Part shown: positions 1-35,186 of the stretch, piece by piece
Position numbering within the stretch: position 1 is the first letter of the stretch
Layout of the letters: the number at the start of each line of letters is the position of its first letter
NCBI GenBank assembly: GCA_030618465.1
Contig: JAUXDD010000003.1
Coordinates: 1-35,186 of the forward strand
Reading direction: 5' to 3'
From: Desulfobacteraceae bacterium
GTDB lineage: Bacteria > Desulfobacterota > Desulfobacteria > Desulfobacterales > SURF-7
DNA: 35,186 nucleotides
Position numbers and translations under genes: made by a program
Notes under the pieces: model-generated
What the model saw: only the letters and a program-made list of their open reading frames with translations
What the model was told of the DNA's origin: nothing
The model's database searches: none

Positions 1-45
1 GGAATTCAACTTTGTGGCATGAGGGGGTGAAACGTGATAATCTTA

Positions 46-81
46 AAAACAGAAAGGGCTTAGATTTTCACCTAAGCCCTT
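46..81 (-). terminator. Intrinsic terminator downstream of tRNA-Glu
   Basis: Perfect 10-bp inverted repeat AAGGGCTTAG (54-63) / CTAAGCCCTT (72-81), 8-nt loop; followed on the minus strand by TCTGTTTTT; starts 11 nt after the tRNA CCA. Confidence 0.7.
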
Positions 82-92
82 GATTGTATTTG

Positions 93-170
93 TGGCGTCC
101 CCAAGGGGATTCGAACCCCTGTTGCCGGCGTGAAAGGCCGGTGTCCTGGACCAGGCTAGACGATGGGGAC
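93..170 (-). tRNA. tRNA-Glu (anticodon TTC)
   Basis: Reverse complement GTCCCCATCGTCTAGCCTGGTCCAGGACACCGGCC-T-TTC-ACGCCGGCAACAGGGGTTCGAATCCCCTTGGGGACGCCA: acceptor stem, anticodon stem CCGGC/GCCGG, T-loop GTTCGAAT, encoded CCA. Confidence 0.97.
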
Positions 171-222
171 GCATATTATCCAGATATAGTTATATCTGAA
201 ATCCTCCCGAACCATGCTAATA

Positions 223-298
223 TGGTGGGCCGTGCGCGACTCGAACGCGCGACTCTCTGCTTAAAAGGCAGATACTCTACCAACTGAGTTAACGGCCC
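223..298 (-). tRNA. tRNA-Lys (anticodon TTT)
   Basis: Reverse complement GGGCCGTTAACTCAGTTGGTAGAGTATCTGCCT-TTT-AAGCAGAGAGTCGCGCGTTCGAGTCGCGCACGGCCCACCA: 76-nt cloverleaf with encoded CCA. Confidence 0.97.
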
Positions 299-311
299 TC
301 AAAATCAGAAA

Positions 312-340
312 TTTGTATATGTTAATGATAATCTTGTCAA
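312..340 (-). promoter_or_regulatory. Putative sigma70 promoter for the tRNA-Lys/tRNA-Glu pair
   Basis: Minus strand TTGACA (340-335), 17-nt spacer, TACAAA (317-312), preceded by a T-rich UP-like tract; just upstream of tRNA-Lys. Confidence 0.55.
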
Positions 341-392
341 TCAAAAAAAACAAAAATAAATTATTTATTTTAAATATGCAAGACCGCTTTTA

Positions 393-1841
393 CTATTTCC
401 GCCAAAATTCCGGCACAAGAAGAATAATTACTGTATAAATTTCAAGCCTGCCAAGAAGCATGCACCATACCAGCAACCATTTGCCGGCCTGGGGAAGCTG
501 CGCATAGTTTTCAACCGGTCCCACCATTCCAAATCCCGGCCCGATATTCCCGATAGATGATGCGACTGCAGTTATAGATGTTAAAAAATCCACGCCCATA
601 CCGGCAAGCAGCACCGAACAAACGGCAAAAAGCCCGATGTATAGCGCCAGGAATCCCAGGACACTCCTGATTACATCTTCAGAGACGGATTTTCCGCCGA
701 TTTTTATACTCTTGACCGCACGGGGATGAACCATTGTAAACATCTCTTTGTAGCAGTATTTGATACAAAGTATGATGCGAATACATTTCATGCCTCCGCC
801 GGTGGAACCGGCAGATGCACCTAAAAACATGCATAGAAAAATAATAACCTGTGACATGGGCGGCCATTTTGTATAATCAGCCGTTACATAACCGGTTGTT
901 GTTATAATGGAAACCACCTGAAAAGCGCCATGTTGGGCTGCCTGGCCCATATCTTCATAAACAGAACCGAAAATATCAACACTCACAATCAGACTGAGAA
1001 TAACAACAAGCAACAGGAAAAAACGACACTCTGAATCACGCCAGAAAGCAAGCGTATTTCCTTTTAAAAACTGAAAATGAAGTGAAAAATTTATACCGGC
1101 CAAAAGCATGAAAATGAAAATGACGGTATCAAAATAGGCGCTGTTAAAATGAGCAATCGATGCGTTTTTGGTGGAAAATCCGCCTGTTGGCATGGTTGTA
1201 AATGTATGGCAGAGTGAGTCGAAAAAACTCATGCCGCCCATCATAAGTAGAATAAGCTCTGCCAGCGAAATCAAGCCATATACTTTCCAGAGTACTTTTG
1301 CCGTATCACTGATTCTGGGTTTAAGCTTGTCCGGGACAGGACTCGGCACTTCCGCCTTATAGAGCTGCATGCCGCCCACCCCTATAAATGGAAGAATCGC
1401 TATGGACAGAACAATGATTCCCATCCCCCCGAGCCACTGGATAAGGCTCCGCCAGAATAAAATGCCTTTAGGGACTGCTTCGATATTTATCAGAACCGAC
1501 GCCCCGGTGGTTGTAAACCCGGAAACCGATTCAAAAATGGAATTGGTAAATGTATCAAATACACCACCGAAGTAAAACGGAAACGCGCTGAACAGGCCTA
1601 CGGCCATCCATCCGAAAGCCACAATCGCCATGCCTTCCCGCTGGCTGATATGCTCTGTTTTTTGATTTCTGGAGCATACACACATGAATGCTCCGGCCAA
1701 AACGGTTATCACCAGGGATTTAAAAAGCGGGCCGACACTTGAATCTGAAAAATAAAGGCCAACAAGAATTGGTAAAATCATAGTCAGACCCAGAAAAAAG
1801 GTCAGGACGCCCACCATATTGAGAATAAACCGCCAGCGCAT
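393..1841 (-). CDS. trkH: Trk system potassium uptake membrane protein TrkH
   Basis: 482-aa polytopic protein with TrkH pore motifs ESVSGFTTTG, WLGGMG, TGGFS, TTTGY, GSTGGG, NIGPG, GRLEI; start overlaps the trkA stop by 1 nt (TAATG). Confidence 0.95.
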   Translation of the reverse strand: MRWRFILNMVGVLTFFLGLTMILPILVGLYFSDSSVGPLFKSLVITVLAGAFMCVCSRNQKTEHISQREGMAIVAFGWMAVGLFSAFPFYFGGVFDTFTNSIFESVSGFTTTGASVLINIEAVPKGILFWRSLIQWLGGMGIIVLSIAILPFIGVGGMQLYKAEVPSPVPDKLKPRISDTAKVLWKVYGLISLAELILLMMGGMSFFDSLCHTFTTMPTGGFSTKNASIAHFNSAYFDTVIFIFMLLAGINFSLHFQFLKGNTLAFWRDSECRFFLLLVVILSLIVSVDIFGSVYEDMGQAAQHGAFQVVSIITTTGYVTADYTKWPPMSQVIIFLCMFLGASAGSTGGGMKCIRIILCIKYCYKEMFTMVHPRAVKSIKIGGKSVSEDVIRSVLGFLALYIGLFAVCSVLLAGMGVDFLTSITAVASSIGNIGPGFGMVGPVENYAQLPQAGKWLLVWCMLLGRLEIYTVIILLVPEFWRK

Positions 1842-3205
1842 TAAAAAAACTCCAGTTTTACGGTAAGAATCTTTTCAATCTTCGAAATGGCCTGCTTCTT
1901 TGCAAAAATAATAACCCTGTCATCCGGTTCAATCACACTTTTCCCTGACGGAATAATAATTTCCTCACCACGAATGATGCCAATAAGAATAGCGCCTTTG
2001 GGAAAGGAGACTTTCATTAACGGCTTGCCCACAATATCCGAAGTTTCAAGGGCGATCGCTTCCAGTACTTCTGCCTGCTCCCCCTTGATTGATATGGCGG
2101 AAAGCACTTTGCCCCGACGGATATGTTGCAGGATGGTATTTATTGCAGAAAGCCTGGGGCTCACAACCTGTTCGATGCCGATGGTTGACATTAAAGGGAA
2201 ATAGCTGAACTTACTGATTCTTGTGATTGTATTTTTTGCTCCCAGACGTTTTGCCAACAATGAAACCAGGATATTTGTCTCTTCATCATGGGTCAGGGTT
2301 ACAACCACATCCATATCCTGTATATTCTCCTCAATTAAAAGATTCTGGTCAGATCCGTCACCGTGAAGTACGATAACCTTGTTTAAATGTTCCGCAAGTT
2401 CCCTGCATCGATCCGGATCTTTTTCAATAATTTTTGTATGGACGGATTTTTCTTCTAAAAGCTTGGCCAGTCTGAACCCTATGCGCCCACCGCCGACAAT
2501 AAACACCCGTTGAAGCGGTTGGGTACGTTTGTCAAAGGCTTCCAGGGTATCTGCCAGTTTATCTTTTTCACTGATAAAATAGACAAGATCACCGGCCATC
2601 AGCCGATCACTTCCTCCTGGAATAATCAATTGCTCTTCCCGAACAATTGCCGCAATAAGGGTTCTCTGTTTACCGATAATTGAAGGCAGATCGGAAAGAC
2701 TTGCTCCGGCCAGTCGCGCATCCTTGTCAATGCGTATCCCCACAAATTTGACCCGGCCGTCCGCGAACTCCCCCACATCAACTGCACCAGGCACGCTCAT
2801 AAGCCGTTCAATGGTTTTTATAACCTCGATCTCCGGATTAATAATCCGGTCAATATGCGGGGATTTTCCCCGAAAATTGTCGTGATAGCTGTCAAAATCT
2901 CCATTTCTGACCCGTGCAAGTTTAATGGTTGCCGGGGATATGATATCTGCAACAAGGCATGCAACAAGGTTGATTTCATCACTGTCTGTAACGGCAAGAA
3001 GTATCTCGGCCTCTTTGATACCGGCCTCTTTAAGAACCGCCGGACTGCTCCCGGACCCGATGAGACTCTGGACATCAATATTTTCCGACACCCGTTTGAC
3101 TGCGTCAGCATCACTATCAACAACTATAACATTTTTATTTTCAAGGGCAAGGCGGCTCGCAATATTATAACCAACCTCCCCTGCCCCTACGATTACAACT
3201 TTCAA
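1841..3205 (-). CDS. trkA: Trk system potassium uptake protein TrkA (two RCK units)
   Basis: Rossmann motifs IVGAGEVG and IVGGGRIG; adjacent to trkH. Start moved from the ORF-track 3346 to TTG at 3205, which follows an AGGAG Shine-Dalgarno and gives about 454 aa. Confidence 0.95.
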   Translation of the reverse strand: MKVVIVGAGEVGYNIASRLALENKNVIVVDSDADAVKRVSENIDVQSLIGSGSSPAVLKEAGIKEAEILLAVTDSDEINLVACLVADIISPATIKLARVRNGDFDSYHDNFRGKSPHIDRIINPEIEVIKTIERLMSVPGAVDVGEFADGRVKFVGIRIDKDARLAGASLSDLPSIIGKQRTLIAAIVREEQLIIPGGSDRLMAGDLVYFISEKDKLADTLEAFDKRTQPLQRVFIVGGGRIGFRLAKLLEEKSVHTKIIEKDPDRCRELAEHLNKVIVLHGDGSDQNLLIEENIQDMDVVVTLTHDEETNILVSLLAKRLGAKNTITRISKFSYFPLMSTIGIEQVVSPRLSAINTILQHIRRGKVLSAISIKGEQAEVLEAIALETSDIVGKPLMKVSFPKGAILIGIIRGEEIIIPSGKSVIEPDDRVIIFAKKQAISKIEKILTVKLEFF

Positions 3206-3414
3206 AAGGTTTCTCCTGTTTTTTATTACCTGATATTTTATAGTTGATATCACCACTAAATACAATATACAAATATGTTTCTGTTTTTTCAATGCATTGG
3301 TGTGAATAGTGGTTGTGACAGACACGAGTCCTGTGATAAGATACACGCATTATACCATAAAAGGGATTTGTGAAAAACGATTAAACACATGTGATTAAAT
3401 TAGGAGCAGGTATT

Positions 3415-4644
3415 ATGATAGACCAGATTATTGTGCTGATTTTTATGCTTTGTCTTTCAGCTTTTTTCTCTTCAGCTGAAACAGCCCTGTTTTCCATCAG
3501 CAAAGTAAAAGCCGCTCATATTGCCAAAGATGAAAATAAAACGAACGTTCTAATAAAAAACATGAAAGAAGACCCCCACAAACTGCTTACGACAATTCTT
3601 ATTGGAAATAATCTGGTAAATGTGGGAGCCTCCGCACTGGCAACGGTCATTACAATGCAATATATTTCAAACAATGCAATAAGCATTGCAACAGGTATCA
3701 TGACATTCCTCATCCTGGTGTTTGGTGAAATAATCCCCAAAACCATAGCCACCAGGAACAATACTATAGTAGCAAAACTTGTGATTCACCCGTTGTACTG
3801 GCTCTCCATTTTATTTTCTCCTGCAATCATTTTTTTAAATTTTATTCCGAAAATATCCGGCAAAATAAAAAAACCTCCCAGGGTAACAGAAGATGAACTG
3901 ATAACAATGGTTGAGGTTGTTGAGGAGGAAGGGGCAATAAAAGGCGAAGAAAAAGAGCTCATCCAGAATATTATAAGATTTGATGACACCAGTGCTTCAG
4001 CCATTATGACATCAAGCGCAGACATGTTTGTTATTAATGCCCGGGAAAAACTGAAACTGGAAGACATCATCAAATCCGGATATTCAAGAATTCCTGTAAT
4101 TGAAGGGGATATGAACAAAGTAATCGGTATCATAAACATCAAGGATCTTTTTAAACATCTGACGTTATCAGGAGATGAAATTGATGTGAGAAAAGTCATG
4201 CACAAGCCCTATTTTATTCCTGAAAACAAAAAAATTGACACGCTGCTGCACCAGTTTAAAAGAAGGAAACACCATATCGCCGTTGTTGTGGATGAGCATG
4301 GAGAAGTCACCGGTGTCGTAACGCTTGAAGATGTTCTTGAGGAACTTGTGGGAGAAATAATTGACGAAACCGATAAAATTGAGCATCATATCACACAAAC
4401 TCAGAATAAAGAGTGGATTGTTCTGGGCAAATCTGAAATTGATAAGGTAAACGACGCTATTCCCATGGAAATTCCTGAATCCAATGAATATGAAACCTTT
4501 TCAGGATTTATACTTAAAAATATCGGAAAAATTCCCGGTACAAAGGAGAAATTTACGATTGGTGAATTTGATATTACCGTAAAAGAAAAAGAACGAAACA
4601 GAATTAAGACATTTGTAGTAAGACAAAGACAGTCATCAAAATAA
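3415..4644 (+). CDS. CNNM/CorC-TlyC family protein (DUF21 membrane domain, CBS pair, CorC_HlyC domain); putative Mg2+/Co2+ transport
   Basis: FFSSAETALFS, TILIGNNLVN, LVFGEIIPK, YSRIPV, VVDEHG..GVVTLEDVLEELVGEI; ATG 3415 follows AGGAG (ORF track starts at GTG 3391). Confidence 0.92.
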   Translation: MIDQIIVLIFMLCLSAFFSSAETALFSISKVKAAHIAKDENKTNVLIKNMKEDPHKLLTTILIGNNLVNVGASALATVITMQYISNNAISIATGIMTFLILVFGEIIPKTIATRNNTIVAKLVIHPLYWLSILFSPAIIFLNFIPKISGKIKKPPRVTEDELITMVEVVEEEGAIKGEEKELIQNIIRFDDTSASAIMTSSADMFVINAREKLKLEDIIKSGYSRIPVIEGDMNKVIGIINIKDLFKHLTLSGDEIDVRKVMHKPYFIPENKKIDTLLHQFKRRKHHIAVVVDEHGEVTGVVTLEDVLEELVGEIIDETDKIEHHITQTQNKEWIVLGKSEIDKVNDAIPMEIPESNEYETFSGFILKNIGKIPGTKEKFTIGEFDITVKEKERNRIKTFVVRQRQSSK

Positions 4645-4671
4645 GACGGCAGATACCATTATACTCAGGAT

Positions 4672-5862
4672 ATGATTATGGGAAAAAATTATAGCAGCGG
4701 CTTCAAGGCGGCAGGAATTGCCTCAGGGCTGAAAAAAAACGGGGGAAAAGATCTTGGAATGATTTTTTCAGAGGTCCCCGCAAGTGTTGCAGGCATATTC
4801 ACCACAAACAAAGTACAGGCCAGTTCCGTAATTCTTGCCAGAAAACGAATTCAATCCGGTACTTGCCAGGCAATTATAGTTAACAGCGGAAATGCTAACT
4901 GCTGCACAGGCAGCAAGGGTATGCAGGATACACTGTCCATGTCAGGATTTGCTTCTGCAGAACTTGAAATTCCAGACGAACATGTACTGGTAGCATCTAC
5001 CGGAGTTATTGGAGAACCGATCCCCCTTGACAAAATTAAATCCGCTGTACCGGATCTTATTCATGAGCTGAAGCCGGATGGGATCGCAGATCTTGCCGAA
5101 TCTATCATGACTACTGATACAGTGCCAAAGGTGGTTACAGCCACCGGGAAAATTGGAGGAAAATCATATGCAGTGACCGGAGTGGCAAAAGGCTCCGGCA
5201 TGATACGTCCAAATATGGCGACAATGCTTTGCTTTGTCTGGACAGATATAAAAATTTCACCGGCCGTACTCCAGGAAGCACTTCTGGCATCAGCGGATAA
5301 ATCGTTTAACAGGATTACGATAGACGGCGATACCAGTACCAACGACATGGCGATTATCATGGCAAACGGTTTGTCTGATGCTGTGGTAAACGGCGCATCT
5401 CAAGTTGAGTCCTTCCGGGCTGTGCTTGACGATGTTTTAATAAAACTGGCCCGAATGATCGTAAAAGACGGCGAAGGCGCCACAAAAATGGTTGAGATAA
5501 CTGTCAAAGGTGCTGAATCCGATGCGGACGCGATTAAAGTTGCCGAAACCGTTGCACACTCAAATCTTGTTAAAACTGCCTTTTTCGGAGAGGATGCCAA
5601 CTGGGGGCGTATTATTGCCGCAGCCGGCAGAGCGGGTGTGCCTGTTTTACCTGACAGCATAGACATTTTTTTTGATGACGTCCAGATGGTAAAAGACAGC
5701 ATGGGATGCGGCAAAGCTGTCGAAGCTGAAACGACCAGGATTCTTAAAAAACCGGAGTTTGGCATTGTAATTGATCTGAATATGGGGGAAGGGGAAGCGT
5801 CAGTAGTAACCTGTGATTTTTCGATCGACTATGTAAAAATAAATGCTGACTACCGAACTTGA
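4672..5862 (+). CDS. argJ: Ornithine acetyltransferase / N-acetylglutamate synthase ArgJ
   Basis: NSGNANCCTG, STGVIG, IMTTDT, KGSGMIRPNMATML (autocleavage Thr), DGDTSTND, DGEGATK, DANWGR, INADYRT. Start may be ATG 4678. Confidence 0.96.
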   Translation: MIMGKNYSSGFKAAGIASGLKKNGGKDLGMIFSEVPASVAGIFTTNKVQASSVILARKRIQSGTCQAIIVNSGNANCCTGSKGMQDTLSMSGFASAELEIPDEHVLVASTGVIGEPIPLDKIKSAVPDLIHELKPDGIADLAESIMTTDTVPKVVTATGKIGGKSYAVTGVAKGSGMIRPNMATMLCFVWTDIKISPAVLQEALLASADKSFNRITIDGDTSTNDMAIIMANGLSDAVVNGASQVESFRAVLDDVLIKLARMIVKDGEGATKMVEITVKGAESDADAIKVAETVAHSNLVKTAFFGEDANWGRIIAAAGRAGVPVLPDSIDIFFDDVQMVKDSMGCGKAVEAETTRILKKPEFGIVIDLNMGEGEASVVTCDFSIDYVKINADYRT

Positions 5863-5914
5863 TTTTATACTGACAAACAGCGCTATGATTATCGATAACG
5901 ATTCCCAGCCACCA

Positions 5915-6613
5915 ATGATGCGGTTACAAAAATTTCTTTCAACGGCCGGTATATGTTCCAGGAGAAAAGCAGAAGAATTCATCAGCGCCGGCCGCATTAG
6001 TGTTAACGGTTCAATTATAACCCGGCCCGGCACCAAGGTCCATCCCCATAATGATGTTGTTAAATTTGACGGCAAGCCGGTAGAATTCAGTCAGAAGCTT
6101 ATTTATATTGCCCTTAACAAACCGGAAGGATATGTTACCAGTTGCAGCCGTCAAAAGGACCCGATTGTCCTGGACCTCCTTGACATTCCCCTGCGGATTT
6201 ACCCGGTTGGTCGTCTTGACAAAGATTCGTGTGGACTCCTCCTGATAACCAATGACGGGAATCTGCACCAGAGGCTTTCCCATCCTTCATTTGATCATGA
6301 AAAAGAATATGATGTAACCGTTGCCCTGCCGATTTCAAACAGCGATCTTGATCGCATGGCAAGGGGGATGCACATCCTTGGGACAAAAACACGGTCGGCT
6401 GTTGTCAGGCGGATTTCAGGAAAACGATTCCGCATTACTTTAAAAGAAGGAAGGAATCGTCAGATCCGCCGGATGGTCAGAAAAATAAAAAACAACGTAG
6501 TTATTCTGCAACGGGTAAGGATTGCCACTATAAAGCTTGGCAACCTTCCAAAGGGAAAATGGAGACACCTGTCGGAAAAAGAAAATAAGGGTCTCTTAAA
6601 AAGTTCTATCTGA
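5915..6613 (+). CDS. rluB: rRNA pseudouridine synthase, RsuA/RluB family (S4 plus catalytic domain)
   Basis: MRLQKFLSTAGICSRRKAEEFI (S4 domain), LNKPEG, catalytic VGRLD, EKEY, EGRNRQIRRM. Start uncertain (5843, 5885, 5915 or 5918); exact paralogue uncertain. Confidence 0.88.
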   Translation: MMRLQKFLSTAGICSRRKAEEFISAGRISVNGSIITRPGTKVHPHNDVVKFDGKPVEFSQKLIYIALNKPEGYVTSCSRQKDPIVLDLLDIPLRIYPVGRLDKDSCGLLLITNDGNLHQRLSHPSFDHEKEYDVTVALPISNSDLDRMARGMHILGTKTRSAVVRRISGKRFRITLKEGRNRQIRRMVRKIKNNVVILQRVRIATIKLGNLPKGKWRHLSEKENKGLLKSSI

Positions 6614-6674
6614 TTATCTCCCGCTGTTTCCTCTCTATAAAACCGGTTCAACCATATTGCTATCGTTTTTATTA

Positions 6675-8273
6675 CTACATTCTGTTCGTAAGCTTCCGGA
6701 AATAACTCTCATTTTCCACTAACACAACCGCATCGTCAAACTTGATCAGGTTATTATTATACAACTTTGAAAGGGCTGATTCTAAAGATGTATAATCTTC
6801 CGACCCCATCTGCATCTGGCTGCGAATCTGGTGGGTTTTATTGTCTCTGATCATCTGTTTAATCTTGCTGCTGTTTATCAGCTTTTCAATCGCCAGGATC
6901 ATCCCTTTCCCATCTTTTCTCGGCACCAGACGCTGCGAAATACATAATTGCAAAGTATTTGCCAGCATCGACCTGATCAATGCCTGCTGGTGGGTCGGAA
7001 ACATGTTAACCACTTTTTCGATAATGGATGTGGTATTGTTGGCATGGACGGTGCTGATCACCAGATGCCCGGTTTCGGCAGCGTGAAGAGCAATTTCAAA
7101 GGACTCAATATCTCTCATTTCCCCAATCACGATAACATCAGGCGCCTGTCGCAAAACATGCCTTAATCCCTGAGCAAACGAATTCGTATCCCGGCTGACT
7201 TCCCTTTGATTCACATTGCTCATCTTATGCTCATGCAGGTATTCAATGGGATCCTCAAGTGTTACGATATTACATCTTCTATGCGTATTAATAATATTTA
7301 CGAGCGCGCTCAACGTTGTTGTCTTGCCGTGGCCGGACGCACCGGTTATCAAGATCAAGCCCTGAATTCTTAATACAAAGTCTTTCATCCATTCCGGAAT
7401 ATTCAGCTCTTTTAATGAAGGAATCTTATCAACAACCGGCCGGATAGCGATGGAAATCGAATTTCTCTGCCTGTAAACATTTACCCGGAATCTTCCAATG
7501 CCTGGAAAAGGTACGGCAAAATCATGGTCACTTCTTTTACTGAATATCTCCCAGTCCCTGTCAGGCATCAGTTCTTTTGCGTATTTTTCGCAATCTTCAG
7601 GCGTAAGCGGGTCCATTGCCAGCCTGTTTACGTCATTGTATAATTTTATGGAGGGCGCAACACCTGCGGTGAGAAGCATATCACTTGCATCGGACTTCAT
7701 CAGGTACTTCAACAATATCTGGAGATCAGCGGCTTTGTTTTCTTTACGCGCCCTTCCCAGCTCCCTTACATTCTTTGCAATATCTTTACCCTTCAGCGTT
7801 CCTCTGGGATTTGTCTGAAGGATCTCCTGGGCAGCCTTCATCATAAACGCGGGCACGATTACAGGATGGATCTTTTTCCCAAGCTCAAACTCCAGTTCTG
7901 TGATGATCACCACATCAACCGGATTCAGCATGGCAATGGTCACTGAATTTTTATCCGCTTCAACCGGCAGGACATTGAGGGCCAGGATCTTTTCAAGGGG
8001 CAGGCACCTGACAACTTTCATATCAATATCTCTATGGATAAGGTTAGAGGAAGGAAATCCAAAAGATCTGCTTAAAACACTTAACAGATCATCAATGGAG
8101 ATATACCCCATCTGAAGAAGAATAGAGCCGATCTGCCCTTCACCCATCTGCCGCTGCCACTTCAGTGCCTGCTGAAGCTGTTTTTTATTAATCAGTCCCT
8201 GCTCAACCAGCATGTCACCGAATCGTTTTTTCTTTGCGCTTTCTTTTTTCGAGGCCTGTGGCGTTTTTACCAT
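6675..8273 (-). CDS. pilT: PilT/PilU-family type IV pilus ATPase with N-terminal MshEN/GSPII_N domain
   Basis: C-terminal ~350 aa: ASDMLL, RFRVNVYRQR, Walker A GASGHGKTTT, Asp box TLEDPIE, Walker B PDVIVIGEMRD, His box AETGHLVISTVH, SQRL; no PilB/GspE tetracysteine Zn motif. N-terminus RFGDMLVEQGLINKKQLQQALKWQ fits the MshEN motif. Confidence 0.88.
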   Translation of the reverse strand: MVKTPQASKKESAKKKRFGDMLVEQGLINKKQLQQALKWQRQMGEGQIGSILLQMGYISIDDLLSVLSRSFGFPSSNLIHRDIDMKVVRCLPLEKILALNVLPVEADKNSVTIAMLNPVDVVIITELEFELGKKIHPVIVPAFMMKAAQEILQTNPRGTLKGKDIAKNVRELGRARKENKAADLQILLKYLMKSDASDMLLTAGVAPSIKLYNDVNRLAMDPLTPEDCEKYAKELMPDRDWEIFSKRSDHDFAVPFPGIGRFRVNVYRQRNSISIAIRPVVDKIPSLKELNIPEWMKDFVLRIQGLILITGASGHGKTTTLSALVNIINTHRRCNIVTLEDPIEYLHEHKMSNVNQREVSRDTNSFAQGLRHVLRQAPDVIVIGEMRDIESFEIALHAAETGHLVISTVHANNTTSIIEKVVNMFPTHQQALIRSMLANTLQLCISQRLVPRKDGKGMILAIEKLINSSKIKQMIRDNKTHQIRSQMQMGSEDYTSLESALSKLYNNNLIKFDDAVVLVENESYFRKLTNRM

Positions 8274-8611
8274 TTAGCGTCTCCTTCCCAGCCCCCCACC
8301 AGATGCTGGTGGAGATGAAAAATCATTTGGCCACCGCCGTTTTCCACATTAAAAAGTAGCTTGTAACCGGACTGATCAATACCCTCGCGTTTTGCCATCT
8401 CTTTGCCAAGCATTGCCATTTCCCCGACAATGATTTTGTCTTCCTCTGTAAGATCATTTATACTCCGGATATGTTTTTTAGGAACAATCAGAAGATGGAC
8501 CGGCGACTGGGGATTTATATCCCTGAACACAACTAACATATCATCTTCATATAAAAAATCCGTGGGAATTTCTTTGTTTGCAATTTTGCAGAACAGACAA
8601 TCTTTTTCCAT
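8267..8611 (-). CDS. hinT: Histidine triad (HIT) nucleotide-binding protein, HinT-like
   Basis: DCLFCKI, FRDINPQSPVHLLIVPKKHI, GGQMIFHLHQHLVGG; ATG 8611 follows GGAGG; the stop overlaps the pilT start by 7 nt. Confidence 0.93.
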   Translation of the reverse strand: MEKDCLFCKIANKEIPTDFLYEDDMLVVFRDINPQSPVHLLIVPKKHIRSINDLTEEDKIIVGEMAMLGKEMAKREGIDQSGYKLLFNVENGGGQMIFHLHQHLVGGWEGDAKW

Positions 8612-8646
8612 ACGCTTATTACCTCCGGACAATTAGTCTGTGACCC

Positions 8647-8655
8647 ATTATAACA
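8647..8655 (-). promoter_or_regulatory. Extended -10 promoter element upstream of hinT-pilT
   Basis: Minus strand TGTTATAAT (TGn plus perfect TATAAT) about 35 nt upstream of the hinT ATG; no good -35. Confidence 0.5.
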
Positions 8656-8812
8656 CAATCAGGCAAATTAATAAATTATTGTTTTTATTGAAGACGTTAC
8701 CACCAACACAGCTGGCCATCCCAGGGCTCGTACCAGTTTGACGATTGGATCACCAGGCACAAATTCTTCTGCTTTGGACATTCTTTTTCTGTCGGTCACA
8801 ACAAGGTTGAAA

Positions 8813-9511
8813 TCACCTTTCCTGAACTGATCGATGATTCCATTTGCCTCTCAGCGTAGGAGCGGCCACTGCTTTTTCAAGTTGATTTAAAAATAACTGC
8901 CGCGGGATTTCCTTTGCACCGAATCGAATTAAATGATCGGTTGTTACCTGGCAGTCAATTATTTTAAACGATAATTTTTTGAGAAATTCAACCAGCATTA
9001 CAAACGCCACTTTTGAGGCATTGCTTTTTCGTGTAAACATTGACTCCCCAAAAAAACATTTCCCCATGGAGACGCCGTACAAGCCGCCGGCAAGCTCACC
9101 TTCATACCATGCTTCAACTGAATGCGCATACCCTGATGCATGAAGTTTCCCGTAAGCCGTTATCATATCTTCGCCAATCCATGTTCCCTCACTATTGTCC
9201 AGCCGGGCTTCCGCACACGCGGAAATGACCTGCGCAAAAGCCGTGTCCATGGTCACATGGAATATGTTTTTACTGATTGTTTTTTTTAAACTTTTTGATA
9301 CGTTAATGTCCTCAGGATACAGGACAAGGCGGGGGTCCGGTGACCACCACAGAATTGGTCCACTATCAGAAAACCAGGGGAAAATGCCCATCTGATAAGC
9401 AAGCAGCAGGCGTTTTGCACTTAGATCACCACCTATCGCGAGCAAACCATCTCCCCCTGCATTTTCTGGAAGAGGAAACTCAATCCTGTCAGACAAGAAA
9501 TACACCGGCAT
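8813..9511 (-). CDS. aat: Leucyl/phenylalanyl-tRNA--protein transferase
   Basis: GLLAIGGDLS, AYQMGIFPWF, WWSPDPR, AHSVEAW, GGLYGV, FFGESMF, NASKVA, IDCQ. Confidence 0.96.
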   Translation of the reverse strand: MPVYFLSDRIEFPLPENAGGDGLLAIGGDLSAKRLLLAYQMGIFPWFSDSGPILWWSPDPRLVLYPEDINVSKSLKKTISKNIFHVTMDTAFAQVISACAEARLDNSEGTWIGEDMITAYGKLHASGYAHSVEAWYEGELAGGLYGVSMGKCFFGESMFTRKSNASKVAFVMLVEFLKKLSFKIIDCQVTTDHLIRFGAKEIPRQLFLNQLEKAVAAPTLRGKWNHRSVQER

Positions 9512-9548
9512 GTATGGTTACTGTTTGTGGTTGAAATACTTCACGACA

Positions 9549-11780
9549 TCAAAGCGATCTATAGTCAAAAGACAGGGAGTCATTTTCAAGATCTACCAGA
9601 ACACCGCCGCCTTTTTCAAGTTTTCCAAACAGGATCTCATCGGAAAGGATATCTTTGATTTCTGTCTGGATCAGTCTCTCAAGAGGGCGTGCGCCGAATC
9701 TGGGATCATACCCTTTTTTTGCCAGCCAGGCTCCTGCTGTTGAAGAATAGTCCATCGTCACTTTTTTTATTAAAAGTTGCTGTTTGAGTTCCGATAAGAA
9801 CTTATCCACAATTTTCCCCATGATTTCCGTTGTCAGGGAATGGAAGTTAATAATTCCATCCAGACGATTCCTGAATTCAGGGCTGAAGAAATTTTCGATC
9901 GCCTTTTTCCCCTTGCCTTCTGAGTCAAATGTGTCACTGCCGAATCCTATTGTCTGGGCGTTTATCTCTCTTGACCCTACATTTGACGTCATAATAATAA
10001 TAACATTTCTAAAGTCTGCTTTTTTCCCGCTATTATCCGTCAGGGTGGCATGATCGAGAACCTGAAGCAATATATTGTACAAATCAATATGGGCTTTTTC
10101 AATTTCGTCAAGCAGAAGAACGCTGTATGGATGTTTACGAATGCCGTCGGTTAAAAGGCCACCCTGGTCAAACCCGATGTATCCCGGAGGTGCACCAATC
10201 AGTCGGGCCACCGCATGTTTTTCCATATACTCACTCATATCAAACCGCATGAACTCAACGCCGAGCACATTCGCAAGCTGTTGTGCGACTTCTGTTTTTC
10301 CCACACCGGTAGGCCCGGTGAATAAAAACGATCCTATTGGTTTTTCAGGCTTTCCAAGTCCGGCACGGGACCGTTTGATTGAAGTAACAAGGGAATTGAT
10401 GGCATCGTCCTGGCCAAAAACAACTTCCATTAACTTGTCTCCCAGCACTTCCAGTTTTGCCCTGTCATTTGTTGATACGCTTCGCATGGGAATTTTGGCA
10501 ATTTTTGCCACGATTTTCTCAATATCCAGCGGATGTATCTTCTTCCTGTTTGATGCGCCCATGATCCTGACATAAGCGCCGGCTTCGTCAATAACATCAA
10601 TCGCCTTATCAGGAAGATAGCGGTCGTTGATATATTTTGCGGAAAGCTCTACAGCCGCCTTGATAGCCGCATCTGTGTATGTGATTTCGTGGTGTTCCTC
10701 ATAGTATGTCTTGAGGCCTTTAAGAATTTTAACTGTTTCATGGACCGGGGGTTCTGCGATTTCAATCTTTTCAAACCGGCGTGAAAATGCCCTGTCCTTC
10801 TCAAAATGGTTTCCAAACTCTTCATAGGTGGTTGACCCGATACATTTCAGCTCACCGGTCGCAAGCACCGGTTTTAAAATGTTGGATGCATCCATGGTTC
10901 CGCTGCTTGTAGCCCCGGCCCCGACAATGGTATGGATCTCATCAATAAACAGGATAGCGTTCTCTTTCTTTTTAAGTGATGCCAGGACCTTTTTCAAGCG
11001 CTCTTCAAAATCACCGCGGAATTTTGTGCCGGCCAATAGACCGCCCAGATCCAGTGAAAAAATCTGGGTGCCCTTGAGGATATCCGGCACGGCACCCGCA
11101 AAAACCTTCTGTGCCAGCCCTTCCGCCATAGCTGTCTTTCCAACGCCAGGTTCTCCAACAAACACCGGATTATGTTTACGCCTTCTGCAGAGTACCTGAA
11201 TGGTCCGCTCCATTTCAGCCTCACGACCGATCAGGGGATCCAGTTTTCCTTCAGCAGCCCTTTTTACAAGGTCTATGGTAAAAATTTCCAGAGAATCGAC
11301 TTTTTTCTTTTTCTGCGCCTTGTCAGTTTTTACCAGTTCATCAGGTTTTTCAGTAGAAATGCCGTGAGATATGAAATTTAATACATTCAGGCGGGCTATG
11401 CCTTCTTCACCGAGAAAATATGCGGCATTGGAGTCTTTTTCCTGGAAAATCGAAACCAGGATATCACCGATTGTAACTTCCTGTTTTTCAGCAGAACGTA
11501 CATGATTAACAGCGCGCTGAATAACCCGCTGGAAACCGATTGTCTGTTGAAGCACATATTCACCCCCTTCGGGTATACTTCCTACTTTCTCATCTAAAAA
11601 CTTTTCAAGGGATTCTTTTAATTTTTCAATATCGCCCCCGCAGTGTTCAATAATCTCTATCCCGGAATTATTATGAATAATTGCATAAAGAACATGTTCC
11701 AGGCACACATATTCATGTCGCCTCTTTTTTGCCTCCCTGACTGCAAAGCCTAATACTGCACTTAGTTCTTTACTGATCAT
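9549..11780 (-). CDS. clpA: ATP-dependent Clp protease ATP-binding subunit ClpA
   Basis: 743 aa, Clp N domain, two AAA+ modules (GEPGVGKT, GPTGVGKT), pore loops KFRGDFE and GYIG, ClpP-docking IGF loop, no middle coiled coil; follows clpS. Confidence 0.96.
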   Translation of the reverse strand: MISKELSAVLGFAVREAKKRRHEYVCLEHVLYAIIHNNSGIEIIEHCGGDIEKLKESLEKFLDEKVGSIPEGGEYVLQQTIGFQRVIQRAVNHVRSAEKQEVTIGDILVSIFQEKDSNAAYFLGEEGIARLNVLNFISHGISTEKPDELVKTDKAQKKKKVDSLEIFTIDLVKRAAEGKLDPLIGREAEMERTIQVLCRRRKHNPVFVGEPGVGKTAMAEGLAQKVFAGAVPDILKGTQIFSLDLGGLLAGTKFRGDFEERLKKVLASLKKKENAILFIDEIHTIVGAGATSSGTMDASNILKPVLATGELKCIGSTTYEEFGNHFEKDRAFSRRFEKIEIAEPPVHETVKILKGLKTYYEEHHEITYTDAAIKAAVELSAKYINDRYLPDKAIDVIDEAGAYVRIMGASNRKKIHPLDIEKIVAKIAKIPMRSVSTNDRAKLEVLGDKLMEVVFGQDDAINSLVTSIKRSRAGLGKPEKPIGSFLFTGPTGVGKTEVAQQLANVLGVEFMRFDMSEYMEKHAVARLIGAPPGYIGFDQGGLLTDGIRKHPYSVLLLDEIEKAHIDLYNILLQVLDHATLTDNSGKKADFRNVIIIMTSNVGSREINAQTIGFGSDTFDSEGKGKKAIENFFSPEFRNRLDGIINFHSLTTEIMGKIVDKFLSELKQQLLIKKVTMDYSSTAGAWLAKKGYDPRFGARPLERLIQTEIKDILSDEILFGKLEKGGGVLVDLENDSLSFDYRSL

Positions 11781-11784
11781 TTAC

Positions 11785-12099
11785 TTATTCCTTTTCAATA
11801 ATACATTTCAGGGGAAATCCGTTCTGTTCTGCTAAACTGTGAACGGTTTCCACTTTTGTTTCAGCCACTTCATACGTATATACACCACAAACGCCCGCTC
11901 CCCTTCTATGAACATCCAGCATAATCTGTGTAGCGGTCTCAGCTGACTTTCTAAAAACCATGATAAGGACTTCAACAACAAACTCCATCGTTGTATAATC
12001 ATCATTCATGAGCAGCACCTTATACATGTGCGGCTCCTTCAGTTTCTCCCTTACGCGGGAAATAATCTGCTCTTTTGTATCTGAATCATGAGAACTCAT
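11785..12099 (-). CDS. clpS: ATP-dependent Clp protease adaptor ClpS
   Basis: [31 protein letters not shown]. Confidence 0.96.
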
Positions 12100-12105
12100 T
12101 ATTAT

Positions 12106-14625
12106 TCAGGCACCGCAACATTTTTTATACTTCTTACCACTTCCGCAGGGGCAGGGTGCATTTCTGCCAACTTTTGCCTCTTTGCGCTTCACAGGTTTTT
12201 TTTCAGCAGGCTCACCATGTGAAAGAGTCATTTCCTGTTCCTCGGGCTGGCTCAACTCTTCCAGCTTTTCAGGTTCGGCAATCTGGATTCTATACAGAAG
12301 GCCAAGGGTTTCTTCCTTGACCCGTGAGATCATTTCGTGAAACATATCAAATCCTTCTTTTTTATATACAATCAAAGGATTCTGCTGGGCATACCCCCTC
12401 AAGCCAATTCCCTCTTTCAAATGATCCATGGAAAGGAGATGGTCCTTCCAGAGGTTGTCAACTGTCTGCAGAATAACAATTCGTTCCAGTTGTCTTAATT
12501 CCTCTTCTCCGATCAACGTTTCTTTCTCATGGTAAGTTTTCATGGCAGATTCGCAGATATACAGGGAAAGCCCTTCAACAGTCAGGCCATCCAGGGTGTC
12601 GTCATCAATTTTTATCTGAAAATTAAACTGTTTGAATGTGGCGTCCTTTAAACCCTTAATATCCCACTCCTCAGGAAGGGACCGTTCTTCTGCATATCTA
12701 TATGAAATATCTTCAGCTTTTTCACTGATCATATCCTCAATCGCAGGCTTTAAGTTCTCCCCTCTCAGGGCTTCACGACGCTGTTTGTAGATAACCTCTC
12801 TCTGCTGATTCATCACATCATCATATTCAATCAACTGCTTGCGGATATCAAAATTATGTCCCTCAACTTTTCGCTGAGCATTTTCAATAGCCCTGCTGAT
12901 CAGATTATGCTCAATGGGCTCCCCCTCCTCCATACCAAGCCTGTCCATAATACCGGTTATTCGTTCCCCACCGAAGATTCTCAGCAAATCATCATCCAGG
13001 GCCAGATAAAAACGGGATGAACCAGGGTCGCCCTGCCTGCCGGATCGCCCCCTCAGCTGATTATCAATGCGCCGGCTTTCATGCCTCTCCGTTCCCATGA
13101 TATGAAGTCCCCCAAGATCGGTAACCCCTTCCCCCAGAACAATATCCGTACCACGGCCGGCCATATTGGTTGAAATGGTGATCGCCCCTTTCTGGCCGGC
13201 ATTGGAGACAATTTCCGCCTCTTTTCGGTGATTTTTTGCATTCAGGACTTCATGTTTGATTCCTCTTTTTTTCAAATTCCTGCTTAAATCTTCTGAAACA
13301 TCTATTGAAATAGTACCCACCAGAACCGGCTGTCCTTTTTTGTGAAGCTCAATAATATCATCCATAACCGCTTCATATTTTTCTTTTTTGGTTTTATAAA
13401 TCACGTCCGGACAATCTTCTCTGATCATTGGTTGATTCGTGGGGACAACCAGAACATCAAGATCATAAATCTTCTTAAACTCGGCCGCTTCAGTATCTGC
13501 GGTACCGGTCATGCCGGCAAGCTTGTTGTACATTCTGAAATAATTCTGGAAGGTGATCGTCGCCAGTGTTTGATTCTCGTTTTCAATCTTAACGTTTTCC
13601 TTTGCTTCCAGTGCCTGGTGCAGGCCTTCACTGTAACGGCGCCCCGGCATCAATCGACCGGTAAACTCATCAACGATCAGAACCTCGCCGTTTTTAACAA
13701 TATAGTCCACATCACGCTTGAAAAGTGTATGTGCCTTCAGTGCCTGGTTCGTATGATGCAGAAATTCGATGCATTTTGGATCATACAGATTATCCACGGC
13801 CAGTTTCTTTTCTGTCTTTGCCACTCCCTCTTCTGTCAGCACTACAGCTTTGGCTTTCTCATCAATTGTAAAATCAACCTCCCTTACAAGGCTTGGAATA
13901 ATACTGTTTACCTGATAATAAAGGCTGGTTGATTTTTCAGCCGGACCGGAAATAATTAGTGGGGTTCTTGCCTCATCAATTAAAATGCTGTCCACCTCGT
14001 CAACAATTGCAAAATTGAGCTCGCCCTGGACAAGGGATTCTTTATAGAACTTCATATTCTCCCTTAAATAGTCAAAACCGAACTCATTATTTGTTCCATA
14101 AGTAATATCAGAACCATAGGCTTGCTTTCTCTCATCATCGTCAAGGCCGTGTATGATGCTGCCCACTGAAAGTCCCAGAAAACTATAAATCTGCCCCATC
14201 CACTCTGCATCACGGCTTGCCAGGTAATCGTTTACCGTAATCACATGGGCGCCTTTGCCGGACAGAGCATTTAAATAAACAGGGAGGGTAGAAACCAGCG
14301 TTTTACCTTCACCGGTTTTCATCTCAGCAATTTTCCCCTGATGAAGAACAATCCCCCCGATGATCTGGCTGTCAAAATGCCGCATCTGGAGTGTACGTAC
14401 AGAGGCTTCTCTGACAGTGGCAAATGTTTCAGGCAGTATATCGTCAAGAGATTCCCCCTTTTCAAGACGTTCTTTAAACCTTGCGGTCTGGCCCTTAAGC
14501 TGGGCGTCACTCATGGCTTGAATACTTTCTTCAAGGGCATTGACCTGCTCAACAACAGGCTTGAATTTTTTTAATTCTCTTTCGTTTTTGCTTCCAAAAA
14601 TTTTGGTCAAAAAATTCATAATCAT
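12106..14625 (-). CDS. secA: Preprotein translocase subunit SecA
   Basis: [57 protein letters not shown]-terminal SEC-C motif [19 protein letters not shown]. Start 14625 chosen on SD spacing (ORF track 14634). Confidence 0.97.
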
Positions 14626-14881
14626 ATGCAGCATCCCTCTTCGGCAAATTGTGCGTAATATTATAAGGATGTCAGTTTATTATTATTTGCACTGGAATTC
14701 AACAATAATTGTGAAGATTTTACTTTGGAGATTACCCTTTAAACACTATCGATATTTTATTTTAAAGAGATTTAAATGGTTTTAGAAGAATATGTGTATT
14801 TAAATGGGAGAAATTAAAAGTTTTAATACATACAAAACACTGCAGCGTTATGCGGATTAATTGTGAAACATGTGGAAATGT

Positions 14882-15811
14882 TTAATTGAGAATATATTTT
14901 TCAGGATTAACCGGAATGCCATTAAGACGAACCTCATAATGCACATGGGGACCGGTACTGCGGCCTGTATTTCCCACCTCACCGACGATTTCCCCTCTTT
15001 TTACAATATCACCCCGTTCTTTTAATGTTTTAGAGAGGTGACCGTATCGGGTAACCATTCCGTGGCCATGATCAAGCACAATAACTTTACCCAGCAGTCC
15101 CTTACGTCCGGCGTATGCCACAACACCATCTGCCGTGGCTTTCACCGGGACACCCTTTCTGGTTCCAATGTCCAGCCCGCCGTGAAATTCACGCCCCCCT
15201 GTAAAAGGAGATTTTCGGTATCCAAATCGTGATGTCACCCATCCGCCCTTGATTGGACGAATGGCAGGTGTTGAAGCCAGCAGGTTCCGCTTGTTTTCAA
15301 GATATTTCAGGAGATCGACAAAGCCCTCTTTTTGTTTTATTGATACCAGTTCAAGCTGATCGACCTGATCATGCATCTCACGCAGCAGGCTGTTGTGTTT
15401 TTCTGTGAGGGGAATTCCTGCATCAAGATCTTCCGGTATCGATCCGCCAACACCAAACAGGCTGTCCTGCTCAGATGTTTTCTCTATATTGGCAATAATA
15501 CGTATCTTTTCCTCAAAGCTGTTCAAATCGACTATTTTTGTCTTGAATGCATTAATTTCGTTCGCAAAAATTTTTATCTGTTTGCGCTGGTTTTCCAACT
15601 CATCGCACTGGCCCGAAATTGTATTTTCCAGGGTTTTCGTTTTTAAATGGGCATGTTTAAGGCTCACATAATCAAACATTATTAAGCTTATCACTACAAA
15701 AATCACTATAACAGGAATACTCAGAAGTGTTAACACAACTCTGGAAACAGTTAACTGTTTCATTTGAGCGCCTGTATTGCTTGCCACAAAAAATGTTATT
15801 TTTTTAGCCAT
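14882..15811 (-). CDS. M23-family peptidoglycan endopeptidase (N-terminal TM, coiled coil)
   Basis: Zn motifs HGGLD and STGPHVHYEV, YGHL; N-terminal membrane anchor; upstream of secA. Confidence 0.93.
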   Translation of the reverse strand: MAKKITFFVASNTGAQMKQLTVSRVVLTLLSIPVIVIFVVISLIMFDYVSLKHAHLKTKTLENTISGQCDELENQRKQIKIFANEINAFKTKIVDLNSFEEKIRIIANIEKTSEQDSLFGVGGSIPEDLDAGIPLTEKHNSLLREMHDQVDQLELVSIKQKEGFVDLLKYLENKRNLLASTPAIRPIKGGWVTSRFGYRKSPFTGGREFHGGLDIGTRKGVPVKATADGVVAYAGRKGLLGKVIVLDHGHGMVTRYGHLSKTLKERGDIVKRGEIVGEVGNTGRSTGPHVHYEVRLNGIPVNPEKYILN

Positions 15812-15899
15812 TTTTTTTAAAGTAACTTATTTTTTGTATAAATTTGTGACCTTATTTTTTATTTTGGGAACTGAAACTATTTAATAATATTTAACAAAC

Positions 15900-15929
15900 A
15901 CTATACCACAAACACATTTTGAATGTCAA
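15900..15929 (-). promoter_or_regulatory. Putative sigma70 promoter for the M23 peptidase gene
   Basis: Minus strand TTGACA (15929-15924), 18-nt spacer ending TGG, TATAGT (15905-15900). Confidence 0.6.
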
Positions 15930-16035
15930 GAGCAGCACATTCCGCAAACATTACTTCCTGGCAACGAGACCATTATTCCTCTTACTGCCTGTTTTTTTAT
16001 TACCATCATCATTAAGCCTGTGGAAACTCAGGAAT

Positions 16036-16061
16036 AATGGGAAACCCGCAGGTTCCCCATT
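16036..16061 (-). terminator. Hairpin downstream of folD (possible terminator)
   Basis: Minus strand AATGGGGAACC-TGCG-GGTTTCCCATT, 11-bp stem with one G-U pair; weak U tail. Confidence 0.45.
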
Positions 16062-16112
16062 GATAATATGGCTTTCAAGAATCCGTTTCTTCACATTCAG
16101 TTGTAAAATTGT

Positions 16113-17021
16113 TTAAATTCCCAGTTTAAACTTAAGTGATTTAAGTGTATTTTTCATCAGCATGGTAATGGTCATGGGCCCGACACCACCCGGAACAGGA
16201 GTAATTGACCCGGCAATCTCTTTGGCCGCATCAAAATCGACATCACCCTTTAATACGGCAACCATCTTGCCCGGATTTTTAACACTTGGTTTTTCCCCAA
16301 CCCTGTTTACACCAACATCAATGACACATGCTCCCGGTTTGATCCATTCCGGTTTTACAAGATCAGGTACGCCGGCGGCAACGATTAAAATATCCGCGCG
16401 CTTACAGTGTGCGGCCAGATCCCTGGTACCTGTATGAACAACCGTTACCGTAGAATTCGCCCCCACACCTTTCTGGAGCATCATATTCGCTATGGGTTTC
16501 CCAACAATATTGGACCTGCCCACAACAACAACCTCAGCGCCTTTTGTCTCAACACCGGCACGGACGATCATTTCCTGGATACCGGCAGGCGTACAGGGCG
16601 GGAATTTAACTTCATCACCGCCGATCATCAGACGTCCCACATTTACCGGATGGAATCCATCCACATCCTTATCCGGATCAATGGCGTTCAAAATCTTTTT
16701 TTCATTAATATGCTTGGGAAGCGGCAGCTGCACCAGTATGCCGTTAATTGAATCATCATTATTATACTTATCAATCAGGGCCAGCAGATCGTCTTCGGGA
16801 ATATCCACCGACTGGCTGTCCTGAACTTCCTTAAAGCCCACCCTGTGTGCGGTTTTAATCTTCAAGGTTACGTATGATATAGAGGCGGGACTTTCACCCA
16901 CAAGAATGGTTACCAGCCCGGGAATAACACCGTGTTTTTCCTTAATTTCCGCGACTTCGGCAGTAATCTCCTCGAGAATCTCTTCCCGAATCTCCGTTCC
17001 TTTAATAAGTTTTGCTGTCAT
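16113..17021 (-). CDS. folD: Bifunctional methylenetetrahydrofolate dehydrogenase/cyclohydrolase
   Basis: GILVQLPLP, KDVDGFHP, PCTPAG, GRSNIVGKP, VIDVGVN, ITPVPGGVGPMT; AGGAG SD. Confidence 0.97.
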   Translation of the reverse strand: MTAKLIKGTEIREEILEEITAEVAEIKEKHGVIPGLVTILVGESPASISYVTLKIKTAHRVGFKEVQDSQSVDIPEDDLLALIDKYNNDDSINGILVQLPLPKHINEKKILNAIDPDKDVDGFHPVNVGRLMIGGDEVKFPPCTPAGIQEMIVRAGVETKGAEVVVVGRSNIVGKPIANMMLQKGVGANSTVTVVHTGTRDLAAHCKRADILIVAAGVPDLVKPEWIKPGACVIDVGVNRVGEKPSVKNPGKMVAVLKGDVDFDAAKEIAGSITPVPGGVGPMTITMLMKNTLKSLKFKLGI

Positions 17022-17136
17022 TTGAAATCTCCTTTTTTATTGTTAATATTAATATTTTAAAAATTCGGATCTGCATTCTGATTGAAAAAAAATGATTTTT
17101 ACAAATAATTTTTTATTGTCAAGAAAGAATTTTTCG

Positions 17137-18429
17137 TTATTCAAAACTTCTTTTGTCCACCACCTGTTTTTTGGGATCAAAGGTTCCGGGTTCCACAAGT
17201 TTAATTTTCACTTCCCATCCCAGAAATCCTGAAATTGCCTTATGCAGGTCTTCAATAAACCGCCTTTGCTTTTTCATCTCATCAAAAAAAATCTTATCTG
17301 AAATTTCCACCTGAACCGTCAACTGATCCTGGCCATCTGCCTGTTCCACAACGAGTTGATAATTCGGAGCCTCTCCATTAATATCCGACAGAATCCGGCC
17401 GATATTTTCAGGCATGATGCTGGTGCCTTTCAAAACGATAATACCATCGCATCGTGAAAAAATTCTTGAAATCCTGCAGTGGGTTCTTCCGCATGCACAC
17501 GCTGAATAGTCAATCCTCGCCTTATCCCCGGTACGAAACCGGATCAATGGGAATGCCTCTTTCGTCAGGGTGGTTAAAACCAGTTCACCTTCAACGCCCG
17601 CCGGAAGAGGTTCCAGTGTAACAGGGTCAACAATTTCAGGTAAAAAATGATCTTCAGATATATGAAGCCCGTTTTTTCCGGAACATTCCCATGCAACCCC
17701 GGGACCGAACACCTCCGTTAGACTGTATGTATCGGTTGCGGTAATTCTGAGCTTTGACTCAATTTCAGCCCGGGTGTTTTCCCCCCATGGTTCAGAACCA
17801 AATACGCCGCATTTTAATGACAGGTCCATTGCGTCAATGCCTGACGCGTCCATGGAACGAACCACTTCAAGTGCAAAAGACGGTGTCGATACAAATATTG
17901 TTGCCCTGAAATCTCTCATGATTTTAATCTGGCTTTTCAACCTGCCCACGGACATGGGGATGGCCGATGCCCCCACCAGTTCTGTCCCCAGCTGCATCCC
18001 AAACGGACCGATTAGTTTTCCCGGAATCAAAGACACCTGGACAACATCTTCCCGGGCCACACCAACAGCTGTGAGATTTCGTGCAATCAGCTGCCCCCAG
18101 TTATTCAGGTCATTTACGGTAAACCCCATTACCAGGGGGTTGTCCAGGGTAAGTGCCGGTGCATGCAGCCTGACGATCTCCCTGAGGGGCACTGCAAACA
18201 TGCCGTAAGGATAATTTTCCCTGAGGTCCTGCCGGGTAATAAAAGGCAGTTTTTTAAATTCCTCAAGACTTTTCAAATCCTCCGGTATAAAATCAATCTC
18301 TCTGAATATTTTTTTGTAGTGTCTTACATTCTTGTAGACCCTGTTCAAAGTCGCCTGAAGCCTTTCCAGCTGAATCTGTTCGATTTCATCCCGAAGCATG
18401 CATTCATTTTTCTTGTCCCAGAATTCCAT
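17137..18429 (-). CDS. Phenylacetate-CoA ligase (PaaK)-family protein with degenerate adenylation motifs
   Basis: PaaK-like frame throughout (KLPF, ENYPYGMFAVPLREIVRLH, GSEPW, GPGVAWEC, GLHISEDHFLPEIVDP, GELVLTTLTKEAFPLIRFRTGD, CACGRT), but the P-loop reads HAPALTLDNP instead of HASSGTTGKP. Confidence 0.85.
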   Translation of the reverse strand: MEFWDKKNECMLRDEIEQIQLERLQATLNRVYKNVRHYKKIFREIDFIPEDLKSLEEFKKLPFITRQDLRENYPYGMFAVPLREIVRLHAPALTLDNPLVMGFTVNDLNNWGQLIARNLTAVGVAREDVVQVSLIPGKLIGPFGMQLGTELVGASAIPMSVGRLKSQIKIMRDFRATIFVSTPSFALEVVRSMDASGIDAMDLSLKCGVFGSEPWGENTRAEIESKLRITATDTYSLTEVFGPGVAWECSGKNGLHISEDHFLPEIVDPVTLEPLPAGVEGELVLTTLTKEAFPLIRFRTGDKARIDYSACACGRTHCRISRIFSRCDGIIVLKGTSIMPENIGRILSDINGEAPNYQLVVEQADGQDQLTVQVEISDKIFFDEMKKQRRFIEDLHKAISGFLGWEVKIKLVEPGTFDPKKQVVDKRSFE

Positions 18430-18452
18430 GGCAAATCCTCATTTATCAGTAT

Positions 18453-19193
18453 TTATTTCTCCCAGATTTCCCTTTGGTCCTTGCCCAGATATGCTCTTTT
18501 TACTTCCTGGTTCTTCATCAGGGCATTCGCCTCTTCTTCCAGAATTATTTTCCCGGTTTCCATCACATAGCCCCGATCAGCAATTTTCAGTGCTGCATTG
18601 GCATTCTGCTCAACCAGCAGTACCGTCAAATCGGAATCTTCCTTAAGTCTTGAAATGGTTTTAAAAATTTCTTTTACAATCAGTGGTGCAAGCCCCATGG
18701 AAGGCTCATCCAGAAGAAGCAACCGGGGTCTGCACATAAGTGCCATGGCAATAGCCAGCATCTGCTGTTCACCGCCGCTTAATGTACCGGCATACTGCTC
18801 CTGCCGTTCCTTTAATATGGGGAACAGGTCAAACATCTCATCAATGCCTGCTTTCATCTGTTTCTTCCCGTGCATTTTAAAGATTAAATTTCCTCCCAGC
18901 TCCAGATTTTCAAAAACAGTCATGGGACGGAAAATCTGCCGGCCTTCAGGAACCTGAGCAATGCCGAGCCGAACCAGTTTTTCAGCCCTGAGACCGGTAA
19001 TATCATTGCCTTCAAATTCAATCTTTCCTTCTTTTACACTGTGCAGGCCGCTTATTGAACGAAGTGTCGTGGTTTTTCCTGCTCCGTTTGCACCAATGAG
19101 CGTGACGGTCTCCCCCTTGTCCACATGCAGGGATACATTTTTCAGAACATGAACCAGGCCGTAATAACTGTTAACGTTCACAAGACGAAGCAT
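18453..19193 (-). CDS. livF: HAAT-family ABC transporter ATPase (LivF-like)
   Basis: GANGAGKTT, VPEGRQIF, LSGGEQQMLA, LLLDEPSMGLAP, VEQNA; probable start ATG 19193 (ORF track 19226). Confidence 0.93.
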   Translation of the reverse strand: MLRLVNVNSYYGLVHVLKNVSLHVDKGETVTLIGANGAGKTTTLRSISGLHSVKEGKIEFEGNDITGLRAEKLVRLGIAQVPEGRQIFRPMTVFENLELGGNLIFKMHGKKQMKAGIDEMFDLFPILKERQEQYAGTLSGGEQQMLAIAMALMCRPRLLLLDEPSMGLAPLIVKEIFKTISRLKEDSDLTVLLVEQNANAALKIADRGYVMETGKIILEEEANALMKNQEVKRAYLGKDQREIWEK

Positions 19194-19203
19194 ACTATTT
19201 ATT

Positions 19204-19965
19204 TTATTCTCCAAGATATGCGGCAATCACATCCGGATTCAGCTGAACCTCGGCAGGCGTCCCCTCGGCAATACGGCTTCCAAAGTTGACCACGGCCACT
19301 TTGTCCGATATATCCATTACCAGTTCCATATCATGTTCCACAAGCATCACGGTTATATTCATTTTTTTTATCCGGCCAATCAGTTCCCCCATGGCGAAGG
19401 TCTCCCTGGTATTTAAACCGGATGCCGGTTCATCGAGCAAAAGAAGTTTCGGCTCCATGGCAAGGGCCCTGGCAATCTCAAGCATTCTCTGATAGCCCAG
19501 GGGCAGACTGCCTGCAGGTTTGTCAGCATGTTCATCCAATCCCACAAACGAAAGCCGTTTCATTGCTTCGGTCTTTATTTCCTTTTCCTCTCTTCTAAAA
19601 AAAGGGGGAATCAGGGATGACCGTATCAGCCCGGAGCTGGATTTCAGGTGACGCCCGACCATGATGTTTTCAAGAACTGTCATATCCGGAAACACCTGTG
19701 CATTCTGGAACGTCCTGGCGATTCCCATGCCGGCAGCAATGTATGCATGATTGGCCTGCATCTGTTTTCCAAAAAATTCGATGCTTCCGCCAGTGGGCCT
19801 GATGGAGCCGGTAATAAGGTTAAAAACAGTTGTTTTGCCGGCTCCGTTGGGACCGATAATTGAAGTAATTGTGTTCTTTTGGACCGTCAAATCAAGAGCG
19901 TTTACGGCAACAACCCCGCCAAACACCTTACGAAGGTTGATAAGCTCAAGAATGATGTGGTTCAT
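19204..19965 (-). CDS. livG: HAAT-family ABC transporter ATPase (LivG-like)
   Basis: GPNGAGKTT, ARTFQN, LLLDEPASG, VEHDM, VIAAYLG. Confidence 0.93.
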   Translation of the reverse strand: MNHIILELINLRKVFGGVVAVNALDLTVQKNTITSIIGPNGAGKTTVFNLITGSIRPTGGSIEFFGKQMQANHAYIAAGMGIARTFQNAQVFPDMTVLENIMVGRHLKSSSGLIRSSLIPPFFRREEKEIKTEAMKRLSFVGLDEHADKPAGSLPLGYQRMLEIARALAMEPKLLLLDEPASGLNTRETFAMGELIGRIKKMNITVMLVEHDMELVMDISDKVAVVNFGSRIAEGTPAEVQLNPDVIAAYLGE

Positions 19966-20966
19966 TCCCTTGCCTCCCTGAGCCGTTTCATTTTTCCCTG
20001 TAACGCGTGTATGGCATCGCCAAATCCGCCAAAAAGTCCTTCAGGAAGAAAAAGCATTATAATCAGCAGGATAAGACCATAAATCAGGGTATCATAATCC
20101 GGTTTGTATTCAATACCGATCACCTGAAAATACTCTGAAAATGATGACAGAAATTCCGGCAACAGGGTCAGCAAAACAGCCCCGAATACGGCTCCCCATA
20201 TTTTATGCAGTCCTCCCACAGCCACCATGGTAACCAGTAGAACCGAATGCATTACGCTGAAAGGTCCGGGATCGATGTAATTTATATAATATGCGTAAAG
20301 GCTCCCTGAAATGGAGGCATATACGCTGCTTAAAACAAAAATCTGAATTTTGTAACTGGCTGTATTGATGCCCAGCGAACCGGCCGCATCTTCACTGCCG
20401 TGCAAGGCACGAAGCCCCCTGCCAACACGCGAATGGATGAGGTTGAAACCAAAATAGAGTCCAATAAGCACAATCGCCCAGCTGAAATAAAAAAATCGTG
20501 TATCTGTATTCAGTGCAATACCGAACAGACTGATTGCCGGGATATTATTTAATCCGCCCGGTCCTCCGGTTATGTCAATCGCGGCAACGGCCACAATATG
20601 CAGAATCGAGCCGAACCCAAGGGTTGCCATGGCAAGATAATGCCCCTTTAATCTTAAGGCCGGTATGCCCACTATCAATGCAACGCCGGCAGACAGAAAA
20701 ATACCGGCAGCCATAGCTGTCCACGGAGACAATCCCAGTCTTACCGTCATATACCCTGAAGCATACGCCCCGATGCCAATAAAAGCGGCATGGCCCAGCG
20801 ATATCTGGCCGGCATACCCCATAAGGAGACAAAGGCCGATACAGGCCAGGCAATTCAATGCGGCAAATACAAGAACACCCAGGTAGTAGTCGTTTCTGAT
20901 AATCAGCGGTGCAGCCGCAACCATCAGAAAAAGGACAAGCATTCCCATGTAATTTTTCCATCCCAT
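19962..20966 (-). CDS. livM: HAAT-family ABC transporter permease (LivM-like)
   Basis: GYAGQISLGHAAF.GIGAY, LRLKGHYLAMATLGF, TGGPGG, SRVGRGLRA. Confidence 0.92.
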   Translation of the reverse strand: MGWKNYMGMLVLFLMVAAAPLIIRNDYYLGVLVFAALNCLACIGLCLLMGYAGQISLGHAAFIGIGAYASGYMTVRLGLSPWTAMAAGIFLSAGVALIVGIPALRLKGHYLAMATLGFGSILHIVAVAAIDITGGPGGLNNIPAISLFGIALNTDTRFFYFSWAIVLIGLYFGFNLIHSRVGRGLRALHGSEDAAGSLGINTASYKIQIFVLSSVYASISGSLYAYYINYIDPGPFSVMHSVLLVTMVAVGGLHKIWGAVFGAVLLTLLPEFLSSFSEYFQVIGIEYKPDYDTLIYGLILLIIMLFLPEGLFGGFGDAIHALQGKMKRLREARE

Positions 20967-20967
20967 G

Positions 20968-21870
20968 TCAGAACTCTTTCAGCCTGGAGGCTTCAACACT
21001 TCCGAAAATACCGCTGGGTCGGATAAACAGTACCACCAGCATAATCAGCAACGCCATTGCATCCATATAATGGGATGAGATGTAGCCGCCACCGAGTGCT
21101 TCAATTACACCCAGCAGTATCCCGGCCACGACAGCGCCCAGGCTGTTACCCAGCCCGCCCACAACAGCCGCGCCAAATCCTTTCAGACCCAGGAGCGCAC
21201 CTCTTGCATAATCCATCTGGATGATCGGTGTAATAATGATGCCGGCAATGGCGCCGATTCCCGCGGAAAGGGCAAACGAAAGCATCACCATGTTCCTGTC
21301 GTTAATACCGGTGAGGCGGGCCGCGTCCCTGTTTATGGCACAGGCACGCATGCTTTTGCCGGTCATGGTATAATTGAAAAATAAAATAAAGCAGATCACC
21401 ACCAGCACCAGTATACCGATTATCCAGAGTGTCTGGGGTAAAATAGTCGCGCCAAAAATTTCAAAGGTTTCTTCACTGGAAAAGTGACGCATGAAATGGG
21501 ACTCTTTTCCCCAGAATATCATAGCCAGTCCCTTGATAATAATGGATACAGCAATAGTTATAATAATCAATCGCATGACTGACGGACTTTTTACAGGATT
21601 TATCGTGAGCCGCTCCATCAGGATACCCATTATCATGACGAACAGAACAGTAATAACAAAAGCAACCGGCATGGGCAGGCTCAACGTCATGGTAAGGGTT
21701 ACCATCATCAGCCCGCCGAGTACGACAAATTCCCCCTGGGCAAAATTGATTAAGCCGGTTGAATTATATATAATGTTAAATCCCATGGCCACCAGCGCGT
21801 AAATGGATCCACGCTGCAGTCCCATGAAAATAAACTGGAGAAAATCTGAGAAACCGCCGCCTGTATTCAT
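20968..21870 (-). CDS. livH: HAAT-family ABC transporter permease (LivH-like)
   Basis: GSIYALVAMG, INFAQGE, GKSMRA, KGFGAAVVGGLG, RPSGIFG. Confidence 0.92.
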   Translation of the reverse strand: MNTGGGFSDFLQFIFMGLQRGSIYALVAMGFNIIYNSTGLINFAQGEFVVLGGLMMVTLTMTLSLPMPVAFVITVLFVMIMGILMERLTINPVKSPSVMRLIIITIAVSIIIKGLAMIFWGKESHFMRHFSSEETFEIFGATILPQTLWIIGILVLVVICFILFFNYTMTGKSMRACAINRDAARLTGINDRNMVMLSFALSAGIGAIAGIIITPIIQMDYARGALLGLKGFGAAVVGGLGNSLGAVVAGILLGVIEALGGGYISSHYMDAMALLIMLVVLFIRPSGIFGSVEASRLKEF

Positions 21871-21887
21871 ATGAAAATTTTACTTGT

Positions 21888-21934
21888 AAAAAAACAGGGG
21901 GGCAAACCGGAAACACACCCGATCCATCCCCCTG
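21888..21934 (-). terminator. Intra-operon hairpin with U tract between the binding-protein gene and the permeases
   Basis: Minus strand CAGGGGG...CCCCCTG closing stem (21934-21895), extendable with G-U pairs, followed by TTTTTTT. Confidence 0.6.
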
Positions 21935-21962
21935 CTTGAATTATATATAGTTAAACAATGTC

Positions 21963-23114
21963 CTAATCTTTCAGGACAACAAACTTCCCGTCCTGAACGG
22001 TCAACATTTCAAAAGCGGTCTTGTCCAGTCCGTTATGATCCATGGGTGAAAGCTTGAAAATTCCACCGGTACCAACCAGTTCCGATTTTTCAAGTTGTTC
22101 CCGGATCTTTTCCGGATTATCACCAACAGCCTTGAGTGCGTTTGCAACAAGCCAGAGCGAATCATAGGCATGGCCGCCGAATGTGCTTACTGTCTCATTA
22201 AATTTTGTTTCGTATTTGTTCTTGTATCCAAGGAGGACGGCTTTCTGGGGATTGTCATCAGGAAGCGAATCCACAGCAAGCAGCCGGCCGGCCGGGAAGA
22301 TAATACCATTACCGGCGGCACCGGCAGCTTTCGCGTATTTTACATTACCAAAGCCGTGACTCTGATAAAGCTGGATATCCATCTTCAGATGTTTCATGTT
22401 CTGGGGAACAATGGACTGGGCCGGTACGATTGACCAGTTAACCAGCGCCATGGCACCGGCATTTTTTATCTTTACCAGCTGGGCGGTCATATCGGTATCT
22501 GCCGGGCTGTATGTTTCATCTGCCACAATATTTATTTTGTATTCCGCGGCAATATCCTTCAGCTGTTTTCGGCCGGCATTACCAAAACCGGTGGTCCCGG
22601 AAATAATGCCGATATCCTTTATTCCCTTTTCGATCATGTGCTCATAAATCCTGCGTACGCAATCACTGTCTTTCTGGGGAGTTTTAAATACCCATTTGCG
22701 TTCTTCAACAGGAACAACAATAACTTCAGCGCCGGCGCATGATATCAGAGGAATCTGTGCTTTCTGAACAATAGGGATAACGGCCATACTCGTCCCGCTC
22801 CGTGAAGGTCCGATAATTGCACAGACGTTGTTCTTTTTAATCAGCTTTTTTACAGCATTAACCGCCCGGGTATTGTCTCCCTGGCTGTCTTCAATAAAAA
22901 GTTTCAGTTTGTGTCCGTTGATTCCACCTGCCTCATTGATTTCCCTGGCAATCATTTCAACAGTTTTCATTTCAGGTTCACCCAGCCATGATGCCTTACC
23001 TGTAATAGCAAAAACACAACCCACACGGTAATCTTTTTCACCTGCAAAAAGAACTGAACCTGACATCAACAACAGAACAATCACTACGCCAATCATTAAT
23101 AAACTTTTTTTCAT
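21963..23114 (-). CDS. ABC transporter substrate-binding protein, LivK/type I periplasmic fold (probably aromatic-acid binding subfamily)
   Basis: Signal peptide, INEAGGINGHKL, ETYSPADTDMTAQL, YQSHG, FGGHAYD; GAGGAGG SD favours ATG 23114 (ORF track 23120). Substrate inferred from the PaaK/ACT context. Confidence 0.9.
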   Translation of the reverse strand: MKKSLLMIGVVIVLLLMSGSVLFAGEKDYRVGCVFAITGKASWLGEPEMKTVEMIAREINEAGGINGHKLKLFIEDSQGDNTRAVNAVKKLIKKNNVCAIIGPSRSGTSMAVIPIVQKAQIPLISCAGAEVIVVPVEERKWVFKTPQKDSDCVRRIYEHMIEKGIKDIGIISGTTGFGNAGRKQLKDIAAEYKINIVADETYSPADTDMTAQLVKIKNAGAMALVNWSIVPAQSIVPQNMKHLKMDIQLYQSHGFGNVKYAKAAGAAGNGIIFPAGRLLAVDSLPDDNPQKAVLLGYKNKYETKFNETVSTFGGHAYDSLWLVANALKAVGDNPEKIREQLEKSELVGTGGIFKLSPMDHNGLDKTAFEMLTVQDGKFVVLKD

Positions 23115-23178
23115 TTGCATCCCTCCTCAATTTAATGGTGAATAATTTAAGAATCCCCAAATATATTTTTAAAGTTCT

Positions 23179-23610
23179 TCACATACTGATTATTTCACTG
23201 TAATTCAGCATGTGAATCCCTTCTGAAGCCATCTTCTCAATAGCGCGAACCGTATCGTTAAAACGAAAAATCATTACCGCCTGGTCACTGTTTTTTTCTA
23301 TAAAGGCATACATGTATTCAATATTCACTCCTGCCGTTTCAATAAGTGTAAGAAACCTGCCCAGCCCGCCCGGAACATCTGAAATTCCAACAGCCACCAC
23401 ATCTGTAAGACTCACCGTAAATCCACTTTTTTTTAATATATCAACCGCTTTTTCCGTGTTATCTACGATCAGCCTCAAAATCCCAAAATCGGAACTATCG
23501 GCCAGAGACATGGCACGGATATTCACATTCACATCACCAAGTGTATTGGTAATATTAGCCAGCCTTCCTGATCTGTTTTCAAGAAAAACTGACAGCTGTT
23601 GAATTTTCAT
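23179..23610 (-). CDS. Tandem ACT-domain protein (COG4747 / BT0572-like)
   Basis: QLSVFLENRSGRL, NIRAMSLADSSDFGILRLIV, DVPGGL, NIEYMYAF; this family typically accompanies paaK-like genes. Confidence 0.9.
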   Translation of the reverse strand: MKIQQLSVFLENRSGRLANITNTLGDVNVNIRAMSLADSSDFGILRLIVDNTEKAVDILKKSGFTVSLTDVVAVGISDVPGGLGRFLTLIETAGVNIEYMYAFIEKNSDQAVMIFRFNDTVRAIEKMASEGIHMLNYSEIISM

Positions 23611-23660
23611 AATGTTCTCCTGTAATTATTTGAAGATATTATGTTCACACCCAGTCTCCT

Positions 23661-24698
23661 TTATAGCGCGAAAGGAACAGTATCCAAACCTTTCGTTTCA
23701 TCCAGTCCCAGCATTATATTCATGTTCTGGACAGCCTGGCCTGCCGCACCCTTTACAAGATTATCAATCGCTGACATCAGAATCAGCCGATTGTTTTTTT
23801 TATCCACCTTCCATCCGATATCACAGTAATTGGTCCCCCGTACATGCAATATATCCGGCGGTTTGTCATCAGGCCGGATACGAACAAACGGCCGGCCGGA
23901 ATAAAATGAAGTCATACAGTTTTTTATCTCATCAGGAGCCGCCTGTCTTTCAAGTGATGCATAGATGGTTGTCAGCATGCCCCGGGTAACCGGAACCAGA
24001 TGGGGCACAAACGTAATCGAGACCTGTTTTCCGGCTTCTTTACTGAGCACTTCCTCCATCTCCGGGCAGTGCCTGTGTGCAGCCACCTTGTATGATTTGA
24101 GGGATTCATTTACTTCACAAAAATGCGTTGTCAGAGAAACAGACCTGCCGGCCCCGCTGATACCGGATTTTGAATCCACAATGATCGTGTCTGTATTAAG
24201 GAACCCTTCTTTTATTAACGGCACAAGGGGCAACAGGGTACTGGTGGGATAGCACCCGGGATTTCCCACAAGGGATGTCTTCTTTATCTCTTTAAAATAG
24301 ACCTCGCTCAGACCGTATACGGACTTTTCATTTATCTCCTTTGCCGTATGGGGCTGGTAACAGGACTCATAAGCAGATATATCAGTGAACCGGAAATCGG
24401 CGGACAGATCAACAACTTTTTTCCCGTGTTGTATCAATTCCGGCACATACGCCATGGAAAGTTTATGGGGCAGCGCGGTAAAAACCACATCTGCCTTTTC
24501 ACAGATGCTTTCCGTGGAATATTCCTCGCACACAATGCCCACTTTTCCTGACATTGCCGGATATATTTCAGAAAACGGGACGCCGGCATACTGACGTGAC
24601 GTCAAAACGGCAAGCTCTATATCCGGATGCCCGGATAGAATCCTCACCAGCTCTGCACCTGCATATCCGGTTGCACCAACCACACCAACACGAGTCAT
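23661..24698 (-). CDS. argC: N-acetyl-gamma-glutamyl-phosphate reductase
   Basis: GATGYAG, DLSADFR, catalytic NPGCYPT, SGISGAGR, HRHCPE, IDNLVKGAAGQAVQNMN. Confidence 0.97.
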   Translation of the reverse strand: MTRVGVVGATGYAGAELVRILSGHPDIELAVLTSRQYAGVPFSEIYPAMSGKVGIVCEEYSTESICEKADVVFTALPHKLSMAYVPELIQHGKKVVDLSADFRFTDISAYESCYQPHTAKEINEKSVYGLSEVYFKEIKKTSLVGNPGCYPTSTLLPLVPLIKEGFLNTDTIIVDSKSGISGAGRSVSLTTHFCEVNESLKSYKVAAHRHCPEMEEVLSKEAGKQVSITFVPHLVPVTRGMLTTIYASLERQAAPDEIKNCMTSFYSGRPFVRIRPDDKPPDILHVRGTNYCDIGWKVDKKNNRLILMSAIDNLVKGAAGQAVQNMNIMLGLDETKGLDTVPFAL

Positions 24699-24992
24699 GA
24701 TATGTCCTTACACAAACGAATCAGATGATTTATAATTATAAAGGATATTCATTATTTATAACGATCCCGGTTCAATTTGGGGTATGTATCAAAGGCGGGC
24801 ATCATTTTCAAGAAGTTTCATCAACATTACCAAAAAAACAGCCATTTGCGTTTCCTGAAAAATAGTTTTGTGATATACAACGTGTAAAACAGGGGAAAGG
24901 TCTCCGGGTGCACCCGGTGTGGAGAAATGATGGAAAGGTTACGTGTGCCGGCACGCCCCCGCGCCGAAAGGACTTCAGAATAATCTGTCCCG

Positions 24993-27122
24993 TCAATCAA
25001 CCAGCGTACGCTTACCGCTTAAATCTTTTAATGCCCCGTTAAGTATTAAAGTAATGGGCTTGTCTTCTTTCGCAATTTTATTTAAATAAATTGGCCCGGG
25101 CCGCCTGTAATTATCTTCCCCGGGAACGGCAGCAAGCCATTTATCCCTTAATTCCTTTACTATTAAAAACGCCGTCGAATTGACATCCACCAGACTTTTT
25201 TCAAGCACCAGGGCAAGCCGCCCTTTTCTCTCTTCCAGGTGCATGAGTGGAGCAATAGGAATACCAAGCGGCTCCCAGTGGGCGGTATCCATTTCCAGGT
25301 TTTTTATAGCCGCCATCTGGCCGGTTGCGCCATTAGCGATCAGTGAAAAAGTTGTCAGTCCCAGATTGTATGTATAATTGCAGTCAAATTCAGTGGGATC
25401 GTTACCCCTGCCGTCATAACCGAAAAAATGCCCCTGGGTCTTAAATTTTGGAACTGATTTTTGGAATATTTTTTCAACAGATTCGGGAATATTGTCGCCT
25501 TTTCTTAAAAAACCGCTTTTCACCAGAGCCATTTTAAGTGTTTTCAAGGAAATAATAGATTTTTTAAACAACAGGTAGGCACCATCGGCATAATTTTGAA
25601 AAAGAGCCGGACCCAATGTATCATGATCCATATTTTCCGATGTAAGTGCCTTCTCAAAATATGCTCTTTGAATTCCGATTCTGTAAATTCCCTGCTCCTT
25701 TAATATATTGAGATAGTCATCCACCAGCCCCATGATGATCTTATCTGTTTCCACCTGGGAAAACTGAAAATTACCGTGGCTGTCCCGCTCCGTTAACAGG
25801 CCTTCCTGAAAAAATTCCGGGATATCATTAAACAGGTCATCATCCCGCATACTCCATATTGAAACACCGGAATCGTCCTCCGGGCGTCTGGCCAGTTTTC
25901 GCAAATAATCAAGTTTATCTTCCAGAAGCGAAAACGCGGAATGAAAATCCCGGTCATGGGTTGTGTTGTACCCTGAAATGATCGTACTCAGTTTAATAAT
26001 AAACGTCTGTATTTCATTAATAAATTCCAGGACACCCTCAGGGATGACAATCACGCCGAAATTCTTGCCCACGGCAGCGCGTTTTAAAATACCGTCACAA
26101 ATCACCCGGGACAAATGCCGCAGGGTCATGCCATAGGCAGTATAATCAATGCCCCCCTTTTTTTCTGCTTCTTCAATTCTCTTAAAATCAACATAATCCG
26201 CAAGATCTTCGCCGATAAGGGTTATATTCGCATGGGTCTGAAGGGCCACCTCAAGTGCAAGATGGCTGGCAACCCGCCCCATGACCTTGCACACATGCCA
26301 GTATTTAACATCGGAACTGCTGTCCGTGCAAAGGTTGCTGATTTCTCTGGCAAACGCACGGGCTGCCGTATGAAAACCAAATGAAACAGCACACAACACA
26401 TTTCCGTTTTTATCACTTATCTGGATATCGCCATCAATTGTCTTGGGGACGCCGATCACCTGGATCTGGTCATCAACCATCTCCTGGGCCAGAAATACCG
26501 CATTGGTATTTGAGTCATCACCGCCAATCACCACCAGTGCATCCAGTTCCAGTTCCAGGCAGGTCTCTTTCGCCATGGACAGCTTTTTTTCTGTGTCAAT
26601 TTTTGTCCGGCCGGTTTTGATCATTGTAAACCCGCCAAGATTTCTGTATGCATCAACCATATCCTTTGTGAGTTCAATCACTTCATTTTCAATGATGCCA
26701 TCAGGCCCGTTGAGAAACCCCAATATTTTTGTTTCCGGGTTGGCTTTTTTTGCGGCATCAAAAATCCCTGCAATTACATTATGGCCGCCAGGTGCAGGCC
26801 CCCCTGAAAAAACAATTCCAATATTGCGCTTTTTAGTAAAATTATGAACACAGTCATCAGCAGCACGATCAACACCTGAAATACGCTGCACCTTGTTTTT
26901 AATCATTTCCGGGAGTTGTTTTACAGCTTCCGGATGACTATCAAACTCATATTTGTCAACATTTGACAACACAGTACAGGATTTTGAGAATTCATTGCAT
27001 ACGACGGGTTTGTACATTCGTCTGTTTTTTAATTCCTGGTTGATATGACTGGTGATCATTTTTACCTGTGGATGCCGTATCCACTCATCAATACACATAT
27101 GCCTTTTTTCTAACACGTTCAT
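24993..27122 (-). CDS. pfp: Pyrophosphate-dependent phosphofructokinase (long clade) with insertions
   Basis: SGGPAPGGHNV, GRTKI, GGDDSNTNA and PKTIDGD (Asp/Lys pair diagnostic of PPi use), SFGFHTA, MGRVASH, IPEG, HFFGYDGR; 709 aa. Confidence 0.9.
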   Translation of the reverse strand: MNVLEKRHMCIDEWIRHPQVKMITSHINQELKNRRMYKPVVCNEFSKSCTVLSNVDKYEFDSHPEAVKQLPEMIKNKVQRISGVDRAADDCVHNFTKKRNIGIVFSGGPAPGGHNVIAGIFDAAKKANPETKILGFLNGPDGIIENEVIELTKDMVDAYRNLGGFTMIKTGRTKIDTEKKLSMAKETCLELELDALVVIGGDDSNTNAVFLAQEMVDDQIQVIGVPKTIDGDIQISDKNGNVLCAVSFGFHTAARAFAREISNLCTDSSSDVKYWHVCKVMGRVASHLALEVALQTHANITLIGEDLADYVDFKRIEEAEKKGGIDYTAYGMTLRHLSRVICDGILKRAAVGKNFGVIVIPEGVLEFINEIQTFIIKLSTIISGYNTTHDRDFHSAFSLLEDKLDYLRKLARRPEDDSGVSIWSMRDDDLFNDIPEFFQEGLLTERDSHGNFQFSQVETDKIIMGLVDDYLNILKEQGIYRIGIQRAYFEKALTSENMDHDTLGPALFQNYADGAYLLFKKSIISLKTLKMALVKSGFLRKGDNIPESVEKIFQKSVPKFKTQGHFFGYDGRGNDPTEFDCNYTYNLGLTTFSLIANGATGQMAAIKNLEMDTAHWEPLGIPIAPLMHLEERKGRLALVLEKSLVDVNSTAFLIVKELRDKWLAAVPGEDNYRRPGPIYLNKIAKEDKPITLILNGALKDLSGKRTLVD

Positions 27123-27145
27123 CCTCCACTTATAAATTCAGGCAT

Positions 27146-28108
27146 CTACTTTTTCCTTAACCTTCCCACAAGAAAACTGTCCATGATAAGATGAACAATA
27201 TGATGCATCACGCATACAACAAGGGCCATTCCAAATTGTGAGAAAAGAGAGACCTGGAGAATTACAGACAATGGCAGTGTTTTCTGCCCCCCCATAAATA
27301 AAATACTCTCTCTTCTTCCATGGCCAATTTTAAAAAGCCGGACAAATTGTCCGGCAACCACCAGCAGCAATCCATGAAATATAAAAACAGAAATGAAAAT
27401 GATTCCGGTCATCTCCCTGCCGCTGATTATGGCATGCCTGGCTTCAGACAGTGCCATCCACACAATCATCAGTACCAGGCACTGATTCATTAATTGAAGT
27501 GTTGCACTGAACCGCCGGGCAAATATATCCACTATTTCATGGAATTTAGCGAGCATCCCCATAAACAGCGGGAAAATAACCAGTAAACCAATCTTTACTA
27601 TAATCACAGCCTTGTCAATTGTTATTTCGGTTGAATCACCAATCAGCGTTAAAAGAAATGACAGCGCAAAAGGTATCACCAGAACAGAAAGCCCGCTGGC
27701 AAGAACCGTAATCACCAGCGCCTGTGCCATGTTGCCGCCTGCAGCCGCTGTCATAACAACGCCGCTGCTTAACGTGGTTGGCATCACGGCCACAAGGAAT
27801 ATTCCAATTTTAATTCCAGTTGGGAGGGGAGCCAGGCTGAACATGACGGCAATGGCCGGTGCGGCCACATAAATAATAACCAGTGCGATAAGGATACATT
27901 TATAGTCTTTTAATCCGGACTTTAGCTGTCCTGTATTCAGTAGCAAGCCGGAAGAAAAAAATATTAAAAAAATAACCGCATTAGGTCCATGATTGGATTT
28001 AAACCATTTGCCGATAGTGGAAAGGGTTTCAGTTGTATCTAAAACAGTTGCGACAAAAATGATGAGCAGACCCGCAAGAAATCCGTATTTTTTTAACAAA
28101 CGATTCAA
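27146..28108 (-). CDS. Bile acid:sodium symporter (BASS/SBF-like) family transporter
   Basis: About 9-10 TM segments; IFFSSGL, MPTTLSSGVVMT..AGGN, GQKTLPL, HIVHL. Confidence 0.85.
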   Translation of the reverse strand: MNRLLKKYGFLAGLLIIFVATVLDTTETLSTIGKWFKSNHGPNAVIFLIFFSSGLLLNTGQLKSGLKDYKCILIALVIIYVAAPAIAVMFSLAPLPTGIKIGIFLVAVMPTTLSSGVVMTAAAGGNMAQALVITVLASGLSVLVIPFALSFLLTLIGDSTEITIDKAVIIVKIGLLVIFPLFMGMLAKFHEIVDIFARRFSATLQLMNQCLVLMIVWMALSEARHAIISGREMTGIIFISVFIFHGLLLVVAGQFVRLFKIGHGRRESILFMGGQKTLPLSVILQVSLFSQFGMALVVCVMHHIVHLIMDSFLVGRLRKK

Positions 28109-28228
28109 ATTTATCTATTCCCCGGAATAGCTGTCTCCTGAATCGATTGCGGAACGGACTGGATTCGTTTTCTGTGCTCAGGAGGTACGAGAAGGGTTTC
28201 AATTTTCTGGTTTATACATATTTTTATC

Positions 28229-30199
28229 TCATGCCTCATCAATTGCTTTCCGAACGTTATACGCAAGTTCCTGTATCGCCAGCGGCTTCATCAGAAAGTC
28301 CTTTATTCCAATTGAATTGGCCTTATCCACATTCATTATTTCACTGAATCCTGAACAAAGGAGAATCGGTATGTCCGTTCTGATCTGCATGATTTCTTTT
28401 GCCAGCATGTCACCTGTCATTATGGGCATTGTCATATCAGTTATCACCAGGTCAAACGCATCGGGCTGTATCTTAAAAACTTCCAGTGCTTCATTGGGGC
28501 CGGTGCTGGCGGCAACGCTGTATCCCAACCGCTCAAGCATCTCCTTGCCAATATCAGCGAGTACCCGCTCATCATCAACAAACAGTATCCTTTCTTTGCC
28601 TGTGGGAAGATGCGCGACTGTTTGACCTTGAACATTTTCCATATTTTCAACAATGGGAAATAATACCTTGAATATGGTCCCCACCTTTTTATTACTCTCC
28701 ACACAGATACTGCCCCCATAACTTTTGACAATCCCATGGACAACCGACAGCCCCATACCTGTGCCCACATGTTTTTCCTTGGTAGTAAAATAGGGCTCAA
28801 AAATTCGTTTTTGTATTTCCGCATCCATGCCATACCCGGTATCTGATATGGACAATTCCAGATAACGGCCGGGCTCAAGATCAGGGTAATCATCTGAATT
28901 ATCAGCATCCAGCTCCCTGGGCTGAAGACCCACCATCAGTACGCCTCCTTTTTCCGCCATGGCGTGTTTGGCGTTTGTACAAAGATTGATCAACACCTGG
29001 TGAATCTGAGTTGAATCTGCCAGGACAGGACATACTTCAGACGTTATACTGGTTCGTATTTCAATCGTACTGGGTAAAGACGCCCTTAAAAGCTTAAGCG
29101 CCTCCTGTATAATGGGTTTGACTTGAATAGCGCGGCGGTCAACTTTGCTTTGCCGACTGAAATCAAGGATCTGCATGACCAGATCCTTGGCACGATAACT
29201 GGCTTTCAGGATCTGATCAAGGCATTTGCCCACCGGATTATCATCTTCAATATCAAACTGTGCTAATTCCACATTCCCCATGATGGCGGCCAGTATATTG
29301 TTAAAATCATGCGCGATGCCCCCGGCGAGTGTACCAATGGCATCCATCTTCTGGTTCTGGTTAAGCCGGACTTCAAGTGCCTTCCGAATCGTAATGTCTC
29401 TTCCAATTCCGTATGTTCCCGTAAACTTTTTATCATTTTCGGTATCTGTCACTTCAAACGTATACAGACCCCGCCCTCCTGAATCGATTGCCATATGCAT
29501 GATCTCAAATATCTTACACTCGTTGTCTTCTCCGGAATGGCAGAGTTCCAGTTCAAATCCGTTTGACATTTGATTTATTTTTCTTCTTTTATTTGACAGG
29601 CTGTTTATCCCATCAATACTTTCTTTCTTAATAATGGAATTGAACGGTTTGCCGATAAGTTCCTTTCCGTCATACCCAAGATGCCGTCCAAATGCACTAT
29701 TTGTAAAAACAAATCTGTTCTCAGAATCAAGGATATAAATCAGGTCAGGCGAACTTTGAATAAGATACTGGTAGTCCCTTTTCGATCTATCCAGTTTTTT
29801 TGCAATATTTTTATTTTCGTTTTTTAATTTCTTTTTTTCAATTGCATTACTGACGGTTTTAATCAGTTCTTCGTGCTCAAACGGTTTTTTGATAAAATCA
29901 TAAGCACCTTTTTTCAGTGCCCTTACAGCTGATTCAACCGACGCATTCCCCGTCATAATAATTACCAGCGCTCCAGGAATCCGGCCCAGCACATGTTCCA
30001 TCAACTGGAATCCATCCATACCCGGCATGCTGATATCCATTAAAAACAGATCATACCCGGGACCCGGCAAATTCTGAAGCGCATTCACCGGGTTGGTATC
30101 AAAATCAACGTCAAACTCATAACGCTCAAGTAAAAATTTGATACTTTCGCACATTCTCTGTTCATCATCAACTATTAGAATTTTGGGCATCGCTTTCAT
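28229..30199 (-). CDS. Hybrid sensor histidine kinase REC-PAS-HisKA-HATPase-REC
   Basis: N-terminal REC (IVDDE, LMDISMP, KKP), PAS/PAC (SPDLIY...GRDIT), H box AHDFNNIL, N box INLCTNA, DTGYGM, FEPYFTTK, GTGMGL, C-terminal REC (VDDE, TDMTMP, MKP); no TM segment. Confidence 0.94.
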   Translation of the reverse strand: MKAMPKILIVDDEQRMCESIKFLLERYEFDVDFDTNPVNALQNLPGPGYDLFLMDISMPGMDGFQLMEHVLGRIPGALVIIMTGNASVESAVRALKKGAYDFIKKPFEHEELIKTVSNAIEKKKLKNENKNIAKKLDRSKRDYQYLIQSSPDLIYILDSENRFVFTNSAFGRHLGYDGKELIGKPFNSIIKKESIDGINSLSNKRRKINQMSNGFELELCHSGEDNECKIFEIMHMAIDSGGRGLYTFEVTDTENDKKFTGTYGIGRDITIRKALEVRLNQNQKMDAIGTLAGGIAHDFNNILAAIMGNVELAQFDIEDDNPVGKCLDQILKASYRAKDLVMQILDFSRQSKVDRRAIQVKPIIQEALKLLRASLPSTIEIRTSITSEVCPVLADSTQIHQVLINLCTNAKHAMAEKGGVLMVGLQPRELDADNSDDYPDLEPGRYLELSISDTGYGMDAEIQKRIFEPYFTTKEKHVGTGMGLSVVHGIVKSYGGSICVESNKKVGTIFKVLFPIVENMENVQGQTVAHLPTGKERILFVDDERVLADIGKEMLERLGYSVAASTGPNEALEVFKIQPDAFDLVITDMTMPIMTGDMLAKEIMQIRTDIPILLCSGFSEIMNVDKANSIGIKDFLMKPLAIQELAYNVRKAIDEA

Positions 30200-30405
30200 A
30201 AGATTTTCGGTCGAAAGCCCCTCGGGATTACGACTCGCTCCTTTCTAATAAAATTAAAAATTGTACACGCCTGGTATCATTCACCGTTTTGGCAGGATGA
30301 ACGGCCAGCCGGCTTATCAACAGCCATTAAATCATACGGTTTCTGCTTAAAAAAATATCATATTTGAGCTTCTCCCTGCACGGGCAGTAACCGTTTTATA
30401 TTTTT

Positions 30406-32553
30406 TTATAACGGTAATGCAATCTTAAATATCGCCCCATTTTCATCATCACTGGCATATTTTATGGTACCTTTCAGTTCCTTGATGATATTATAAACGA
30501 TTGAAAGGCCCAGACCGGAATTTTTAGACTTTTTTGAACTGTGGTAGGGTTCAAAAAGATGTTTCTCTATTTTAACCGGAATCCCCGGGCCGTCATCCCT
30601 GATAATTATTTCCATGTATTGAGAAATCCCATTGCTGTTCTCACTGATGATCTTGCTTGATTCATGGGAAATTTTTGTTTCCACAAAAATATTTCCCCCC
30701 CCGGGCATTGCTTCTGCGGAGTTTTTAAGAAGATTAATCAACACTTGCTTAATACTGTTTTTCTCTGTGATTATGTTGGGCAGTGAATTGTCCAGTTTGA
30801 GATGAATATCAATATGGGAAGGTTTAAGTATCGACTCTTTTATGATTTTTATAATATTCGAAATCAGACGATTTATATTGATGGCTTCTTTCTTTTTGAT
30901 TTGTGGATCCGAAAATGTTGAAAGTTGCCGTATGATTCCCGAAACCCGTTCAATTTCCTCATTCACAACAACAAGATCATTCTGGACAGGATCCTCTTCT
31001 GACAGTTTCATCCCGAGAATTTTCAGGTAATTCTTTATGATGGTCAGAGGATTGTTAACCTCATGAACAACTTGCCGGGCAACTAAAGAAGAAGCTTCCA
31101 TTCTCTCCGATCGAATCTGGTTGATATGTTCCTGCTTTAAATTCTCGATATGAAATCCCATAGCCGCATGATTCACAAATATATTCAGAAGATTTTGCTG
31201 GCCTTTCAACTGAAGCACCTGTGCTTCATCTATACCCATAAGAATAGCCCCCACTTTTGTCTCATGGGCATACATGGGGAGGCAAAAAATACCTTCTGTT
31301 TCTAATAGTCGAATTAATTGCTCATCTGCAATATTTTTCTTGATATTTGAAAAAATTCCAAATGAATCAATGATTTTTTTATCTAAAAAACACCGGGAAA
31401 TCAGACTCTTACTGTTTTCCAGAGGAATTGCCAGATTGGCTATCATCTCATCACTATGATCGCCCCTGGGTGAATATCCGGCAATCAGATCATTTTCCGG
31501 ATCATAAAAAAAGAAAAAACTTTTTCTGATATCAAATAATATCTGCAGTCCCTGCCCAACAATTTTCAGTATAGTATCCTTGTTTTTCGCCTTTAAAAGG
31601 TTTTGAAGGGTCCCATAGAGCAGGGAATAATTTTTTACTTCATATAGAAGCTGTTCACTGTATTTATCGTATTCCTTATCCGAATCTTTGCCTTCAAGAT
31701 TTGAAGGGGATTCAATCTGAATGCCTAAAGACTGGGCCACGTCCGCAGCTTCATCCATTGCTTCCCGGAGCATCTCTTCAGATTGACTATTGCTGAACCC
31801 GAACAGTTTTTCAGCAATGTTATATTTTTCAGGCATATCTGCATCATATTCCAGACACAGGGCATTGGCAGCATATACAATTTTTACAAGCGGAAATGCA
31901 TCCGAGATATTGTCCCCTGCCTCATGATGATAAAAAACCGCATCTGCCATAAACGATTTGAGTTTCCACTGGTGAACCAGCCATGCACCCACTTCACAAT
32001 GATTCACCCCCAGTTTTTCCTCTTCAAGGTAAATCAGGTTTGAATTTTCACCCAGCTCTTTTTCAATTTCAGCATATTTTTTTTCATAATTAACCCACAA
32101 AACCAGTTTTCCCAGATCGTGCAGCAACCCGGCAAGAAAGGCTTCATCCGGCGAATCGTAGGATGTCCGCACAGCAATTTTTTTTGCGACAAGGGCGCAC
32201 ATAATGGAATGCCACCAGAACTGACTGAGTTTAGCGGATGTTTTGTTCGATGACGGACTGAATGCTTTCTGGACAGAAGCACTGATGGCGATCGTCATAA
32301 TCGCATCAAGCCCCAGGTATACGGTTGCTTTTTCTATACTGTATATTTTGGATCGCAGCCCCATATAGGCTGAATTGACAAGCTGAAGCACTTTGACACT
32401 GAGGGATGGGTCCTGTGAAATAATTTTAGAAACTTTTTTAAGGTCAGGATCATCGCTATTGCAGGTATCAATAAGCTTTAGCAGGACCTGCGGAAGGCTG
32501 GGCAGTTTTTTAAAATTTTTAATTTTATTTATTATTTTCTTAGATTTTTTCAT
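30406..32553 (-). CDS. HDOD-domain sensor histidine kinase (HDOD, GAF-like, HisKA, HATPase)
   Basis: HDOD: LPSLP, DPSLSVKVLQLVNSA, FWWHS, AFLAGLLHDLGKL, LGVNHCEVGA, HH. Kinase: HEVNNPL, NLLKNSAEAM, DDGPGI, SGLGL. Cytoplasmic. Confidence 0.9.
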   Translation of the reverse strand: MKKSKKIINKIKNFKKLPSLPQVLLKLIDTCNSDDPDLKKVSKIISQDPSLSVKVLQLVNSAYMGLRSKIYSIEKATVYLGLDAIMTIAISASVQKAFSPSSNKTSAKLSQFWWHSIMCALVAKKIAVRTSYDSPDEAFLAGLLHDLGKLVLWVNYEKKYAEIEKELGENSNLIYLEEEKLGVNHCEVGAWLVHQWKLKSFMADAVFYHHEAGDNISDAFPLVKIVYAANALCLEYDADMPEKYNIAEKLFGFSNSQSEEMLREAMDEAADVAQSLGIQIESPSNLEGKDSDKEYDKYSEQLLYEVKNYSLLYGTLQNLLKAKNKDTILKIVGQGLQILFDIRKSFFFFYDPENDLIAGYSPRGDHSDEMIANLAIPLENSKSLISRCFLDKKIIDSFGIFSNIKKNIADEQLIRLLETEGIFCLPMYAHETKVGAILMGIDEAQVLQLKGQQNLLNIFVNHAAMGFHIENLKQEHINQIRSERMEASSLVARQVVHEVNNPLTIIKNYLKILGMKLSEEDPVQNDLVVVNEEIERVSGIIRQLSTFSDPQIKKKEAININRLISNIIKIIKESILKPSHIDIHLKLDNSLPNIITEKNSIKQVLINLLKNSAEAMPGGGNIFVETKISHESSKIISENSNGISQYMEIIIRDDGPGIPVKIEKHLFEPYHSSKKSKNSGLGLSIVYNIIKELKGTIKYASDDENGAIFKIALPL

Positions 32554-32584
32554 GGTTTAAGCAATATCAAGTCACTTCTCTTAA

Positions 32585-32820
32585 TCTGCCTGGTTCTGTA
32601 TTATTAAGTTTCGTAAAATGGTCTAAAAAAATGATATTTTCTGTTTTGAAGAATAATGGAAAGATCTCCGCCTTCGTGCATCACGCCGGCAGTATTGATG
32701 AACAGGTTTAATAAGACCCGTTTGATCCGGATCTGGTCGCTTTCTATTTGCCATAAGTCAGTTTTTAAATCTACACAGGCTTTTATTTGCTTTCGCGTCC
32801 GCTTTAAAATATCTAATGTG
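32585..32820 (-). pseudogene. Degraded histidine kinase HATPase_c fragment
   Basis: Minus strand translates TLDILKRTRKQIKACVDLKTDLWQIESDQIRIKRVLLNLFINTAGVMHEGGDLSI, then after a frameshift near 32650 KTENIIFLDHFTKLNNTEPGR; no upstream start codon, no H box. Confidence 0.7.
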
Positions 32821-32963
32821 AAATTATCCGGAATTGGGCAGTAACTTGTGTATCCTGTTTTGCGTTATTTTGTTATTTTGAATAAATTATAACCGATACC
32901 GGGCGCTATGTCAAATTATGAAAGCTTTTGTTAATTTTATTAATTGGTTGGTCATACTCCTTT

Positions 32964-33377
32964 TCATGGCAAAATCCCGCGTTTGATTTCCTGGTATTCT
33001 ATTTTGCCGGCCTGAAATTCAGTTTCGAGTACAGGGAGGACATGTCGGGGATTGATGGAACCGCAGACAAAAATATCTACGGCTGCATAGTTATATTCCG
33101 GCCAGGTATGAATATTGATGTGGGATTCTTTTAAAACCGCAACTCCGGAAATCCCGCCGTTTGGTGAAAAAACGTGCAGATCGATATTGAGCATGGTTGC
33201 CCCACATGCCTCTACCATTTTAATCAGAATACTGCGAATCCGGTTCTCATCGGTTAGATGGCGGCACTGCCAGATTTCAACAAGAAGATGAGTCCCCGCA
33301 TATCTGGTACCGTTTTCCCGGCCGCAGAACTCCCGAACATGTGCGGATTCCTTTTTAGCCATCAATTCTTTCATCAA
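32964..33377 (-). CDS. speD: S-adenosylmethionine decarboxylase proenzyme (short pyruvoyl-dependent class)
   Basis: GTHLLVE, FSPNGGISGVAVLKE|SHINIHTWPE (autocleavage), AAVDIFVCG, IKRG. Start TTG 33377 or ATG 33374. Confidence 0.92.
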   Translation of the reverse strand: MMKELMAKKESAHVREFCGRENGTRYAGTHLLVEIWQCRHLTDENRIRSILIKMVEACGATMLNIDLHVFSPNGGISGVAVLKESHINIHTWPEYNYAAVDIFVCGSINPRHVLPVLETEFQAGKIEYQEIKRGILP

Positions 33378-33468
33378 TATTCATCAAACACTTTTTAAGA
33401 AAAATTACCGGCGATCAGTCCTGCCACACGGGGACAACAAAGACACCGGACTCATATTATATATCATT

Positions 33469-34788
33469 TTATTCTCCATATGTCATGGAGTCTTTGAGTT
33501 TTTCCGCATACAGTTCAACCGGATGTTTCACTGAAACCGGATCATTTGATTTCGACAGCATATCTGACAGTTGAAACATACATGCCGGGCAGCCGGTAGT
33601 GACAACAGAACATCCGGTAGATCTAATGGCTTCAATTTTTTGTTTTCCAATGGCTTCTGACAGGTCATAGTGCTTCAGATTAAAACTCCCCCCGAGCCCG
33701 CAGCATCTGTCAGCCTCCGGCATCTCAACATACCGGTATGCCGGGTTGGCTTTTAACAGGGCTCTCGGTTCTTCTGAAACATCCAGGCTTTTTTTCAGGT
33801 GACAGGGATCATGGTAAGTGACACAGATATCACCTTGATCCTGCGGGCAGTCGTCCATTTCTATTCCGATTTCATGAATCAGAAACCAATTAATATCCAT
33901 TGTCTTTTCTACAATTTCACTCATTTTTGTGTTCAGATCATCAGACCCGGTCTTCATCATCATGGGCCATATCTTCTTTATTGTATACGTGCATGTGGCG
34001 CAGGCAGTCACCAGAAAATCAAATTTACCAGGATCAAATCGCTCAATGTTATGCCTTACAAGGGTTTCAAATGTTTCCGGGTCTCCCGCGGAGATTGCAG
34101 GAATACCGCAACAGCCCTGGTTGTCCGGCAAATAAATCCCAACGCCGTGATGAGTCAGCACATCGACCGTGTCTCTGGCAATATTCGGATACAGTTTGTC
34201 AATCAGGCATCCCACAAAAAAAGCCGCCTTTTTACCCGAACTGCCCGGCGATGTGTCCAGAGATGGAACCATCCGGTGAAACGGTTTTAAAGCCGGCGGT
34301 CTCACATGGCGATCCGTGAGCAGCGGTGATACAAGCCTGGGGCAGGAAGTCCCCGGAAGATTGTCCAGCGGTTTTAAAAAAAACTTTTGAAATCGTCCCA
34401 GCCATTCAAATACCCGGTCAAACAGTTCAGGCCGGGCAAGAATTTGCCTCAGCATGAACTTTTGAGTTGATGAAAGTCCTGTAAAACCGGTGATAATAGC
34501 CCTTGCCCTGATAAATATTTCCTGAATCTTGACACCTCCGGAGCAGGTAGCCTCACAGGATCCGCATAACAGGCACCGATCGAGGCGTTCTGCCACTCCC
34601 CCTGGTTTCTTAAACACCTCCTGCAGAACACCTTCCAGAAGGGCCAGTTTTCCCCGCGCCACATCCGCCTCATTTCCTGTCTGCTCAAACACCGGGCAAA
34701 CTGCCTGGCAGGCACCGCACCGCGTGCAGGTGTCAATCATGCCCTCCAGTTCCCTCATGAGATCCGCCAGTTCTTTTATATCCGCCAC
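33469..34788 (-). CDS. glcF: GlcF-like Fe-S protein (two 4Fe-4S motifs plus two CCG domains); D-lactate/glycolate dehydrogenase Fe-S subunit type
   Basis: CTRCGACQAVCP, CLLCGSCEATC, FVGC, QGCCG, TACATC, YHDPCH, RCCG, TGCPAC. GTG 34788 has a GGAG SD, whereas the ORF-track ATG 34806 has none. Confidence 0.85.
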   Translation of the reverse strand: MADIKELADLMRELEGMIDTCTRCGACQAVCPVFEQTGNEADVARGKLALLEGVLQEVFKKPGGVAERLDRCLLCGSCEATCSGGVKIQEIFIRARAIITGFTGLSSTQKFMLRQILARPELFDRVFEWLGRFQKFFLKPLDNLPGTSCPRLVSPLLTDRHVRPPALKPFHRMVPSLDTSPGSSGKKAAFFVGCLIDKLYPNIARDTVDVLTHHGVGIYLPDNQGCCGIPAISAGDPETFETLVRHNIERFDPGKFDFLVTACATCTYTIKKIWPMMMKTGSDDLNTKMSEIVEKTMDINWFLIHEIGIEMDDCPQDQGDICVTYHDPCHLKKSLDVSEEPRALLKANPAYRYVEMPEADRCCGLGGSFNLKHYDLSEAIGKQKIEAIRSTGCSVVTTGCPACMFQLSDMLSKSNDPVSVKHPVELYAEKLKDSMTYGE

Positions 34789-34825
34789 ATTATTCTCCGC
34801 TGCCATACATATTTTAGTCTATCAC

Positions 34826-34849
34826 AAAAACCCTTGCCACAAGGGCAAG
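34826..34849 (-). terminator. Terminator-like hairpin in the leader of the GlcF-like gene
   Basis: Minus strand CCCTTG-TGG-CAAGGG-TTTTT about 40 nt before the GTG start; short stem with a 3-nt loop. Confidence 0.4.
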
Positions 34850-34927
34850 ATCAGAGTTCAGCAGGCTTTGCCTTCTGAACAGAACATTTGCTGCAACCAG
34901 ACCTGGTATTCATTCACGGGGGTACTT

Positions 34928-34956
34928 AATATCGTTAACTTAAGGATTTCTGTCAA
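34928..34956 (-). promoter_or_regulatory. Putative sigma70 promoter upstream of the GlcF-like gene
   Basis: Minus strand TTGACA (34956-34951), 17-nt spacer, GATATT (34933-34928). Confidence 0.45.
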
Positions 34957-34961
34957 TCATA

Positions 34962-35046
34962 AAATCCCCCTCGATCCCCCTTTTCAAAGGGGGAAGTTTT
35001 ACTCCTCTCTTTTACGAGGGGGGAAGTTTGATGAACTCGTAAAAAG
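34962..35046. repeat. REP-like palindromic elements
   Basis: TCCCCCTTT-TC-AAAGGGGGA hairpin (34975-34994); a degenerate second copy ending in the same GGGGGAAGTTT; inverted pair TTTTACGAG (35010-35018) / CTCGTAAAA (35036-35044). Confidence 0.6.
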
Positions 35047-35135
35047 CTGATTAAGGGCGCTTAGTGCCACCTATGGTAACAAATAACTTATTAATTTTAT
35101 TGCATTTTGAAAATGAGTTATTTGTAAGTCCGATT

Positions 35136-35173
35136 TCCCCGCCCCCGGCGGGAGGGGATTAAGGGGAGGGGGA
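35136..35173. repeat. REP-like G/C-run element
   Basis: TCCCCGCCCCCGGCGGGAGGGGATTAAGGGGAGGGGGA: imperfect palindrome with a G-rich tail, in an otherwise AT-rich intergenic stretch. Confidence 0.5.
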
Positions 35174-35186
35174 TATAATAGACTGA

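Follow-up and report, generated by a model that had tools for sequence, protein, structure and literature searches.

A PilT-type ATPase clade carrying the MshEN domain of pilus extension motors, with predicted docking on PilM

The window analyzed here, a stretch of 35,186 nucleotides from a Desulfobacteraceae bacterium, encodes a protein in which an MshEN domain precedes a PilT/PilU-type ATPase. This fusion is real and conserved, and it appears to be undescribed in print. It is built from two known parts, but its architecture contradicts explicit published statements. Our main reading, to which we give a probability of roughly 0.45, is that this accessory protein is a PilT-type motor whose N1D brings it to the PilM socket in a PilB-like manner, and that c-di-GMP gates this step. 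The gene, its parts and the adjoining gene are:

6675..8273, minus strand: MshEN-PilT fusion gene, 532 aa (ORF translation, Pfam, NCBIfam)
8154..8225, minus strand: MshEN motif 1, R17-Q40, consensus save L to F at position 18
8064..8135, minus strand: MshEN motif 2, Q47-S70, with G49, L63 and L67 retained, the first Arg replaced by Gln and the final Gln by Ser
7818..8057, minus strand: MshEN_C/T2SSE_N1 alpha/beta subdomain, residues 73-152 (Pfam PF05157 at 77-149; model compared with 5HTL)
7872..7919, minus strand: helix 119-134 (D120, E128, F129, G132), predicted PilM-docking surface
7728..7817, minus strand: variable linker, residues 153-182
6678..7727, minus strand: PilT/PilU-family ATPase, N2D and CTD, residues 183-532, without Zn insert
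7320..7343, minus strand: Walker A, G311-T318 (GASGHGKT), with the clade-specific His315
7242..7256, minus strand: Asp box, E340-E344, intact
7119..7136, minus strand: Walker B, final residue E385, intact
7044..7073, minus strand: His box with H403 and H410, intact
6843..6866, minus strand: KIKQMIRD (470-477), at the place of PilT's AIRNLIRE helix; clade consensus RIKNLIRE
8267..8632, minus strand: HIT-family gene, upstream of the fusion

Translation of 6675-8273 on the minus strand gives an open reading frame of 532 aa without an internal stop. The MshEN and PilT/PilU fusion that the earlier note had proposed for this gene is borne out by two NCBIfam models, both above their cut-offs. The ATG is overlapped by 7 nt by the stop of the HIT gene and has GGAG immediately upstream. 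The two genes are likely co-transcribed at this locus; their linkage is not conserved in other loci. A promoter and terminator scan returned nothing usable (10 versus 5.6 +/- 2.1 and 4 versus 3.6 +/- 1.9 in shuffles). As the earlier note had stated, no other pil genes were recognized among the 74 ORFs of the window (12 of them run through Pfam). Elsewhere in the window, 24993-27122 (minus strand) encodes a 709-aa phosphofructokinase-family protein in which Pfam recognizes one PFK stretch; it is about double the length common in bacteria and presumably resembles the long PPi-dependent type. An HDOD-histidine kinase followed by a receiver-PAS-kinase-receiver hybrid, an ordinary signaling pair, lies at 28229-32553 (minus strand).

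The ATPase of the fusion is of the PilT/PilU type. In the HMM scan that the earlier note had suggested, the protein passes the models for PilT/PilU and for the c-di-GMP motif and fails those for PilB and GspE: the NCBIfam model TIGR01420 (PilT/PilU) matches residues 184-517 at 385 bits against a cut-off of 319, and the PilB and GspE models give 183 and 139 bits against cut-offs of 676 and 630. Pfam reports T2SSE together with MshEN at residues 77-149, which agrees with the alpha/beta subdomain claimed to follow the motifs. When the AlphaFold model of the fusion protein (mean pLDDT 85) was used in a structure search, PilT/PilU entries filled the top 13 rows (Z 32-36), with PilB/GspE entries at Z of 28 or less; the closest solved structures by sequence are PilT and PilU chains as well. 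The fusion protein contains no CxxC, and two CxxC after Walker B were found in 0 of the 166 clade members. HMM, fold and tree (see below) all agree with the PilT/PilU-like motor without tetracysteine Zn insert that had been described from the sequence. Canonical PilT has no N1D/T2SSE_N and about 350-380 aa; this protein has 532 aa with MshEN. It also has neither the Zn tetracysteine insert nor the PilB/GspE-type ATPase of PilB, MshE and GspE.

The residues K317, E340, E344, E385, H403, H410 and the conserved arginines are kept, and we take their roles to be those in PilT. The Walker A GASGHGKT, which had been called atypical, is indeed present at 311-318, but it keeps the GxxxxGK[T/S] consensus, and its His is a signature of the clade (159/166) and not damage. 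KIKQMIRD is found at 470-477 in the expected place, with I475 and R476 conserved across the clade; AIRNLIRE is presumably the name of the PilT motif at this position. Membership of the PilT family is no proof of retraction, since the four PilT paralogues of Geobacter are reported to differ in function (PMC5065972).

At the N-terminus there is a complete MshEN/N1D. Its motif 1 occupies residues 17-40 (nt 8225-8154), where the first reading of the sequence had placed it, and fits the relaxed 24-residue pattern of Wang 2016; any hit to this pattern arises in 11 of 20,000 shuffles of the protein. The second motif (47-70), rightly described as degenerate, misses the pattern at its first residue Q47 only. 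The NCBIfam c-di-GMP motif model NF053729 matches residues 17-69 at 56 bits (cut-off 38), the top score among the seven matches in this genome, and its cut-off is passed by all 19 clade members scanned. In the AlphaFold model, helices 18-24, 30-43, 48-54 and 60-71 are followed by an alpha/beta part, that is, the four-helix bundle and subdomain of MshEN, and residues 15-153 align to c-di-GMP-bound MshE (5HTL) with Z 14.9 and rmsd 4.0 over 138 residues. A single-sequence fold of the N-domain was poor (mean pLDDT 49.6) and was not used.

According to Wang 2016, c-di-GMP binding depends on a pair each of glycines, leucine triads and glutamines, and most of these conserved positions are changed in the non-binder XpsE. 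Among 36 members less than 60% identical, drawn from 166 aligned, the corresponding residues are conserved as follows, at a median top-residue frequency in the domain of 47%: G19 in 36, G49 in 35, L33 in 34, L37 in 35, Q40 in 31, L63 in 32 and L67 in 36. In the same 36 members, motif 1 starts with R or K in 28, the first residue of motif 2 is mixed, and the last position of motif 2 is Q in 17, K in 7 and S in 3. Over the whole clade motif 2 starts mostly with Q or H, and it matches the relaxed pattern in 19 of 166 members, or in 141 when its first position is disregarded. The residue corresponding to D108 of MshE (N117 here) is N in 131 and D in 19 of the 166 members. The motif region is under purifying selection in the relatives: nine pairs were compared, and the seven without saturation have a dN/dS of 0.03-0.36; the query stands outside these pairs.

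The copy in this window deviates at three contact positions, F18, Q47 (for Arg) and S70 (for Gln), and keeps G49, I48, L63 and L67. S70 is also found in a homologue of 98% identity, and Gln stands there in one of 81%. Six residues separate the two motifs here; in MshE the spacer has five, as it does in 97 of 99 aligned homologues. Comparable changes in other proteins are reported to have a 4-80-fold effect (about 10-fold for the Gln) and not to abolish binding: MshE Q61A retains c-di-GMP binding, 11.8-fold weaker, PilF GSPII-B tolerates a non-Arg residue (L196) at the start of motif 2 with a KD of 6 nM and retains binding, at 460 nM, when mutated to Q218E. Judged from the conserved pocket, it is quite probable that the N-domains of this clade bind c-di-GMP. 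For the copy at hand we regard binding as likely rather than certain because of its weaker motif 2 (Q47, S70), and its affinity is probably lower than that of MshE.

A survey of the architecture, which had also been suggested, found the fusion to be conserved. There are at least 120 full-length homologues with 53-98% identity and 93-100% coverage, and all 120 listed carry MshEN and T2SSE. Those named among the matches listed belong to Desulfobacterales, Nitrospirae and other Deltaproteobacteria, and they stand in the databases under automatic PilT names. Full-length fusions make up 17 of the 80 loci retained from named genomes; they come from Desulfobacterales, Thermodesulfovibrionales, Nitrospirales, Geobacteraceae and Deferrimicrobiaceae. 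The clade is found in Desulfobacterota and Nitrospirota. The gene is patchy: it occurs in 12 of 40 relatives (9/17 in the family and 3/23 elsewhere in the order, one of them cut by a contig end) and in 10 of 200 genomes sampled from the phylum. Near-identical DNA was detected in cold-seep and sediment metagenome runs, with at least half the words present in 7 of the 24 listed; none of the runs listed is an RNA run, and the search has no bearing on expression.

A phylogeny of the ATPase against PilB, PilT and PilU, as the earlier note had proposed, places the fusion on the PilT side. The tree was calculated from a 60-row subsample of 143 rows (22 fusions, 29 unfused PilT-family proteins and 9 PilB/GspE). 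All 22 fusions form one clade (100/100), and PilB/GspE are set apart at 100/100. A mixture-model tree of 48 rows gives the same grouping, and after addition of 50%-identity representatives the clade comprises 39 fused rows out of 41. A single clade (99/99) is likewise obtained for the N-domains of 36 members, and this concordance indicates that both parts travelled together. Nesting of the fusion within particular PilBs was rejected (p 1e-6 and 3e-5), as was grouping with PilU (AU p 4e-8 versus two rows, a small sample, that we take to be of PilU type from their Walker A motif). Going by the trees, the fusions form a deep, old clade of their own and are not orthologues of canonical PilT or PilU. 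The data are compatible with this clade branching off first within PilT, next to PilB (AU p 0.50, or 0.09 with the mixture model), in a test with the fusion and all PilB on one side that addresses only the attachment of the PilB branch. Hence the MshEN domain may have been either gained by this clade or ancestrally retained.

Other MshEN-PilT fusions fall elsewhere in the ATPase tree, with at least 8 forced changes and 53 proteins flagged by the N-profile. Because weak N-profile matches include multi-MshEN PilB and partial matches, this count of independent fusions leans toward the upper side. The nearest Atlas clusters are MshEN-PilT fusions from Actinomycetota. Four of the out-of-clade fusions (P0146, P0148, P0150 and P0151) pass the motif model with 46-57 bits and score 404-490 with the PilT model; they are possibly independent c-di-GMP-sensing main PilT motors. 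A further group of about 620 aa (L096:6770-8629, minus strand; P0212, P0214, P0246 and P0269) combines a cNMP-binding domain, an MshEN_C-like subdomain and PilT by Pfam domains and forms one branch in the tree; proteins of similar length are found in genomes G035 and G038. This arrangement suggests that the docking handle is combined here with a sensor of cAMP/cGMP. Six proteins of 720-1020 aa (P0122, P0123, P0126, P0129, P0132 and P0136) have two PilT-type stretches per chain and are either tandem PilT-PilT/PilU fusions or read-through artifacts.

The fusion gene is an orphan and an accessory paralogue, present in addition to ordinary pilT genes: all 22 carrier genomes have another PilT-family gene, which is the higher-scoring one in 21. 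Conservation of pil synteny was not found in 28 loci, where no neighbor family is common to more than 7. Membership of a conserved pil operon was likewise rejected, since linkage to pilT is restricted to one lineage (family f46), in which locus L141 has the fusion, a receiver protein and an ordinary pilT on one strand and locus L142 has the fusion and the receiver. At L141:5052-8457 (minus strand) these three genes form one apparent operon, and the adjoining genes are presumably phage-like.

A PilM match was obtained in 20 of the 22 carrier genomes, one of them weak; the two misses are genomes of 90% and 66% completeness. The genome of the window itself has pilMNOP, five PilB/GspE ATPases, 7 GGDEF matches and a second PilT-family gene, which is partial and cut by a contig end. 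It also has a PilB-type gene with its own c-di-GMP motif adjoining a PilC-type gene. A GAF-MshEN-ATPase of about 770 aa (G000:C268:13499-15805) and an ATPase of about 607 aa (G000:C264:6548-8371) recur in the genomes G000 to G040 and may be the type IVa extension motors. The same genome encodes a 447-aa non-ATPase with several MshEN-like repeats, one of which scores 57.5 bits, above the motif cut-off (G000:C107:13902-15245).

In the model, the surface of the N-domain resembles a stator-docking N1D. Complex prediction with residues 13-156 and the PilM that the same genome encodes at G000:C167:3178-4233 gave a score of 0.70, versus 0.00 for the best of three controls, with this PilM as the only PilM-like partner compared. 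At least 92% of the contacts agree between runs, and the pLDDT of the partner is at least 80. Of 157 solved pairs, 116 attain this score mark, compared with 2 of 215 mismatched ones; these counts hold only roughly here, as our own alignments were used. In the predicted interface, helix 119-134 faces PilM; nine of the PilM residues involved are the same in all 18 PilM rows. On the side of the fusion, F129 is present in 160 and G132 in 164 of the 166 clade members, and Geobacter PilB shares the F-x-x-G of this helix. The alpha/beta subdomain is thus predicted to dock on the PilM of its own genome, a prediction that is new in this analysis. Contacts between PilB and PilM are inferred in the literature from GspE-GspL structures, and for this reason the score may derive from likeness to the solved GspE-GspL complexes (2BH1, 4PHT). 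Stator docking of this kind, on PilM/GspL-type proteins, is known only for extension and secretion ATPases, whereas here it is predicted for a PilT-type protein.

The mechanism that we favor would work as follows. An intact PilT/PilU-family ATPase of an old clade carries a complete PilB/MshE-type N-terminal domain, of which the four-helix half would bind c-di-GMP and the alpha/beta half would dock on the pilus stator PilM, with helix 119-134 at the site inferred for the N1D of PilB. In this way, c-di-GMP would gate when a retraction-type motor engages the type IVa pilus machine. The ligand would act on recruitment or conformation and not on the rate of ATP hydrolysis, in line with reports on PilB that bears MshEN: the ATPase of C. 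thermophilum PilB is dampened by its N-domain, and c-di-GMP barely changes hydrolysis in vitro, which favors control of engagement over control of turnover. The weakest step is the assumption, by analogy with MshE, that the form with c-di-GMP bound is the engaged one. If so, the motor would compete with the extension ATPases for the socket at high c-di-GMP and favor retraction, alongside ordinary PilT. The earlier note had offered c-di-GMP gating and docking on the assembly platform as two alternatives; both gain support, and they seem to correspond to the two halves of a single domain instead of competing. Counting against the mechanism are the altered catalytic residues of 10 of 166 clade members, the 5 of 19 scanned members that miss the cut-off of the PilT model, the lack of conserved pil synteny and the basal position beside PilB that the AU tests allow.

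The protein could instead be a c-di-GMP-controlled brake or decoy that fills the PilM socket or co-assembles with another motor and shuts out the extension ATPases, with little mechanical work from its own hydrolysis. The predicted PilM docking would fit this equally well, and the invariably accessory status of the fusion points in the same direction. So do its PilT-model scores, which are below those of ordinary PilT in the carrier genomes (339-413 versus 455-509). Ten of 166 members are altered at the Walker A Lys, the Walker B Glu or the Asp box with the c-di-GMP motif kept, which leaves room for a decoy role; the motif model gives P0135, P0144 and P0160 scores of 56-64 bits. However, the query and 156 of 166 members retain the Lys of Walker A and the Glu of both Walker B and the Asp box, R263 and R357 are invariant (166/166), and the dN/dS of the ATPase is 0.03-0.19 in all nine relative pairs. 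With this evidence we consider a brake or decoy unlikely for the protein studied here. As a separate observation, clade members with a degenerate Walker A or B and a kept MshEN motif (P0135, P0144, P0160, P0194, P0124, P0205 and P0264) are candidate pseudo-ATPase c-di-GMP receptors.

Another possibility is that the N-domain is only a docking handle on which PilM or some other protein lands, and that c-di-GMP sensing has been lost in this copy. There is a precedent in PilF GSPII-A, an MshEN look-alike reported to be non-binding even after its consensus was restored, and the N-domain matches it by sequence with 56.9 bits, versus 55 for MshE. The deviations F18, Q47 and S70 are in line with such a loss, as are the out-of-clade fusions P0165, P0181 and P0259, whose motifs are eroded (no motif match at E 1e-8), and the cNMP-PilT proteins, of which P0212 keeps the alpha/beta half of MshEN alone. 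On the other hand, the two glycines of the pocket, its leucine triads and Q40 are conserved throughout the clade, and the structural match to 5HTL (Z 14.9) is better than that to 9G1W (Z 13.0). Moreover, a capping box of the GSPII-A kind was found at the N-terminus of 0 of 166 members, and the basic patch that precedes R17 resembles that of MshE (K/R at position 15 in 149/166). We therefore doubt that this copy is a mere handle.

It is improbable that the protein promotes extension, works in both directions or drives another filament system, such as those of the T2SS-like or MSHA-like clusters in the same genome. Its PilB-type N1D with the F-x-x-G helix shared with Geobacter PilB would suit such a role, as would the basal position beside PilB that the AU tests allow. 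Only 2 of 41 genomes of the order have a PilB above the TIGR02538 cut-off, and a review reports that V. cholerae PilT is needed for MSHA extension. Against this stand the lack of a Zn insert and the PilT-like fold and HMM match. In addition, 28 of 40 relatives have no match to the fusion while 40 of 41 genomes hold PilB/GspE-type ATPases, which indicates that it is not the general extension motor. Finally, an assembly chimera absent from related genomes, as the earlier note had considered, or a recent pseudogene can be dismissed: apart from the fact that the genome is a 295-contig assembly nothing favors it, and it is contradicted by the 120 of 120 listed homologues with both domains, the concordant domain clades and the domain junction, which, in a comparison of four runs, is bridged by contigs of the runs X2 (6566-7869) and X3 (7639-8004) with no joints listed.

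Compared with known systems, the accessory PilT-type motor shares MshEN_N and MshEN_C, the tandem 24-residue motifs and a T2SSE-family ATPase with MshE (Vibrio cholerae), PilB (M. xanthus, C. thermophilum), PilB2 (C. perfringens) and PilF (T. thermophilus). These extension ATPases build pili and are of the PilB/GspE type with a Zn motif, whereas the fusion is of the PilT type without Zn, and its motif 2 begins mostly with Q or H. With PilT (G. metallireducens PilT4 6OJX, T. thermophilus PilT2 5FL3, A. aeolicus 2EWV, P. aeruginosa 3JVV) it shares 35-42% identity, a fold that superposes at Z 32-36 with an rmsd of about 2 A, Walker A and B and the Asp and His boxes, but it differs in the 180 additional N-terminal residues, the P-loop His, the altered AIRNLIRE helix, its separate clade and its status as an orphan accessory gene. 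Like PilU (P. aeruginosa 9N32, fold Z 34.5) it is a PilT-family paralogue additional to PilT; unlike PilU it carries MshEN, groups apart from it in the AU test and adjoins pilT in one lineage only. An input of c-di-GMP to the retraction motors PilT/PilU is described for the PilZ protein XC_2249 of Xanthomonas campestris (Roelofs 2015), which is a separate adaptor with indirect control, while the fusion has a sensor-type domain in the same chain.

The earlier note had taken MshEN to be confined to extension and secretion motors. Published statements agree with it: PilT is said in two papers to lack this domain, a 2024 review tells extension and retraction ATPases apart by it, and the examples of MshEN-T2SSE in the architecture table of PMC5013675 are PilB, MshE and XpsE only, PilT being absent as an example. 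The present clade is an architectural counter-example. A description of an MshEN-PilT fusion was not found in the mostly open literature on these motors (including PMC5013675, PMC12002112, PMC6957770, PMC11656802, PMC9765702, PMC11731258, PMC5065972, PMC4624772, PMC10333796, PMC6668835, PMC6858323 and PMC7096442), the supplements of which could list such proteins. Floyd 2020 named a direct action of c-di-GMP on PilT-mediated retraction as an open question.

More tentatively than for the mechanism itself, the fusions could be seen as an undescribed old clade of retraction-type motors with the docking and c-di-GMP-sensing domain of an extension motor. In these, c-di-GMP might decide whether a PilT- or a PilB-type hexamer occupies the PilM socket, and PilT may have gained the handle repeatedly with swappable sensors, c-di-GMP here and cNMP elsewhere. 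The clade is a natural architectural counter-example to the rule that MshEN belongs to extension motors only, and it offers a small soluble domain for c-di-GMP binding studies. As a natural chimera of N1D on PilT, it also bears on the question whether N1D sets the recruitment or the direction of a motor. If both binding and docking are true, c-di-GMP would control a retraction-type motor directly.
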